From positions 1,306,110-1,370,109 of the forward strand of contig CAWCNY010000002.1 of the NCBI GenBank assembly GCA_963797095.1: a DNA stretch of 64,000 nt, given 5' to 3'. How positions within the stretch are numbered: the stretch's first letter is position 1; every line of letters begins with the position of its first letter. Position numbers and translations under genes: made by a program. The notes under the pieces are model-generated. The model did not search any database and had not been told where the DNA came from. It saw only the letters and a list, made by a program, of their open reading frames with translations. The stretch comes from an uncultured Chloroflexia bacterium. GTDB taxonomy: Bacteria > Chloroflexota > Chloroflexia > QHBQ01 > JADMIH01. Of this stretch, positions 1 through 64,000 are shown piece by piece.

Positions 1-83
1 TACTTTCGAGCGGCTTTTTGTGCCACGATCCTGGGATAGTTAGCCGGTAGTCGGTCACGCGTCCTCCGACTACCGGCTACAGT

Positions 84-1540
84 TTAGGCCATTTCTTCTG
101 CCGGGCCGCTTGTCAGGCCCGTTTTCTTTTGCCTGCGCTTCTTGATCTGCTCGGAGAGCCAGGGGAAGGAGAGGCCCAGGCTCGCCAGGGTGTTTAGCGG
201 CGCGAAGATATCTATGTTGCCCAGATTGAAGCCGCCGCTCTCCTGGGCCTGACCATCTACGGTCACCTGAACCAGTCCGGACCAGATCTGTCCTTCTATG
301 GATTGGTCGCTCCATGTGGGCTTGCCTTGAGCGACCAGGCTGACCAGCAGAGTCTGTGGGCCTTGCGTCTTAGGGCTTGCTATCCAGGTCCATTCCAGGC
401 GTTGCTCACTCATCCACTGAGATTGCTGTGGTTCAGCGGGCGAGATGTTGAACTCAGGGCCGTCCACGCTGGCGCTCAGGGTAGTGACACCGTAGTCAGC
501 CAGGGCCTCTTTTATGGAGGTGGCCTGGGTGTCGGCAGGCTCAACCAAAACGGTGATCGGAAGCGAGACATTGGCGTTCATATTGGTGGGGGCTTGTGTG
601 CTCACCCTTACTTTGGGCGGGCTTGCCTGTAGTAGTTGCTCTACTTTGACGACGCTTGCGAATCCAGGTGGCGAGAAGATGGCTGTGCCACCCCTTTCGG
701 CGCGTCCTGGAGGTGTTTGTGCTGCCTCAGGAGTTGAGGTTGGATGGGGGTATGTATATGGTGGGGTGGGCAGGATGTATCCCCCAGGTTTGACAGTAGT
801 AGTGCTTGTTGAAGTGGTAGTTGGCGTGTCCGTGGGGGTTGGGGTGAAGGATGATGCAGGCGTGCCGGTTGGTGAATGGGTGGGGGCGCTGGTCGCGACG
901 GTTGGAGTGAGCGTCATTGTATAGGTAGCTGTGGGCGGGTTAATGCGGGTAGGAGTGGGCGTGTGGGTGTTGGTGGCTGTGGGGATTGTCTCAACGGTGA
1001 CAGCCGCAAGGGGTGTCAGGGTGGCTGTTGGAGGCGCTATAGTAGGTGTCAAGGTTGGCGTGCCGGTTGGCGGTGGAGGAGGTACGGTTGGCGTGGGGGG
1101 AGTTACGACCGCTGTATCAGTTGGTGGGATCGCCTCTGTCTCTGTAGCCGTGGGACCGGTGGGTACCAGGGCGGTGTCTGTAGGTTGTAGGGACGTTGGC
1201 TGCTCAGGTGCGCTTGTTGGCGTTGCCAGCGGCTGGGTGGATGGCTCAGCCGTAGGGACGGCAGTGCTTGTGATTGCCTCAAGGGTCAATGCGGCGGTCG
1301 CAGATGGGATTGGCGTGGTGGTTAGGCCTGGGTGGTGGGCGTGGGCTGCTGGAAGGCAAGTGGCACCAGGGGGACAGGCTCTGATACGAGCATTGTGCGA
1401 CTCTGGCAAACGCACGCGCCGTTTTGCGTTTGAGTCGTAGGTCGAAGCGCGGCCTCGCCAACGCCGAGCACGATCAAGAACAGGCCAACAAGGGCCAACA
1501 GGCGGTTTGGTATTGCCCCGAGTCCCCTCCTTGTGCTCAA
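84..1540 (-). pseudogene. Thr/Pro-rich membrane-anchored surface protein with a C-terminal beta-rich domain; apparent 1-bp frameshift near 1330
   Basis: ORF 1322..1540 encodes a signal-like N-terminus (NRLLALVGLFLIVLGVG). ORF 84..1550 has a nonsense-looking N-terminus, then a T/P-rich linker, a globular domain and a hydrophobic/basic tail. One extra C in the CCC run (plus-strand GGG 1330-1332) joins the two in frame. Confidence 0.65.
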
Positions 1541-1753
1541 CTGAGTGCAAAATCGAGCGACTGGCGTAAGCTAGACCTCTAACTCGCGGAAACCGGCTTA
1601 TATCCGCTCATAACCAACCGAGCCTGTAAGAAAGGCTATTGCGCAAAGGTAATATTACCACGGTACAGGGGGCTTGCCTACCGGCAATTTACGGCATAGC
1701 TGGTTTTACGGATTTTGGTTCTTGAATTGGCGAAAAGTAGCCAATCTTTCCTA

Positions 1754-1811
1754 TTGATTTTCAGTATAGAAGATGCTAACATACATATGTACTTATAAAT
1801 ACATATGTATT
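1754..1811 (+). promoter_or_regulatory. Sigma-A type promoter overlapped by twin TACATATGTA palindromes (candidate operator)
   Basis: TTGATT (1754-1759), 17 bp spacer, then extended -10 TGcTAACAT (1774-1782). TACATATGTA lies at 1782-1791 and 1800-1809; the second extends to the perfect 14-mer AATACATATGTATT (1798-1811). Confidence 0.6.
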
Positions 1812-1826
1812 GTAATGGAGAAGACA

Positions 1827-2510
1827 ATGGCTCACCCCGCGACCTTTCAAATGCCCACTACCGATGCCCTTACCGGCCTGCTGACATCGCCATATTACCG
1901 GCACCTTTTGCGCGATGAATTGCTGCCGCAGGCAGAGCAATCAGGAGATCCGCTTACTCTTGTGCTGGTGGATGTGGACGGGTTTGAAGCTGTGAACAAG
2001 GCGCATGGGCGCAAGTGCGGCGATGACGTGCTTGTCACGGTGGCTCGTCTGTTGCAGGAGACTTTGCCGGAAAGCGCTCTTATCAGCAGGTACAGCGGCG
2101 ATGAATTCGCGGCTGCTCTGCCGGACACGCCACTGGATGATTGCTTTACGCTGCTTGAGGAGTTCCGGCGGAGAGTGGCTGCCTACCAGTGGGCAGATTG
2201 GCCTGGCTTGTCTGTCACTTGCTCGGTTGGGCTAGCAGCATACCCGGCGCACGGCCACGACGAGTCGGAGCTTGCCCGGCAGGGCGACGATGCGCTGTAC
2301 AATGCCAAGCTGACGGGGCGCAATAAGGTGTCGCTGCCGCTGGCAGACAGCCGTATGGTCACCAAGACCAGCCATTATACCGACGCCCAGTTGAAGCGCC
2401 TATCGCAACTGGCAAAGACTCTCAACCGCAAGGACGCGTCTTTGTTGCGTGAGGCGTTGGACGATCTACTCAAGAAGTACAACGACCGGTTGAATAGCCT
2501 GGCCGGATAG
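1827..2510 (+). CDS. GGDEF (SGDEF) domain protein fused to a C-terminal ribbon-helix-helix domain
   Basis: Motifs DALTGL, DVDGF..VN..HG...GD, RYSGDEF, SVG, ALYNAKLTGRN. The tail MVTKTSHYTDAQLKRLSQLAKTLNRKDASLLREALDDLLKKY has an RHH beta-alpha-alpha pattern. GGAG at 1817-1820 favours the ATG at 1827. Confidence 0.85.
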   Translation: MAHPATFQMPTTDALTGLLTSPYYRHLLRDELLPQAEQSGDPLTLVLVDVDGFEAVNKAHGRKCGDDVLVTVARLLQETLPESALISRYSGDEFAAALPDTPLDDCFTLLEEFRRRVAAYQWADWPGLSVTCSVGLAAYPAHGHDESELARQGDDALYNAKLTGRNKVSLPLADSRMVTKTSHYTDAQLKRLSQLAKTLNRKDASLLREALDDLLKKYNDRLNSLAG

Positions 2511-2594
2511 TAGATAGAAACGGATAAGAGTGCTGTGGGGCGGCTGCGGGACCTGCTTGACGTACCTTATCTTGCACGAATTGTCCCTTCCAGT

Positions 2595-2688
2595 TCATCC
2601 ACACGGTGGATAACATCCCCGATTTCTGAGCAAAAACCTCTTGCAATTGGGTTATATTAAGGCATTATCCAACGTGGAATTATCCACA
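2595..2688. promoter_or_regulatory. Cluster of DnaA-box-like 9-mers upstream of dnaG
   Basis: TTATCCACA perfect at 2680-2688; TCATCCACA 2595-2603; GGTGGATAA (rc TTATCCACC) 2605-2613; TTATCCAAC 2665-2673. Confidence 0.6.
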
Positions 2689-2777
2689 ATCACGCGCATA
2701 TACTCGCGCTCCCGGCCTACATTTTAGCTTAGCCTCCGCGATTCCCGCACTTCTGTAGCGACTACTCGCAACCCGCA

Positions 2778-4715
2778 ATGCAAGACGACGTTATCTTCGA
2801 GATCAAACAACGCCTCGATGTGGAGACGGTGGTGGGCGAGACCGTTCGCCTGAGCCGTACCGGGCGCAACCTCAAAGGGCTTTGTCCTTTCCACAGCGAG
2901 AAGACCCCTTCGTTCGTCGTGTATCCGAAGGATGGCTCTTACCATTGCTTCGGTTGCGGCCAGGGCGGTGATATCTTCACATTCATGATGAAGACGCAAG
3001 GGCTGGATTTCAGGGGAGCGCTGGAGAAGTTGGCTGGGCGGGCGGGCGTCGAGCTAAAACCTCGCAACGAAAGTGCGGCGGCCGAGGATCGCGCACGCGA
3101 GCGCTTGAAAGAACTCTGCGCTGCTGCCGCCACGTTTTACGCTAACCTCTTGCGCACCAACCCTGGAGCCGCTGCTGCCCGTGCCTACGCCGAAAAGCGC
3201 GGCATTACGCCTGCCACTATCGAGACCTTCGAGATAGGCTATGCGCCGGACTCTTTCGACATACTGGGCAATTATCTACTTGGCCGTGGCTATTCCTCGC
3301 AGGAGTTGATCGATGCGGGCGTGGTGGCCGAGCGCGAATCTGGTGGACACTATGACCGCTTCCGCAACCGTTTGCTTTTCCCGATCCGGGATGCTAAGGG
3401 AGCGGTGGTCGGCTTCGGTGGGCGGTCGCTTGGCGACTCTACCCCCAAGTACCTCAACTCGCCGCAGTCGGCGGTGTTCGACAAGAGCAGCATCCTGTAC
3501 GGGTTCGACCTCGCTCGCCCACACATCCAGCGTTCGGGGCAGGTGGTGATCGTCGAAGGGTACATGGACGTGGTGATCGCCCACCAGGCGGGCCAGCACA
3601 ACGTGATCGGCACAATCGGCACGGCACTTACGGATCGCCATGCGGACCTGCTCAAGCGCATCGCAAAGCGTGTGATCCTGTGTCTCGACCCGGATACCGC
3701 CGGGGACATGGCTGCCCTCAAGGGTTCAGAGGTGCTGCAGGAGCACGCCGAGCGGATCGCCATCCCGATTCGTGGTGAGCGCGGTCTCATGGGTGTGGAG
3801 CGCCGGTCCGATCTCGAAATCCGGATCATGCAGCTACCTCGCGGCGTCGATCCGGATGAGCTATTGTTATCCGAGGGCGGGCCTGCTCAATGGGACAACC
3901 TGCGAGAGTCTGCGCTGCCATTGGTAGACCATGTGCTGGGAGTAGCTACCTCGCGCTACGACACCAATACGGCGCACGGCAAGTCGGATGCGGTGGGTGA
4001 GCTTGCCCTCTTTATTCGCGAGATAGGCGACCCTATCCAGCGCGCCCACTACATACAGCGCGTGGCCTCGGCCCTTCGAGTTCCGGAGGACGCGGTGGAG
4101 GAAGCGGTAGGCAAGCGGCAGCGGCAGGCGGGCAGGAGGCCTGGGACGTATGATCGCAGACCGCCCACGCCAACCGGGCCTGATGCACAACCCGAAAGCG
4201 AAGCGCAAGGAGTACGCTCAACTTCCAGGATCGACGCGACCCCTGAGGAACACCTTCTGAGCCTGGTGCTTCGCTACCCACAGACAACATGGATGGCGGG
4301 CGTGCCTGTGCCGGAGGATTTTACCCGCCTGGAAAACCGCCTTATCTACGAGGCTATGGTGAGCGTGGCGTCTTCTGTCGATAAAGTATCCCCCAACGCC
4401 GAAGTGATTCGTGCCTCGGCACTTGATCAACTCGACCCCGCTCTCCAGCCTCACTTCGAGCGCATACTTACCCGCGAGGAGCCGGAGCTATATCGCTTCG
4501 CGCTCCCCTATGAATTGGAGAACCGCCTGAAGCGCCTGCGGCGCTACAACGACCTGATGTGGAACCAGCAGTGCGGGTTGATGATCCGCGAAGCTGAAAT
4601 GGCGGGCGATAACGAGACTATTGCCAAGCTGCTGCCCCTCTGGTCGCGCTCGCTCGCACGCTACCAGCACTATTACCCGAAGCAAAGCACCGTGTACCGC
4701 GACACCCGTGACTGA
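2778..4715 (+). CDS. dnaG: DNA primase
   Basis: CHC2 zinc finger CPFHSEKTPSF...HCFGC, DRFRNRLLFPI, KYLNSP, VEGYMDV, TOPRIM DPDTAG. Confidence 0.98.
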   Translation: MQDDVIFEIKQRLDVETVVGETVRLSRTGRNLKGLCPFHSEKTPSFVVYPKDGSYHCFGCGQGGDIFTFMMKTQGLDFRGALEKLAGRAGVELKPRNESAAAEDRARERLKELCAAAATFYANLLRTNPGAAAARAYAEKRGITPATIETFEIGYAPDSFDILGNYLLGRGYSSQELIDAGVVAERESGGHYDRFRNRLLFPIRDAKGAVVGFGGRSLGDSTPKYLNSPQSAVFDKSSILYGFDLARPHIQRSGQVVIVEGYMDVVIAHQAGQHNVIGTIGTALTDRHADLLKRIAKRVILCLDPDTAGDMAALKGSEVLQEHAERIAIPIRGERGLMGVERRSDLEIRIMQLPRGVDPDELLLSEGGPAQWDNLRESALPLVDHVLGVATSRYDTNTAHGKSDAVGELALFIREIGDPIQRAHYIQRVASALRVPEDAVEEAVGKRQRQAGRRPGTYDRRPPTPTGPDAQPESEAQGVRSTSRIDATPEEHLLSLVLRYPQTTWMAGVPVPEDFTRLENRLIYEAMVSVASSVDKVSPNAEVIRASALDQLDPALQPHFERILTREEPELYRFALPYELENRLKRLRRYNDLMWNQQCGLMIREAEMAGDNETIAKLLPLWSRSLARYQHYYPKQSTVYRDTRD

Positions 4716-4840
4716 CCTGGATGCGGGGGAGACGGTGCGGTGACGAATTATCCTCAAACTCGGCAAGCTCACCCTCGTGAGCCACAAGCATTTAGTTAGA
4801 GACGGACTAGAGTTTTTAGTAGAGATAGAGAGGGAAAGAG

Positions 4841-6400
4841 ATGGCGACAGCGGAATCAATTCACGGTATGGATATGCCGGAACCCACAAACTCCGGCGCG
4901 ACCAGGCAACCCAGGCTTAATAATATCACCCTGTTCCCGGTTGATGACCTGCTTCGTATGGGGCGGGTCCATGATCATGACTCGCACGATGATCGCGGGC
5001 TGGACGCTGATCCGCATGATCCTATGCTGCATTTCGGCCTCGGCCTGGACGATGCCATGGGTCTGGGTATGCCCGACCTTACAGATGATGGAGCTGGCCT
5101 CCGTGAAGAGGACGACGTTCATATTGACGCCGTGCTCGACATGGAGGGGGTGAGTATTGACGACCCTGTGAGGATGTATCTGCGGGAGATAGGGCGCGTT
5201 TCGCTCCTCACAGCCGACCACGAAGTCTCGCTCGCCAAGCGTATAGAGCGCGGGGAGGCCCTGGGCAATTTCCTGAGGGATCTTGAGGACCAGTACGGGT
5301 TCACGCCACCGCCTGAGATCATTTGCCTGGAAGTGTATGAATGGCTGGTTACCCACTGGCGTATGCTGGAGGAGGTATACAAGGTCCAGTACTCCGATGC
5401 TACCCCCGGCTCGCGCCGCACTCTGCTCTTATCGCTTTCGCCTGCCGATACTATTGACCAGGGCCTGCTGCGCAAACTGGCCGTTATGGAGGGGTGTAGT
5501 CCTGAGCGAGCCGCCGAAGTGGTGCACGATACATTACTTACTTCGCTTATGCTCCCTGAGCCTTTGCAGCTTGCATTTGACGAGGGGAACTGGCCCGATA
5601 ATGAAGGTCTTGCCGATATTCTTCTCAGTATTGAAGAGCAACTGCAAAATCATTGGCGAGAGATATTAGAGGATGGCTGCAAGGCTCGCAAGCACCTGGT
5701 GGAGGCCAACCTGCGGCTTGTGGTGTCGGTCGCCAAGAAGTACACAGGGCGTGGTATGAGCCTGCTCGACCTGATCCAGGAGGGGAACCTGGGGCTGATG
5801 AAGGCGGTGGAAAAATTCCGCTATAGTAAAGGTTATAAGTTTTCGACTTATGCAACATGGTGGATACGGCAGGCCATCACGCGAGCTATCGCCGACCAGG
5901 GCCGCACTATCCGCATCCCTGTACACATGCACGAAACGATCAACCGGGTGCTGAAGACCTCACGGCGTCTCATGCAAGAGATCAGCCGCGATCCGACCGC
6001 TGAAGAGTTGGGGTTGGCGGTTGGCATGCCCCCGGATAGGGTACGCGAGATCCTCAAGATACACCAGGACCCTATCTCTCTTGAGACGCCCATCGGTGAG
6101 GAAGAGGACAGCCACCTGGGCGACTTTATCGAGGATCAAAAGGCGGTTGCGCCATCAGATGCGGCATCTCAGCATTTACTGCGCGAGCAACTGAACAGCG
6201 TGTTGAATACCCTCAGCAAGCGCGAGCGACGGGTGTTGCAATTGCGCTATGGCCTGGAAGATGGCAGGCCGCGCACCCTTGAAGAGGTGGGGCGCGAGTT
6301 CAATGTCACCCGCGAGCGCATACGCCAGATCGAGACCAAGGCCCTACGGAAACTTCGGCACCCCTCGCGGGCAAAGAAGTTGAAGGATTATGTGGATTAG
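4841..6400 (+). CDS. rpoD: Primary RNA polymerase sigma factor (sigma70/SigA)
   Basis: [56 protein letters not shown]; lies downstream of dnaG. Confidence 0.97.
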
Positions 6401-6966
6401 GGATTGTGTGCCTCCAACGGCACCATTTCGCCTGCCTCTACTGCGATTGCCAATTTATTCTGGGGTGGCGGATATGGGCAGTTGTACCTGGGGCTGAACG
6501 CGCACAGCGGGTTGTATGCTCTGTTGAAATCGAGGATATAATTATCGCCATCGTGCCTCTCTATATCGAGGTAACGGCCCGCACCGTAGGTTTCTTTACC
6601 GGTGGTGGCGTCCTTGAAGGGCACGAATAGCTCGTCGAAGCCGGGCGGCTCCGGGACCATCCTGTATGCCGTGAGCCTGCCCTCTTGCCCATCTACCTCG
6701 AATATGAGGGTGCCATATACGTGGAAATCGCGCAGATCGCCGATAGAGGTTTGTAATTGGACGTGCGCCCCTGTGCCGGGCGCGTCTCTATCGAGGCGGG
6801 CTGGGATGCGCCATTTCTCGTTGATCGGAAACCACCTGGGTCCCTCGAAGCCTTCATGTACGGCTAAGCCTCGCCAGTTGAACTGGTTGAGGAAATAGTC
6901 GGTGGCTTCCTCGCGGGATTCTTCAAGCTCGATTTGCCATGCCACTTGATTGAAGGGATCGTCCAT
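6397..6966 (-). CDS. DUF1684 family protein
   Basis: [21 protein letters not shown]...[23 protein letters not shown] signature. ATG 6966 preferred. Confidence 0.85.
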
Positions 6967-7055
6967 GATTAGGGGTGTCCTTTTGGTGAACCACAAAAGC
7001 ACAAAGGATGCACGAAGACGTGTTTATGAGTTGTGTGCATTCTTTGATTTGAATA

Positions 7056-7892
7056 TCATGTAGTGAGTGAAGATGCGATTAATTGGAGGGCGGCACCAGC
7101 TGGGGCTTCTAGTTTCATTGAAGCCTCGGCGTCGGCGCGGGTCTGTCCCATGTTCAGGATGAAAAGAGGCTTGCCCTCCTGGCGGGCCGTGCGTGCAAGC
7201 CTGTAACCTGACCAGACGGTGAGCGACGATCCCACCACGAGCAGCGCATCGCTCTCTGCCACGGCCTGTATTGCTTTCTCTGTCTTCTCGGCGGGAACAG
7301 GTTCGCCAAAGAAAACTACGGCGGGCTTGAGCCAGCCGCCACAGTGGGGGCAGGTCGGCACGATCACGCCTTCGCCTTCTCCTACCTCGTCGGCGGGGAG
7401 GCGCAGGTGGCGGTTATCCCACTCGAGACGTTTTTGTGTTTCCGGGCGCGGCTCTCTGAAATCGCATGATATGCACTGGACGGTGCTGTTCTCTCCATGA
7501 AGCTCCACCACGCGCCGGCTGCCTGCCTTTGTGTGCAGGCGGTCTACATTTTGCGTAACGAGGTAATGGAGATGCCCTGTGTGCTCCATAGAGGCTAAGG
7601 CAAGATGACCCTTATTGGGCTGAGCGTCCCGGAAGCGCGAGTAGCCGTTAAGGCTGCGTGCCCAGTAGCGTCTCCGCACCGCCGCACTCCGTACATAATC
7701 GGCGAAGTAGATCGGTGTGTGTTTGGCCCACATGCCCTGCGGGCTGCGATAGTCGGGTATGCCGGACTCTGTGCTGATTCCTGCCCCTGTAAGGGCCACC
7801 AGGCGGCGAGTGCGCGCCAGGGCTTCGGCTAGCGGCGCGACCAGGTTTGCTAGCTCCTCATCACCGGCAAGTGTCGGGGCTTCCTCTATCAC
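7056..7892 (-). CDS. cobB: NAD-dependent protein deacylase, Sir2 family (class II-like)
   Basis: GAGISTESGIPDYRS, TQNVDRLH, ELHG, CxxC...CxxC, KPAVVFFGE, GSSL. Confidence 0.9.
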   Translation of the reverse strand: MIEEAPTLAGDEELANLVAPLAEALARTRRLVALTGAGISTESGIPDYRSPQGMWAKHTPIYFADYVRSAAVRRRYWARSLNGYSRFRDAQPNKGHLALASMEHTGHLHYLVTQNVDRLHTKAGSRRVVELHGENSTVQCISCDFREPRPETQKRLEWDNRHLRLPADEVGEGEGVIVPTCPHCGGWLKPAVVFFGEPVPAEKTEKAIQAVAESDALLVVGSSLTVWSGYRLARTARQEGKPLFILNMGQTRADAEASMKLEAPAGAALQLIASSLTT

Positions 7893-7923
7893 ATCTACAT
7901 TATACCAGAGGTGTCAGGCAGAT

Positions 7924-7961
7924 AAGAGAAGGGGACTTGCCAAGGCAAGTCCCCTTCTCTT
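7924..7961. terminator. Intrinsic terminator hairpin
   Basis: AAGAGAAGGGGACTTGCC-AA-GGCAAGTCCCCTTCTCTT, a perfect inverted repeat downstream of the 749-aa gene. Confidence 0.8.
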
Positions 7962-7995
7962 CCAAAACCCGCGCACGAGTTACAGGCTTTGGGGG

Positions 7996-10245
7996 TCAAT
8001 CGTCAATGGTCATGTTCTTTCGCCTTACGACGGCTATGCCCATTCCGAACAGTACCGTTGCCAGGCCCAGGGTTGCTATTGCCATCAAGAACTGGGCTAC
8101 AGCTTCGCCTGTCAGTGGGAGGCCACCGCCACCCGTGCATGGCATGCCGACTGCTCCACCTGTTCCACCTGTTCCACCTGTTCCACCTGTCCCTCCTGTG
8201 CCTGTTCCTCCGGTCTGACCACCACAGCCGGTTTCCGGTGATGCTTCAGCTACGAGGGTATACGTAGGTGTTGGAAGCACCGGTGTGCTGGTTGGAACTT
8301 CGGTAGATGTAGGCGGCGGTGTAGTAGTTGGCGGTATTGGTGAAGGTGTGTCGGTCGGGATCACAGGTGTGCTCGTGCTGGTAGGTGTCTCGATCACTGG
8401 CGTAGGTGTATCGCTTGCTACTTCGGTAGGCGTGTCAGTAGGCGTGTCAGTAGGCGTATTAGTTGGAGTATTGGTGGGCGTCTCGATCACTGGCGTAGAT
8501 GTGTCAGTAGGCGTGTCGGTAGGCGTATTAGTTGGAGTATTGGTAGGTGTCTCGACTATGGGAGTGCGTGTGTTAGTTGGAGTATCCGTTGGAGTGTTGG
8601 TAGGTGTGTCGGTAGGCGTATTGGTTGGTGTGTCGGTAGGCGTATTAGTCGGAGTGTCAGTTGGGGTATTGGTATGCGTGCTAGTTGGAGTATCCGTTGG
8701 AGTACTGGTCGGAGTATCCGTTGGAGTACTGGTCGGAGTGTCAGTAGGTGTATCAGTTGGGGTATTGGTGGGTGTTTCCGTAGAAGTAGGCGTGTTTGTG
8801 CTGGTTGCTGTATTGGTCGGAGTGCTAGTTGGGGTGTCTGTAGGCGTATCTGTAGGCGTGGCCGTATTCGTCGGTGTCTTGGTTGCCTTGGTGGGTGTAT
8901 TAGTTGGCGTCTTTGTAGAAACGTGAGGGGTGCTCGTTGGCGTCTTGGTCGCCTTGGTAGGCGTGTTGGTTGGAGTTTTCGTACTGGTGGCGGTGTTGGT
9001 TGGTGTATTAGTAGATGTGGCGGTATTGGTTGGCGTGTCGGTGCTGGTAGGCGTATTCGTAGCCGTCGCTGTGTTGGTCGGAGTATCCGTGGAGGTAGCT
9101 GTGCTAGTGGACGTGTCTGTAGGCGTCGATGTGTTGGTGCTTGTCCTGGTAGGAGTACTTGTCCTGGTAGGGGTGCTGGTCTTATGAGGCATCGTCGCCG
9201 TTCTTGTAGGGGTCTTGGAAGGTATGGTCTTGGTGGGCGTCTTTGTCTTGGTGGATACGCGGGTAGGCGTATCGGTAGGCGTGTTCGTATTTACCAGAGG
9301 TGTGTTTGTAGTGGTGGGTGTATTCGTCGGGACGGTGGGAGTAGAAGTCGCGCAATAAGAACCACCATGACTGTCGTCCTTGAGCCGCGCACCGTACCGC
9401 ACGCCGCCGTGGAAGTCGTGGATGACTTCACCGCAGAACGCATCTGCCTGCCACCGGCATGAAGGCAACTCCGCCGACAATGTCACTGTCTCACCAGGAG
9501 CTATATTGTACTGCTGGAAATCGTGCAGTATTTGGTCTTCGATATCGCCTGTTATGTCTTCATAGCTTGCGATGCCGATCAAGAAGCTGCATGTAGTAGA
9601 GTTGTTGTGGAACGTAGCCTGGATCGAGTTGCCGACGACATGCAGGCCCTGGGTCAGCACAACGTCGTGGATACAGTCGCAGGGGACTGCCGTGGCGGTC
9701 GAGGTAGGCGTGTTGGGTACGGGAGTTCTGGTCTCGGTGAAGGTAGGGGGTACACGCGTGTTTGTAGGATGGACCGGCGTGGCGGTAGGATTGTGTGTAT
9801 CAGGATCGCGCGGCTGCCCCTCAGGAGGTGTAACCGGTTGGGGGCCGGGGTTGCTATCCGGGGGCGTGCCCGGTTGCGTATCCGGCGGTGTGACAGGTTG
9901 AGTGTCCTGGGGTGGGGTGCCAGGTTGGGCACCCACGCCGGGCTGTCCATCCGATTGCCCGCTTGTCTGTCTTCCGCTTCCTGCACCAGACTGCCGATCA
10001 TTCTGCCCATCATTCTGCCCGCTTGTTTGTGTGTCGGTTTGCCCGCCGGTCCGGGGAACGTCCGCACTCCGTTCTCCTCGACCCTGCGCGTAGGTCGCAG
10101 GCTGCCCAGGTGTCAGCTGCACCTGCACACTGCCGATTATGCCTGTAACCGCCAGCAATGCTAGCAGGGTCACAAAGGCGATCAACCAGTTGCGGTACTT
10201 GCCTGTGAAGAGCCTGATTAGAATCTGCTTGATCTCGTGCTTCAT
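7996..10245 (-). CDS. Thr/Pro-rich cell-surface protein with a Cys-containing globular domain and LPXTG-type sorting signal
   Basis: N-terminal hydrophobic helix; ~110-aa Cys-rich domain; ~370 aa of TPT(N/D/S) repeats; C-terminal LPLTG, hydrophobic helix and RRK. Confidence 0.85.
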
Positions 10246-10620
10246 GGTCTCGTGCTCCTAACCTGCTTGGACGCCCTATGCGTATTGAACGCACACGACG
10301 ACCTGTGCGTGCACGCCTGTCTTCTGTAAGGCGTTGCACACCGTCTACTAACGTGCCCGATTATTCGATTGTTGGACTTTGCTGGGGCTACCGTTACGCC
10401 GTGCGGGGTGGCGTAAACTGGCTCTCAGACCCGGTCTTCCATCGCGGAAGCGGCCTACGATGAGCGGGGTAGCATGTTTTGAGTATGCGGGAAATGTGAT
10501 TGAGAGAAAAGTAAGAGCCGCTCGATGTAGCCGTATATTCAGTTGGATTTATGCCTTTGGTGGGTGTTACCGGTTGTAGGAAACCGATACACCAATCCCA
10601 TAGGCACGCTAGGCTAGCCC

Positions 10621-10649
10621 ATTATAGCCCGATGGTACCACCAATACAA
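10621..10649 (-). promoter_or_regulatory. Sigma-A type promoter of the 749-aa gene, implying a ~370-nt leader
   Basis: On the minus strand, TTGTAT (10649-10644), 17 bp, TATAAT (10626-10621). Confidence 0.5.
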
Positions 10650-10788
10650 TACCTCTAAGGGGTTATATCCGCCTACCACTGGCGTATGAGCGTGCGTGAT
10701 GAATGATGGGTGATACACGGGTAGGGCTTACTGCTTACTGCTTACCTAGCTGTCCTAGAAAGTGCCTTGTCATTACGAGAGTCATTGA

Positions 10789-10887
10789 TTAGCACTCTTT
10801 GAAAAAAGTGCTAAAGTCGGCTTCAAAACCCCTTGCGAAACCTGCCGAAACCGTATATAATTAGCAGTCGGAGCCTGAGTTTGCTAA
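10789..10887 (+). promoter_or_regulatory. Two CIRCE elements (HrcA operators) flanking the groESL promoter
   Basis: TTAGCACTC-N8-AAGTGCTAA (10789-10814) and TTAGCAGTC-N9-GTTTGCTAA (10861-10887). Promoter TTGCGA (10833), 17 bp, TATAAT (10856). Confidence 0.85.
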
Positions 10888-10988
10888 CTGCGTACAATAC
10901 ATGATATGCGACATAAACTACGCAGTACGCAATAGCGAGCAGGTATGTTCCGAAATGAACATCACACTATTTAGGAGGACTCACTAGT

Positions 10989-11306
10989 ATGGCTGAAACG
11001 GCAACTTTGCCTCAGACCAACATCCGCCCGCTCGGCGATCGTGTTGTGATCAAGGCCACGGGCCGCGATGAACAGACCAAGAGCGGTATTTATCTCCCTG
11101 ATACCGCCCAGGAAAAGCCCCAGGAAGGGATTGTGCTGGCAGTAGGTACCGGCAAACTGCTCGACAATGGCACCCGCCAGCCCGTCGATCTTAAGCCCGG
11201 TGACCGCGTGCTTTATTCCAAGTACGCCGGTACAGAGATCAAGCAAGGCGCTGAGGAATACCTTGTGCTCCGCGAGAGCGACATTCTCGCCGTTATTGAA
11301 GGATAG
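10989..11306 (+). CDS. groES: Co-chaperonin GroES
   Basis: [42 protein letters not shown]. Confidence 0.98.
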
Positions 11307-11398
11307 AACAGACGAAAGACGAAAGACGAAGGATGTAAGGATGTAATGTACATAGCTTCGTTGTCCGCCATTCGTCCTTCGTCAAGATCAAATATTAG

Positions 11399-13057
<1,659 letters not shown>

Positions 13058-13079
13058 TCGACGGATCTTCCCCGAACAA

Positions 13080-13112
13080 GAAGGGCCGGCTTTCGAGCCG
13101 GCCCTTCCTGTT
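13080..13112. terminator. Intrinsic terminator between groEL and the convergent gene
   Basis: GAAGGGCCGGCT-TTCG-AGCCGGCCCTTC followed by a T-rich tract. Confidence 0.85.
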
Positions 13113-13154
13113 TCTCATTCTGATCTTTTCAATTTTCTCTCCTGGGTTTCAGTG

Positions 13155-15128
13155 CTACTGCCTGAAATCTTTCGGTTTCCTCCGGCGTGTGTCGCGCGAG
13201 AATCGTCTCATCCAGGCGCCGATCATTACCATAAGTAATCCAAACGCAAACGCCCATAGCAGCAACGACGTTCTATCGTCGGGCACACCTGTGGTAGGCA
13301 TTCCACCAACCACCGGAGGCCCTCCCGTCTCAGGCGCTACCTCAACGACTGGAGTATTGGTAGCCGCAGCCGGTGTATCGGTAGGTACAAGGGGAATTGC
13401 CGTAGGTTGCACTGCTATGACCGTGGCCGTTGGCGACGGGGGCGTTGGTGTATCTGTAGGTGTTTCTGTGGGAGTGTTGGTTGGAGTATTGGTCGCTGTG
13501 TCAGTTGGGGCGTTGGTTGGGGTGTCAGTAGGTGTTGCGGTATCCTCCGGAGGTGTTGTCGGCGGTCGGCTGGTAGGTATCTCTGTGGGCGTGTTGGTCG
13601 GGGTATTACTTGAAACACTGATTGGCGTGAAGGTGGGGGTGCCTGTAGCCGTGAAAGGAGGCGTGTTAGTGGGGGTATTGGTTGGGGTATTGGTGGGCGT
13701 ATTGGTAGCCGTACTAATCGCCGTATTGGTTGGGGTATCTGTTGGCGTGTAAGTTGACGTTGGGGTATTGGTAGGCGTGTCGGTGGGGGTGCTGGTTGAG
13801 GTGTAAGTAGGTGTGTTGGTTGGCGTGTCTGTGGGAGTATCGGTGGGGGTGTTGGTTGGAGTATTGGTCGGCGTGTTAGTTGAAGTGCTGGTTGAGGTGT
13901 AAGTAGGTGTGTTTGTTGGGGTATCGGTTGGGGTATCGGTTGGTGTGTAAGTCGGAGTGTCAGTTGGAGTGTTGCTAGGTGTCACCGTTGGAGTATTGGT
14001 GAGTGTGTTAGTCGAAGTAGGTGTATTACTTGGGGTATTGGTCGCGGTTGGGGTGTTGGTAGACGTGCTGGTAGGTGTATTGGTAGGTGTGTCAGTTGCT
14101 GTTGGGGTATTGGTAGGCGTGTCCGTGGGGGTGCTTGTATGCGTGGCAGTTGATGTATTGGTCGGTGTACGAGTTGGTGTGAGGGTCCTTGTTGATGTGC
14201 GAGTGATAGTTGGCGTGCGCGTAGGTGTATTGGTGGTTGTGTTACTGGGTGTAGTGGTCCTGGTTGGCGTCTTGGTAGCCTTGGTTGGTGTGCGCGTGGG
14301 TGTCTTTGTTGCCACATGAGGCGTGCGAGTTGGCGTCTTGGTAGCCTTGGTTGGCGTGCGAGTTGGCGTCTTGGTAGCCTTGGTTGGCGTGCGAGTTGGC
14401 GTCTTGGTAGCCTTGGTTGGTGTGCGTGTGGGTGTCTTTGTTGCCACATGAGGCGTGTTGGTTGGAGTACTGGTAGCTGTTTTGCTGGGTGTAGCGGTCT
14501 TAGTTGGGGTAGTTGTGCGTGTTGCCGTGCGTGTTGCCGTGCGTGTTGCCGTGCGTGTTGCCGTGCGTGTAGGCGTGTGGGGGTGATCCGGCTCGGATGT
14601 GAATGTTGCCGAGCCTCCGCCTGGCAACCCGCTCGTGGGCCCGCCTGCGGGTATCTGTTCCGGTTGCACCGGAGTGCTTGTCGACTCGGCTACCGGCGTT
14701 CTCACCGGCGCCGTTGATGTAGCCCTGGTCCTTCCCGTACCAGCTTGGTTGGGCGCGGATACAGGTGCTCCAACAAGTGCACTTTGCTCTTCGCGCTCAT
14801 CATTGCTATTGGCCGGTTGCGTATTAGCAGCGCCGGTTTCCGCTGTCTCACTCCCCGTGTCAGTGGTAGCTTCTGTAGCATCTCCTTGGCTGGCTAGCGC
14901 CGCCGGTGGCCGCTCAGGGGAGGCCATTCCAGTCTCAATGGCACTAAGGTTGAAGACGCGGACGTTCGTGAACCCTCTTGTACCGCCTGTGAGAGCCAGC
15001 GTCAATATCATCGCCAGCACTACAAGCCTGTACAACGGCCCACGCCTGCGCCCGCGCGCGTCTCCACCCGGCTCGTGCTTGATAGTGAACCTCATCGCTT
15101 TTATGCTCCTCCGTGGTCTGACCTGCAT
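13155..15128 (-). CDS. Thr/Pro-rich (mucin-like) cell-surface protein with MPTTG sorting-like signal
   Basis: N-terminal hydrophobic helix; [11 protein letters not shown] and TPTNTPTD repeats; GGMPTTG, TM helix and basic tail. Confidence 0.85.
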
Positions 15129-15894
15129 CTCATCACATAGTTATCTCACGTGCGACGACCACTTTCGCACGCGCGCAATTCCTTCTCCAGGTTCCAATAA
15201 TCTCGGGTGTTATTCCTCCAATCTAGCGCAGTTAGGGCCGGGTACGATGGATGGATGGCTCCCAGGCGCTCCGGGCCTATGTGCTCCATATGGTAACCGC
15301 GGCTAACTTTGCCTATTTGCACGCATGCTAGGTTGATGCATTGCGTTTCTGAAATGCGGGGGGAGGCTTAAGAGAATAACGGCAATGCCCCACCGAAATA
15401 ACTCTCGCTACCGGCATCAATGATGATCGCACGATACGTGCCAGGTAGCTTACGCATTATAGCTACTTTTGGATGTCGCAGCGCTGGCGCTTTGCCCAGT
15501 TATGTCTATCATATCAGGTTTTGGCTTAAATACCACACCCATTAGTATTATTTTTCTGATGCTCCACTGAATAAGGTGCTCTATTATGTTCTAATGAGTA
15601 AGAAATAGGAACAGGGCCTTACAGAGCACAGAGCGCCAGGGCTCTTAAACCTCTCGGCACGAGACAATGTGTTCTACATCGGGAGGATGCTGCTGAATAC
15701 GGCATCGACTTTCCCGTAATTCTCGCCTTCGCTACTGTCCCCACTATCCTCTTGATGCTCGTTGCTACTCTTCAACGTGTGCACCGGCATCCTTTGCGGT
15801 GCCTCTCTTTCAGGCAGGCCAGAGAGTTGTATGATATTCGGCCTATGAGGTGTTGGCTTTGTTTCTGGTGCGCTAAATGTAAAGAACTATGCGG

Positions 15895-15936
15895 AACAAG
15901 CAAAACCGGCGGGCCTAGCCGCCGGTTTTGCTTGTT
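15895..15936. terminator. Intrinsic terminator hairpin
   Basis: AACAAGCAAAACCGGCGG...CCGCCGGTTTTGCTTGTT inverted repeat downstream of the 1230-aa gene. Confidence 0.8.
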
Positions 15937-15958
15937 CTCAGGCGTGTTGGTGAATAAC

Positions 15959-18900
15959 TTACCGCCTGCGCTTACTGGTTGCTTTTACTGGGGCTTTGCG
16001 GGCCTGTCTGCGTAGCCAGACGCCTAGCAGCACCAGGGCGATGCCCAATCCGAAGACCCATGCGAGGGGCGAGATGCCATCTTTGGGTCTGCCCGTTTCC
16101 GGCATGCCGCCCACTTTCGCAGGTATCGGCGTGGCGTCGCCTATGTCGCCCGCTACCTGGGAGGAGCCTTCTCCGGTGGGCTGGCCTATTGCCGTCGTGG
16201 GCAGAGGCATGGTAGTTGAGGTGGGGGCCGCCACACCTGGTGTGGAATTTCTGGGCGTATCGGTTGCATTGATGGCAGGTGAATTGGTGGGTTGGGCGGT
16301 CACACCTGTTGGGGTATTGACGGGGGTAGGGGTATTTGTCGCCGGGTCCATCGGCATGCCTGTTGGCGTCTCTGTTGGGGGGTTTGGCGGGCCAACCGGG
16401 TCTCCTGGATCGGGTGTATTGGTGGGCGTGCTCCGGTGAATAATGGTTGGAGTAGGGGTCGGGGTGTTGGTAGTGGCATCCGTAGGCACTGCGGGTACGT
16501 TGGTTGGCGTATTTGCAGGCATGTTGGTAGGAGTGCTGGCAGGTGGTCCTATGGGCGTGTGCGTAGGTTGCACGGCTGCGTTGGTGGGTGTGCTGGTGAT
16601 AGTCGGGCTGTTGATCGGTGTATTCGTTGGCGATGCCGTTGGTGCGGCGGTTCGAGTGCGTGTTGGGGTGTGAGATGGCGCTTGCGTAGGGTTGAGCGTG
16701 GGGGTGCGCGTACCGGTTGGCATTTGCGTTGGCGTGTTCGTAAGGACGCTTGCCAGGGTCGGTGTTGTCGTGGAGGTGCCGGTCGCCGGGCTGGCAGGTG
16801 TCTGAGTTATTGTCGGAGTGCCGGTCGAGGTGCTGGTAGCGGTGTTGGTTGGTCCATTAGTTGGTGTATTCGTGCTAACAGGGGTATTCGTGGGCGTATC
16901 CGTGCTGGTTGGCGTCTCCGTAGGTGTGTTTGTGGCAGTATCCGTTGCGGTTGGCGTGTCAGTAGGAGTATCGGTTGGAGTATCCGTAGGCGTGTTGCTC
17001 GGAGTATTGGTGGGGGTATCCGTTGGTGTATTGGTAGAAGTAGGCGTGTCAGTAGGTGTGGAGGTAGCAGTATCCGTTGCCGTTGGTGTGTCAGTAGGAG
17101 TATCGGTCGGTGTGTCAGTAGGAGTATCGGTCGGTGTATCGGTCGGCGTGTCAGTAGGCGTGCTTGTTGGGGTGTCAGTTGGCGTAGGAGTGTCTGTTGG
17201 CGTATTGGTAGGAGTGTCGGTTGGAGTGTTAGTCGGGGTATCAGTCGGGGTGTTTGTTGCTGTGGGCGTGTTAGTGGGGGTATTGGTTGGAGTATCGGTT
17301 GGGGTATTGGTTGGGGTATTGGTTGGGGTATTGGTGGGAGTGTCAGTTGGAGTGTTGCTAGGTGTCACCGTTGGAGTATTGGTGGGTGTGTTAGTCGAAG
17401 TAGGCGTATTAGAAGGCGTATTCGTGCTGGTGGGGGTATTGGTGGGTGTGTTAGTCGAAGTAGGTGTGTTACTTGGGGTATTGGTCGCGGTTGGGGTGTT
17501 GGAAGGTGTATTGGTAGGCGTGGGTGTGTTTGTAGACGTGTTGGTAGGCGTATTCGTCGAAGTGTTAGTTGGCGTGCTCGTATTGGTTGGGGCAGAGGTA
17601 TTGGTGGGCGAATTGGTTGGAGTGTTGGTTGGAGTGTTGGTCGGTGTGTTCGTATTGGTGGGCGTCACAGTTGGTGTATTGGTTGCAGTTGGAGTGTTGC
17701 TGGGTGTGCTGGTCGGGGTGCGACTTGGCGTAGGTGATGGCGTGTTGCTTGGCGTATTCGTAGCCGTGCTTGTTGAGGTGATTGTGGCCGTAGCAGTAGA
17801 TGTAATTGTAGGGGTGTTGGTTGCTACGCCGGTCGGGGTCGGTGTGTTGGTTGGTGTGTTCGTTGGCGTGTTCGTTGGCGTGTTGGTTGGTGTGTCAGTG
17901 GGCGTGTCGGTTGGAGTGTTGGTGGGCTGAAGCCCGCAAGTAGCCGAGGCGAACCCATCCAGGCCGTCGGGCCAGAGCGCATATACATCTATCTGATAGT
18001 AATTTCCTGAATAGACGCGAGAATAGCCGACGAAAGTATCGATCAGGTCGGGAGTCCCGCACATGCCGTACAAGTAGATATCCACGGTGGGGGGACCCGA
18101 TCCCGGATCGAGGGTCACCGTGAACGTGTGAGTACATCCGCCTGGTGTGTTGCAGGTTACGTGTATTGCAGGCGGTACGATGGTCGGGGTGAATGTGGGT
18201 GTAATGGTCGGCGTGCGGGTAACAGTCGGGCTATTGGTGGCGGTGGGCGTGTTGGTAGATGTGCGGGTGGGTGTGCGAGAAGGTGTGCTCGACGGGGTGT
18301 TGGTGACAGTTCGGGTGGGGGTAACCGTTGGCGTGTTGGTGATGGTGGGTGTATCGGTCGGTAGCGGAGTATTAGTGATCGTTGGAGTCCTGGTGGGAGT
18401 GGAAGTAATAGTAGAGGTGGGAGTAACCGTGGGCGTGCTGGTGATGGTTGGCGTGTTTGAGGGCGTGGCCGTATTGGTGGCGGTTCTGGTGGGAGTGGAT
18501 GTCCGCGTACTGGTCCTGGTGGGAGTAACCGTAGGCGTGTTGGTGATGGTCACGGTTGGGGTTACCGTTGGGGTGTTAGTCCGAGTAGGAGTTTGAGTAA
18601 TCGTAGGCGTGTTGGTTATGGTAGGGGTCCTGGTGGGGGTGGGCGTATTGGTGGGCGTGTTGGTTATAGTAGGGGTCGGGGTAACGGTCGGGCTGTTAGT
18701 GGCGGTGGACGTATTGGTAATGGTAGCGGTACTGGTGCGTGTCGGGGTGTTTGAGGGCGTGCTGGTGATGGTGCGCGTAGGCGTGTTGGTGGCGGTGTTG
18801 GTCGAGGTGGGTGTAAAGGTGCGGGTCGCGGTAGCTGTGACGGTTGGCGTACCGGTAGGTCGCGAGCCGCAGGTAGCAGACCCGAAGCCTTCGATGTTGT

Positions 18901-19651
18901 CGGGCCAGGTTGCTACTGCATCTACTCTCCAGTAGTTGCCCGAATAGACGTGGGAATAAGCGACAAATGTATCGGTAGTGGTCGGGTCTCCGCACGAACC
19001 GTACAATGTAACGTTTACAGTAGGTGGACCGCCATGCCCGCCGTCGAGCGTAATGGTATAGGTATGGTCACACTGAGGCCCACCGTTACACGAAATCAAC
19101 ACGCCTCCCGTTTCCTGGGGCGTCTCGGTGGCTGTAGCAGTATCAAGTGGTTGCGCTTGAGCCGCGTTTGTGGGGCGTACGGCGCTCTTTTCGGGTTTGG
19201 GTTGTGTGGTACTTGTAGCCTCTCTCTTGGGAGTGACGGTCGCCTGTGTGGCAGGCTTGTGTGTGGGCACCGTAGTTACGGATGGTACGGCTGTAGCTTT
19301 CGATGTAGGAATACCCGTTGGTCGAGCAGGTGCGGTCGCGGTGGACGTGGATGTGAAAGTGGGTGGGCGTTCGGTAGCCCTTGAAGTGGGCATACCTGTT
19401 GGCCTGGCCGTGGCCTTGCGCTTTGGGGTCGGCGTGGGTGTTCCTTGCGGGCGGGTTGTATCGTTCCCGCCTGTTCTCACCGAGGTGGCTACTGTTTCAA
19501 GGCTGTTACTTACGGGTACGGCAGCGAAACCGGTATGGTCCGGTACACCGATCGCCTCGTCGAGGATTACCTGTGTTATCAGCATGGCGGCAAGAGCAAC
19601 AGCAGCCAGTGCGATAACAACAAATGTGGGTTTTTCTCTGGATGAACGCAA
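15959..19651 (-). CDS. 1230-aa Thr/Pro-rich surface protein with two copies of a 4-Cys domain and MPETG sorting-like signal
   Basis: TTG start with AGAGGAGG RBS; signal-like helix; two ~75-aa homologous domains; long TPTN repeats; GGMPETG, TM helix and basic tail. Confidence 0.85.
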   Translation of the reverse strand: MRSSREKPTFVVIALAAVALAAMLITQVILDEAIGVPDHTGFAAVPVSNSLETVATSVRTGGNDTTRPQGTPTPTPKRKATARPTGMPTSRATERPPTFTSTSTATAPARPTGIPTSKATAVPSVTTVPTHKPATQATVTPKREATSTTQPKPEKSAVRPTNAAQAQPLDTATATETPQETGGVLISCNGGPQCDHTYTITLDGGHGGPPTVNVTLYGSCGDPTTTDTFVAYSHVYSGNYWRVDAVATWPDNIEGFGSATCGSRPTGTPTVTATATRTFTPTSTNTATNTPTRTITSTPSNTPTRTSTATITNTSTATNSPTVTPTPTITNTPTNTPTPTRTPTITNTPTITQTPTRTNTPTVTPTVTITNTPTVTPTRTSTRTSTPTRTATNTATPSNTPTITSTPTVTPTSTITSTPTRTPTITNTPLPTDTPTITNTPTVTPTRTVTNTPSSTPSRTPTRTSTNTPTATNSPTVTRTPTITPTFTPTIVPPAIHVTCNTPGGCTHTFTVTLDPGSGPPTVDIYLYGMCGTPDLIDTFVGYSRVYSGNYYQIDVYALWPDGLDGFASATCGLQPTNTPTDTPTDTPTNTPTNTPTNTPTNTPTPTGVATNTPTITSTATATITSTSTATNTPSNTPSPTPSRTPTSTPSNTPTATNTPTVTPTNTNTPTNTPTNTPTNSPTNTSAPTNTSTPTNTSTNTPTNTSTNTPTPTNTPSNTPTATNTPSNTPTSTNTPTNTPTSTNTPSNTPTSTNTPTNTPTVTPSNTPTDTPTNTPTNTPTNTPTDTPTNTPTNTPTATNTPTDTPTNTPTDTPTNTPTDTPTPTDTPTSTPTDTPTDTPTDTPTDTPTDTPTDTPTATDTATSTPTDTPTSTNTPTDTPTNTPSNTPTDTPTDTPTDTPTATDTATNTPTETPTSTDTPTNTPVSTNTPTNGPTNTATSTSTGTPTITQTPASPATGTSTTTPTLASVLTNTPTQMPTGTRTPTLNPTQAPSHTPTRTRTAAPTASPTNTPINSPTITSTPTNAAVQPTHTPIGPPASTPTNMPANTPTNVPAVPTDATTNTPTPTPTIIHRSTPTNTPDPGDPVGPPNPPTETPTGMPMDPATNTPTPVNTPTGVTAQPTNSPAINATDTPRNSTPGVAAPTSTTMPLPTTAIGQPTGEGSSQVAGDIGDATPIPAKVGGMPETGRPKDGISPLAWVFGLGIALVLLGVWLRRQARKAPVKATSKRRR

Positions 19652-20019
19652 CTATAGAGCCCTCCTCTATACAGGATAGGCACGGCTGCCCAGCGAAATC
19701 GGCAACATGCGCCGATAACCAGCATCTGAGGCTGGGCCAGCACGAATGTTGTGTACCCCACAGCATGTATTAAAAGGGGCTTATAGAACGCCTGTATGAG
19801 CCGCTGATTTAGCAACAACTACAAGAGTACGAGCGCCTATGACCCTAATATCAACTGTATATGTGAGACACAACTCACTTTGGCTAGACATAACTAGCTG
19901 ATCGAAGTATGCGTCCATACTGACATACCTTCAATAGCCGGAAAGTACCCCCCGCAAGAGCTATTACTACTACTTCCTACAACCGGGTTGTATACCCGAC
20001 CTTGGGGATGGGATCCTCG

Positions 20020-20871
20020 CTACCCGTTCCTAGCCAGGAACTCCAACACCAACCGGTTGTGCTCGTCCGGGTTGTGGCTGTGGAGCACGTGTGCGGCATT
20101 CGGAATGAGCGCCTGCTCGGCGTGGGGTATGCAGCGTGCTAATTCGTCGTTAATGAGGTAGTACATATGGGGGCTGTTCGCGCCCCTTAGCAGGAGGGTG
20201 GGCGCTTCGATCTTTTTCGCATCCTCGCACGCGAAGTCGGGCATGAACACCGAGTAATCGGCCAGGGTGGCCGCGCTCATCTCCGGGGCGTTCTTCATCA
20301 TGGCATCGCGTACCCTTTGGGGCATCTCATCAAATATACCCTGCCCTACCGCGCCATCCAGAAAGCGCCTTACACCTTCCTCAAGATTGCCCTCGCTGAA
20401 CGCTGCCTCTGAGGCTACCCACGCTCGTGTTCGGACCTCGGCCAGTATGTCGGCCCCACCGGGCAAGCGGGCCAGCAAAGGCTGTACGGGTGGCTCAGCA
20501 AGCGCCATCGCCCGAACCAGCTCAGGGTATCGCACAGCAGTGTTCAGGCAGACGTAGCCGCCATATGAGTTTGCTGCCAGGTGCGCTTTCCCTAAATCGA
20601 GACCCAGAATCAGGCCCGCCAGGTCTTCCACGTGTTGCATCATCGAGGCGCGATAGTCGGAAGGCCAGGGGTTGGGGTAAAATGCTCGCCTGCTGTATGA
20701 GATCACATGATAACGTTCTGAGAAGGGTCCGACCTGCGGGTTCCAGGTCCTATAGTCACCCAGTCCCCCGTGCACAAATACCACTGCCCGGGAGTGCTCC
20801 TCTCCTGCTTCTATATAGTAGAGCATGGTGCCGTTTACTTCAATCTTCTTGAGATGTGGTCGCGTTTGCAT
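20020..20871 (-). CDS. Alpha/beta fold hydrolase
   Basis: VVFVHG, nucleophile elbow ANSYGG, PTLLLRG, AAH. ATG 20871 preferred. Confidence 0.88.
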   Translation of the reverse strand: MQTRPHLKKIEVNGTMLYYIEAGEEHSRAVVFVHGGLGDYRTWNPQVGPFSERYHVISYSRRAFYPNPWPSDYRASMMQHVEDLAGLILGLDLGKAHLAANSYGGYVCLNTAVRYPELVRAMALAEPPVQPLLARLPGGADILAEVRTRAWVASEAAFSEGNLEEGVRRFLDGAVGQGIFDEMPQRVRDAMMKNAPEMSAATLADYSVFMPDFACEDAKKIEAPTLLLRGANSPHMYYLINDELARCIPHAEQALIPNAAHVLHSHNPDEHNRLVLEFLARNG

Positions 20872-20983
20872 GACCACTATTGTACACAAAGAAAAGATCT
20901 TTGATACAGGATTGGGTGTGAGATAAAGAAATTGCACTCCCCGGTCAGGTAAGACAATGCCTGTGAGAACGGGGCACGCCTCC

Positions 20984-21012
20984 TTGACAACCCATATTGC
21001 ATTTGCTAGAAT
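20984..21012 (+). promoter_or_regulatory. Sigma-A promoter of the nrtR-nadBCA operon
   Basis: TTGACA (20984), 17 bp, TGcTAGAAT (-10 hexamer at 21007-21012). Confidence 0.7.
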
Positions 21013-21051
21013 AAACTACAGGAGATTATAATCCAATAGAGTAGAATTAAG

Positions 21052-21822
21052 ATGATCCAGACACCCACCGCTCTTGAACCAAACGCTGTAGTCGCCGTAG
21101 ACGTGGTGCTATTTACCGTCCGCGAAGCTGAGCGTGTGGAGGATATGTGGCAGGTGCTGTTGGTACAGACCGACGACCCGGCCTTCGGGCACAAATGGGC
21201 TTTGCCGGGGGTACTATCCCGCGCCGACGAGACCTTCGATGATGCCGCCCGCCGTGCTTTACGCAATAAGGCTGGCCTCGATGCTCACGATTGGTATCTG
21301 GACCAGTTAGGTACATTCGGCGACCCAGGTCGCGATACACGTGGTCGGGTGGTGTCGGTGGCGCACGTGGCCCTGGTGCGGAGCGACCACCTCAGCCTGG
21401 TGCCGGGCGGCAGCGTGCTTCGGGCCGAGTGGCGTCCGGTTCTCCGGGTGCTTCCTGAACAATTGGCCTTCGATCATGGCGCTATTCTGAGCACTGGGAT
21501 GGAGCGCATCCGGAGCAAGCTTCGCTACTCCTGGGTGGCTTTCCAACTTCTCCCCGAAGAGTTCACCCTTCCTGAACTACGCGACATCTATGCCGCCATA
21601 TTGGATCCGACCATCCTACGGCTGCATACTAGCAACTTTAAGAAGGCCTTCTCCGCCCTCTTCGCCACAGGCGCGCTTGTGCCTACGGGCAAACGCTCCG
21701 AAGGTGGAGGGCGGGTGGGACGCCCAGGGGATTTATATCGTTTCAGTGGGCCGGTTGCAGGTACCTGGGCCAGGGAGCTTCCCTGGCATGGGGAAGTTGG
21801 ACGAGTGACGAGTGACGAGTGA
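21052..21822 (+). CDS. nrtR: NrtR-family regulator (Nudix + winged HTH)
   Basis: VAVDVVLF, WALPG, degenerate Nudix box, FGDPGRD, LAFDH, FTLPELR...SNF wHTH; heads the NAD biosynthesis operon. Confidence 0.85.
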   Translation: MIQTPTALEPNAVVAVDVVLFTVREAERVEDMWQVLLVQTDDPAFGHKWALPGVLSRADETFDDAARRALRNKAGLDAHDWYLDQLGTFGDPGRDTRGRVVSVAHVALVRSDHLSLVPGGSVLRAEWRPVLRVLPEQLAFDHGAILSTGMERIRSKLRYSWVAFQLLPEEFTLPELRDIYAAILDPTILRLHTSNFKKAFSALFATGALVPTGKRSEGGGRVGRPGDLYRFSGPVAGTWARELPWHGEVGRVTSDE

Positions 21823-21881
21823 CGATGGCTCACTGTCGTCGTCTGTCCTTCGTCTATCGTTCGTTTTGAAAGGACATAGCA

Positions 21882-23426
21882 ATGTTCTACGGTGAAGGTA
21901 GCCCGGCGGACAGTACAGAAGATCGCCTTGTGGTAATTGGCTCAGGGGTGGCGGGCTTAGCCGCTGCGCTGGCAGCCGCCGAGCGTCGAATGCCTGTGCT
22001 TCTTGTGACTGCGGGCCAGCCGGTTGCGGGTTCAAGCTGGTGGGCGCAGGGCGGGATCGCCGCCGCCGTCGGTGACGACGATTCCCCGAATATCCATTAC
22101 GACGACACGCTGAGCGTGGGGGTTGAGCTAAACGACTGCGAGGCGGTGCATCTCCTCACCGAGGAAGGCCGCCGCCTGGTGACGGGGTTGCTGGACACCG
22201 GAGTGCCGTTCGATGGGACGGACCTGCACCCCGACCTCGGATTGGAAGCGGGCCATAGCCGCCGGCGCATCCTGCATGCGGGTGGAGGGGCTACTGGCGC
22301 TGTGCTGTCTGATGCCTTGCTGGACCGCGCAGTCCAGCACCGGCGCGTATCGGTGCTTCCCAACACTCCTGTTGATCGTCTGCTGACCGAGAACGGTCGA
22401 GTGGTGGGCGTTGGCAGCGGCGCAGCCGAGTATCGAGGTAATGCCGTGGTCCTGTGTACAGGGGGATACGCGGGCCTGTGGGGGCGCTCCACCAACCCAC
22501 GCGGCAACCAGGGGATCGGCGTCGCCCTCGCATGGCGGGCTGGTGCTTCGCTGGCCGATCTCGAATTCGTGCAGTTTCACCCCACCGCGCTCTCGCTGCC
22601 CGGTGCGCCCGCTTTCCTGCTGACCGAGGCCTTGCGCGGCGATGGCGCGCTGCTGGTGGATGCTACGGGCCACAAAATGGTGGACCCTTTGCTCCCACGC
22701 GATGTAGTGGCGCGTGCCATCGCCCGCCACCTGAAAGAGAAGGGTCCGGTCTACCTCACCATGCGCCATCTCGACCCTTCTGTGAGCGACCACTTCGCCT
22801 CGATCAAGAAGCAACTTAGCGAGTATGGCCTCCACCTGGCGCGCGACCTTATCCCGGTTGCTCCCGCTGCCCACTATTGCATGGGTGGCATCCGCACCGA
22901 CGTGGATGGACGCTCGACGCTGCCTGGCCTGTATGCTGCGGGCGAGGTCGCCTGCACAGGTGTGCAGGGAGCCAACCGGTTGGCCTCCAACTCATTGCTG
23001 GAATGCCTGGTGTTTGGCCGCCGCGCGGCGCTTGCCTCCCTTACCGATGAGGCTGATGCTCATGCGTCGTGGCCTACCGTTGCGCTTCCCACGGCCTTTG
23101 ACCTGGATGCAATCAAACTGATCGACCTTCCTCAAGAAGTTCTTGATACACACCTGGGTGAGCGCCTGGACAGCGAGCTGGGGGTAGAGCGCAACGGCCC
23201 TCAGATGGAAGCCTTGATCGCCCGGTTGCCCGATCCTGCATCTACAACAGCGGCTCCGGGCCATATCGTGGCTTCCCTGGTGGCCCGCGCTGCCCTCTTA
23301 CGCACCGAGAGCCGTGGCGGCCACTACCGCTCGGATTACCCCGAAACCAACCCTGAATGGCGCGGGCGCATCGTATGGAACCACGATACCAATCCCCAAT
23401 TCGAGGAGGTCCCACATTGCGACTAG
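21882..23426 (+). CDS. nadB: L-aspartate oxidase
   Basis: GSGVAGL, AQGGIAA, EAGHSRRRILH, QFHPT, AAHYCMGG, GANRLASNSLLE, ESRGGHYR. Confidence 0.95.
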   Translation: MFYGEGSPADSTEDRLVVIGSGVAGLAAALAAAERRMPVLLVTAGQPVAGSSWWAQGGIAAAVGDDDSPNIHYDDTLSVGVELNDCEAVHLLTEEGRRLVTGLLDTGVPFDGTDLHPDLGLEAGHSRRRILHAGGGATGAVLSDALLDRAVQHRRVSVLPNTPVDRLLTENGRVVGVGSGAAEYRGNAVVLCTGGYAGLWGRSTNPRGNQGIGVALAWRAGASLADLEFVQFHPTALSLPGAPAFLLTEALRGDGALLVDATGHKMVDPLLPRDVVARAIARHLKEKGPVYLTMRHLDPSVSDHFASIKKQLSEYGLHLARDLIPVAPAAHYCMGGIRTDVDGRSTLPGLYAAGEVACTGVQGANRLASNSLLECLVFGRRAALASLTDEADAHASWPTVALPTAFDLDAIKLIDLPQEVLDTHLGERLDSELGVERNGPQMEALIARLPDPASTTAAPGHIVASLVARAALLRTESRGGHYRSDYPETNPEWRGRIVWNHDTNPQFEEVPHCD

Positions 23427-24280
23427 ATCAAATCGAGCCGTTCGCCGCCCTGGGGTATAACGACGCCGTGGAAGCTATCATCCTGCTGGCCCTGTCGGAG
23501 GACATAGGCAGGGGAGACATTACGACCGAGTCTACAGTGCCAGCCGAGAACGAGGCCCGCGCGGTTATCCTCCAGAAGACCACCGGTGTGCTGTGTGGAT
23601 TGCCCGTAGTGCAGGCGGTTTTCGCGCTGCTCGACCCGCGTGTCATAGTCGAACCTCTTGCCGACGAAGGCTCCAGGGGCGACCGCCGAGAGGTAGCTCG
23701 CATCACCGGCCCCGCGAGGGCCATCCTGACGGGCGAGCGCACGGCCCTCAACTTTTTACAGCGTTTATCGGGCGTGGCTACCATGAGCCGCCGGGCAAGA
23801 GAAGCAGTGGAAGGCACGAAGGCCACGGTGTTGGACACGCGCAAGACGACCCCAGGCCATCGCGCCCTCGAAAAGTATGCCGTGCGCGTGGGTGGCTCTC
23901 GCAACCACCGGGCCGGGTTGGACGACGCGGTCCTTATCAAGGATAATCACATTCGCGCCGCTGGGGGAATACGCGCCGCCGTTGAAGGGGTGCGTAAGCG
24001 TGTTGGTCCTGCCCAGAAGATCGAGGTGGAGGTGACCAACCGCACGGAGCTTGATCAAGCCCTGGCCGCACGTGCCGAGATCATCATGCTGGACAACTAC
24101 GAAATAGACGCTATGCGCGAACAGGTCCGGTATGTGGCGGGCCGCGCCAAGCTCGAAGCGAGCGGCGGAATCACCCTTGCTAACCTCACCGATATCGCCC
24201 GCACAGGCGTCGATTACATATCACTTGGGGCGCTGACCCATTCGGCAGGCTCCCTCGATTTCTCATTGGAGATAGTTTGA
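23417..24280 (+). CDS. nadC: Nicotinate-nucleotide diphosphorylase (quinolinate phosphoribosyltransferase)
   Basis: EDIGRGDITT, GERTALNF, DTRKTTPG, LIKDNH, IMLDN, EASGG. TTG start after GAGGAGG. Confidence 0.95.
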   Translation: MRLDQIEPFAALGYNDAVEAIILLALSEDIGRGDITTESTVPAENEARAVILQKTTGVLCGLPVVQAVFALLDPRVIVEPLADEGSRGDRREVARITGPARAILTGERTALNFLQRLSGVATMSRRAREAVEGTKATVLDTRKTTPGHRALEKYAVRVGGSRNHRAGLDDAVLIKDNHIRAAGGIRAAVEGVRKRVGPAQKIEVEVTNRTELDQALAARAEIIMLDNYEIDAMREQVRYVAGRAKLEASGGITLANLTDIARTGVDYISLGALTHSAGSLDFSLEIV

Positions 24281-25326
24281 TGGCAAATACAGAGACTTCA
24301 ACAAAGACTGAAACACGCAAACCTATGCACCCCGCGCTGATGCGCTTCTTCCAGCAGGACCCTGAGGAAGTCACGCGGCTTCAAGAAGAAGTTCGCCAAC
24401 TTGCCAGAGAGCGGCAGGCGGTCATCATGGCGCACAACTACCAGGTGCCCGAAGTGCAGGACGTGGCCGACTTCGTGGGCGACTCGCTGGGGCTGGCTAT
24501 TGAGGCCTCCAAGACCACTTCACCTGTGATCGTGCTGTGCGGCGTGTACTTCATGGCCGAGACCGCCAAGCTCCTCAACCCCAATCGCACCGTGATCATC
24601 CCCGACGAGACGGCGGGCTGCTCGCTTGCCGACTCCATTACGGTCGCGCAATTGCGCGAGTGGAAAGCGCAGCACCCTGGGGCCGTGGTGGTCAGCTATG
24701 TCAATACTACCGCCGATATCAAGGCTGAGACGGATATCTGCGTGACGAGCGGCAATGCCCAGGCGATTATTCGCTCCGTGCCCGAAGAGAAGACGATCCT
24801 GTTCCTTCCCGATATGTACTTGGGGACCTGGCTCAGGAATTCGCTGAACCGCGAGAACATGATCATATGGGCGGGCGAGTGCCACGTGCACGCGGGCATA
24901 CGCACGAGCGAGATCTACGAGATGATGGCCCAGTACCCGGATGCCGACCTGCTGATCCATCCTGAGTGCGGCTGCACCAGCCGTTTTGTGCTGGCCCACG
25001 AGCAGGGCAAACTCCCTGAGAACACCTTCGTGCTCTCGACTGAGGGGATGATCAAGCACGCCCACAGCGCGCCCAACAAGACCCACCTTGTAGCCACCGA
25101 AACGGGCATCTTGCATCGCCTGGAGAAAGAGAACCCCGACCGCACCTTCGTGCCCGCCGACCGGGCTGCCGTCTGCCGCTACATGAAGCAAATCACGATT
25201 GAGAAACTGCGCAATTCGTTGCGAGATATGCAGCCGCAAGTAGAGGTGCCAGCCGAGATCGCGGATAAGGCGAGGTTGTCAATCGAGCGAATGCTGGCTG
25301 TGCCGGGAAATATCAAGAAGGATTGA
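24280..25326 (+). CDS. nadA: Quinolinate synthase
   Basis: AHNYQ, GDSL, CGVYFMAE, AGCSLA, YVNT, CHVH, HPEC, CRYMK. Confidence 0.96.
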   Translation: MANTETSTKTETRKPMHPALMRFFQQDPEEVTRLQEEVRQLARERQAVIMAHNYQVPEVQDVADFVGDSLGLAIEASKTTSPVIVLCGVYFMAETAKLLNPNRTVIIPDETAGCSLADSITVAQLREWKAQHPGAVVVSYVNTTADIKAETDICVTSGNAQAIIRSVPEEKTILFLPDMYLGTWLRNSLNRENMIIWAGECHVHAGIRTSEIYEMMAQYPDADLLIHPECGCTSRFVLAHEQGKLPENTFVLSTEGMIKHAHSAPNKTHLVATETGILHRLEKENPDRTFVPADRAAVCRYMKQITIEKLRNSLRDMQPQVEVPAEIADKARLSIERMLAVPGNIKKD

Positions 25327-25403
25327 AATAATCCATAGGCGATGTCACCCTTTTGTGCGACGCTTCTTGCAAGCGCTTTTGTAGTATCCTGTGGGCAAAC
25401 GCA

Positions 25404-25735
25404 GTGAAGTACCCCATGAGTAAACTCGGGGGCTTCTACGCTTCGATTGCTCTAGGCGTTGGGCACTTCCTGCCAATTGGTTTGCACTATGAGAGACGCT
25501 CGATATGTTTTACTCAACACGAGAATTCGGTGCTGAAACCCTCTACATATCCTACTGTCGAAGTGCGGGCTACGACCCGAAGGCAGTAGCAACGAGTAGC
25601 GATGGTTAGCTGACCCGTCATAGGTTATACCACTGTGGAGGGCTTTATGCTGAGGCTTTCAACCAACCTACTACGTAGAAGCGCTGTATCCCCGTGCCTA
25701 TAGGCAGGGGTCTTAGCCGCTATGAAAGGTGATAA
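25404..25735. mobile_element. Putative non-autonomous IS200/IS605-family derivative (two subterminal hairpins, no protein)
   Basis: Two related same-orientation hairpins, CCCCATGAGTAAACTCGGGGGCTT (25412-25435) and CCCCGTGCCTATAGGCAGGGGTCTT (25690-25714). Left boundary GTGAAGTA. No ORF of transposase size. Confidence 0.55.
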
Positions 25736-25767
25736 AGCATGGCCGCGGAAACAGGAGGGTGAAAAGC

Positions 25768-26307
25768 ATGTCGTTATGGACGCTTCTGATCGTGATTTGT
25801 CTGTCAGGTGCAATAGGTGGGCTGGTTAACGCTATCCTCGTTGAGGATGGGTTTCATCTTCCCGATATGTCCAATGGGATCCTAAGGCCGGGGTTCCTGG
25901 GCAACATCATCACGGGCGCGGCGGCTGCCGGTGCATCGTGGGGCCTATATGGTCCGTTCAGTTCGGCCTCTATACTTGGACCACAGCCGGCAGGAACTCT
26001 GGCTGACACCTTCAATATGTCGCTTGCGGCTCTGATCGGGGCTTTCTTCGTCGGAATGGGTGGGGCGCGCTGGCTGACGAGCGAAGTTGACAGAAAGCTC
26101 GAAAAGGCCACCAATAACACGCTCACCACAGCCCTGGCTTCTAGCCCGCAGGTGCCTGTGGTATCAGCGAGTTTGGCCGATAGCATGCAAAGCGCATCTT
26201 CCGCAGGACGGTTGGAGATCGCAAAGAAGTTCGCGGCAGATATCGCAGACCCTGGAGTTTCCGGAGCGCATAGTGCGCCGCAACCCGCGCCGGGAGGCCA
26301 TAGTTAA
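25768..26307 (+). CDS. Small membrane protein (DUF4257-like)
   Basis: Three hydrophobic segments, SGAIGGLVNA...PGFLGNIITGAAAA; RBS AGGAGG. The family call is from memory. Confidence 0.6.
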   Translation: MSLWTLLIVICLSGAIGGLVNAILVEDGFHLPDMSNGILRPGFLGNIITGAAAAGASWGLYGPFSSASILGPQPAGTLADTFNMSLAALIGAFFVGMGGARWLTSEVDRKLEKATNNTLTTALASSPQVPVVSASLADSMQSASSAGRLEIAKKFAADIADPGVSGAHSAPQPAPGGHS

Positions 26308-26393
26308 AAGTACCTGTTAGCCGTTTCTTTCAATCGCTGGCATCACTGTTGATTCCAAAATCGCGCCGGTAGTTGTGTTCCTGTGTGCCATGC

Positions 26394-27215
26394 TTAGAGG
26401 CCCCTTGTTGCAAGCATCTCTTTAGCAGGGGTTCTATCACCTGTACATGAAATCATACGAGGTGCATCAAGGATCGTGATTTCAAACTCCAGCTCCCTGT
26501 AAAGGGTGAGAATTCGTTCTGTAGCCTGATTCGAAGCAACAAGCGGACTAGTTTGTTGCGCGAGCCAGCTTGCGAGCCGGACCTGGTCGTCCCAGGAAAA
26601 GCCGCCGGAACTGTACGTAGTAAATTCAACGTCATAGGGTGGATCAGCGTAAATGAAATCGGTTGGCTCGATCCTGATGTCGCTGAAATCGCCAAAATCC
26701 AGCTTCCAATGGGCTACTACTGCTTTGTATGCAGCGAAATCTCGTGTATAGGTAATCGTTTTGTATCTTCCAAACGGAACATTGAACTCTCCCCTATTGT
26801 TGAATCTGCATAGGCCATTGAACCCGGTTCTGTTCAAATAGTAAAAGAGGGAGGCAGCTTCTTGACTCTCCCCCTCTCCCTCGCGGATCAACTGATTGAA
26901 ACGGTTCCTCTGCCGGTAGTACACCTCCTGGTCGTTCTCCATTTCAATATCTGCGACCAGACCATGCTTAAGCCACCTGTAGAAATTAATCAGGTGCGGG
27001 TTTGTATCATTCAAGAGCGCATTTTCGGGACGCAGCCCCAGCGTGACTGCCATCCCGCCAACAAAAGGCTCCACAAGTCGCCGGTGTTCATGTGTGTTCC
27101 AGGCAGCATGAAGATGGGGCACGAGCCATCTCTTGCCCCCGGCCCACTTCAGTGGTGGGGGTAGCGCTGCGCTTTGAGTTGCTACGGGCGAGGATTGTCG
27201 CGAAATGGCTTGCAT
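26394..27215 (-). CDS. DNA adenine methyltransferase, Dam/D12 class
   Basis: LKWAGGK, EPFVGG, YLNRTGFNGL, NVPFG, DPPY. Confidence 0.92.
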   Translation of the reverse strand: MQAISRQSSPVATQSAALPPPLKWAGGKRWLVPHLHAAWNTHEHRRLVEPFVGGMAVTLGLRPENALLNDTNPHLINFYRWLKHGLVADIEMENDQEVYYRQRNRFNQLIREGEGESQEAASLFYYLNRTGFNGLCRFNNRGEFNVPFGRYKTITYTRDFAAYKAVVAHWKLDFGDFSDIRIEPTDFIYADPPYDVEFTTYSSGGFSWDDQVRLASWLAQQTSPLVASNQATERILTLYRELEFEITILDAPRMISCTGDRTPAKEMLATRGL

Positions 27216-27365
27216 AACTTTCTCACTTCCTGTCTAATAGAGATTATATCATTCCTGCCCCTGCGGATTACGCCCTCATGAAAGGAACGCCGGCGGTCTA
27301 TCTGGGGTATGCTTATTGCTGATCAGTTCCGCAACCCTCCCACCCCTACTACTATTGCGAGGTTT

Positions 27366-29126
27366 ATGATGCGCACGATTCGATTGCTCCTGACCGCTAC
27401 TTTCCTGCTGCTCCTCGTTGCTTTTCCTACCGCTGCCGCTCCTGTCGCCCAAAGTGACGATGTGCCGGGTGGAGTCCCGCCTATGGAAGACCTGCCCCCA
27501 GGCGTGTATGTGGAGACCGTTCTGGAAGGGATGCATGTTCCCATCGCGATGGTGTTCGACCCTTCGGGTAGGCTCTTCTATACCGAGAAGGACGGCCAGG
27601 TGCGCCTTTTTGCCAACGGCAAGCTCCAGGACGCGCCCGTGATGCAATTCAAGGTCAACAGCGAGGGTGAGCGCGGACTGCTTGGCATTACGCTCAACCC
27701 CGACTTCGCGAACAACCACTATGTGTACGTCTATTACACTTGCGACGTGGGTGACGGCTGCGAAACTCTCCAGAACCAGGTAGTGCGCTTTACCGAGCAC
27801 GACGGCATAGGCTCCGATCCCACTACGATCTTCGTTTCAAAGCAGAGTGCGCCCAACCATGTTGGAGGCAACATCCACTTCGGGCCGGATGGGATGCTTT
27901 ACATATCCATCGGTGAGAATGCCGACCCTCCGAACTCGCAAAACCTGAAGGCAACCCAGGGCAAGATCCACAGGATCAACCCGGATGGCTCGACCCCGCC
28001 CGACAACCCCAACTTCGACGAGCCGGGGGCGCTCCCCTCGATTTATGCTTATGGGGTGCGCAATAGTTTCGATTTCACTTTCGATCCTCTGGTGAAAGGA
28101 CGTATCTTCGCCAGCGAGAACGGCCCAGGCTGCGACGACGAAATGAACCGCATCGAAGCAGGCTATAACTACGGCTGGCGGGCAAATTACCCTTGCGATG
28201 ACCCACACCCCGACTCGGATTACAACAATATCAATCCGTTGTGGTATGCAGGCGACGATTGCTGTGTAGCTCCCACCGGGATCGTAGTGTACAACGGCGA
28301 CAGTATCCCGCAGTGGAAGGGGCAGGTGTTCATGGCGGTTTACGTCGGCAATATGTATCACTTCACGCTCAACGGTGACCGCACACTTGTTACCTCGGCA
28401 GGCACCCTGCGCGACATCACGGCCAATCTGGACGTAGAAAACGGTCCCGACGGTGCGCTCTGGTATATAGAAGGCGGGGGCTACAGCGATGGCACTCTAA
28501 AGCGGCTTGTGGGGCAGGGCCGGCCCAGTCCTACGGCAACACCCCAACCTGGCGGCCCGCTGACTATTCCGGGTAGCGGCAGCCGCACTTTCCCGGAAAC
28601 CGGAAAGACGGTGACCGGTATCTTCCTCGACTACTGGGACCAGCATGGCGGCCTCGCGCAGCAAGGGTTCCCGATCTCTGACCTGCTGACCGAAGTATCC
28701 GACCTTGACGGCAAGCCCTATACCATGCAGTACTTCGAGCGAGCCGTCTTCGAATATCACCCTGAGAACGATCCGCCTAACAATGTGCTATTGTCGCAAT
28801 TAGGCACTTTCGCGTACAAGGCAAAGTACCCGGATGGCGCGCCCAGCCAGCAGCCAAACACAAGCGAAGGCTCGCAGCTATTCAGCGACACGGGTAAGCG
28901 GGTTGGAGGGAAGTTCCTCGACTACTGGCAGCAACATGGCGGCCTGGCCCAGCAGGGGCTTCCGATCTCGGACGAATTTACCGAGAAATCGGACCTCAAC
29001 GGTAAAACATATACAGTCCAGTATTTCGAGAGGGCCGTCTTCGAGCTACACCCGGAGAACCAACCTCCCTACGATGTGCTCCTGAGCCAGTTGGGCACGT
29101 TTCGGTACCGGGATAAGTACAAGTGA
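27366..29126 (+). CDS. Secreted PQQ-dependent sugar dehydrogenase (GSDH beta-propeller) with two C-terminal YFERA-type repeats
   Basis: Signal peptide; GERGLLGI, NHVGGNIHFGPDG, YGVRN, YNYGW; 2x FLDYW..HGGLAQQG.PIS...QYFERAVFE. Confidence 0.88.
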   Translation: MMRTIRLLLTATFLLLLVAFPTAAAPVAQSDDVPGGVPPMEDLPPGVYVETVLEGMHVPIAMVFDPSGRLFYTEKDGQVRLFANGKLQDAPVMQFKVNSEGERGLLGITLNPDFANNHYVYVYYTCDVGDGCETLQNQVVRFTEHDGIGSDPTTIFVSKQSAPNHVGGNIHFGPDGMLYISIGENADPPNSQNLKATQGKIHRINPDGSTPPDNPNFDEPGALPSIYAYGVRNSFDFTFDPLVKGRIFASENGPGCDDEMNRIEAGYNYGWRANYPCDDPHPDSDYNNINPLWYAGDDCCVAPTGIVVYNGDSIPQWKGQVFMAVYVGNMYHFTLNGDRTLVTSAGTLRDITANLDVENGPDGALWYIEGGGYSDGTLKRLVGQGRPSPTATPQPGGPLTIPGSGSRTFPETGKTVTGIFLDYWDQHGGLAQQGFPISDLLTEVSDLDGKPYTMQYFERAVFEYHPENDPPNNVLLSQLGTFAYKAKYPDGAPSQQPNTSEGSQLFSDTGKRVGGKFLDYWQQHGGLAQQGLPISDEFTEKSDLNGKTYTVQYFERAVFELHPENQPPYDVLLSQLGTFRYRDKYK

Positions 29127-30118
29127 CGAGTGACGAGTGACGAGTACTGCTTATTTACGCGTCACTCGTCACTCGTCACTCGTCACTCATGAGCATTCTT
29201 CTCAATGAAGTCCAGGATTCGTTGGGTGAAGTCGGAGCCGTATTCGGTGAGGAAAAGGCCGGTGGCGTGGACTGTGCCAGGGTAGAGGTGCTGTTCTTTT
29301 GGCTCAGGCATCTTATCATAGAATGCCTGGATCTCGCTTGCACCCGGTTCATCCTGTGCTGAGAGGAATAGCTTGGGGATGTCAAGCGTTTGCAGTTGCT
29401 CGTCGGACGTGCCCATTCCCTCTATATTCTGGCCCGAAGCCAGGATCACCAGCGCTTCGGCCTTTGTTTTGGTGGCTTGAATGGCCGAGATTGTGCCGCC
29501 GCAACTGCCGCCGACCAGTACCAGTTTGTCTGCTCCCCGGCTTTGCACGTATTGGACCGCCGCAGCTATATCAAGCTCCAGGTCGGTGACCGTGAATGTC
29601 CCCTCCGATAAGCCGAAGCCCCTGTAATAATAGGAGAGGACCGTGTATCCCTGGTTCTTCAGTTTGAGCGCAAGATCGATCCAATCGTCTTTGCCGTCTT
29701 TCGAGCAGATGGCTGATAGCACTACGGCTGTCTTGCCGCTGCCATATAGGGACCCCGACAGTTTCACACCATCCTCGGTCGTAAAATCGACCGTTTCACC
29801 CGCTCGCTCCTGCTTGCGGAGGGTGCCTAGCTGGCTCAAAAGCACATCGTAGGGAGGTTGGTTCTCCGGGTGTAGCTCGAATACAGCCCTTTCAAAGTAC
29901 TGTACCCTGTATTCTTTGCCGTCCAGGGCTGACTTCTCCATGAACTCGTCAGAGATAGGATAACCTTGTTGGGCCAGGCCGCCATGTTGCTGCCAGTAGT
30001 CGAGGAACTTCCCTCCAACCCGCTTACCCGTGTCGCTGAATAGCTGCGAGCCTTCGCTTGTGTTTGGCTGCTGGCTGGGCGCGCCATCCGGGTACTTTGC
30101 CTTGTACGCGAAAGTGCC
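28803..30118. repeat. Perfect 149-bp inverted repeat (28803-28951 / 29970-30118) plus a 41-bp inverted repeat (29040-29080 / 29841-29881)
   Basis: Base-by-base comparison of the two convergent genes; both copies encode GTFAYKAKYPDGAPSQQPNTSEGSQLFSDTGKRVGGKFLDYWQQHGGLA. Confidence 0.92.
29122..29188. repeat. Inverted heptamer arrays (AGTGACG)x3 / (GTCACTC)x4, probably a bidirectional terminator hairpin
   Basis: Located between the convergent stops at 29126 and 29183; the two arrays are complementary. Confidence 0.75.
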
Positions 30119-30442
30119 GAGCAAGGATAGCAGGATATTGTCAGGTGGCTCGTTTTCGGAATGTAGCTCGAATACAGCCCTCTCGAAGTACTGGACTGTG
30201 TATACTTTTCCATCCGTGGGGCTGATCTCCTGTATTTGAGTAGTGATCGGATAGCCCTGCTGGGCCAGGCCTCCGTGGGCGGTCCAATAGTCGAGGAAAT
30301 CGAAGCACACTTTGATCCCGGTCGCCTCGAAAGTGGAGCAACCTGATTGTGCTGCCGCAGGGCGTGATGTTATGCTCGTCCAACCGAACGCCGTTAGCAT
30401 CATCAGCGTCAACCCCCACCTGTATGCTCTCTTGCATGCCAT
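29183..30442 (-). CDS. Secreted protein: two YFERA-type repeats plus an alpha/beta hydrolase domain
   Basis: Signal peptide, repeats, then FTTEDGVKLSG, YRGFG, GGSCGG, PKLF, VH. Confidence 0.85.
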   Translation of the reverse strand: MACKRAYRWGLTLMMLTAFGWTSITSRPAAAQSGCSTFEATGIKVCFDFLDYWTAHGGLAQQGYPITTQIQEISPTDGKVYTVQYFERAVFELHSENEPPDNILLSLLGTFAYKAKYPDGAPSQQPNTSEGSQLFSDTGKRVGGKFLDYWQQHGGLAQQGYPISDEFMEKSALDGKEYRVQYFERAVFELHPENQPPYDVLLSQLGTLRKQERAGETVDFTTEDGVKLSGSLYGSGKTAVVLSAICSKDGKDDWIDLALKLKNQGYTVLSYYYRGFGLSEGTFTVTDLELDIAAAVQYVQSRGADKLVLVGGSCGGTISAIQATKTKAEALVILASGQNIEGMGTSDEQLQTLDIPKLFLSAQDEPGASEIQAFYDKMPEPKEQHLYPGTVHATGLFLTEYGSDFTQRILDFIEKNAHE

Positions 30443-30586
30443 CCCTATCCTCCCTTTCCCTTGCTAACCCATCAATCTCGCTTCCCTTCTTGCATCTTGT
30501 ACACCCATTGGCCCCCTTTAGTTCCCCCTCGGTGTATACTGTATGAGAGGCATTTGAGCGCCCTTTGCCGACCTTTCAGAAAGGAA

Positions 30587-31393
30587 ATGATAATAGATAC
30601 GCGCACTTTGATCTTCGACCCCCCGGAGGCGGCTCACCCTTTAATGCCCGGCGCAGAACCTTTCCTCTACACGGCGGGGGATGTTGCCTGCTTGCTTATC
30701 CATGGCTTCACCTCTTCCCCTTATGAGATGCGCGAGCCTGCCCGATACCTTGCCGAACGCGGCATCACGGCGGGGGCGTGCCTCCTCGCCGGGCACGGTA
30801 CGGCCCCCGAAGACCTGCAAGGCAAGACCTGGCACCACTGGTATGCCTCGGTCAGCAGCGCGCTCGATCTGCTTCTGGCTAATTACAGGCGAGTCTACGT
30901 GGCGGGGTTGTCGCTTGGCGGCGCGCTTACCCTCTACGCCGCCTCGCAGTATAGCGATAGGCTGGCAGGCATTGTCGTCATGTCTGCGCCCGTCTATCTT
31001 CCGACGGGCGTGGCCTATATCTTGCGAGGTATCCAGGCGTCGTTCCCGTTCCTCACAAAGCCCTACCGCGACATCGAGGACCAAACGGCGCGTGACCACC
31101 ATGTCGGCTATGTGCGCTCGCCCGTAGATGCTACCGCATCTCTGATAGATTTTCTGGAACATGTGCGCTCAGGTCTGCCGCGCATTCACGTACCCGCCCT
31201 CATTATCTATTCCCGCCACGACCACGTCGTCCCCAGCGTCAGCTCGCACTACATCTACTCTCGCCTTGGCTCCCACGATAAGCGGATGCTCGCCCTCCAC
31301 AGGGGCTATCACATCGTCACTGTAGACTATGATAAACAGAAAGTGTTCGAGGCGATTTACGATTTCATCTCACGAATTGAGAAGGTAGTTTGA
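30587..31393 (+). CDS. Carboxylesterase / monoacylglycerol lipase-like alpha/beta hydrolase
   Basis: LIHGFTSSP, GHGT, GLSLGG, DHVV, YH. Confidence 0.88.
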   Translation: MIIDTRTLIFDPPEAAHPLMPGAEPFLYTAGDVACLLIHGFTSSPYEMREPARYLAERGITAGACLLAGHGTAPEDLQGKTWHHWYASVSSALDLLLANYRRVYVAGLSLGGALTLYAASQYSDRLAGIVVMSAPVYLPTGVAYILRGIQASFPFLTKPYRDIEDQTARDHHVGYVRSPVDATASLIDFLEHVRSGLPRIHVPALIIYSRHDHVVPSVSSHYIYSRLGSHDKRMLALHRGYHIVTVDYDKQKVFEAIYDFISRIEKVV

Positions 31394-31431
31394 GGTTGGA
31401 AGTTCGAACCTCAAGCTTCCCGGAGGTATAA

Positions 31432-32178
31432 ATGCTCAAAGGCATCCTTTTCGATTTAGGCCATACACTCCAGGAGTTCAGAAGCGACGATTGGCCCGGC
31501 ATACGCAAAGTGATGAACACCGCCCTATATCGGCACATAGCCGCCAACGGCCACCAGCACAATTTGCCCCCGCTCGATGAGTTCCTTGAGATCATGGAGA
31601 GGCGAAGCCAGGCGATATGGGACCAGGCGCGCACCACACAGAGAGGACACTCCCTGTTGTCGATCCTTCCCACAATATTCGAGGAATATGGCGTGCAAGG
31701 TCTCACTCCCGATCAATGCCTGCAACCCTGGTACGACCAGCGCGCCTCGAACTGGATCTATATCGAGCCTGATGTCAAGCCCACCCTCGAAAAGCTACGC
31801 GACCAGGGCCTGAAACTGGGCCTTGTGTCCAACACGGCCTGGCCCGCCGCCGCGCACGATCCCGACCTTGAGCACTTCGGCATTATCGACCTCCTTCCAT
31901 GCCGTATCTACTCATGCGATTTCGGTTGGGAAAAACCCGACCCCCACATCTTCCACGCCGCCCTCGATTGCCTGGGGCTGAAGCCAGAAGAGACCGCTTT
32001 CGTGGGCGATTTCCTTCAGTTCGATATTGCCGGCGCGCATGGCGTTGGCATGAAAGCGGTCTGGAAGCGTATCGTGGGCCGCCCCGACGAGATTGACGAC
32101 CATACTATTGTGCCTGATGCTACAATTACCCGCATAGGTGAATTGCCTGCCGTGCTCGATCGGCTCTATAATGCTTAG
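31432..32178 (+). CDS. HAD-family hydrolase
   Basis: FDLGHTL, LVSNT, EKPDP, FVGD...DIAGA. Confidence 0.9.
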   Translation: MLKGILFDLGHTLQEFRSDDWPGIRKVMNTALYRHIAANGHQHNLPPLDEFLEIMERRSQAIWDQARTTQRGHSLLSILPTIFEEYGVQGLTPDQCLQPWYDQRASNWIYIEPDVKPTLEKLRDQGLKLGLVSNTAWPAAAHDPDLEHFGIIDLLPCRIYSCDFGWEKPDPHIFHAALDCLGLKPEETAFVGDFLQFDIAGAHGVGMKAVWKRIVGRPDEIDDHTIVPDATITRIGELPAVLDRLYNA

Positions 32179-32184
32179 ACAAGC

Positions 32185-34251
32185 ATGCTAATTCTGCCTC
32201 GCGAAACTTGCATAGACCTCAACCAGTCCATGAACAAGGAGTGGCTGGTCACCAACGGCATCGGCGGCTATGCCTCCGGCACGGTGTCGGGCGTCAATAC
32301 ACGCCGGTATCATGGCCTGCTGGTGGCCGCTCTCAGGCCGCCCGTAGAGCGCACCGTCCTCCTGAACAATATAGACGAGGATATTTACATAGATGACCGG
32401 GTTTACTATCTGGGCGTGAACGAGTACCCCAATGGCAAGATACACCCCGGCGGTTTCGTGCATATTGAAGAGTTTCGGGTCGAGGATGGCGTGCCTACCA
32501 CCACTTTCCATTTGGGAGACGAACTTCTCTACAAAACGGTCTGGATGGAGTACGGCCACAACACCTCTTACATTCGCTATAGCTATGCCCATGGCGCGTC
32601 CGACCTGCACCTGGTTCTCCATACCATGTGCAACTACCGGGACTACCACAGCACCACCCCTGGCGAATTCGACTGGAATTTTGAAGTCGAGCCGCTGGAT
32701 GGAGGCTGCCGGATAGTGGCTCGCGAGGGTGCGCACCCTTTCTGGCTCACTACTGAACCAAAGGCTGAATTCACCGCCACGGGCGTGTGGTACTGGAACT
32801 TCGTGTACCGCCGCGACGTGGAGCGCGGCTACGACGACCACGACGACCTCTATTTGCCGGGAGTAATTCGCATCACCCTCAAGCCAGGTGAGAGCTTGAC
32901 CTTGGTGGCATCCACCGAGCCGCCTGAGGCTACCACGTCCCTGCTGGATGGCTCGCTTGCGCGCGAGCAAGCGCGGCAGCGCAAATTGCTGCGCACCGCC
33001 GGTATGCGTGGGGCCAACATCAACGCAGACCCCTCAGACCCCTCAGCGCCAATCGAGGCGTTCGCGGGCCAACTGGTGCAGGCAGCCGATGCCTTCATGG
33101 TTTCCCGGCAGGTCCGGCGCGACGGCACGACACAGCAGGTGCCGACCGTGATCGCCGGCTATCACTGGTTCACCGACTGGGGCCGCGATACGATGATCTC
33201 GCTGCCCGGCCTTGCAATACCCACGGGACGGGTTCGCGAGGCCAATAAGACCCTGCGCACCTTCGCCCACTTCATCCGCGACGGCCTCTTGCCGAATAAC
33301 TTCCCCGACGCAGGGGAGATGCCCCACTATAATACCGCCGACGCCACCCTCTGGATGTTCTCAGCGGTCGAACGCCTGGCGGATGCGACGGGCAGCCTCA
33401 CCACAGCGCGCGGCCTTTTCCCCGTGCTTTCTGATGTGATTGCCTCGCATGTACGGGGTACGCGCTTCGGCATCGGCATGGATGCGGCGGATGGCCTCTT
33501 GCATGCGGGCGAAGCGGGCGTACAACTCACATGGATGGACGCCAAAGTGGACGATTGGGTCGTGACCCCACGCCGGGGCAAGCCCGTCGAGATCAATGCA
33601 CTCTGGTACAACGCCCTCCGCGTGATGGAGAAGCTAAAGCTGGCGCTGGGCGGCACGGTGCGCAACGGCAGGCTTCCCGCACCCGATTTTGGAGGATTGG
33701 CCGACCATGCCCAGGAGTCCTTCCGGCAGCGATTCTGGCACAACGGAGGGGGTTACCTGTATGATGTGATCGACGGCCCCACCGGCGACGATCCCTCGAT
33801 TCGCCCCAATCAGGTATTCGCCATCTCTCTAGGGCGCGGCCTTCTGACGCTGGCCCAGGCGAGAAGCGTGCTGAACGTTGTGCGCGATCACCTCCTCACA
33901 CCATACGGCCTGCGCACTCTCTCGCCCTACGATCCAGCCTACATAGGGCGCTACCGTGGCAACCGACGGCAGCGCGACGGGGCCTACCACATGGGGACCG
34001 TGTGGCCCTGGCTGCTCGGCCCTTACTTCGATGCCGTGGCCGCCGTCGAAGGCGTGCCGGTTGCCCGTGCGACGCTTTTATCGATCCTCCCAGCCCTGCA
34101 ACGGCACCTGGCAGATGCCGGGCTTGGCACCATCAGCGAAATCTTTGATGCCAATATTCCCCACTTGCCCGCGGGCTGTATAGCCCAGGCCTGGAGCGTC
34201 GCGGAGATACTTCGAGTTGTCACTGCTTACGCTATGAATGATAAACCATGA
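32185..34251 (+). CDS. Glycogen debranching enzyme (amylo-alpha-1,6-glucosidase)
   Basis: EWLVTNGIGGYASGT, RRYHGLL, AGYHWFTDWGRDTMI, TWMDA, EINALWYN, RPNQ, AQAWS. Confidence 0.93.
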   Translation: MLILPRETCIDLNQSMNKEWLVTNGIGGYASGTVSGVNTRRYHGLLVAALRPPVERTVLLNNIDEDIYIDDRVYYLGVNEYPNGKIHPGGFVHIEEFRVEDGVPTTTFHLGDELLYKTVWMEYGHNTSYIRYSYAHGASDLHLVLHTMCNYRDYHSTTPGEFDWNFEVEPLDGGCRIVAREGAHPFWLTTEPKAEFTATGVWYWNFVYRRDVERGYDDHDDLYLPGVIRITLKPGESLTLVASTEPPEATTSLLDGSLAREQARQRKLLRTAGMRGANINADPSDPSAPIEAFAGQLVQAADAFMVSRQVRRDGTTQQVPTVIAGYHWFTDWGRDTMISLPGLAIPTGRVREANKTLRTFAHFIRDGLLPNNFPDAGEMPHYNTADATLWMFSAVERLADATGSLTTARGLFPVLSDVIASHVRGTRFGIGMDAADGLLHAGEAGVQLTWMDAKVDDWVVTPRRGKPVEINALWYNALRVMEKLKLALGGTVRNGRLPAPDFGGLADHAQESFRQRFWHNGGGYLYDVIDGPTGDDPSIRPNQVFAISLGRGLLTLAQARSVLNVVRDHLLTPYGLRTLSPYDPAYIGRYRGNRRQRDGAYHMGTVWPWLLGPYFDAVAAVEGVPVARATLLSILPALQRHLADAGLGTISEIFDANIPHLPAGCIAQAWSVAEILRVVTAYAMNDKP

Positions 34252-35123
34252 ACCAACCTGGCTGGACCCCACCCCCGACCCCCGAATCGGATATCGGCAG
34301 GCTGAACTCGGCCCTGCGCGAAGCCCCGTCGTATATGCCGTCACCTGCACCCCCTTCCGCGGTACAGGACCACCCTGCCCGGTCGGCCACCGCCAACCGC
34401 TGGATGCGCATCCCCACCGAGCGACCCTTGCTGACCTACATCTTGCTGGGCATATTGGTTCTTATCTATATTCCGATGCTCATCTCGCCTCAGATCGACA
34501 GTCTGTTTCAAGAGTATGGAGCGCTGATTAAAGAACCGATCATAGAAGGCGAGTGGTGGCGGCTTATCACCGCGGCTTTTCTGCACGCTAACCTCCTACA
34601 TATCGGCCTCAATGGATACGCGCTCTACCTGATAGGGATGGAGGTGGAGGGGTTCTTTGGGAGGGTGCGCTTTGTCGCCATATATGCGATATCGTTGCTG
34701 GCCGGCAGCGTTGCCAGTTTTATCTTCCTGCCCTACAATGCCCTGGGTGTGGGGGCATCGGGCGCGATCTTCGGCTTGATAGGCGCTCTTGGCGTTTACT
34801 TCGGACTCAATCGCACGCTGTTCGGCAGGCTTGGGCGCGCCCAGTTCTGGAACATCCTCCTCGTCATACTGCTTAACCTGGGCATTGGCTTTTCCGGTAT
34901 CTTCCCGATTGACAACTCGGCCCACCTCGGTGGCTTGATCGCGGGATCGGTAGTGGGTTTCGTGCTGTGCCCGCGCTATCGCTTCGGCCCCTGGCGCAAT
35001 CTATTCGTGCGCGATATTGAAGACAGCAACACCGGACCACTCCCCTGGATAGCCTCCGCTCTCATCACGATTATCATAGTGGTTATCTTCCTGCTCGCGT
35101 TCTTCTACTACAACAGGTATTAG
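34248..35123 (+). CDS. Rhomboid intramembrane serine protease
   Basis: WWRL, HANLLH..N, GASGAIFG, AHLGG. Confidence 0.93.
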   Translation: MNQPGWTPPPTPESDIGRLNSALREAPSYMPSPAPPSAVQDHPARSATANRWMRIPTERPLLTYILLGILVLIYIPMLISPQIDSLFQEYGALIKEPIIEGEWWRLITAAFLHANLLHIGLNGYALYLIGMEVEGFFGRVRFVAIYAISLLAGSVASFIFLPYNALGVGASGAIFGLIGALGVYFGLNRTLFGRLGRAQFWNILLVILLNLGIGFSGIFPIDNSAHLGGLIAGSVVGFVLCPRYRFGPWRNLFVRDIEDSNTGPLPWIASALITIIIVVIFLLAFFYYNRY

Positions 35124-35148
35124 AGTAAGAATAGCGAGTGATTGAGGC

Positions 35149-35745
35149 GTGAGTATGGAATATCTCTGGACCCCCTGGCGTATGCAATATATAAGCGGGC
35201 CACACTCGCGCTCGGCCCACGTGGAATTGGGAGAGGATGCTCCGCCCTCGGCAGATGAGAGCGAGGAGGTGATCGCGGAAGACGGCCAGATGGTGGAGCT
35301 TGAGAGTACGGGTTGCGTGTTCTGCGACCGCATCCGCTACCCGCAATCGCACGACAGGATCAGCCTGATACTCTTGCGTGCCGGGCATAACTTTGTGATC
35401 CTCAACCTGTATCCGTACAACACAGGCCACGTGATGATCGTACCGTACAAACATACCTCCAACTTTGTGTCACTCCAACCCGATACTCTCAATGAAATGA
35501 TGTCGCTGTCGCAGCGCTTGATCGCAGCTATAGGTGAGGAATACCACCCGCATGGCTACAACACCGGGATGAACCTGGGAATGGTTGCGGGCGCGGGTGT
35601 GGCCGACCACCTGCATCTCCATATTGTGCCCCGGTGGGCGGGCGATACTAATTTCATGCCTGTAGTTGGGGCGACAAAGGTGCTTCCGGAATTGCTGGAA
35701 GCTACCTATGATAGGCTGAGGGCGCGTTTGGTTCCTGATTCCTAG
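35149..35745 (+). CDS. HIT-family hydrolase (Ap4A phosphorylase-like)
   Basis: LWTPWRMQYI, CVFC, NLYPYNTGH, HLHLHIVPRW. Confidence 0.92.
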   Translation: MSMEYLWTPWRMQYISGPHSRSAHVELGEDAPPSADESEEVIAEDGQMVELESTGCVFCDRIRYPQSHDRISLILLRAGHNFVILNLYPYNTGHVMIVPYKHTSNFVSLQPDTLNEMMSLSQRLIAAIGEEYHPHGYNTGMNLGMVAGAGVADHLHLHIVPRWAGDTNFMPVVGATKVLPELLEATYDRLRARLVPDS

Positions 35746-35866
35746 TTCCTGGTTCCTGGTTCCTTGTTGTGCGTTTTGGATGGTGTTTGTGAAGCAGAGG
35801 CCTGGTCCTGCCATCATATACTAAATGGCATTTGTTGGGCAAAACTGGACAGGTTTTGGGGTGTAC

Positions 35867-36646
35867 TTAAGTCCATATTTTAAATTCTTTGACCAGGCTA
35901 TTGAAGTCGTCGGGCCTCTCCATTGGCAGCATATGTCCTGCATTTTGAAATAGAACCAGGCGTGAGCCTGAGATCCCTTGATGCAACTCCCTGCTCAGGT
36001 GGGGTGGGGTAATCCTGTCATGCCCACCTGCTGCTATCAGCGTTGGTAGCTTGATCTCGGCCAGGCGGTCTGTCACGTCGAAGGCTATGCACGCTTCATA
36101 GTCGCCCAGCACCACTTTTTGTGGGGACCTTAGCATTTGCCTGTGCGTGCCGTTTCGCATTGCCTTTTGCCTGTATGTGAGAGGGCCTTCGTTGGCCTCG
36201 AAGCTTTCAGCTATGATAAGGTCAATTGCCGACTTGAAGTCAGTGTGTAGTAAGTGCATGAGGCGGGCCGGAACGGGATAGCGCGCCCCGGAACAGGTCA
36301 GCACCATACCGTGCAGCCAGGACGATTGCCGCAATGCCAATTCGAGGGCTACAGCCCCGCCCATCGAATGACCGATCAGCACTACATTATCCAGTTCCTT
36401 CTGCTCTACATATCCCGCCAGCCAATCGGCATATTTGACGATGGCCGATGGACGATGAGCAAAGGATCAACCGTCATCATATACAGATCCCGGATCATTT
36501 GCGCTTGGCCCCAGGCTTGTATGACCGGGTAAGTTGACATAATGCGCAGCAGGGAAAGCAGGTCGCTGTAAATGCCAGAAATCGGCGTTCGAGCCTGCGC
36601 CATGTATGAAGATCAGGGTATGTTCATTTTGATCTGTGTCGGTCAT
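35867..36646 (-). pseudogene. Alpha/beta hydrolase interrupted by an in-frame TGA (36467-36469)
   Basis: Reading from ATG 36646 gives LIFIHGAGSN...NLPGH...DDG*SFAH...LIGHSMGG...AGH, all in one frame with a single stop. Confidence 0.75.
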
Positions 36647-36786
36647 TTGCCACCTTGCGAAGCGCGATTCGTTCTAACGATTATAGAGATATCGGTAAAT
36701 GGTGCAAATCTACAGTGGGATCATGCGATTGCCCTGTCCTATCTATTTACCTTATAATACGTGTGATTAAAAGATGGAGGAACCTT

Positions 36787-37809
36787 TTGCGAGTTCTAGT
36801 TACGGGCATCACCGGCTTCGCGGGCAGTCATTTGATGGATTATTTACTGGCGGAGCAGCCTGATGTCCAGGTTTTTGGTATTTACCGGCGGAGGAGCCGC
36901 CTCGAGCATCTAGCTCATGCGCTCGATAAGTTGCACATGATCGAGCCTGGCGTTGCCAGCGTGGCAACCCTTGAAAGTTCGTTCAGGCAAGATAAGGTGA
37001 ATCTGGTTGAATGCGATCTGCTGGATGCGTTCAGCACGCACAAACTGATTGCGTCGGTCCGCCCCGACCGTATTTTCCATTTGGCGGCGCAGAGCCACGT
37101 GCCCGCTTCCTGGAACGCACCCGCCACGACCATCCAGGGCAATGTGATCGGGCAGGTCAATCTCTTTGAGGCTGTGCGCGAGGTTGGTATAGACCCTTTG
37201 ATCCAGATAGCAGGTTCCTCGGAAGAATACGGGATGGTGTACCCTGACGAGGTGCCTATGCGAGAGAGCAATCCGTTGCGCCCATTATCTCCCTACGCGG
37301 TAAGTAAAGTGGCGCAGGAGATGCTTGCCTACCAATATTACCAGAGCTACCGGATCAAGAGCATCGTGTCGCGAGGTTTCAATCACAGCGGGCCGCGCCG
37401 GGGCGAGAACTTTGTGGACTCCTCGTTTGCGCGCCAGATCGCGCTGATCGAGAAGGGGATACAGGAGCCTGTGATCTACGTGGGCGACCTCAGTAGCAAG
37501 CGCGATTTTACGGACGTGCGCGACATGGTGCGCGCCTACTGGCTGCTGCTCGAAAAGGGCAAGCCGGGCGACGTGTACAACATCGGCTCGGGCAACACCC
37601 GCCCTATGCAGGATGTGCTCGATATGTTGCTGTCGATGTCGAAGGTGGACGTGGAGGTGCGAGTAGACCCGGCCCGCCTGCGCCCCTCGGACGTGATGAT
37701 CCTGTGGGCTGACGCCTCCAAGTTCATGGACGCCACGGGCTGGAAGCCCACGATCCCCTATGAACAGACGCTGCGCGACCTGCTCGACTACTGGCGCGAG
37801 CGAGTGTAG
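36787..37809 (+). CDS. GDP-mannose 4,6-dehydratase / GDP-sugar reductase (extended SDR)
   Basis: TGITGFAGSHL, HLAAQSHV, GSSEEYG, YAVSK, RDFTDVRD, RLRPSD. TTG start after GGAGG. Confidence 0.9.
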   Translation: MRVLVTGITGFAGSHLMDYLLAEQPDVQVFGIYRRRSRLEHLAHALDKLHMIEPGVASVATLESSFRQDKVNLVECDLLDAFSTHKLIASVRPDRIFHLAAQSHVPASWNAPATTIQGNVIGQVNLFEAVREVGIDPLIQIAGSSEEYGMVYPDEVPMRESNPLRPLSPYAVSKVAQEMLAYQYYQSYRIKSIVSRGFNHSGPRRGENFVDSSFARQIALIEKGIQEPVIYVGDLSSKRDFTDVRDMVRAYWLLLEKGKPGDVYNIGSGNTRPMQDVLDMLLSMSKVDVEVRVDPARLRPSDVMILWADASKFMDATGWKPTIPYEQTLRDLLDYWRERV

Positions 37810-37817
37810 ATGCCAAA

Positions 37818-37848
37818 CAAGAACCTGCGCATTAGGCGCAGGTTCTTG
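37818..37848. terminator. Terminator hairpin between convergent genes
   Basis: CAAGAACCTGCGC-ATTAG-GCGCAGGTTCTTG. Confidence 0.75.
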
Positions 37849-37862
37849 CGTTTGCGGCCCAG

Positions 37863-39830
37863 CTATGGCGTGGGGGTGACCACGATGTGTGGAATGACCA
37901 CTATTTGCACATCGTCGAGCCACACTTCACCTTCGCCTGTGAGTTTGGCCCCGAGGGTGATTGTCTGCGCTGTAGTAGGCACGTACAGAGTAATTTCGCG
38001 CTTTTGCCAACCTCCCTGGCCTGCCGCAGCGTGTGACTCTCCTGAAAGCGAGCTAGCATTCGCCTGCTGGATAGGGTCATAGATCTGCGCCCAAATGTAT
38101 GCGTCGCCTTTAGCCTTGTCTGCGTTGACATAGGCCGTGATTCTCACCGATTCATTTCTGTATGCATCGGCCTTCAGGGTCTGTTGTAGGGATGCCGTCT
38201 TATCGGTTTGCTCTGCTACCACTCTCAAATATGCACCCTGACTGCCTGTGTATGCTTGCTCACTGCTCGTGCCCACTTCGAACTGTGTTGGTCTGGCTGA
38301 GATCAGGTGCCAGCCGGGCTGAAGTCCATCCTCGAAGCCTGCGTTCGTGAGTTCTTCTTGTACAGGGATGTTGGTAGTAGGTACGTCTTCTCCGACTATC
38401 TCTAAATCTGCATCATCGATCCAAAGCCTGCCGGCACCGGAAATTTGCACCCCCATTGCGAGAATGGTACTGTTCGGTGGCACGTCCAGCACAATTTCAT
38501 ATTGCGTCCAATCGGTGGTGCCATATATGGGCCGCGTTTCCATCTCGTCTTGCACTGCTATAGCCAGACCGTTGTAGACTTGTAGCCACAATCCTGCTTG
38601 CTCTTGCACATTGTCAGTCTTGAGGAAGGCCGAGAAGCGCACTCGCTTGCCAGCGTAGTTGCCGACCCTCACCCATTGTGCGTAAGCAGCGTAGTTCTCA
38701 GGATCGCTGGTTGTCTGTTCCAGCCGTGCGCTTGTTTTGCCCCCGTGTACCGTCTGATTGTCTATTCCCTTCGTCGCATAAGGTCCAAGCAACTCCCACC
38801 AATGTGTTCCATCCTCGAATCCCATGTTGCGAGCATCCTGGTGGCCGATTGAGTCTGTAGTCGCTACACTATCGTCTACGCGTACCAATTCCAGATCGTC
38901 TACCCACATCTGACCGCCGCCCTTCAGGACGGCTCCCACCCATACGTCCGTAGCTTCCTTCGGTATATCAAGCACAACCTCATATCTCGTCCAATCGGTC
39001 GTGCCCGATGGTGCTCTGTCTGACATGTCATCGTAGGCCGATGTGGGAGATGCCAGGCTACCTTGTTCCTGCACGCTGAACACTTGCATTGAGAGACCTG
39101 CCAGCGCGGTAACGTCTCGCGTCCTTATATAGCCACTAAGCCGCACACGATTGCCCGCGATAAGGCCGGGATCAATCCTCTGTGTTAGTCTGACAGTAGA
39201 CAACTGCTCGGTTTTGGAAGCGATTGCCATGCTGGCATTTCCGCTATGTACCACCGAGTTGTCGATGCCGAAGCTGTAATCGCTTGTTGGATTCGCTCCC
39301 CACTTAATGAATCCTTCTTCAAAGCCGGGATTCTCAAGAGGTATTTCGCCCATACCTGGAATTGGAGTAGGAGTTGTTGCCGGGTTCACAGGAACTTTGT
39401 TGGAAATAGCCAACAAGACCACGAGCAATCCGATCACCGCGAGTATGACTGCTGCTGCCACTGCGGGGTTCCACAACCCACCCCACATCAGACGCTCGCG
39501 TTGTATCTTGGTTCTCATCTTACGCGCTCCTTCAGGCAGGCCGTTCAGTTCGCGCGTCTGAGCTTGATTCTTGTGTGTCGCATCTGATGGTCGGTCGTAT
39601 AGCCCATCGAGACTACGGGCGAACTCTACCGAGACCTGCCCTTCTTGCTCGCCCAACCGCGCGGCGATGCTGTTCCAGACATAATCTGGTTGTTGTGGCT
39701 CACCAAGCTTCGCATTGAAGTACGCAGCCAGGCGTGCCTGAAGCTGGATATCGTCGGGTTGCAATGGATCGTTCCTTTGGTTTGTATCCCGCTCCATCAC
39801 CTTACTCCTCTTCCCTGTGTGTACGGCCAT
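37863..39830 (-). CDS. Putative anti-sigma factor: short cytoplasmic N-terminus, one TM helix, three extracellular jelly-roll (CBM-like) repeats
   Basis: Overlaps the ECF sigma stop. Three ~160-aa repeats begin NxGFEdG..W and end GxGxxWxDD. Confidence 0.7.
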   Translation of the reverse strand: MAVHTGKRSKVMERDTNQRNDPLQPDDIQLQARLAAYFNAKLGEPQQPDYVWNSIAARLGEQEGQVSVEFARSLDGLYDRPSDATHKNQAQTRELNGLPEGARKMRTKIQRERLMWGGLWNPAVAAAVILAVIGLLVVLLAISNKVPVNPATTPTPIPGMGEIPLENPGFEEGFIKWGANPTSDYSFGIDNSVVHSGNASMAIASKTEQLSTVRLTQRIDPGLIAGNRVRLSGYIRTRDVTALAGLSMQVFSVQEQGSLASPTSAYDDMSDRAPSGTTDWTRYEVVLDIPKEATDVWVGAVLKGGGQMWVDDLELVRVDDSVATTDSIGHQDARNMGFEDGTHWWELLGPYATKGIDNQTVHGGKTSARLEQTTSDPENYAAYAQWVRVGNYAGKRVRFSAFLKTDNVQEQAGLWLQVYNGLAIAVQDEMETRPIYGTTDWTQYEIVLDVPPNSTILAMGVQISGAGRLWIDDADLEIVGEDVPTTNIPVQEELTNAGFEDGLQPGWHLISARPTQFEVGTSSEQAYTGSQGAYLRVVAEQTDKTASLQQTLKADAYRNESVRITAYVNADKAKGDAYIWAQIYDPIQQANASSLSGESHAAAGQGGWQKREITLYVPTTAQTITLGAKLTGEGEVWLDDVQIVVIPHIVVTPTP

Positions 39831-40353
39831 CTGCCTGCAACCGGTCGCGCAAAGCCGCCAGCCCCCTGTGCAACCTCGACTTGACCGTACCTAAGGGCGC
39901 TCCCGTCAACTCGGCTATTTCGTCTAGCTGCAAATCTGCGTAAAAGCGGAGCGCCATGACCTTTCTCTGCTCCTCATCCAATGTGTCCAACGCTTCCTCT
40001 AACTCGGCATCGTAATCGGTAGCTGCAAGTGCCCAAGAAGGGGTTTCGCCCAGCCTTTCTGCTATGGAGTCGGAGTAGGGTGCTGTATGCAGTTGGCGCT
40101 TGCGCGCTTTCATATGACAGCGGTTCGCCACAAGCGTAAGGAGCCAGGGGCGGAATGGCCTGCCTACCTGGAAGCGGGGCATGGCGCGCCATGCATCCAC
40201 CCACGCTTCCTGTACAGCGTCTTCGGCGTCCGCGGGGTCATGTAGCAGTACCCGTGCCGTACGCTCGGCTCTCTCGGCATACATATCTACCAGACTGCGA
40301 AACGCGTTGCGGTCGCCGCTTTGCGCCCGCCGGACCGATTCGCTTTCGTCCAT
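39802..40353 (-). CDS. ECF-family RNA polymerase sigma factor
   Basis: AQSGDRNAF, DAEDAVQE, FRPWL, EIAE..G.PLGTVKSRLHRG. Confidence 0.93.
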   Translation of the reverse strand: MDESESVRRAQSGDRNAFRSLVDMYAERAERTARVLLHDPADAEDAVQEAWVDAWRAMPRFQVGRPFRPWLLTLVANRCHMKARKRQLHTAPYSDSIAERLGETPSWALAATDYDAELEEALDTLDEEQRKVMALRFYADLQLDEIAELTGAPLGTVKSRLHRGLAALRDRLQADGRTHREEE

Positions 40354-40493
40354 GTTCCTTCTCTCCCTGTGAAAAGCACATTCATTAGTGCTTCCACTAT
40401 ATTGTATGCGCAATGTGAGCCAAAAGGTTCCCGCTTGCTACCCCAGATCCCATAACGTATAATCTAACTAGATTACATGGGACCAATAGACTA

Positions 40494-41342
40494 ATGGCAG
40501 ACACCGGCGGCAAAACCTCAGCGCCTCTCCTTGTAGCGGCGCAGATGCGTGAGATCGAGGCCCAAGTTCGTACCTGCCAGCTTTGCAAGCTTGCCAGGAC
40601 GCGCACTAACGCTGTGCCCGGCGAAGGCGATTATGGGGCCGAGGTGATGTTCATCGGCGAGGGGCCGGGCTACCACGAAGACCGCCAGGGTCGTCCCTTT
40701 GTGGGCAATGCGGGGCAGTTCCTGAATGAGCTACTTGGCATTGCGGGCCTGTCGCGGCGTGAGGTTTTTATAGCTAATGTGGTTAAGTGCCGACCGCCCA
40801 ACAACCGCGACCCAATGCCTGACGAGATATCTGCTTGCGCCTCTTACCTCGACCGCCAGATTGAACTTATCAACCCACGCATCATCGTCACGCTGGGCCG
40901 CTATTCGATGGCCCGCTTCTTCCCGGGCGAGCGCATCAGCCAGATTCACGGAAAAGCTCGCGTGATCGATGGACGTTTGTGCGTGGCCATGTACCACCCG
41001 GCAGCCGGGCTTCACCAGGCCAGTCTTGCCGACGTAATCCGGGCCGATTTTCGTCTGCTTGCTGTTATCATGGAGCAAAGGCGCAAGATACTCGCTCCAT
41101 CTGCCCCTTCTACACCCGCCCCCGCGGTTGAGGATGAACCCCTCCCCACCACTCTCCAGCCTAACGCCGTGGAGGAGCAGAAAGCCGAGTATCAAGCTGC
41201 CGAAAAAGAGACCCAATCAGGGCCTACCACGGAACCCGCTTTGGAAGCTTCGGCCCCAAGGTTATCCGACCCTAAGAAGCGTGCCACCAAATCGAAGGAG
41301 AAGGAAGCAGAATACACCCAACTCCCCCTGTTCGACCTGTGA
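40494..41342 (+). CDS. udg: Uracil-DNA glycosylase family 4 with a long C-terminal tail
   Basis: CQLC, GEGPG, GRPFVG, KCRPPNNR, YHPAA. Promoter TTGCTA-17-TATAAT at 40435-40463. Confidence 0.92.
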   Translation: MADTGGKTSAPLLVAAQMREIEAQVRTCQLCKLARTRTNAVPGEGDYGAEVMFIGEGPGYHEDRQGRPFVGNAGQFLNELLGIAGLSRREVFIANVVKCRPPNNRDPMPDEISACASYLDRQIELINPRIIVTLGRYSMARFFPGERISQIHGKARVIDGRLCVAMYHPAAGLHQASLADVIRADFRLLAVIMEQRRKILAPSAPSTPAPAVEDEPLPTTLQPNAVEEQKAEYQAAEKETQSGPTTEPALEASAPRLSDPKKRATKSKEKEAEYTQLPLFDL

Positions 41343-41389
41343 AACCTCAAGCCCGCGCCAATACGCAATACGAAGTACGCAATACCCTC

Positions 41390-42046
41390 ATGCCCGATCA
41401 ACCCGCAGTTCAGAACTCGCAAATCGCGGTTAGCACTGAACGTACCACCGGTAATGGCATCCATCCAATGTCTCGCGAGGGGCGCAGGCAGGCCACTGTG
41501 CTGTTGTTGGGCGTGATATCAATAGCGACCTTTGCTCTCTGGAGCCTGATCAACATCCTCCTGGATGGTGTTGACGGCATTGAGTGGGTGTCGGGCCTGC
41601 TTATGCTTGCGATATTGCTAATTACTCCCCTTGTGGCCTGGACGCTGCTGGAAGAAGCCCAGGCAACGGTACAGGCAGAGGAAGAAGGGATAACATACAG
41701 TACAATAGGAGGTATCGCCCTACATTATCCCTGGAGCGCAGTTACAGGCTTCGAAGCGAAAGACGGTCGAGGGCGTATCGCCCGCTTCTTTCTGGGCGAT
41801 GATAAGGATGAACCTGCGAACGAGATACCGCCTGGCGCTCCCGACGAAAACGCGGCCGACGAGGAACCCGGCACTCTCCTTGTCGTGGTCAATACAGACC
41901 CCTCGCAACAAATAACCAACCTACTGGTACGCTTCCTGCACAAGCAGTCATATGGGAGCCGCCTCCCAATCCACGGCGGCCTGGAAGCGCGCCAGCTACT
42001 TATAGATGAGATCAACCGGCGGGCAAAAGATATCGATGGACGATAG
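41390..42046 (+). CDS. Hypothetical membrane protein (2 TM helices + soluble domain)
   Basis: Two hydrophobic helices followed by a possible PH-like beta region. Confidence 0.65.
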   Translation: MPDQPAVQNSQIAVSTERTTGNGIHPMSREGRRQATVLLLGVISIATFALWSLINILLDGVDGIEWVSGLLMLAILLITPLVAWTLLEEAQATVQAEEEGITYSTIGGIALHYPWSAVTGFEAKDGRGRIARFFLGDDKDEPANEIPPGAPDENAADEEPGTLLVVVNTDPSQQITNLLVRFLHKQSYGSRLPIHGGLEARQLLIDEINRRAKDIDGR

Positions 42047-42155
42047 ACGATGGATATTGCATACTGCGTATTGCGTACTGCATACTGCATGACCCCGGAT
42101 CCTCCGACTACCGACTACCATCCTTCATTCTTCGTCTTTCGCCAACTAAAACACA

Positions 42156-43847
42156 ATGCAACTACCTGACTATACAGACCCGCAGCCTACGCGGGATCAC
42201 ATCCGTTTTATACCAATCGGCGGCCTCGGAGAAGTGGGCAAGAATATGGCCGTCGTCGAATATGGCGAGGACATCATACTGGTTGACTTCGGCATGGGCT
42301 TCCCTGAGGAAGAGATGTTCGGCGTCGACCTCGTTCTCCCCGATATTAGCTACCTGGAAGGCAAAGAAGATCGCATCCGGGGCATTTGCATTACCCACGG
42401 CCACGAAGACCACATCGGTGGCCTTCCCTGGTTGCTGCCGCAGGTGAACGCGCCTGTCTACGCCACTCGGCTCACAATGGGCTTAATCAAGAACAAGCTA
42501 CGTGAACGCAACATCCTCAATGATGCCACCTTGAACGAGGTGCAAGCGGGCGATGTAGTGGAACTGGGCGCGTTCCGCGTGGAGTTTGTGCATGTTTGCC
42601 ATTCGATCCCCGATGCCTGCCTGCTGGCGATTCATACGCCCCTGGGCACAATCGTGCACACCGGCGATTTCAAGCTGGACCCCACGCCGGTCGACGGTTT
42701 CCTCACCGACTACGAAACCCTGTCCCGGCTGGGCAGGGAGGGCGTGCTTGGTCTGTTTACCGACTGCGTGCACGTTGAAACACCCGGTTACACCCCCTCT
42801 GAGCAGGTGGTTGGCAAGACGCTCAACAACATCGTGGCCGGGGCACATGGCAGGGTGATCATCGCGACCTTTGCATCACTCATATCTCGAGTCCAGCAGA
42901 TCCTTGATATAGCGTTCCGGCACGGGCGCAAAGTAGTGCTGCTTGGCCGCAGCCTTGAGAACAATGTGCGCGTAGCGGTCGAACTGAACTACCTTGAGGT
43001 GCCACCGGGTGTGCTGGTGGACGTGCAAGAGGCCAACAAACTGTACGACAACGAGGTGATCGCTATCTCAACAGGCGCGCAGGGCGAGCCTACCTCGGCC
43101 CTCTCGCGCATCGCCAACGACGACAACCGCAACTGGACCGCCAAACCGGGCGATACATATATCCTATCGGCCACCCCGATCCCCGGCAACGAGACGAGCG
43201 TGGGGCGCGTGATCAACAACCTCTTCGCTAAGGGGGCGGAGGTGATCTATAGCTCCATCGCGCAGGTGCATGTATCGGGGCACGCCAGCCAGGAAGAGCA
43301 CAAACTGATGCTAAATATGCTGCGTCCCCGGTTTGTAGTCCCTATCCACGGCGAGCGCCGCCACCTGACAACGTATTCCAAGCTAGCGCAGTCGGTCGGT
43401 GTGCCGCAGGACAATATTCTGCTGATAGACAACGGCTATGTCGTTGAACTGAATGAAGACGAGTGCTACGTGGCGGGGCGCGTGCCTGCGGGCAATGTGT
43501 TTGTGGACGGCGTAACCGTTGGCGATGTGGGGCAGGTGGTGATCCGAGACCGCCAACTACTAGCCCGCGACGGGGTGCTGCTGGTGGTGGTGACAGTGGA
43601 CAAGGCCACGGGGCAGCTTGTGGCGGGCCCCGATATCGTCACACGAGGCTTCGTATATGCAGCCGAGGCAGGCCCGCTCCTGGACGACACGAAGGAGAAG
43701 GTCAGGACGGCCTTTTTCCACCCGAACGGCGTGGTGTCGCCCGACTGGAACTATATCAACAAGAAGATCCGCGATACGGTTAGTCAGTACCTGTACGAGC
43801 AGACTCGCCGCAGGCCGATGGTGCTGCCTGTTGTTGTAGAAATATAG
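42156..43847 (+). CDS. rnj: Ribonuclease J
   Basis: GGLGEVGKN, THGHEDHIG, HSIPD, HTGDFK, HVSGH, PIHGE. Confidence 0.97.
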   Translation: MQLPDYTDPQPTRDHIRFIPIGGLGEVGKNMAVVEYGEDIILVDFGMGFPEEEMFGVDLVLPDISYLEGKEDRIRGICITHGHEDHIGGLPWLLPQVNAPVYATRLTMGLIKNKLRERNILNDATLNEVQAGDVVELGAFRVEFVHVCHSIPDACLLAIHTPLGTIVHTGDFKLDPTPVDGFLTDYETLSRLGREGVLGLFTDCVHVETPGYTPSEQVVGKTLNNIVAGAHGRVIIATFASLISRVQQILDIAFRHGRKVVLLGRSLENNVRVAVELNYLEVPPGVLVDVQEANKLYDNEVIAISTGAQGEPTSALSRIANDDNRNWTAKPGDTYILSATPIPGNETSVGRVINNLFAKGAEVIYSSIAQVHVSGHASQEEHKLMLNMLRPRFVVPIHGERRHLTTYSKLAQSVGVPQDNILLIDNGYVVELNEDECYVAGRVPAGNVFVDGVTVGDVGQVVIRDRQLLARDGVLLVVVTVDKATGQLVAGPDIVTRGFVYAAEAGPLLDDTKEKVRTAFFHPNGVVSPDWNYINKKIRDTVSQYLYEQTRRRPMVLPVVVEI

Positions 43848-43855
43848 GAGTAGCT

Positions 43856-44323
43856 ATGGCTACGATTGCAAGAGCCGCCGAAATTATTGACGCTTATCCA
43901 CATCTCGCCGACTTTGTTGGCGGCGTGCCTTACGAGGAAGTGTGGGTGGCAGAGCAGAAGCTTGGTGTTACCTTCCCTGAATCGTATAAGGATTTTCTCC
44001 AGAAATACGGGTCGGGCACCTTCGGTGGCAAAGTGACCTTTGGCCTCGGCGTGCCTGAGACCGACCTGCCCAACGTGGTATATGCTACCCTCGACATGCA
44101 GGCGCAGGACGATTGGTTCCCCGCCGACCTCGTCGTGATCACCGACACGGGCGAGGGCGATATCCTTTGCCTGGCGACCACCCGCCAGAGCGAAGAATAC
44201 GAGAACGAATGCCCCGTAGTCCAGTGGATACCTGAGCGCTCGTTTGAGGAGCAGGCGTTCGAGACGGTGCACAAAACCTTCGCTCATTATCTGCTTCGCT
44301 TGGCCCATCTGGCCGTGGAGTAG
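43856..44323 (+). CDS. SMI1/KNR4 (SUKH) family protein
   Basis: AEQKLGVTFPESYKDFLQKYG, ...GDILCL..., TFAHYL pattern. Confidence 0.85.
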   Translation: MATIARAAEIIDAYPHLADFVGGVPYEEVWVAEQKLGVTFPESYKDFLQKYGSGTFGGKVTFGLGVPETDLPNVVYATLDMQAQDDWFPADLVVITDTGEGDILCLATTRQSEEYENECPVVQWIPERSFEEQAFETVHKTFAHYLLRLAHLAVE

Positions 44324-44340
44324 AGTTTGTTGTGGGCAGG

Positions 44341-45324
44341 ATGAAGCGCGGCCGTTTGTTTCTGGTGATCGGCGCGGCCTGTCTGGTGGTGGTCGTGTTG
44401 GTCGCTCGCGTCGCGGGGCCTTCTGCACGCAACCCGGCCAATCCAACCGCAACGCCCGCCATCCTTGCCCTGGCGACGCGTACTACTCTGGTTCCGGCCT
44501 CGTCTCCTGAAGTAACACAACCCGACGGTATTGCTACTATCCCGCCTTCTGCAACGCCATCCGCAATAGCAGACAGCGTGGTTGCGCAGGCAACCCCCAC
44601 TCATGTGGCGGTTGCCTCCTCTACGCCTACGTCTGCTCCAATAATCTCTGGGCCTGCCGCGACACCGCAAATTGCGCTGACCGAAGCCTCTCTCGTGCGT
44701 GTGATCGACGGCGATACAATCGATGTATCAATCGCGGGCCAGACCAAACGTGTTCGCTTCATTGGAGTGGATTCGCCTGAGACGAACGGCGCGCCTATCT
44801 GCTATGGTGCGGAGGCCACCGCTCATGCTCAGCACTTGCTTGATGAAGTGGGCGGAAAGATGTGGCTCGAAAAGGACGTGTCCGAGATCGACAGGTACAG
44901 CAGGCTCCTGCGCTATATCTGGCTTGACCCTGATAGAGGGCGGATGCTGGACGAGTTGATGGTGGAGGATGGCTACGCACAGGTAAGCACCTACCCGCCC
45001 GATGTGAAGTACGTGGACCGCTTCATCGAGGCCGAGCACATCGCAAAGGCCGAGGGACGCGGCTTGTGGGGAGCCTGCGAATACTTCGGCGCGCCCGTGC
45101 CGACTGCAACTTCTCCTCATAAATCGGAACCCGAACCGACCCCCTCAGGTTCTGGTCCCTGGGGCGGTTTACCGTATGACCCAAATGGCCCCGACCGCGA
45201 TTGCTTCGATTTCGCCACCCATGAGGAGGCTCAACGCTTTTTTATCGCGGCAGGTGGTCCCAGCCGAGACCCCCACCGCCTGGATGGCGATCACGACGGT
45301 ATTGCGTGCGAGGCTCTTCCTTGA
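44341..45324 (+). CDS. Membrane-anchored thermonuclease (SNase) with a C-terminal Excalibur-like Ca-binding domain
   Basis: VIDGDTI, RFIGVDSPE, DRYSRLLRY, GLWG; DRDC.DF...DPHRLDGDHDGIACE. Confidence 0.88.
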   Translation: MKRGRLFLVIGAACLVVVVLVARVAGPSARNPANPTATPAILALATRTTLVPASSPEVTQPDGIATIPPSATPSAIADSVVAQATPTHVAVASSTPTSAPIISGPAATPQIALTEASLVRVIDGDTIDVSIAGQTKRVRFIGVDSPETNGAPICYGAEATAHAQHLLDEVGGKMWLEKDVSEIDRYSRLLRYIWLDPDRGRMLDELMVEDGYAQVSTYPPDVKYVDRFIEAEHIAKAEGRGLWGACEYFGAPVPTATSPHKSEPEPTPSGSGPWGGLPYDPNGPDRDCFDFATHEEAQRFFIAAGGPSRDPHRLDGDHDGIACEALP

Positions 45325-45343
45325 CGGTACAGAGCGATTCAGC

Positions 45344-45796
45344 CTAAACGAGCAAGGCTCGCCTGCGGGAAAGAAGGTCGTTTGTCAGCTCGGTCCTCAA
45401 CAGGCTGAGCTTTTCACGTACCACATCATAATCTTGGCCAGATATAACTGTGGCAAGATCATTCTTCTGGAATGCTTGAGTCATTGCTTCTTGTGCATCG
45501 CCGTACTTCTTGCGGGCTGTATGAGACAGATAAATGCCTCCCTCCTTGAAATACCAGTCTCGGAAAGCTTCACTCAAATCCTTGAGATCTTTGTAAGTTA
45601 CATTGGTGGCTCTCGGCCATTGTGGTAATAATTCCATCCTTTGCCACAGGGGCTTATAGACACCAGCCCTTGCCGTGCGTAACTCTTCGTCAACTTTGGC
45701 CCGCATATCAAGTACGCTTTTAAGCAGAGCCGCGAGATAACCTCCTACCCCGCCAAGTAGCGCCGGAAGGAGTATTGTAGTGAAAGTTTGTTCCAT
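45344..45796 (-). CDS. Hypothetical protein with an N-terminal TM helix
   Basis: GGAGG RBS before ATG 45796; 150-aa ORF. Confidence 0.65.
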   Translation of the reverse strand: MEQTFTTILLPALLGGVGGYLAALLKSVLDMRAKVDEELRTARAGVYKPLWQRMELLPQWPRATNVTYKDLKDLSEAFRDWYFKEGGIYLSHTARKKYGDAQEAMTQAFQKNDLATVISGQDYDVVREKLSLLRTELTNDLLSRRRALLV

Positions 45797-46109
45797 AGTC
45801 TGGTCTTGACCTCCCGATTTTTTCTTCGTGTGTGCTTTGTTATTTGTGCAACAATGTGTGCTGTGGCTAATTCTAGCTCGTGCGAGAATCCATTTCATCA
45901 GACGAAAAGATTAATCTACGATCAGTTGTGCCCAGACCCGGAACAACTTCTTTGGTGCCTAGTTTTCCCCAACCCCCACGCCACGTGATATAATATCTGC
46001 ACCCAAACATACGTGCTAATCTACCGCGTACTGCTTACGTCGTATCGCGTATCGCGGAAGCCCAGGAGTAAGCAATACGAACTAAGCAGTACGCGGTATC
46101 GAGGTTCCC

Positions 46110-48782
46110 ATGCCCCAATCCTCAGCAGCCAAGAATACACCATCGAAGCAAACCAAGTCCACTCCGCCTACGTGGTCGAAGATCGAGGGCGGGAAGGCTC
46201 GCGCCGCATCCACCGCGAAGAGCGCACCTGCCCGTTCTGCTTCGCGCACTCCCGCAAAGTCTTCAGCTTCATCTCGTGCAAAAAGCAATCCAAAATCCAA
46301 AATCCAAAATCCAAAATTAGCCGTTCCCTCCCATCTGCGGCCTGAGCTTGTCGCGCTCTCCATGTTCGTGATAGCGGCCCTCTTCATTGTGGGCCTGCTC
46401 ACGTGGTCCAGCGGATCGCACAACATCGTGGGCGTGGTGGGTGGCGTGCTGGCCCGGCTGTTCGGTGCGGCGGCGTGGCTTGTGCCGATTGCGCTAATCG
46501 GTGGCTCGGCGGTGCTGCTGGTGGGGGCGCGTTCCGCGCTTGCCTCTCGCTGGTCATCGCCTGCCGTGCCCGCAGGTATTGCGCTCCTGTTGCTCGGCCT
46601 TATGGGTTTCGTACATCTACTGGTGGATGGACAACCCGCGGCGGAACGCGGCGAGGGTGGAGGCTACGTGGGCCTTGCCATCTCCACATTCCTCTCGGAC
46701 TACCTTACTCCCGTAGGTGCGGGCATAGTGCTTGCCGCCTTTGCCCTGTCCGGGTTTATGCTCGCCTTCGGCTTCTCGATCGGGCAGGTGGTGCGAGGAG
46801 TTGGCCGTCCCACTATGGCAGCGGGCCGGTTGGTTGGGCGGGCCTTGACTAGCTCCAGTGATAGCCTTGCTCGCTTGCTTCGCAACCGCCGATCGGTGCA
46901 GTCGCAGGGTCTCAGACGCGGCCCGGTTCGTATCAACGGTAATGTGCTCCAGGATACCGCTTCGCTCACGCTACTGGACGCCGTTTCCACGGACGCAGTT
47001 GCGCCCCCATTTGACGCGGCAGGCTCTGCGCCGCCTACACTGACCATACTGGGTGAGGATAAGCACACGGCGGGTATTCAGCCTGCGCTTCCGATAGAGC
47101 CTGAGGCCAAGGCCAGGCCTGAGCCTGTGATCAACATCTCCGGCCCCTCAAAGAAAGTCGAGACCGGGCCTCACGAGCCGATCCAGTCGCCTCTTGGCTA
47201 CGTGTGGAACCTCCCTCCTCTCACGTTGCTGCAGAACGTCAGCGAAGTGAAGGTCAGCCAGATCGATATCAAGAATAAGATACGCCTGATCGAAGATGCT
47301 CTTCAGTCGTTCAAGGTGGAAGCGGTGGTGCGCGAGGTGAACACCGGCCCTGCCGTCACGCAGTTTGCCATCGAGCCGGGAGTGGGTGTGCGCGTCAACC
47401 GCATAACGGCCCTCGATAAAGACCTTGCGCTCGCGCTTGCCGCGCCCGATATACGCATAGAGGCACCGATCCCCGGCCAGTCGCGCATCGGCATAGAGGT
47501 GCCCAATGTAGAGCTACAGGTGGTCGGGCTGCGGGCCATTATGGAGGCGGAGAACTTCGCCAAGCATAAGGGCAGGCTCAAGATCGCCATGGGCCGGGAT
47601 ACGCACGGCCAACCCGTGATCACCGACCTCGCCAAGCTGCCGCATATCCTGGTGGCGGGTTCCACCGGCAGCGGTAAATCGGTCTTCCTCAACTCGATGG
47701 TGATCGGGTTCCTGATGCAGTTCACGCCCGACGACCTCCGCATGTTGATGATCGACCCCAAGCGAGTGGAGCTAACGCCGTTCAATGGGATACCGCATCT
47801 GCTCCGTCCGGTGGTCACCGATATTCGGCTCGACAAAGAGGACAAGGATGCTAAAGGGCGGAATCAGAAGGCTGAAGTCCGAAATGAACGCGAGCGGCCA
47901 ATGACCGCCGTCGAAGCCCTCAAGTGGGCTTTGTGGGAAATGGAGCGCCGTTACAAGCTCTTCGCGAGGGGGGCGCGCGACCGCGACGGCATGAGCCGCA
48001 TCTTCCGCAATATCGAGCAGTACCGCGATTTCATGCGCGACAACCCCGAAGCGAGCATGGAGTATCTACCCTACATTGTGATCATCATAGACGAGTTGGC
48101 GGACCTGATGCTCACGGCTCCTGAGGAAGTGGAGACTTCTCTGTGCCGCCTTGCGCAGTTGGCGCGGGCCACGGGCGTCCACCTGGTGGTGGCTACGCAA
48201 CGCCCGTCGGTGGACGTGGTCACCGGATTGATCAAGGCGAACTTCCCGGCGCGTATCGCCTTTGCCGTTACATCGCAGGTGGATAGCAAAGTGATCCTCG
48301 ACGGCGCGGGCGCTGAAAAGTTGCTTGGCCGTGGGGATATGCTCTACACCGCCTCGGACGAGAGCAGGCCGGTGCGCATCCAGGGTACGTTCGTGTCCGA
48401 CAGGGAGGAATCGCAGAAGGTGGTCGATTTCTGGCGCAGGCAACTCCCCTCGGATGAAGATATGGAGGCAACAGGGATCGGGTCCACTCTCCAACCGATG
48501 CAAGTGCCTGACTGGCTTGGCAAAGGCAATCCCGACGAGGAGAGCGAATTGCTGGAGCAGGCGATAGAACTGGTCAAGCGCAACAGCTACGTATCGACAT
48601 CTATGCTGCAGCGTAAGCTTCGAGTCGGGTACAATAGGGCCGCACGTTTGATCGAGCAGATGGAGGAGATGGGCATGATCTCGCCCGCCGATGCCGACAA
48701 CAGGGGCCGGCCACGCGAGGTGTTGCTCGGCGCACCCGATGATAGACTTCACCCGCAGACTTTTGAGGAGGTGGAAGAGTAG
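46110..48782 (+). CDS. ftsK: DNA translocase FtsK/SpoIIIE
   Basis: N-terminal TM helices, GSTGSGKS, IDPKRVEL, IIDELADLM, ATQRPS, GAEKLLGRGDML, gamma domain LQRKLRVGYNRAARL. Confidence 0.97.
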   Translation: MPQSSAAKNTPSKQTKSTPPTWSKIEGGKARAASTAKSAPARSASRTPAKSSASSRAKSNPKSKIQNPKLAVPSHLRPELVALSMFVIAALFIVGLLTWSSGSHNIVGVVGGVLARLFGAAAWLVPIALIGGSAVLLVGARSALASRWSSPAVPAGIALLLLGLMGFVHLLVDGQPAAERGEGGGYVGLAISTFLSDYLTPVGAGIVLAAFALSGFMLAFGFSIGQVVRGVGRPTMAAGRLVGRALTSSSDSLARLLRNRRSVQSQGLRRGPVRINGNVLQDTASLTLLDAVSTDAVAPPFDAAGSAPPTLTILGEDKHTAGIQPALPIEPEAKARPEPVINISGPSKKVETGPHEPIQSPLGYVWNLPPLTLLQNVSEVKVSQIDIKNKIRLIEDALQSFKVEAVVREVNTGPAVTQFAIEPGVGVRVNRITALDKDLALALAAPDIRIEAPIPGQSRIGIEVPNVELQVVGLRAIMEAENFAKHKGRLKIAMGRDTHGQPVITDLAKLPHILVAGSTGSGKSVFLNSMVIGFLMQFTPDDLRMLMIDPKRVELTPFNGIPHLLRPVVTDIRLDKEDKDAKGRNQKAEVRNERERPMTAVEALKWALWEMERRYKLFARGARDRDGMSRIFRNIEQYRDFMRDNPEASMEYLPYIVIIIDELADLMLTAPEEVETSLCRLAQLARATGVHLVVATQRPSVDVVTGLIKANFPARIAFAVTSQVDSKVILDGAGAEKLLGRGDMLYTASDESRPVRIQGTFVSDREESQKVVDFWRRQLPSDEDMEATGIGSTLQPMQVPDWLGKGNPDEESELLEQAIELVKRNSYVSTSMLQRKLRVGYNRAARLIEQMEEMGMISPADADNRGRPREVLLGAPDDRLHPQTFEEVEE

Positions 48783-48850
48783 AGGAGGACGGAAGACGGA
48801 AGATGACGAGTGACGAAGGATGGTGAGTACGGAGTGGTGGGTAGCGTAGC

Positions 48851-49279
48851 ATGAGGAAGATGCTTGTTCTCCTGGTCTTGCTGTTTGTTGCGTTAGGTGG
48901 GGCTGCCTGTAGCGTCAGTACCGCTAATATTAAGAGCGCCAAGCTTGGGACCGGGTACGATAGCACCAACCAGCAGGTTACGGGTGCTACGGATACTTTT
49001 AGCCCGACCGATGTGTTTCATTGCGTGATCGAGGTGGCGAACGCACCTGAAGACACTACCGTGCACACCGTCTGGACCGCTGTGGACGCCACCGATGGCG
49101 GTGGGAATAAGCACACCGACGAGAAGCTCGATGAGGCTACCTATATCACCAAGGATATAGGCAGCGTAATTGATGCCACGCTAACTCTCCGCGATCTTTG
49201 GCCTGTCGGTAAGTATAAGATAGACATTTACCTGAACGATAAGCTCGACCGAACGCTGGAATTTGAGGTGGCGGAGTAG
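48851..49279 (+). CDS. Putative lipoprotein, Ig-like fold
   Basis: Lipobox-like GAAC after a hydrophobic stretch; WPVGKYKIDIYLN. Confidence 0.75.
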   Translation: MRKMLVLLVLLFVALGGAACSVSTANIKSAKLGTGYDSTNQQVTGATDTFSPTDVFHCVIEVANAPEDTTVHTVWTAVDATDGGGNKHTDEKLDEATYITKDIGSVIDATLTLRDLWPVGKYKIDIYLNDKLDRTLEFEVAE

Positions 49280-49403
49280 ATAGAGGACAATGGTGGACGA
49301 TAGCTAGGCTGATAGGTGATAATGGTCCCTGAGTTTGACCGTACCATTCTTGTACCCTGTCACCCTTCGTCGCTCGTCTACAGCCCATCACCCATCGTCC
49401 ACA

Positions 49404-50054
49404 ATGACCGACCTTATTCCCGGCCTGATTGCCTGGGCGACCGATGTGATACGCACCATCGGTTACCCAGGTATTGCTTTTCTCATCGCGCTGGAGGCGG
49501 TCTTCCCGCTTGTCCCGTCCGAGGTGATCCTGCCCCTCAGTGGCAGCCTCAGCGCTTCGGGCGACTTCTTCTTCCCGGCTGCGCTGGCTGCCGCCACGCT
49601 TGGCTCTATGGCGGGGGCGAGTGTGCTTTACGGGATTGGGAGGTTGGGTGGCGAGCAGCGCATCGGCGATTGGCTCGACCGTTACGGCAAGTTCTTATTG
49701 CTGGGCCGCGATGACCTGTATAAATCGCGTGATTGGTTTGGAAAGCATGGCACATACGCCGTGCTGGTGGCCCGCATCATACCGGGGATGCGGACTATAG
49801 TATCGATCCCCGCCGGGCTGGCGTTGATGCCCTATCTACGCTTCGTGGTACTGACAGGTATAGGTAGCGCCCTGTGGAACGGCACCCTGATCGGCGCTGG
49901 CTACTATCTAGGCAAGAACTGGGACCAGGTGAAGGATTGGATAGCCCCATTTGGGCCTATTGTATATGGCATTATTTTCCTGCTGATCGCCGTGTTCGTT
50001 ACGCGCCGCCTGTGGGCGAAGTTTGGACCACCGTCGCACAGCAACGCTTCCTGA
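49404..50054 (+). CDS. DedA family membrane protein
   Basis: LEAVFPLVPSEVILP, ARIIPGMRT..SIPAG. Confidence 0.92.
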   Translation: MTDLIPGLIAWATDVIRTIGYPGIAFLIALEAVFPLVPSEVILPLSGSLSASGDFFFPAALAAATLGSMAGASVLYGIGRLGGEQRIGDWLDRYGKFLLLGRDDLYKSRDWFGKHGTYAVLVARIIPGMRTIVSIPAGLALMPYLRFVVLTGIGSALWNGTLIGAGYYLGKNWDQVKDWIAPFGPIVYGIIFLLIAVFVTRRLWAKFGPPSHSNAS

Positions 50055-50137
50055 GAAAATCTATTGCGCGCCTGGACTCCCTGTGTTATGCTAGCACCAG
50101 TAACGCGTACAATCACCCTAACGGAGGATACCTGCGA

Positions 50138-50362
50138 ATGTTGAGCGAACTCACCCGCGCCATTTACGATAACGCAGCCCTTGACTGGGCCACCGCCGAA
50201 AAAGTGGTCTATGCCATGCTGGTGTATATGGAGCAGAAACTTCCGCATGAAGACTACCTCAAGTTCAAACGCTATATGTTCGGCGACCTGGAATACAAAC
50301 TCCCCGACCGCTCCGCCTACCCTGGCTACGCCGCTGAAATCCCCGACCAGGCGCGGGGCTGA
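50138..50362 (+). CDS. Small hypothetical protein
   Basis: GGAGG RBS; 74-aa helical ORF. Confidence 0.6.
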   Translation: MLSELTRAIYDNAALDWATAEKVVYAMLVYMEQKLPHEDYLKFKRYMFGDLEYKLPDRSAYPGYAAEIPDQARG

Positions 50363-50422
50363 CCTTTAGCGGATATTGGATCGCAGGGTGCATGTCTGCA
50401 ATCCATAGTCCAGGGTCGCGAT

Positions 50423-51583
50423 ATGAACTCCGGCGCTATTAGAATTGCGAGCATAGGCGGCATTGCGATCAAGCTCCACTGGAGCTGGTTGATCATTGTG
50501 CTGTTGCTGACCTACACGCTGGCCGTCGGCCAGTTCCCCGCCCTTGTGCCCGGCGAGTCGGGTGTATTCTACTGGGTTGTAGGGGCGATTGCTTCCGTCT
50601 TATTCTTCCTTTCGGTGCTCCTGCATGAGCTGAGTCACTCGTTCACAGCCCGCGCTCTGGGCTATAAAGTGAACGAGATCGTGTTGTTCATATTTGGTGG
50701 GGTATCCAATATCGAGCAAGAGCCTAAGAAGGCGCGCGACGAGTTTTTGATCGCGGTAGTCGGGCCCTTTACCAGTTTCTTGCTGGGCGGGATATTCTAT
50801 TTGCTTTTGCAGTTTGTGTCACCACCCATCCGCACAGCCGGGGCTGGGGCGGCTGCTATCTTCGAATACCTGGCCTTTATCAATATACTGCTAGGGATAT
50901 TCAACATGATCCCCGGCTTCCCCCTTGACGGTGGGCGCGTGCTGCGCTCGATAATATGGGGCTTCAACCACAACTTCGGGGCAGCTACTCGCATATCAGG
51001 CATCATCGGCCAGATCGTGGCCTACCTGTTTATTGGCTACGGCTTATTTGTGACTTTCTACCTGGGAGATTTCAGCGGCCTGTGGACGGCGTTCATAGGG
51101 TGGTTCCTGCTGAACGCTGCCCAGTCGAGCGTGTCGAGCGTCGCAATGCGCGAGACTTTCCGGGGCATGTATGTGTATAACTTGATGGAGCCGCCTCCGC
51201 CCTCTATCAGGCCCACATCTACACTTGCCCATCTGCTGAGCGGATTCATACTGCCTTATAATTTGCGGGCTGTGCCTGTGGTCGATGCTGAGAATAAGCT
51301 GGTGGGCATCATCACTCTTGGCGATATAAAGGAAGTGCCGCAGGACCAGTGGGGCACTGTGACTGTGGGCGAATACATGACAGGTGGCGAGAAGCTGCGC
51401 GCGGTCTTTCCCAACGATGGGCTTGACCACGCCCTGGCTCTACTGAGTGAAAACCAGTTCGACCAACTCCCGGTCGTAGATCATGAAGGCCATCTGGTAG
51501 GTATATTGAGCCGCGCCCGCATTATCCGCTGGCTACAGGTCAGGGACGAGCTGAAACAAGCACAAGCCCAGGCGCGAACGTGA
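50423..51583 (+). CDS. Site-2 protease (M50) with a CBS pair
   Basis: HELSH, NMIPGFPLDGG, two CBS domains. Confidence 0.94.
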   Translation: MNSGAIRIASIGGIAIKLHWSWLIIVLLLTYTLAVGQFPALVPGESGVFYWVVGAIASVLFFLSVLLHELSHSFTARALGYKVNEIVLFIFGGVSNIEQEPKKARDEFLIAVVGPFTSFLLGGIFYLLLQFVSPPIRTAGAGAAAIFEYLAFINILLGIFNMIPGFPLDGGRVLRSIIWGFNHNFGAATRISGIIGQIVAYLFIGYGLFVTFYLGDFSGLWTAFIGWFLLNAAQSSVSSVAMRETFRGMYVYNLMEPPPPSIRPTSTLAHLLSGFILPYNLRAVPVVDAENKLVGIITLGDIKEVPQDQWGTVTVGEYMTGGEKLRAVFPNDGLDHALALLSENQFDQLPVVDHEGHLVGILSRARIIRWLQVRDELKQAQAQART

Positions 51584-51628
51584 TAGGTTCTGACGAGTGA
51601 CAAGTGACGAGTAAATAAGCCGTACTCG

Positions 51629-52540
51629 CTACTCGCTACTCGACACCCAGATCTCGCCTTCAGCGGGAGGTTTCTGGCGCGGGGTCAGACCGGGGCCGCC
51701 CGTGACCCTTATTTGTTTGAGCGTATTGTCGGCCAGCATTTCGCCCAGTATGCGTTCGGTTACGCCTGCGTCCCAGCCGAACAGACGGGGGAACATGGCG
51801 GGGAGCGCGGCTCCAGAGGTCTCCAGGTAGCGGGTGATCAGGTGGCGCATAGCGGTACGGGTATTGTAGGCGCGTGCCTCTTCGGCCAGGCTGGGCATCC
51901 ACCTGATCAGCAGGTCGTACACATAGCAGTACTTCCACCTGTTGGCGTCTGAGATGCCCGATTTTACGATCTTGAGGTCGGTTTGTAGCTCCGCGATGGC
52001 GCGCTCAAATCTGCGCGCATTGTCGCCTCCGCCCGCCATTCCGACGGCCTTTCTCATGTCGCTGGTGGGCATGGGGCCGTTTTCCATGAGGGTTTCGTAT
52101 ATTTCCTTGGCCTCTTTGCTCAACAGGCCATCAGAGTAGGCTTCCAGGTAGTCGTCCAATTCGCCGTAGTTGGAGGATAAGGCGTAGATCGCGGGGAGGT
52201 CGCTCAACGAGACTAGAGCGGGCTTGCCCCTGATGAGTTTGCCGTACCACGCTTCTTTGCGTGCGGGGATCGTGTCCTTCCAGTCCCATGTTTTGCCGAG
52301 CGCCCAGTCGTGGTGGTGCTTGGGTAGCTTGCGTTCGTAGCCGTTGATGGCCGACCATAAATCAGGCAGAGGCAGATTATCGCCTGGAAAAAGGAGCACG
52401 ATTCCCGCCTGTTTGATGAACCGCACCGCCTCCTCCCGCGTGCGCACCTTGAGATCGGCGCTCAACCTGTAGCGAGGCCAGCGCAGGTTCAGCACATCCT
52501 GATAATTGATTACCTGCAAATCAGTAGCGTCAGCGACCAT
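51629..52540 (-). CDS. AlkZ/YcaQ-like winged-helix protein (putative DNA glycosylase)
   Basis: AVRFIKQAGIVLLFP..LPDLW, WDWKD, WYGKL, wHTH segment. The family assignment is from memory. Confidence 0.55.
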   Translation of the reverse strand: MVADATDLQVINYQDVLNLRWPRYRLSADLKVRTREEAVRFIKQAGIVLLFPGDNLPLPDLWSAINGYERKLPKHHHDWALGKTWDWKDTIPARKEAWYGKLIRGKPALVSLSDLPAIYALSSNYGELDDYLEAYSDGLLSKEAKEIYETLMENGPMPTSDMRKAVGMAGGGDNARRFERAIAELQTDLKIVKSGISDANRWKYCYVYDLLIRWMPSLAEEARAYNTRTAMRHLITRYLETSGAALPAMFPRLFGWDAGVTERILGEMLADNTLKQIRVTGGPGLTPRQKPPAEGEIWVSSSE

Positions 52541-52608
52541 CCTGATCCTTTCTCGATGACGAGTGACGAGTAGCGCGTATTTTCCTACGGGGAATTATAC
52601 CTCATTGT

Positions 52609-52689
52609 TCACTCGTCACTCGTCACTCGTCACTCGTCACTCGTCACTCGTCACTCGTCACTCGTCACTCGTCACTCGTCACTCGTCAC
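52609..52689. repeat. Heptamer tandem array (TCACTCG)x11
   Basis: Perfect tandem copies in the divergent intergenic region; complementary GACGAGT copies at 52558-52571. Confidence 0.95.
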
Positions 52690-52818
52690 CCATCATCTAT
52701 CCTCCATCAGCGCAAGGCGACATATCGCTTGCAGATGCGTTCTGCTTGACATATAATCAGAGCAGGCTGCCGCGACTTGTGTGTAGAAGTGCGTAGAAGT
52801 GTTCAGGAGAGTGCCTCA

Positions 52819-53817
52819 ATGTGTGCAAAACCCCCTGTGGTGACAAGGAAAACCTCTGCCGCCACCGAAGAAGAGGAGCAGGCCGCGCAGGCCAAACCGG
52901 TGCAGGCCGCCCTATTTACCGTCAATCAGCGCGGGGAACTGATGCAGCCTATGGCCGATATCCCCGCCCTCCACGCCACCTCCAGCCTCGATGTGGCGCG
53001 CTGGTGGTTCCGACGCCACCTTGAGCAGCAGCATCGTCCCATCAACACCATCGACTCGTATATGTATGACCTCGCCCTTTTTCAGCAGGGTGTGGGCAAT
53101 AAGACCATAGACAGGATCAACAGCACCGATATCGCTAACTTCCTGGGACAGGCTAACAGTAAGTCTACCCGCAAGCGCAGGCTCACCTCGCTACAGGGGT
53201 TGTACCGCTTCCTGGTGGACAAGGAAAAGGTGCTCGACCGCAACCTGGCCGATGGCTTTGTGCCCGACTATATCCCGCTCAAGACACCGCACACCCTTTT
53301 CCCCCAGGAGCAAGAAGCGATGCTTGACGCGGCGTTCGAGGAAAACCCGCGCACTTATCTGATTGTCTATCTGCTGATGAAATTGGGCCTCACCCGCACC
53401 GAGTTACTCGCTCTCAAAGTGGACCATATCGACGTGAGCGATGCCGATAAGCCTGTTGTCTATATCTATTACGAAGAAGTGCGCTGGCAGCCCAAGGAGC
53501 GAAAGCTGGCTGCCGGGCCGGAGTTCACCGACGCCTACAACAAGTACGTCGCCGAATACAAGCCTTTATCGCGCATGTTCAATCTGCTCCCGCAATCGAT
53601 CAACAAGATGGTGGCTCGCGTGGCCGAAGCCGCTCACATAACCAAGAACGTGACGCCCCAATCCCTTCGCGATACATTCGCGGTGGAGCAGGCCAAAGCC
53701 GGGGCCGAAGAAAAGCGCCTCCTTCAGATACTTGGCCTAGCGCCTGACAGCCGCAACCGCAAGAGCGTGCAGCGATATATCAAGCTGGCCGCGCCTCCGG
53801 TGGCGGGGGTAGTCTAA
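52819..53817 (+). CDS. Tyrosine recombinase-fold protein (XerC/D-like) with degenerate catalytic motifs
   Basis: SAM-like N-domain (NTIDSYMYDL...STRKRRLTSL..LYRFL); GLTRTEL, TPQSLRDTFA, ILGL...VQRY. Confidence 0.8.
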   Translation: MCAKPPVVTRKTSAATEEEEQAAQAKPVQAALFTVNQRGELMQPMADIPALHATSSLDVARWWFRRHLEQQHRPINTIDSYMYDLALFQQGVGNKTIDRINSTDIANFLGQANSKSTRKRRLTSLQGLYRFLVDKEKVLDRNLADGFVPDYIPLKTPHTLFPQEQEAMLDAAFEENPRTYLIVYLLMKLGLTRTELLALKVDHIDVSDADKPVVYIYYEEVRWQPKERKLAAGPEFTDAYNKYVAEYKPLSRMFNLLPQSINKMVARVAEAAHITKNVTPQSLRDTFAVEQAKAGAEEKRLLQILGLAPDSRNRKSVQRYIKLAAPPVAGVV

Positions 53818-53875
53818 CTACCCGATGGTGGACGGTAGATGGTGGGCTGTGGTAGTCCGACGTTGGACAGGGTAG

Positions 53876-54598
53876 GTGCTGGTGAACGATGGTAGCTTAC
53901 TAAGAAATCCAGGGCGGCAGCGTCCTGCGCGCAGTGTGTACTTTGTGCTTATGGCGAGCCTGCTGCTTGTCTTCGCTCATGCATACAGCCCTGCTGCCTT
54001 TGCGGATTCGATTTCGCCTCCACGTGATTACACCAAAGTAACAGTGGATGGGCGATATATCTTTGTGATGCTGGTTGGCAATAATTCACAGGTTCCCCTC
54101 GAATGGAGTAAAGTCGAGGAGATACGGAGCAAATACAGCCAATCCGGCCTGTATAAGAACGACGGCTCTACTACTCCACTTTGGACGGTGGATTGGTACG
54201 GTTCCGTAGACCTATCGTCGGATGGGCATCATCTGATACGATGGGGTCCATGGCCGCTCATGGGCCATTACGCAGAAACGGCTTTGACCTTCTGCGAAGA
54301 TGGCCGCGAGATAAATAGCTACCGCATCGACCAGTTGGTTACACTGCCCATTTTGCTTCCAAATACAACCAGTCACTTTGACTGGCTTCGGAGTGCGGAT
54401 TTGGACGAGGTCAGCGGCTTGCTGACTGTACAAACGCAACTCTGGGACTCATATGTGTTCGATGTGCGAACAGGCGGCGTTGTTACCGGGATTGCAATGC
54501 CTTTCTTACCTAAGTGCCTCATTTTGCCTGTTGCGCTGGTGATTAGCTGGATCGCCGTTCGATCTATATATCGCAAAAAGAAAGCTGTACAAAGATAA
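53876..54598 (+). CDS. Hypothetical exported protein with a C-terminal TM helix
   Basis: Signal-like segment ending AFA-DS; hydrophobic and basic C-terminus. Confidence 0.65.
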   Translation: MLVNDGSLLRNPGRQRPARSVYFVLMASLLLVFAHAYSPAAFADSISPPRDYTKVTVDGRYIFVMLVGNNSQVPLEWSKVEEIRSKYSQSGLYKNDGSTTPLWTVDWYGSVDLSSDGHHLIRWGPWPLMGHYAETALTFCEDGREINSYRIDQLVTLPILLPNTTSHFDWLRSADLDEVSGLLTVQTQLWDSYVFDVRTGGVVTGIAMPFLPKCLILPVALVISWIAVRSIYRKKKAVQR

Positions 54599-54600
54599 GA

Positions 54601-55065
54601 ATGACAGAAGGCTCTCATTCAGAACTAAACAGAACTGTAGTGACCCACACCTTCCGAGTACGCTATGCAGAAACGGATGCCATGGGCATCGCCCATCATA
54701 GCAGCTATGTGCTCTGGATGGAGATGGGCCGGACCGAGTTTATGCGCGCATACGGTTTTACTTATCGCCAGCTTGAGGAGATGGGCGTGCTTCTGCCTGT
54801 GCTCGAAATAAATGTGCGCTATCGCCAGGCCGCCGTGTACGACGATGAGCTACGAATCAGCACCTGGATGGATGAGTTGACCAGGGTGCGCGTGAAGTTG
54901 GCGTATTCGATCAGCCGCGTGAGCGATGGCGTGCTGCTGGCCGAAGCGTTTTCGCTCCACACTTTCGCGGGGCCTGATGGTCGCCCTTTACGCATAACCC
55001 ACCACCCCGAAGCGTGGGAGAAAATGCAGCGCATGGCCCCGCCCACGATCGATGCAGGCAGGTAG
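54601..55065 (+). CDS. Acyl-CoA thioesterase (YbgC/FadM hotdog fold)
   Basis: RVRYAETDAMGIAHHSSY..WMEMGR. Confidence 0.92.
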   Translation: MTEGSHSELNRTVVTHTFRVRYAETDAMGIAHHSSYVLWMEMGRTEFMRAYGFTYRQLEEMGVLLPVLEINVRYRQAAVYDDELRISTWMDELTRVRVKLAYSISRVSDGVLLAEAFSLHTFAGPDGRPLRITHHPEAWEKMQRMAPPTIDAGR

Positions 55066-55071
55066 CGGGGG

Positions 55072-55608
55072 CTACTGCATATAACTGAGATAGGCGGGTA
55101 CCCTGTCCTCGAACTTCGCCATCTCGTCTTCCACAGACATCGGCACTTTCAAGAGAGACGCAATCGGCACCGTCTGGTTGAATGTGCTGATCTTGCGGTT
55201 GATCGCTTCGATAGCCTCCCTGTGCTGGCGCGAGGCACGCTTGTGTATGCTGCGCAGCCTGTCAAGCTCCGATCTCAGCCGCTTGACGGCGTAGGGGTTC
55301 GATCCGATCTCGGCAAGCTCCTCTCTTAGCATCCTGAAATGGTAGTCCGCAGACCATTTGAGTCGCTCGGTCTCCTCTTCGATCTCCTGGGCCAGCCTCA
55401 TCCAATCGGGCGCATAGCCGCTGTTCTGCAACACCTTGAACGCCACGCGCATATCTTCGGGCACAAAGGGGTTGTCCTCCTGGTCGGCGAGCGGCTTGCC
55501 CGCACCCTCCAGGTTGTCGAATACTCCCGCCTCGATCGCCTCCTGTATGCGACGTTCGGCTAATCTCTCAAGCTTGATGATTACTTCATCTGCTGCGTAC
55601 TCGTCCAT
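55072..55608 (-). CDS. DUF1992 (DnaJ-related) domain protein
   Basis: AERRIQEAIEAGVFDNLEGAGKPL...LQNSGYAPDW. Confidence 0.88.
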   Translation of the reverse strand: MDEYAADEVIIKLERLAERRIQEAIEAGVFDNLEGAGKPLADQEDNPFVPEDMRVAFKVLQNSGYAPDWMRLAQEIEEETERLKWSADYHFRMLREELAEIGSNPYAVKRLRSELDRLRSIHKRASRQHREAIEAINRKISTFNQTVPIASLLKVPMSVEDEMAKFEDRVPAYLSYMQ

Positions 55609-55658
55609 TCAATTCCTACCTCTCAAAACCGGTATACCGCCCGCTTATGTGAATTATA

Positions 55659-56996
55659 TCACAAACTGATGGCGGATGGAATAGCTTGAGAAGGCATTTC
55701 CGGCACTTTTCGTGCCAGGTTGTGGGCGAGCAGCCAGCACATCAGGACTATTGCCAGCGTGCTGGCTCTCAGCGAAAGTGAAAAGACTTGGGGCAGGAAA
55801 AGCGAAGTTGCTATATAAGCTCCCCACAGTATGCCGCACCACGCGAATATCGTTCGGTGTTTCTGGAGTTGGGTGCTTTGCGCCAGGTAGGCCAGCCCCA
55901 GCGCTCCCGGCAGGACCAGCAAGCAGAGGTCGTGCGTGTTCAGTTGCGGGTTAGTTAGCATCGAGGCGAGCACTGTGAGAGCCATAAGCCCATCCCAGCG
56001 GCTGGCACGCGGCTCCCATCGCCCGCGCCACACCCACAGGAGGAGCGCCGCCATCCCAACCATCACGACAAGATTGGCGATGCGCACAATATCATCGGTG
56101 CCCCTTCCAAGCAGCGCCGTCAGGCCACCCGCCAGGCTGTGGCTGTACCAGGGATCGAGCAATAGCTCTCGTGCATATCCCTGCGCCCTCACCAGCATAT
56201 CGAGGTATCCTGGTATCCAGCCAAATCCTGCTGCAAGCACCGTCATCCCTGCTAGAGCACAACTCGTCGCGATCATCCCACCAAGAGTACGCCATCGCCG
56301 CTTCCAGAGCAGCACCAATACCAGAAATGGAAGCCATTGCACCTTCACGGCCAGCAAACCAAGAGCCAGCCCCGCGGGCAGATCGCGCCCCCGCTTCAAG
56401 AGGCCGATCCCAACCCCAAGCGCCAGCATCACGAGTCCGCTGCTCTGCCCTTGCTCCAGGTTCACTATGAGAGGGAACGAGGTAAGGCCGCCAATGAACA
56501 ATAGCAGGCGGCTATTGGCGGGAAGAGCCAGCGTCGAGAGTAAATACCACAGACCCCATGTCATGCATGCCAGGTTGAGCAGGTCCCACACGGCCCATGC
56601 CATGTTTGGTTCGATGCCCGATAGAGGCGACGCCAGCACCGCGATGAAAGGTGCGTAAGGATAAGGGTATTTCAGGGTTTCGCCCTTCCCCAGTCTGAGA
56701 TAACCCTCGGCGATCAGCCTTTGTTGCCCCTCTAGCTGTGCGTCCAGGTTGTATATCTCGGCCCCGCGCCCCTCGCTTACCATGCGCGACACTATGGTAA
56801 TGGCCGGGAAGTCGGTCTGGGTGAAAAGGCCGATCGGCCCGCCCACAGAGCGCCCGAACTGCACCCAGGTCCATGCCCCCCACACGAACACCAGCAGCAT
56901 AGCCGCCAGCGCCATCTGTAACCTTGTCTGCCTTAGCACGCCTGCCAATTGCTCACCGATGGTGGCAGGCACAGCGACTTCACCCGCTTTTTTCAT
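55659..56996 (-). CDS. GT87 / DUF2029 family membrane glycosyltransferase
   Basis: TDF, YPYAP, NLEQGQ, LAVKVQ, HDL; multi-TM. The start could be 57026. Confidence 0.85.
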   Translation of the reverse strand: MKKAGEVAVPATIGEQLAGVLRQTRLQMALAAMLLVFVWGAWTWVQFGRSVGGPIGLFTQTDFPAITIVSRMVSEGRGAEIYNLDAQLEGQQRLIAEGYLRLGKGETLKYPYPYAPFIAVLASPLSGIEPNMAWAVWDLLNLACMTWGLWYLLSTLALPANSRLLLFIGGLTSFPLIVNLEQGQSSGLVMLALGVGIGLLKRGRDLPAGLALGLLAVKVQWLPFLVLVLLWKRRWRTLGGMIATSCALAGMTVLAAGFGWIPGYLDMLVRAQGYARELLLDPWYSHSLAGGLTALLGRGTDDIVRIANLVVMVGMAALLLWVWRGRWEPRASRWDGLMALTVLASMLTNPQLNTHDLCLLVLPGALGLAYLAQSTQLQKHRTIFAWCGILWGAYIATSLFLPQVFSLSLRASTLAIVLMCWLLAHNLARKVPEMPSQAIPSAISL

Positions 56997-57097
56997 CTCA
57001 GCACGCATACACTCATGATACAGCACTCATGGCTTGCGCCGAATAGTACAAGAGTGCCGCCGCGTGGCATACTTTAGGGTAATTTGGGAGGTAAAGC

Positions 57098-57131
57098 AAA
57101 AGGCGGGTCGCCCTGTGCGGCTCGCCTTTTA
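57098..57131. terminator. Terminator hairpin downstream of the CAP gene
   Basis: AAAAGGCGGGTCGC...GCGGCTCGCCTTTT. Confidence 0.65.
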
Positions 57132-57147
57132 CCATGTCTTTCTTGAA

Positions 57148-58422
57148 TTATGGCTGGACGAAGATGACCGTGAAGTAGCTCATATTGTTCGCGCCCACCG
57201 CGTAGCCGACGCCCACCTGGGTGTACCTGCCGTCCATTATGATGGCCCTGTGGGGTGCGCTGTTCAGGTAGCTCTGCATCGCTATTTCGGCGGTCTGGTC
57301 GCTTGGATAGTTATTGCGGGCCAATATCTCACCGGCGTACTTGTATGCTACGCCGCGGTCGGTCAGCATGCTCAGGAACTTGGTGCCTTCCGGTGTCACA
57401 TGGCTGAAGTAGTTCCTGCTCGCCATGTCGTTGCTGCGATACCGTGACAGGTCGGTCAGCGCCGAGCTTAGCGTTACCTGTGCAAGTCCTGCGGCGGCTC
57501 TCTGCTCGTTGATCGCCTTTAGCACGTAACTTTCCTTGTCGGTGAGGGCGTTCTGAGGCTGGCTGCCCCCCGTGGGGACCTGGGGCGATGCCACGCCAGC
57601 GCCGCCCGATGGGGCCTGCGAAGCATTGCCTGTCCTATCGTAGGCTATTTTGCCCAGCAGGGTCAATTCGACCGCCTGGCCTTTGCTTGCCAGCTCAGGG
57701 TGATATTCCATGCGCGCCCGCTCGAACCACTGGACCGTCATCCCATCCTGCTTTACCGGCTCGGAGATAGGATAGCCGTATAGCTCGACGCCGCCGTTCT
57801 TATTCCAGTACGAGAGGAACGGCTCGGCCAGCGAGTGCCCGGTTTCCTTCACATAGGTCTTTGATGATGTGGAGGCGAAAGGCGCGGCTGTCGCGAACTG
57901 TGAACCCTCGCTTATCTGAACTCCGAGGCGCGTAAGCAGTACGCTGTAACCGGAATTCGCCAGGTCGGGGTGATATTCCATCCTGACGCGCTCAAAGTAC
58001 TGCACTCGGGTGCCGTTGTCCGTCATTTCATCGCTGATCGGGTAGCCCATTCTGCTGAGACCGTACTTCTGGTACATGTTCAGGAAATCGCCGCTCACGG
58101 TCTTATCGGTGGGCGCGAAATACTGGCTATTGGTGGGTGCGCCCGTGCTCGGCAGTGCCGAAGCCACAAGCTCAGTATGTGCGGGAGTTGTTCCGGCCCC
58201 CTGCTGGGTCGCCGTCTCGAACGAGGCGGCAGTGGGTTGTGCTAGCAGAGCTACGGCAAGGGCAATCGTGCCGAGCATATGCCCACCAACTCGCTTCAGC
58301 TTGAACGAGAAGCTGTTATTGGTGGGGCTTGCCGCGTAAGCCAGTTCGAGCGGCAGATAATCTTGCTGCGCTCCTGCAAACGCGGTGGTGTCAATATCTG
58401 AATTAAGAACGTTCGCCTGCAT
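57148..58422 (-). CDS. Secreted CAP/SCP-domain protein with two YFERA-type repeats
   Basis: QYFERVRMEYHP and QWFERARMEYHP; INEQR..AGL, DMASRNYFSH, GEILA, SAPHRAII, VGVG. Confidence 0.9.
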   Translation of the reverse strand: MQANVLNSDIDTTAFAGAQQDYLPLELAYAASPTNNSFSFKLKRVGGHMLGTIALAVALLAQPTAASFETATQQGAGTTPAHTELVASALPSTGAPTNSQYFAPTDKTVSGDFLNMYQKYGLSRMGYPISDEMTDNGTRVQYFERVRMEYHPDLANSGYSVLLTRLGVQISEGSQFATAAPFASTSSKTYVKETGHSLAEPFLSYWNKNGGVELYGYPISEPVKQDGMTVQWFERARMEYHPELASKGQAVELTLLGKIAYDRTGNASQAPSGGAGVASPQVPTGGSQPQNALTDKESYVLKAINEQRAAAGLAQVTLSSALTDLSRYRSNDMASRNYFSHVTPEGTKFLSMLTDRGVAYKYAGEILARNNYPSDQTAEIAMQSYLNSAPHRAIIMDGRYTQVGVGYAVGANNMSYFTVIFVQP

Positions 58423-58523
58423 TTCCCTCTCCTGTTTCGGACAGAGGTTGCAGGCAATCAGTGTGATGCAGTCACTTGACCATCCCTTAATGGTTTCGCC
58501 TTGTGGCGTGTGACTGGCTATCT

Positions 58524-58612
58524 GCCGGGCAACCTGGCTGTCTTAGCTCATGCGAGCCGTAGATCCAATGGCTTTGCGTCCCCACCTTTCGGTGAGTTTG
58601 CCTTTTTCCAGT
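58524..58612 (-). ncRNA. c-di-GMP-I (GEMM) riboswitch
   Basis: The minus strand reads GGAAAAAGGCAAACTCACC-GAAA-GGTGGGGACGCAAAGCCATTGGATCTACGGCTCGCATGAGCTAAGACAGCCAGGTTGCC. This contains GGCAAAC, the GAAA tetraloop, GGACGCAAAGC and the 3' CAGCC..GTTGCC, in the leader of the CAP gene. Confidence 0.9.
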
Positions 58613-58949
58613 TGGGTATCTAACTATAAAAGGATAATTGCTCCTGGTTATTGCACTCTTTGTTGCCAAGCCCAACATAGTTGGGGGCAGACGATTTCGC
58701 GTCTGAAATGATTGTACTTGACAATTAACCCACCTGGGAATACCTCATATGTACTATTTCTGCTCACCTTCTCATGCTAGCCCGGAAGTACGCTCCTGTT
58801 CATACTCCCTTCGAGTTAGGACCGTCCTAGAACCCGCTATGACCTGCCTGGGCAGGTACGCAATCGCACTCGCCGTGTTATAATTTGTAGGACATGCGCC
58901 GGTTGACCTCTCCGGCTCTTTTTGTTTTTATTGTAATCAGCAGAGGATC

Positions 58950-59267
58950 ATGATCGTGAAGGTTGTAGGAGATGTAGTAGATCGCGCGCTTGCGCGTATG
59001 ACGGCCGAGGAGAGGCGAGACCTGATCCTATCGGTAGTAGAGCGTATGCTGGCGCAGATGAGCGCCGAGGAGCGCAAGACATTAATGGAGCGCGTCGTAG
59101 ATAGCTTTCTGGACGGCCTTCCCGCCGAGGAGCGGCAGGCAACCGTCCGAGACCTGGTTCCACGCCTGCTGGCTCAAATGATGCGGAGCGGAGATATGTC
59201 TGTGGATGAGCTTCTGTGGGCTGCTATGGGCTCTCTTGGCGCGCTGGAAGAAAAGAGTAACGAGTGA
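58950..59267 (+). CDS. Small helical-repeat hypothetical protein
   Basis: Three MxAEER repeats; GAGG RBS; first gene of the operon with the MgtE-like gene. Confidence 0.75.
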   Translation: MIVKVVGDVVDRALARMTAEERRDLILSVVERMLAQMSAEERKTLMERVVDSFLDGLPAEERQATVRDLVPRLLAQMMRSGDMSVDELLWAAMGSLGALEEKSNE

Positions 59268-59317
59268 CGAGTAGCGAGTTACTGGTCACTCGCTACTCGC
59301 CACTCGTCACCAAAGCC

Positions 59318-60589
59318 ATGCCTTTTCTGAGCGAGCTGCTGAACAAAACCGTATACGACAGCCGTAACGAGGCCGTCGGCAAGTGCGTTGATGTGTACGT
59401 CAACCCCGACGAGCGGTTCCCGGCTGTGGCCGCCATTGGCCTGCAACGTGGAGGGCAGGAATACTTGCTGTCCGCGCTCGACCTTGTGCGCATGGACAAC
59501 AAAGGGATCGTGTGCGACGGCAAGCTGCGCGACCTGATCCTCTACGAGCCGACGGGCGACGAAATCAGCCTCGCCAAGCAGGTACTCGATAAGCAGATCA
59601 TCGACATCAACGGTAAGCGCGTAGTGCGTGTGAACGACCTTCAATTCGCCTACACCAACGGCAAATACTGGCTGGTGGCCGTGGACGCCAGCCCAACAGG
59701 CCTCGCCCGCCGTGTAGGTCTCGCCCGCCCCCTCTCGCGCATCTTCAGAACATTGGGCGGTCGCAACGGCGCGGCCCAGGGCCGCACAATCCCCTGGGAC
59801 CAGGTAGACCCCACCGCTATCGGCCCGGCTGGCGTGCCGCTCAAGGTGGCTCGCAACGACCTCTCCCAGATGCACCCCGCCGACCTCGCTGACATCATGG
59901 AAGATTTGGTGCGCGTGGACACGGAGGCGGTCGACTACGTCTTCTCGACCCTCGACCCGGAAGTGGCTGCCGACACTATGGAAGAGATCGATGAGGAGTT
60001 ACAGGCCGACGTATTAGGAAGTATAGAGCCTGAGCGCGCAGCCGACATCCTGGAGGATATGGACCCGGACGAGGCAGCCGATGTGCTGGGCGACCTTTCA
60101 GCCGCCCGCGCCGCCGACCTGCTCAGCCGCATGGACTACGAAGAAGCCGAGGATGTGCGCGAGCTACTGGCCTACCCGGAAGACAGCACCGGTGGTATCA
60201 TGACTACGTCGTATATAGCGATACCAGCCGATCTGACAGCCGAGCAGACCCTGGCACGCCTGCGCGAGCTTGCTCCCGACGCTGAGGACATATATTACCT
60301 GTATGTAGCCGAAGCCGATGAGACCTTGATTGGTGTTATCTCTCTCCGCGACCTGGTAATCGCGCCGCCCGGCAAAACAGTACGCGAGTTCATGACCACC
60401 CCGGTGATCCAGGTGCAGGCCACCAACTCGGTAGAGGATGTGGCAGCTGTGCTCGCCAAGTATAATCTTCTCGCGATACCCGTCACCGATGCACACGGCA
60501 AAATGCTGGGCAAAGTAACAGTCGATGACGCCCTCGATGCCGTGATCCCTGGGGCCTGGAAACGCAAGATGCCCAGGGTCTTCGGCTAA
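59318..60589 (+). CDS. MgtE-type cytosolic module: PRC-barrel + MgtE_N + CBS pair, no transmembrane domain
   Basis: VLDKQIIDINGKRVVRVNDL, MHPADLADI, MDPDEAAD, YPEDSTGGIMT, KYNLLAIPV..VTVDD. Confidence 0.88.
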   Translation: MPFLSELLNKTVYDSRNEAVGKCVDVYVNPDERFPAVAAIGLQRGGQEYLLSALDLVRMDNKGIVCDGKLRDLILYEPTGDEISLAKQVLDKQIIDINGKRVVRVNDLQFAYTNGKYWLVAVDASPTGLARRVGLARPLSRIFRTLGGRNGAAQGRTIPWDQVDPTAIGPAGVPLKVARNDLSQMHPADLADIMEDLVRVDTEAVDYVFSTLDPEVAADTMEEIDEELQADVLGSIEPERAADILEDMDPDEAADVLGDLSAARAADLLSRMDYEEAEDVRELLAYPEDSTGGIMTTSYIAIPADLTAEQTLARLRELAPDAEDIYYLYVAEADETLIGVISLRDLVIAPPGKTVREFMTTPVIQVQATNSVEDVAAVLAKYNLLAIPVTDAHGKMLGKVTVDDALDAVIPGAWKRKMPRVFG

Positions 60590-60603
60590 CCAGAATTCAA
60601 GCT

Positions 60604-61293
60604 ATGGCACGAAAACAAAAACGCTTCCGCGACCGAACGCACGCAGGCTACGAGTTATCGCAAGACCTTGAGCGCTTCCTGCATGACAAGAAGGCATTTG
60701 TGCTGGCTGTGCCGCCTGATGGTGCGCCGGTTGGTGCCTCCATTGCAATGGAGCTAAATGCGCCCTTCGATATCGTGGTGTCGCGCCGGATGCTGGCCGC
60801 GGGCAACCCCGACGAAACGCTGGGCGCGATCACTCCAGACCGCACGCTGGTGCTCAACAAGCCTCTTATTTCTCGGCTTGGCCTCGGCGACAATGAAGTA
60901 GATCAAATCTCGATCCCGGAGTGGACTGAGGCCCAACGTTCCATGCAGCGCTACCGGCGTGGGAGGGCCTACCCGCACTTAGGAGGCTATACGGCGGTTA
61001 TCGTGGACGATGGGCTTACGACGGGCTATACGGCCATGGGCGCAATTATCTCAGCCCGCAAAATGGAGCCGGACGGGATCATACTGGCTGTGCCTGTATC
61101 GTCCCTGGCCGCCATGGAACGACTGCGCGACTATGTCGACTCGCTGCTCGCCCTGGAGATCAGCTCCGAAGACAACTTTTCGGTGGAGAATTACTATTCC
61201 GAATACCCCATTATGACCGAGCAAGAGGTAATCTGGACGCTGGACCACTTATGGCGCGACCGCGCCGCCGGTGAGTACCACGAAACGTTCTGA
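60604..61293 (+). CDS. Phosphoribosyltransferase-family protein
   Basis: FRDRTHAG, IVDDGLTTGYT PRPP loop, LAVPV. Confidence 0.88.
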   Translation: MARKQKRFRDRTHAGYELSQDLERFLHDKKAFVLAVPPDGAPVGASIAMELNAPFDIVVSRRMLAAGNPDETLGAITPDRTLVLNKPLISRLGLGDNEVDQISIPEWTEAQRSMQRYRRGRAYPHLGGYTAVIVDDGLTTGYTAMGAIISARKMEPDGIILAVPVSSLAAMERLRDYVDSLLALEISSEDNFSVENYYSEYPIMTEQEVIWTLDHLWRDRAAGEYHETF

Positions 61294-61297
61294 ATGC

Positions 61298-61327
61298 AAA
61301 GAGCCGGGCACAAACCCGGCTCTTTTT
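61298..61327. terminator. Bidirectional terminator
   Basis: AAAGAGCCGGG-CACAAA-CCCGGCTCTTTTT. Confidence 0.8.
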
Positions 61328-61359
61328 GATCGAAGGCTGAACTAATAACTCTCCTATAG

Positions 61360-61433
61360 TAGCGCGTAGGGGATTCGAACCCCTGATCTTCTCCTTGAAA
61401 GGGAGATGTCCTGGGCCTCTAGACGAACGCGCC
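61360..61433 (-). tRNA. tRNA-Glu(TTC)
   Basis: GGCGCGTTCGTCTAGAGGCCCAGGACATCTCC-CTTTCAA-GGAGAAGATCAGGGGTTCGAATCCCCTACGCGCTA; the cloverleaf closes; followed by CTA rather than CCA. Confidence 0.95.
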
Positions 61434-61810
61434 AGAAACAACTTCGGACTTCGGTACCCAAATCCCTCTGGCCGATGCCCGCTGCTCATTTTGGTAGGAG
61501 GGTTTGACTAGCCAAAGTTGGGGATCTGATAGGGTCAAACCATCCTACTTATTGTACCAGAAGTATCGGGTAGTGGCAACCTGGCTCGTTTCGCCGCGAC
61601 ATAGCGCCACGACTAATTCTGAATTGCAGAGTATGACACCTGGCAGTAACGGCGCGATATGTTCAGATTACCCCCACCAATGCCAGCGGGTGTGGCGCAA
61701 AGTAAGGTAATACAGAGAGATAGCAGGCTGATCCCTATCGCCAGAGAGAACCCTCTTTCATATCATCTTGATATGATCTGCCTTGATGCTCGCTCGGAAA
61801 CACGTATATG

Positions 61811-63805
61811 TCAACGCCTTCGTGGTCTGTGCAAGCCAAGCAGCCCGAGCGCCACGCACAATAGCGAAAGAGCGACGATAGGCAAGCCGAGCGCGAGCAT
61901 GGCCTTTTTACCCATGCCCGTCGCAGCCATGTATACGGGCCATAGATCGAGGGTGAAGTGGCTGTTGGGGTCGTAATACCACACCGCGCTCCCGAAATAT
62001 GGCGGTGGATCGAGGTCGTCCAGAAAGCGGTAGTCCAACACCTGCCCATCTTTGCTGATGGTGAAGCTATCTACCCTCACGCCAAGTTGCTCGTCGCGAT
62101 TGCTTTGCCCCACCTCCAGTGGGTTCCAGGTGTCACTGTTAATGACTACATGTGTGGGACGCGTATTTATACTAAAAGCATAATCGGTGCTTACAGGGCT
62201 GCCCGGCACAGGCAATCCCTCCACTCGCTCGCCGTCCACAAGCACGGCAACAGAGGCGCGGGGCAGCATAGGTGGGCGGTGGTCCGAAAGGCGCAGCGTC
62301 ACCGTCACTGGCGTATCTGCCGGAGAGGGCCACACGTCAAGAGCCGCCCTGCCGATTGTCCAGCGGGGAAGCAGTTCGCCCTGCTCGCGGTTTCCCTCAC
62401 TGTAAGAGAAGTCATGCTTGAAGACGACACTATTGTCGCCAGGGTCAACAAAGCCGAGCTTACGGTGCAACTCACTGTACAGCAAGCGAGCATGTCCAAA
62501 GATAGGCGCGGCTTCGAGCGTGAAGTGCCGTGCTTCGTCGTTGTATCCGCTGTTGATGTAGGTGTCGAAGTTGACAAGCACCCCGAGCAGGTTTATCGAG
62601 AAGCCAAGCCCGACCAGCACAGCCAGCGCAACTCGCCCCCATTCCCGGTGCGACTCGATAGCCGATTTCACTGCCTGCAGCGAGGGCAGCATCATCAAAG
62701 GCAGCACAGGCACGAGATAGCGCGGCCCCCACGAGCCGTCGCCGTGCCAGAAGGGGTAGAGTGCGAACAGTGTTAGCACGGGTAGCGCGACCAGAGCGAA
62801 AAGCAAAGCCTCGGCCTTGAACTTACGGGCGAAACGAGGTAGGCCCCATAGAGTGAGCAGCACGGGCAGAGCGTACCATACGATGCCTTTGCCCGGCGAC
62901 AGGAGGAGTCCGTATAGTCCCTCAGCGAGAGGGTAGGTGAAGATGCTGCGCAGGTCGGTTCCATAGCCCGTTGTGAACACGTTTCCGAACGAGGTGTAGT
63001 TGTACACAAGTAGAGGAACGAGGCCCACGAGCAGGCCGCCGGCCCACCAGGCGGACAGTCCCACTGTCTGCCGAGGGGTAGACATGGTGTTTGACACTCG
63101 CCACCACACATATACCTGGAAGGCAGGCAACGCGACCACATACTGCACCTTGGTAGCAACCGCCAGCGCGAACAGAGCGCCCGATAAAGCAAGCAGCAGG
63201 TCGGCCCTGCGCGTCGCCTGCGGAGCATTGTGCGTGGACAAGAAGACCAGATAGAAAGAGGCGAACAGGCAGAGCGCCACCAGCGTTTCCGAAAAGAAGG
63301 TGCGACTGTGAGGCCACAAAAACGTCGCAAAAGCGAACGATCCTGCTGTGAACAGGCTAGCCTTGCGTGAGTAGCCCAGGCCCAGTCCCAAAGCCGCGAA
63401 CAGTCCAACGATGCCTGAGGCCATAAGTACATCGAATGTGGCATCCACAAGCCTCAGCACGAAACCTGCCTGATCGTTTGGGAAGAGCTTGCCCATGAGT
63501 AGCCCGGCGGCGGTCCACGGCACCGCAGCCAGTGCCTGTCCCGGCCCGTACTGGCTGTACAGGTGCTCGTTCACCCCTCTCACCTGCACCAGGTTGGTGT
63601 CGCGCGACATCACCCATGTGCCCCGCGTTACGAGCGTTCTCGACGCCTCAAGCATCGTTTCTTCGTCGCGTGAGTAGGTGTGGCCCGACATGGTGAGCAG
63701 GTACACGCCAAGCACCACCAGCATAAAGGCCAGGGGCAAATTGCTCGAGGTAACAGCTCTCGCACGCGCCAATGGGCCTGCGGTGAGCTTAGGCACAGCG
63801 GACAT
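61811..63805 (-). CDS. Multi-TM GT-C fold (PMT/ArnT-like) glycosyltransferase with an extracellular C-terminal domain
   Basis: DE motif after TM1 (SRDEE), YGPG, FSE, GLYGLLLSPGKG, WGPRYL. Confidence 0.75.
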   Translation of the reverse strand: MSAVPKLTAGPLARARAVTSSNLPLAFMLVVLGVYLLTMSGHTYSRDEETMLEASRTLVTRGTWVMSRDTNLVQVRGVNEHLYSQYGPGQALAAVPWTAAGLLMGKLFPNDQAGFVLRLVDATFDVLMASGIVGLFAALGLGLGYSRKASLFTAGSFAFATFLWPHSRTFFSETLVALCLFASFYLVFLSTHNAPQATRRADLLLALSGALFALAVATKVQYVVALPAFQVYVWWRVSNTMSTPRQTVGLSAWWAGGLLVGLVPLLVYNYTSFGNVFTTGYGTDLRSIFTYPLAEGLYGLLLSPGKGIVWYALPVLLTLWGLPRFARKFKAEALLFALVALPVLTLFALYPFWHGDGSWGPRYLVPVLPLMMLPSLQAVKSAIESHREWGRVALAVLVGLGFSINLLGVLVNFDTYINSGYNDEARHFTLEAAPIFGHARLLYSELHRKLGFVDPGDNSVVFKHDFSYSEGNREQGELLPRWTIGRAALDVWPSPADTPVTVTLRLSDHRPPMLPRASVAVLVDGERVEGLPVPGSPVSTDYAFSINTRPTHVVINSDTWNPLEVGQSNRDEQLGVRVDSFTISKDGQVLDYRFLDDLDPPPYFGSAVWYYDPNSHFTLDLWPVYMAATGMGKKAMLALGLPIVALSLLCVALGLLGLHRPRRR

Positions 63806-64000
63806 TGCGGTGATTATAGAGCAGCATTTACCCTTTTACAACTCTGCATTTCTGAGTTCTTCCAGGCCCGAAAGTGCCTCCTAATTTTGTCCAGTACTGT
63901 GCTCTCTGCGTTCAGATGGCCTCCAACTTTCGGGGAATCAAAAAAGGCGCATCAGTACTGTGCTCTACGCACGCATGATGCAACCATTTTCCGCCTATGA

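Follow-up and report, generated by a model that had tools for sequence, protein, structure and literature searches.

As a rule, N-terminal sensor domains and allosteric product inhibition keep diguanylate cyclases under control, and the link from these enzymes to transcription normally passes through separate c-di-GMP receptors. The canonical members PleD, WspR, DgcB and DosC carry an N-terminal sensor or coiled-coil dimerisation element and, in many cases, an RxxD inhibitory site. In DgcY of Halomonas hydrothermalis, a GGDEF enzyme lacking the autoinhibitory site is subject to transcription-factor feedback, exerted by HhmR, a separate LysR-type protein that inhibits DgcY in a c-di-GMP-promoted complex (PMC12421958). 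PutA places an enzyme and a ribbon-helix-helix (RHH) domain in one chain and acts as an autogenous transcriptional repressor (PMC5293562). NikR holds its RHH dimers through a ligand-binding oligomerisation domain and recognises an operator, GTATGA-N16-TCATAC, whose two sites are separated by about two turns of the helix (PMC7055735). CdbA and CdbB of Myxococcus xanthus are RHH DNA-binding proteins tied to c-di-GMP; CdbA is described as a small, abundant, nucleoid-associated tetramer with more than 500 sites and no GGDEF domain, which binds c-di-GMP via the RHH itself in competition with DNA (PMC7156744). A preliminary description of the present locus, made from its DNA sequence, had likewise stated that CdbA binds both DNA and c-di-GMP, in agreement with this source (PMC7156744).

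The locus examined here lies in a window of 64 kb, the whole stretch of DNA analysed, from an uncultured Chloroflexia bacterium. On its forward strand, the gene at 1827..2510 encodes 227 aa followed by a TAG codon (2508-2510), and a GGDEF domain is fused to a C-terminal RHH domain in the encoded chain; a 227-aa database protein (P0002) is 100% identical to it. The likeness to PutA is one of design, with no homology past the RHH fold class: in PutA the RHH is N-terminal and accompanies proline dehydrogenase and P5C dehydrogenase, whereas in the window protein it is C-terminal and accompanies GGDEF. The putative operator boxes of the window family, 18 or 22 bp apart, recall the paired sites of NikR, but the NikR half-sites are the halves of one large palindrome, whereas each box in the window is itself palindromic, and where NikR has an ACT-like metal-binding tetramer as its ligand domain, the window protein has GGDEF. 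Compared with DgcY and HhmR, the DNA-binding domain resides in the same chain as the GGDEF domain, and the proposed feedback would act on transcription. Unlike the canonical cyclases, the protein has its predicted dimerising element at the C-terminus, where it would also bind DNA, and lacks RxxD. The reading favoured here, and judged likely, is that the protein represses its own promoter through RHH dimers and, in Chloroflexota, is probably also an active cyclase.

The fusion of GGDEF to a C-terminal RHH, first proposed in the preliminary description, was borne out by domain searches, in which both Pfam models exceeded their cut-offs in one chain (residue numbers of the Pfam matches refer to a 231-aa reading starting at 1815). 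The GGDEF domain (1860..2327, forward strand), with an SGDEF signature and no RxxD, is supported by Pfam, NCBIfam, AlphaFold and Foldseek: PF00990 matched residues 16-171 (E 7.2e-31; 107.6 bits, cut-off 23.8) and TIGR00254 scored 113.2 bits against a cut-off of 37.4, while none of the NCBIfam equivalog models reached its cut-off with the window protein. Only about 12 residues precede the GGDEF fold, and there is no N-terminal domain. The AlphaFold monomer has a pLDDT of at least 95 across this domain, and its best Foldseek matches are solved diguanylate cyclase domains; against PleD, WspR, DgcB and DosC the E value is about 1e-17, with 26-35% identity and an rmsd of roughly 1.3-5 A across some 160-176 columns, and the metal-binding and guanine-binding residues are kept, along with the signature in its SGDEF form.

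The RHH domain (2355..2492, forward strand), consisting of the strand RMVTKTSHYT followed by two helices, is supported by Pfam RHH_3, by DSSP and by a homodimer model. The RHH_3 match (PF12651, residues 189-223, E 9e-5) is marginal, its 22.8 bits lying 1.2 bits over the cut-off of 21.6, and relatives score up to 35.6 bits (e.g. P0127). DSSP assigned a strand to residues 176-185 and helices to 186-198 and 203-225 of the model, giving a strand-helix-helix order, in a tail where the monomer model has low confidence (pLDDT 55-70). Searches of PDB sequences with the tail (phmmer and profile) returned no significant RHH match; the best was the CopG-family entry 7by2 (E 0.33), outranked by an unrelated chain (E 0.01), and no chain named CdbA appeared in solved-structure sequence searches with the window RHH at E up to 10. 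In the ESM Atlas, the top match of residues 165-227 (0.77, a lead only) was a cluster bearing the name of an RHH protein; 70% of its members carry RHH_3 and 20% carry GGDEF.

Dimerisation through the RHH domain, also put forward in the preliminary description, is supported by modelling. The homodimer model reached a median score of 0.47, as against 0.02 for the best of three controls, with at least 72% of contacts common to the runs and a partner pLDDT of at least 82; in calibration, 20 of 30 proteins solved as same-chain pairs passed the mark, as did one of 23 solved as single chains. Confident contacts were symmetric and confined to residues 177-222, i.e. the RHH region with its strand (177-186), so that the chains are paired solely via the RHH and the model is uninformative, either way, on the GGDEF domains. 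Since the solved structures include many RHH dimers, this result indicates likeness to such dimers rather than binding as such.

The gene was assigned the ATG at 1827, although the same open reading frame has its first ATG at 1773, because an alignment of homologues and a Shine-Dalgarno-like GGAG read from the sequence (1817..1820, forward strand, 6 nt upstream) both back it. Further upstream on this strand, a -35-like hexamer TTGATT (1754..1759) lies 17 nt 5' of TAACAT (1777-1782), which, together with TG at 1774-1775 and one intervening base, makes up an extended -10-like element (1774..1782) of predicted promoter function. With eight of 12 consensus matches the promoter is weak, and a consensus scan of 1550-2800 with a cut of 9/12 called none; it was retained because the layout recurs in homologous loci, three of which (L001, L003 and L014) have a TTGAC-type hexamer at the same distance from the first box and also use TAACAT as -10.

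The palindrome TACATATGTA occurs exactly at 1782-1791 and 1800-1809, 18 bp apart from centre to centre, reproducing the positions first reported. Extended to 12 bp, these sites define two putative operator boxes, to which no strand is assigned: box 1 (ATACATATGTAC, 1781..1792) scores 20.6 of 23.4 bits and box 2 (ATACATATGTAT, 1799..1810) the maximum of 23.4. The left edge of box 1 overlaps TAACAT, so that box 1 spans the edge of the -10 and the likely transcription start, and box 2 falls in the early 5' untranslated region. No further exact copy of TACATATGTA exists in the 64 kb, where about 0.023 would be expected from composition. A single one-mismatch copy occurs at 40280, within an ORF, bringing the matches at up to one mismatch to three against 0.97 expected, a count reached by four of 100 shuffles.

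Across genomes, the box is associated with this gene and with its core promoter. In the 200 bp preceding the homologous gene, the 12-bp box matched at 9/12 or better in 36 of 39 sources, at 10/12 or better in 32 and at 11/12 or better in 25, whereas shuffles of the same upstream regions predict 3.62, 0.43 and 0.01 sources and control regions in the same loci gave 6, 0 and 0 of 161, respectively. The preliminary description had called for such palindromes upstream of homologues, and they were found there, over the core promoter: in 29 of the 36 box-bearing sources a box and the best promoter-like element (-35 to +20) overlap, the remaining seven having a crude promoter call without overlap. The three sources with no upstream box are L030, L035 and L039, the start being uncertain in L035. 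The 8-mer core at up to one mismatch has a density of 5.56 per kb between -200 and +60 and of 0.097 per kb elsewhere. A box-anchored alignment restricts information content to the two boxes, with the position of box 1 showing high information content over 14 anchored sources. Two boxes stand exactly 18 bp apart in 14 sources, 22 bp apart in two and 10 bp apart in three members of a distant clade; since these spacings place dimers on different helix faces, a rigid dimer-dimer contact is disfavoured. Boxes occur in two deeply separated clades (support 100/98), one comprising Chloroflexota and Thermomicrobiota, the other Planctomycetota, Hydrogenedentota, Nitrospirota and Armatimonadota, and both the box and the RHH strand are nearly invariant.

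The same scans, which took in the 64 kb of the window and roughly 8 kb at each homologous locus, bear on an unlikely alternative, namely that the protein is mainly a transcription factor whose GGDEF domain serves as a nucleotide-sensing or oligomerising module and whose own promoter is one of several targets. A multiplicity of targets is at odds with the distribution of boxes: the window holds no second two-box site, its next best single boxes (40279 and 43153) both lie within ORFs, and the weight matrix at 12 bits or more retrieved 58 boxes upstream of the homologous genes as against three in the 266,954 bp elsewhere in the loci.

Recognition of the palindromes by a different regulator, such as a LexA-type repressor, with the RHH directed to another target or serving dimerisation only, appears very improbable. 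Such a regulator is brought to mind by the box centre ACATATGT, which is common to the Firmicutes LexA consensus TACGAACATATGTTCGTA (PMC2248561), and by single GAAC/GTTC-like boxes in promoters that serve genes lying downstream of the homologue at two loci (L005 and L018, the latter from Herpetosiphon aurantiacus DSM 785). The flanks, however, are consistently ATAC...GTAT and not GAAC...GTTC, the boxes reading ATAC-ATAT-GTAT, and GAACNNNNGTTC has no match within the window; nor do the window boxes conform to GAACn4GTTC, the core of the Cheo-type LexA operator (PMC2248561). Moreover, in five phyla or more the box accompanies this one gene, whose neighbours are not conserved; such a pattern can do without a second conserved factor only where the box is recognised by the product of the gene itself.

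Instead of being protein-binding DNA, the two identical palindromes might form a hairpin in the leader RNA and work there as an attenuator or processing site, an option to which only a scant probability is given. The segment 1775-1835 does fold box 1 on box 2 (-12.3 kcal/mol, z -2.25, equalled by five of 200 shuffles), but conservation extends to the sequence itself, beyond complementarity, and many loci have a single box or have boxes situated between the -35 and the -10 or on the -35 itself, where they would be untranscribed. The likely transcription start of the window gene also falls within box 1, and Rfam returned no family for 1400-3000 at E up to 1.

The flanking genes differ between loci, and a conserved operon context was rejected. 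In the window, the GGDEF-RHH gene has two housekeeping genes, dnaG and rpoD, as neighbours. When DnaG, RpoD and a Thr/Pro-rich protein of the window were used in tblastn searches of the homologous loci, DnaG and the Thr/Pro-rich protein were found only in L001, the one locus with dnaG downstream of the GGDEF-RHH gene, and RpoD gave no match anywhere. Within the Chloroflexota clade, no recurrent Pfam partner emerged among 72 downstream and 35 nearest upstream ORFs. A defence system was likewise rejected, PADLOC giving no match to any of its models. These observations weigh on the idea of an antitoxin-like or defence module, in which the RHH would be the autorepressor of a toxin-antitoxin or signalling defence system. 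The idea draws on weak likeness to the Antitox_RHH (E 0.029) and RelB-like (E 0.028) models, whose scores of 15 and 14.7 bits are far below the respective cut-offs of 27.2 and 50; with neither a PADLOC match nor a conserved partner gene, and with housekeeping neighbours in the window, it is hardly credible.

SGDEF enzymes can be active, and the residues kept in the window protein and its close homologues are compatible with catalysis. Among 120 close homologues, the window protein included, 65 have GGDEF and 40 SGDEF, and the D-E pair is present in all; [G/S/A]GDE[F/L/I/M/Y], D49, D51 and K161 are kept in 120/120, N57 in 116, D66 in 114 and R165 in 116. By comparison with PleD, the six residues named presumably bind metal, guanine or phosphate. 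The window protein has PESA at the place of RxxD, five residues upstream of the signature, and none of the 120 has RxxD within nine residues upstream of the signature, as compared with an R..D in five of 84 representatives of the wider family. The SGDEF signature, the N and D residues described as guanine-specifying and the lack of RxxD, all noted at the outset from the single sequence, are conserved features, as is the DxD pair. It is on these residues that we regard the protein of the Chloroflexota clade as probably an active diguanylate cyclase.

Conservation within the protein is highest in the RHH strand, RM(V/I)TKTS(H/Y)YT: across 39 sequences whose identity to the window protein is otherwise 37-82%, RM.TKTS.Y does not vary, nor does much of the two helices. 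In the wider family this strand persists, GTP-contacting positions are mostly retained and the signature is often degenerate (GGDQF, SGDSF, GGDAF and others); some family members have a deviating strand, of the MVLKSSYY or KLVTKTAHYT type. Six of ten distant-clade sequences have no signature Glu (GGDAF, GGDAY, GGDQF), as do at least 19 of the 84 wider-family representatives, counted among the 25 commonest signatures listed. Retention of the RHH alongside a degenerate signature suggests that what is constant in the family is DNA binding and the GGDEF fold, not cyclase activity. This is also what a protein acting mainly as a transcription factor would display, and the same type of RHH is fused to REC, FliG_C, a piece of FlhA and FtsK_gamma too; against that interpretation, a catalytically plausible signature and the metal-binding Asp are present in 120/120 close homologues. 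The GGDEF-RHH architecture is not unique to the window protein: the RHH profile retrieved 401 cluster representatives (50% identity), and a GGDEF part is also present in 82 of the 84 listed representatives of at least 190 aa. The earlier remark that no protein of this architecture had been characterised holds insofar as the literature searched, which was poor in subscription journals, contained no description of a GGDEF-RHH fusion or of its operator; with 401 representatives, rarity is not part of the picture.

Under the favoured reading, that of an autorepressor with a probably active cyclase domain, the gene would be a stand-alone, monocistronic, self-regulating module. The 227-aa protein would pair via its C-terminal RHH, and each ATACATATGTAT palindrome would directly take one dimer, the boxes, 18 bp apart, spanning the -10, the point where transcription starts and the earliest transcribed bases. 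Protein on the boxes would thereby exclude RNA polymerase from its own promoter, resulting in negative autoregulation. With all GTP-binding, metal-binding and catalytic residues kept and the RxxD product-inhibition site lacking in the Chloroflexota clade, cyclase output would be limited by transcriptional autorepression and not by allosteric product inhibition. More speculatively, GTP or c-di-GMP on the GGDEF domains may tune DNA binding or bridge two DNA-bound dimers. A further step, which we hold to be rather unlikely, would make GGDEF-RHH proteins a distinct one-component class, in which a single small protein reads both DNA and nucleotide. Two RHH dimers on the tandem boxes would juxtapose their GGDEF domains, and operator DNA would then be a scaffold turning c-di-GMP synthesis on or off; alternatively, GTP or c-di-GMP lodged between GGDEF domains would act as corepressor.

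An enzyme fold and a predicted sequence-specific DNA-binding domain are thus found in one 227-aa chain, with a phylogenetically conserved putative operator. With operator, spacing and contact strand all specified by the prediction, assays of binding, repression and activity can be drawn up straight from it. The locus offers a small system for asking whether DNA can regulate a second-messenger synthase or be the site of its local action, how cyclases lacking an I-site stay in check, and what degenerate GGDEF domains sense. Should the one-component module prove true, it would constitute a self-contained, chromosome-seated c-di-GMP homeostat, and its degenerate relatives from other phyla would share that chassis as repressors that sense GTP or c-di-GMP.

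The GGDEF-RHH gene lies among housekeeping genes on a Chloroflexia-type chromosome (57% G+C), flanked upstream by a Thr/Pro-rich ORF of 488 aa on the minus strand (84-1550) and downstream, on the plus strand, by dnaG (2778-4715), with rpoD next (4841-6400). Its coding sequence runs on the plus strand from the ATG at 1827 to the TAG at 2508-2510, as read from the homologue alignment and a GGAG 6 nt ahead of that ATG; the mechanical ORF list begins the gene at an earlier ATG (1773), and Met at 1827 is the alignment start for every homologue. The product, identical to a 227-aa database protein (P0002), fuses a full-length GGDEF domain (Pfam, E 7.2e-31) to a C-terminal RHH_3 domain, the match to which (E 9e-5) is just 1.2 bits over the cut-off. 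NCBIfam concurs on the GGDEF domain, and none of its named cyclase equivalogs reaches its cut-off. Because only about a dozen residues lie ahead of the GGDEF fold, the protein is without a sensor domain; its signature is SGDEF, and PESA stands where an RxxD inhibitory site would be.

The AlphaFold monomer has a pLDDT of 87 overall, with a confident GGDEF domain and a low-confidence tail, modelled as a strand (176-185) and two helices (186-198 and 203-225). Foldseek matched solved cyclase domains (e.g. DgcB, PleD, DosC, WspR), none of the alignments reaching much past the GGDEF part of about 170 residues, so that no solved GGDEF-plus-RHH chain is among the matches listed. The homodimer model lies above the tool's mark (median score 0.47 vs 0.02 for the best of three controls), a mark reached in calibration by 20/30 same-chain pairs vs 1/23 single-chain solved proteins. 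Its runs have at least 72% of contacts in common, with a partner pLDDT of at least 82, and confident contacts form a symmetric set lying wholly within residues 177-222, which make up the strand and both helices. As solved structures include many RHH dimers, the model shows likeness rather than self-binding; dimerisation through the RHH is supported by this prediction.

The palindrome TACATATGTA has exactly two exact copies in the 64 kb, at 1782-1791 and 1800-1809 (about 0.023 expected); together with the domains found by Pfam, they bear out the preliminary description of a GGDEF-RHH fusion with twin palindromes. With one extra base on each side, they form the 12-mer boxes ATACATATGTAC (box 1) and ATACATATGTAT (box 2). 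A promoter-like element read from the plus strand consists of TTGATT (1754-1759), 17 nt and TAACAT (1777-1782) with TG ahead, a layout that puts box 1 over the -10 element and the likely transcription start; box 2 would occupy the first bases of the predicted transcript. The consensus promoter scan made no call on this element because it scores 8/12, and it was retained because relatives repeat its layout.

A word-indexed search with the window protein returned 557 proteins at E ≤1e-3. The 120 homologues listed (197-251 aa, 58-100% identity, 84-99% query coverage) are, where named, called diguanylate cyclase or GGDEF protein and assigned to Chloroflexia, Thermomicrobiales or Oscillochloris, and by hand count 23 carry a precomputed RHH_3 domain; the best-conserved part in alignments is the C-terminal linker plus RHH. 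One scan of species-representative genomes yielded 43 loci (L-numbers below), with hosts including Herpetosiphon aurantiacus DSM 785, Oscillochloris, Roseiflexaceae, Caldilineaceae, Ardenticatenales and Thermomicrobiales, and a group of 40-45% identity from Planctomycetota, Hydrogenedentota, Nitrospiraceae and Armatimonadetes, which a tree of 40 sequences splits from the close group with support of 100/98. A plausible signature and metal-binding residues are present in 120/120 close-clade homologues and RxxD in 0/120, while 6/10 distant-clade sequences in alignment A2 have lost the signature Glu. Judged by its residues, the window-clade GGDEF domain is probably an active cyclase; that the protein acts mainly as a transcription factor sensing nucleotides is a serious alternative in the degenerate clades, with a lower probability in the clade of the window.

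Conservation of the box was assessed in 39 sources, comprising the window and 38 loci with usable upstream DNA (L025, with 6 bp only, was left out). Within 200 bp upstream of the gene, the 12-mer is found in 36, 32 and 25 of the 39 at ≥9, ≥10 and ≥11 of 12 matches, respectively, against 3.62, 0.43 and 0.01 sources expected from shuffled upstream regions and 6, 0 and 0 of 161 controls taken from the same loci at fixed offsets; the palindromes are thus kept upstream of most homologues, contrary to the absence that would have refuted the preliminary description. L030, L035 (gene start uncertain) and L039 have no box at the ≥9/12 threshold. The upstream density of the 8-mer core with at most one mismatch (56 matches in 10,073 bp) is 57 times that elsewhere in the loci (27 in 278,332 bp). 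In the box-anchored alignment, information content is high in the two boxes only, and the intergenic DNA outside them is unalignable. By a crude search, a box falls within -35 to +20 of the best promoter-like element in 29/36 box-bearing sources: box 1 lies on the -10 in the window, L001, L003 and L014, whereas in L017, L020 and L022 it is found in the spacer and box 2 comes just past the -10. Fourteen sources have a box-to-box spacing of exactly 18 bp; L002 and L003 have 22 bp, and L031, L033 and L040, where the boxes flank a TTGACA, have 10 bp. This variable spacing argues against rigid contact between two DNA-bound dimers.

Pairing of the two boxes at -12.3 kcal/mol (z -2.25) makes an RNA hairpin possible, although this would misfit single-box loci and untranscribed boxes, and it is the sequence itself rather than the pairing that is conserved. 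The boxes might otherwise be bound by a different regulator, their core being similar to the Firmicutes LexA consensus as excerpted from PMC2248561; however, their flanks are consistently ATAC/GTAT, and the window contains no GAACNNNNGTTC. Single boxes closer in look to LexA-type boxes than to the RHH box, GAACATATGTAC (L005, about 4805) and AAACATTTGTTC (L018, about 4696), lie within the spacers of good promoters (TTGAC-17-TATAAT type) that serve the gene located after the homologue; that gene codes for an MFS transporter and an AAA_24 protein, respectively.

No conserved neighbours accompany the gene in Chloroflexota clade loci: dnaG lies behind the homologue only in L001 (90% identical), and Pfam assigned unrelated functions, differing by locus, to 72 downstream and 35 nearest upstream ORFs. 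Since the box is nevertheless retained upstream, gene and box travel as a unit and are co-inherited, as would be expected of a box bound by the product of its gene. Pfam, NCBIfam, PADLOC and the neighbour ORFs gave no support for a role in defence or as an antitoxin. Among 44 window ORFs of ≥110 aa, EAL, HD-GYP and PilZ domains were absent at E ≤1e-8.

The Thr/Pro-rich 488-aa ORF has no Pfam match, and of the loci fetched only L001 has a relative. The spacer before dnaG holds three DnaA-box-like 9-mers within 94 bp (2595-2688), TCATCCACA, TTATCCACC (minus strand) and a perfect TTATCCACA; the whole window has 12 vs 9.3 expected, which is not above chance, so only this local cluster is notable. 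Further along are an NrtR-like regulator followed by nadB, nadC and nadA homologues (21052-25323) and a D12-class adenine DNA methyltransferase (26397-27215). Distant-clade loci, mostly Hydrogenedentota, have a conserved protein of 484-566 aa encoded after the degenerate GGDEF-RHH gene, on the same strand (L031:4854-6395, L032:3423-4874, L035:1149-2846, L037:4715-6322, L040:4188-5720). This protein has no Pfam match; its N-terminus is like that of a lipoprotein, Lys/Glu-rich repeats surround an MTFGLVGG motif, and the C-terminal region is conserved (identity 39% for L031 vs L040, 50% for L031 vs L035); an aconitase-family gene comes next in L031, L035 and L040.

The GGDEF-RHH family is broad and uncharacterised, and the literature searched yielded no paper on the fusion or on its operator. 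A tail-only profile matched 401 of 1.84 billion cluster representatives at E ≤1e-3 (184 at E ≤1e-10). Among the 150 listed, 82/84 of those ≥190 aa also match the GGDEF-part profile, the two exceptions being multi-RHH proteins, as do 33/66 shorter ones; short representatives without that match are mostly fragment-like, starting within the GGDEF end or at an internal Met. Counting the 25 commonest signatures of the 84, at least 36 proteins have an intact-type signature, x-G-[D/E]-E-[F/Y], and at least 19 a Glu-less one. Further Pfam arrangements comprise two GGDEF plus RHH and the longer fusions REC-GGDEF-RHH, GGDEF-RHH-REC, GGDEF-RHH-FliG_C, GGDEF-RHH with an FlhA (FHIPEP) piece and GGDEF-RHH-FtsK_gamma, these longer ones being database proteins P0142, P0155, P0170, P0171, P0184, P0191, P0201, P0220, P0227 and P0239. 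Some may be gene-calling fusions; the longer forms are a hint that this RHH type may be tied to motility and two-component signalling elsewhere, in other lineages.

Known systems, as portrayed in excerpts of their literature, offer likenesses of design: PutA likewise joins an enzyme to an RHH and represses its own regulon, NikR places RHH dimers on a ligand-binding core with sites about two turns apart, c-di-GMP binding by the RHH protein CdbA competes with DNA, and in DgcY/HhmR a cyclase without an I-site is held in check via a transcription factor. The window protein belongs to the GGDEF and RHH superfamilies and lies outside these named families. The earlier reading as an autorepressing DNA-binding diguanylate cyclase gains considerably on the operator side from box conservation and as a whole is only partly supported; we infer that the protein binds the boxes, represses the promoter and is catalytic. 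RHH dimers would bind both palindromes and close the gene's own promoter, and in Chloroflexota the fused GGDEF domain would be an active cyclase whose amount, not activity, is fed back.
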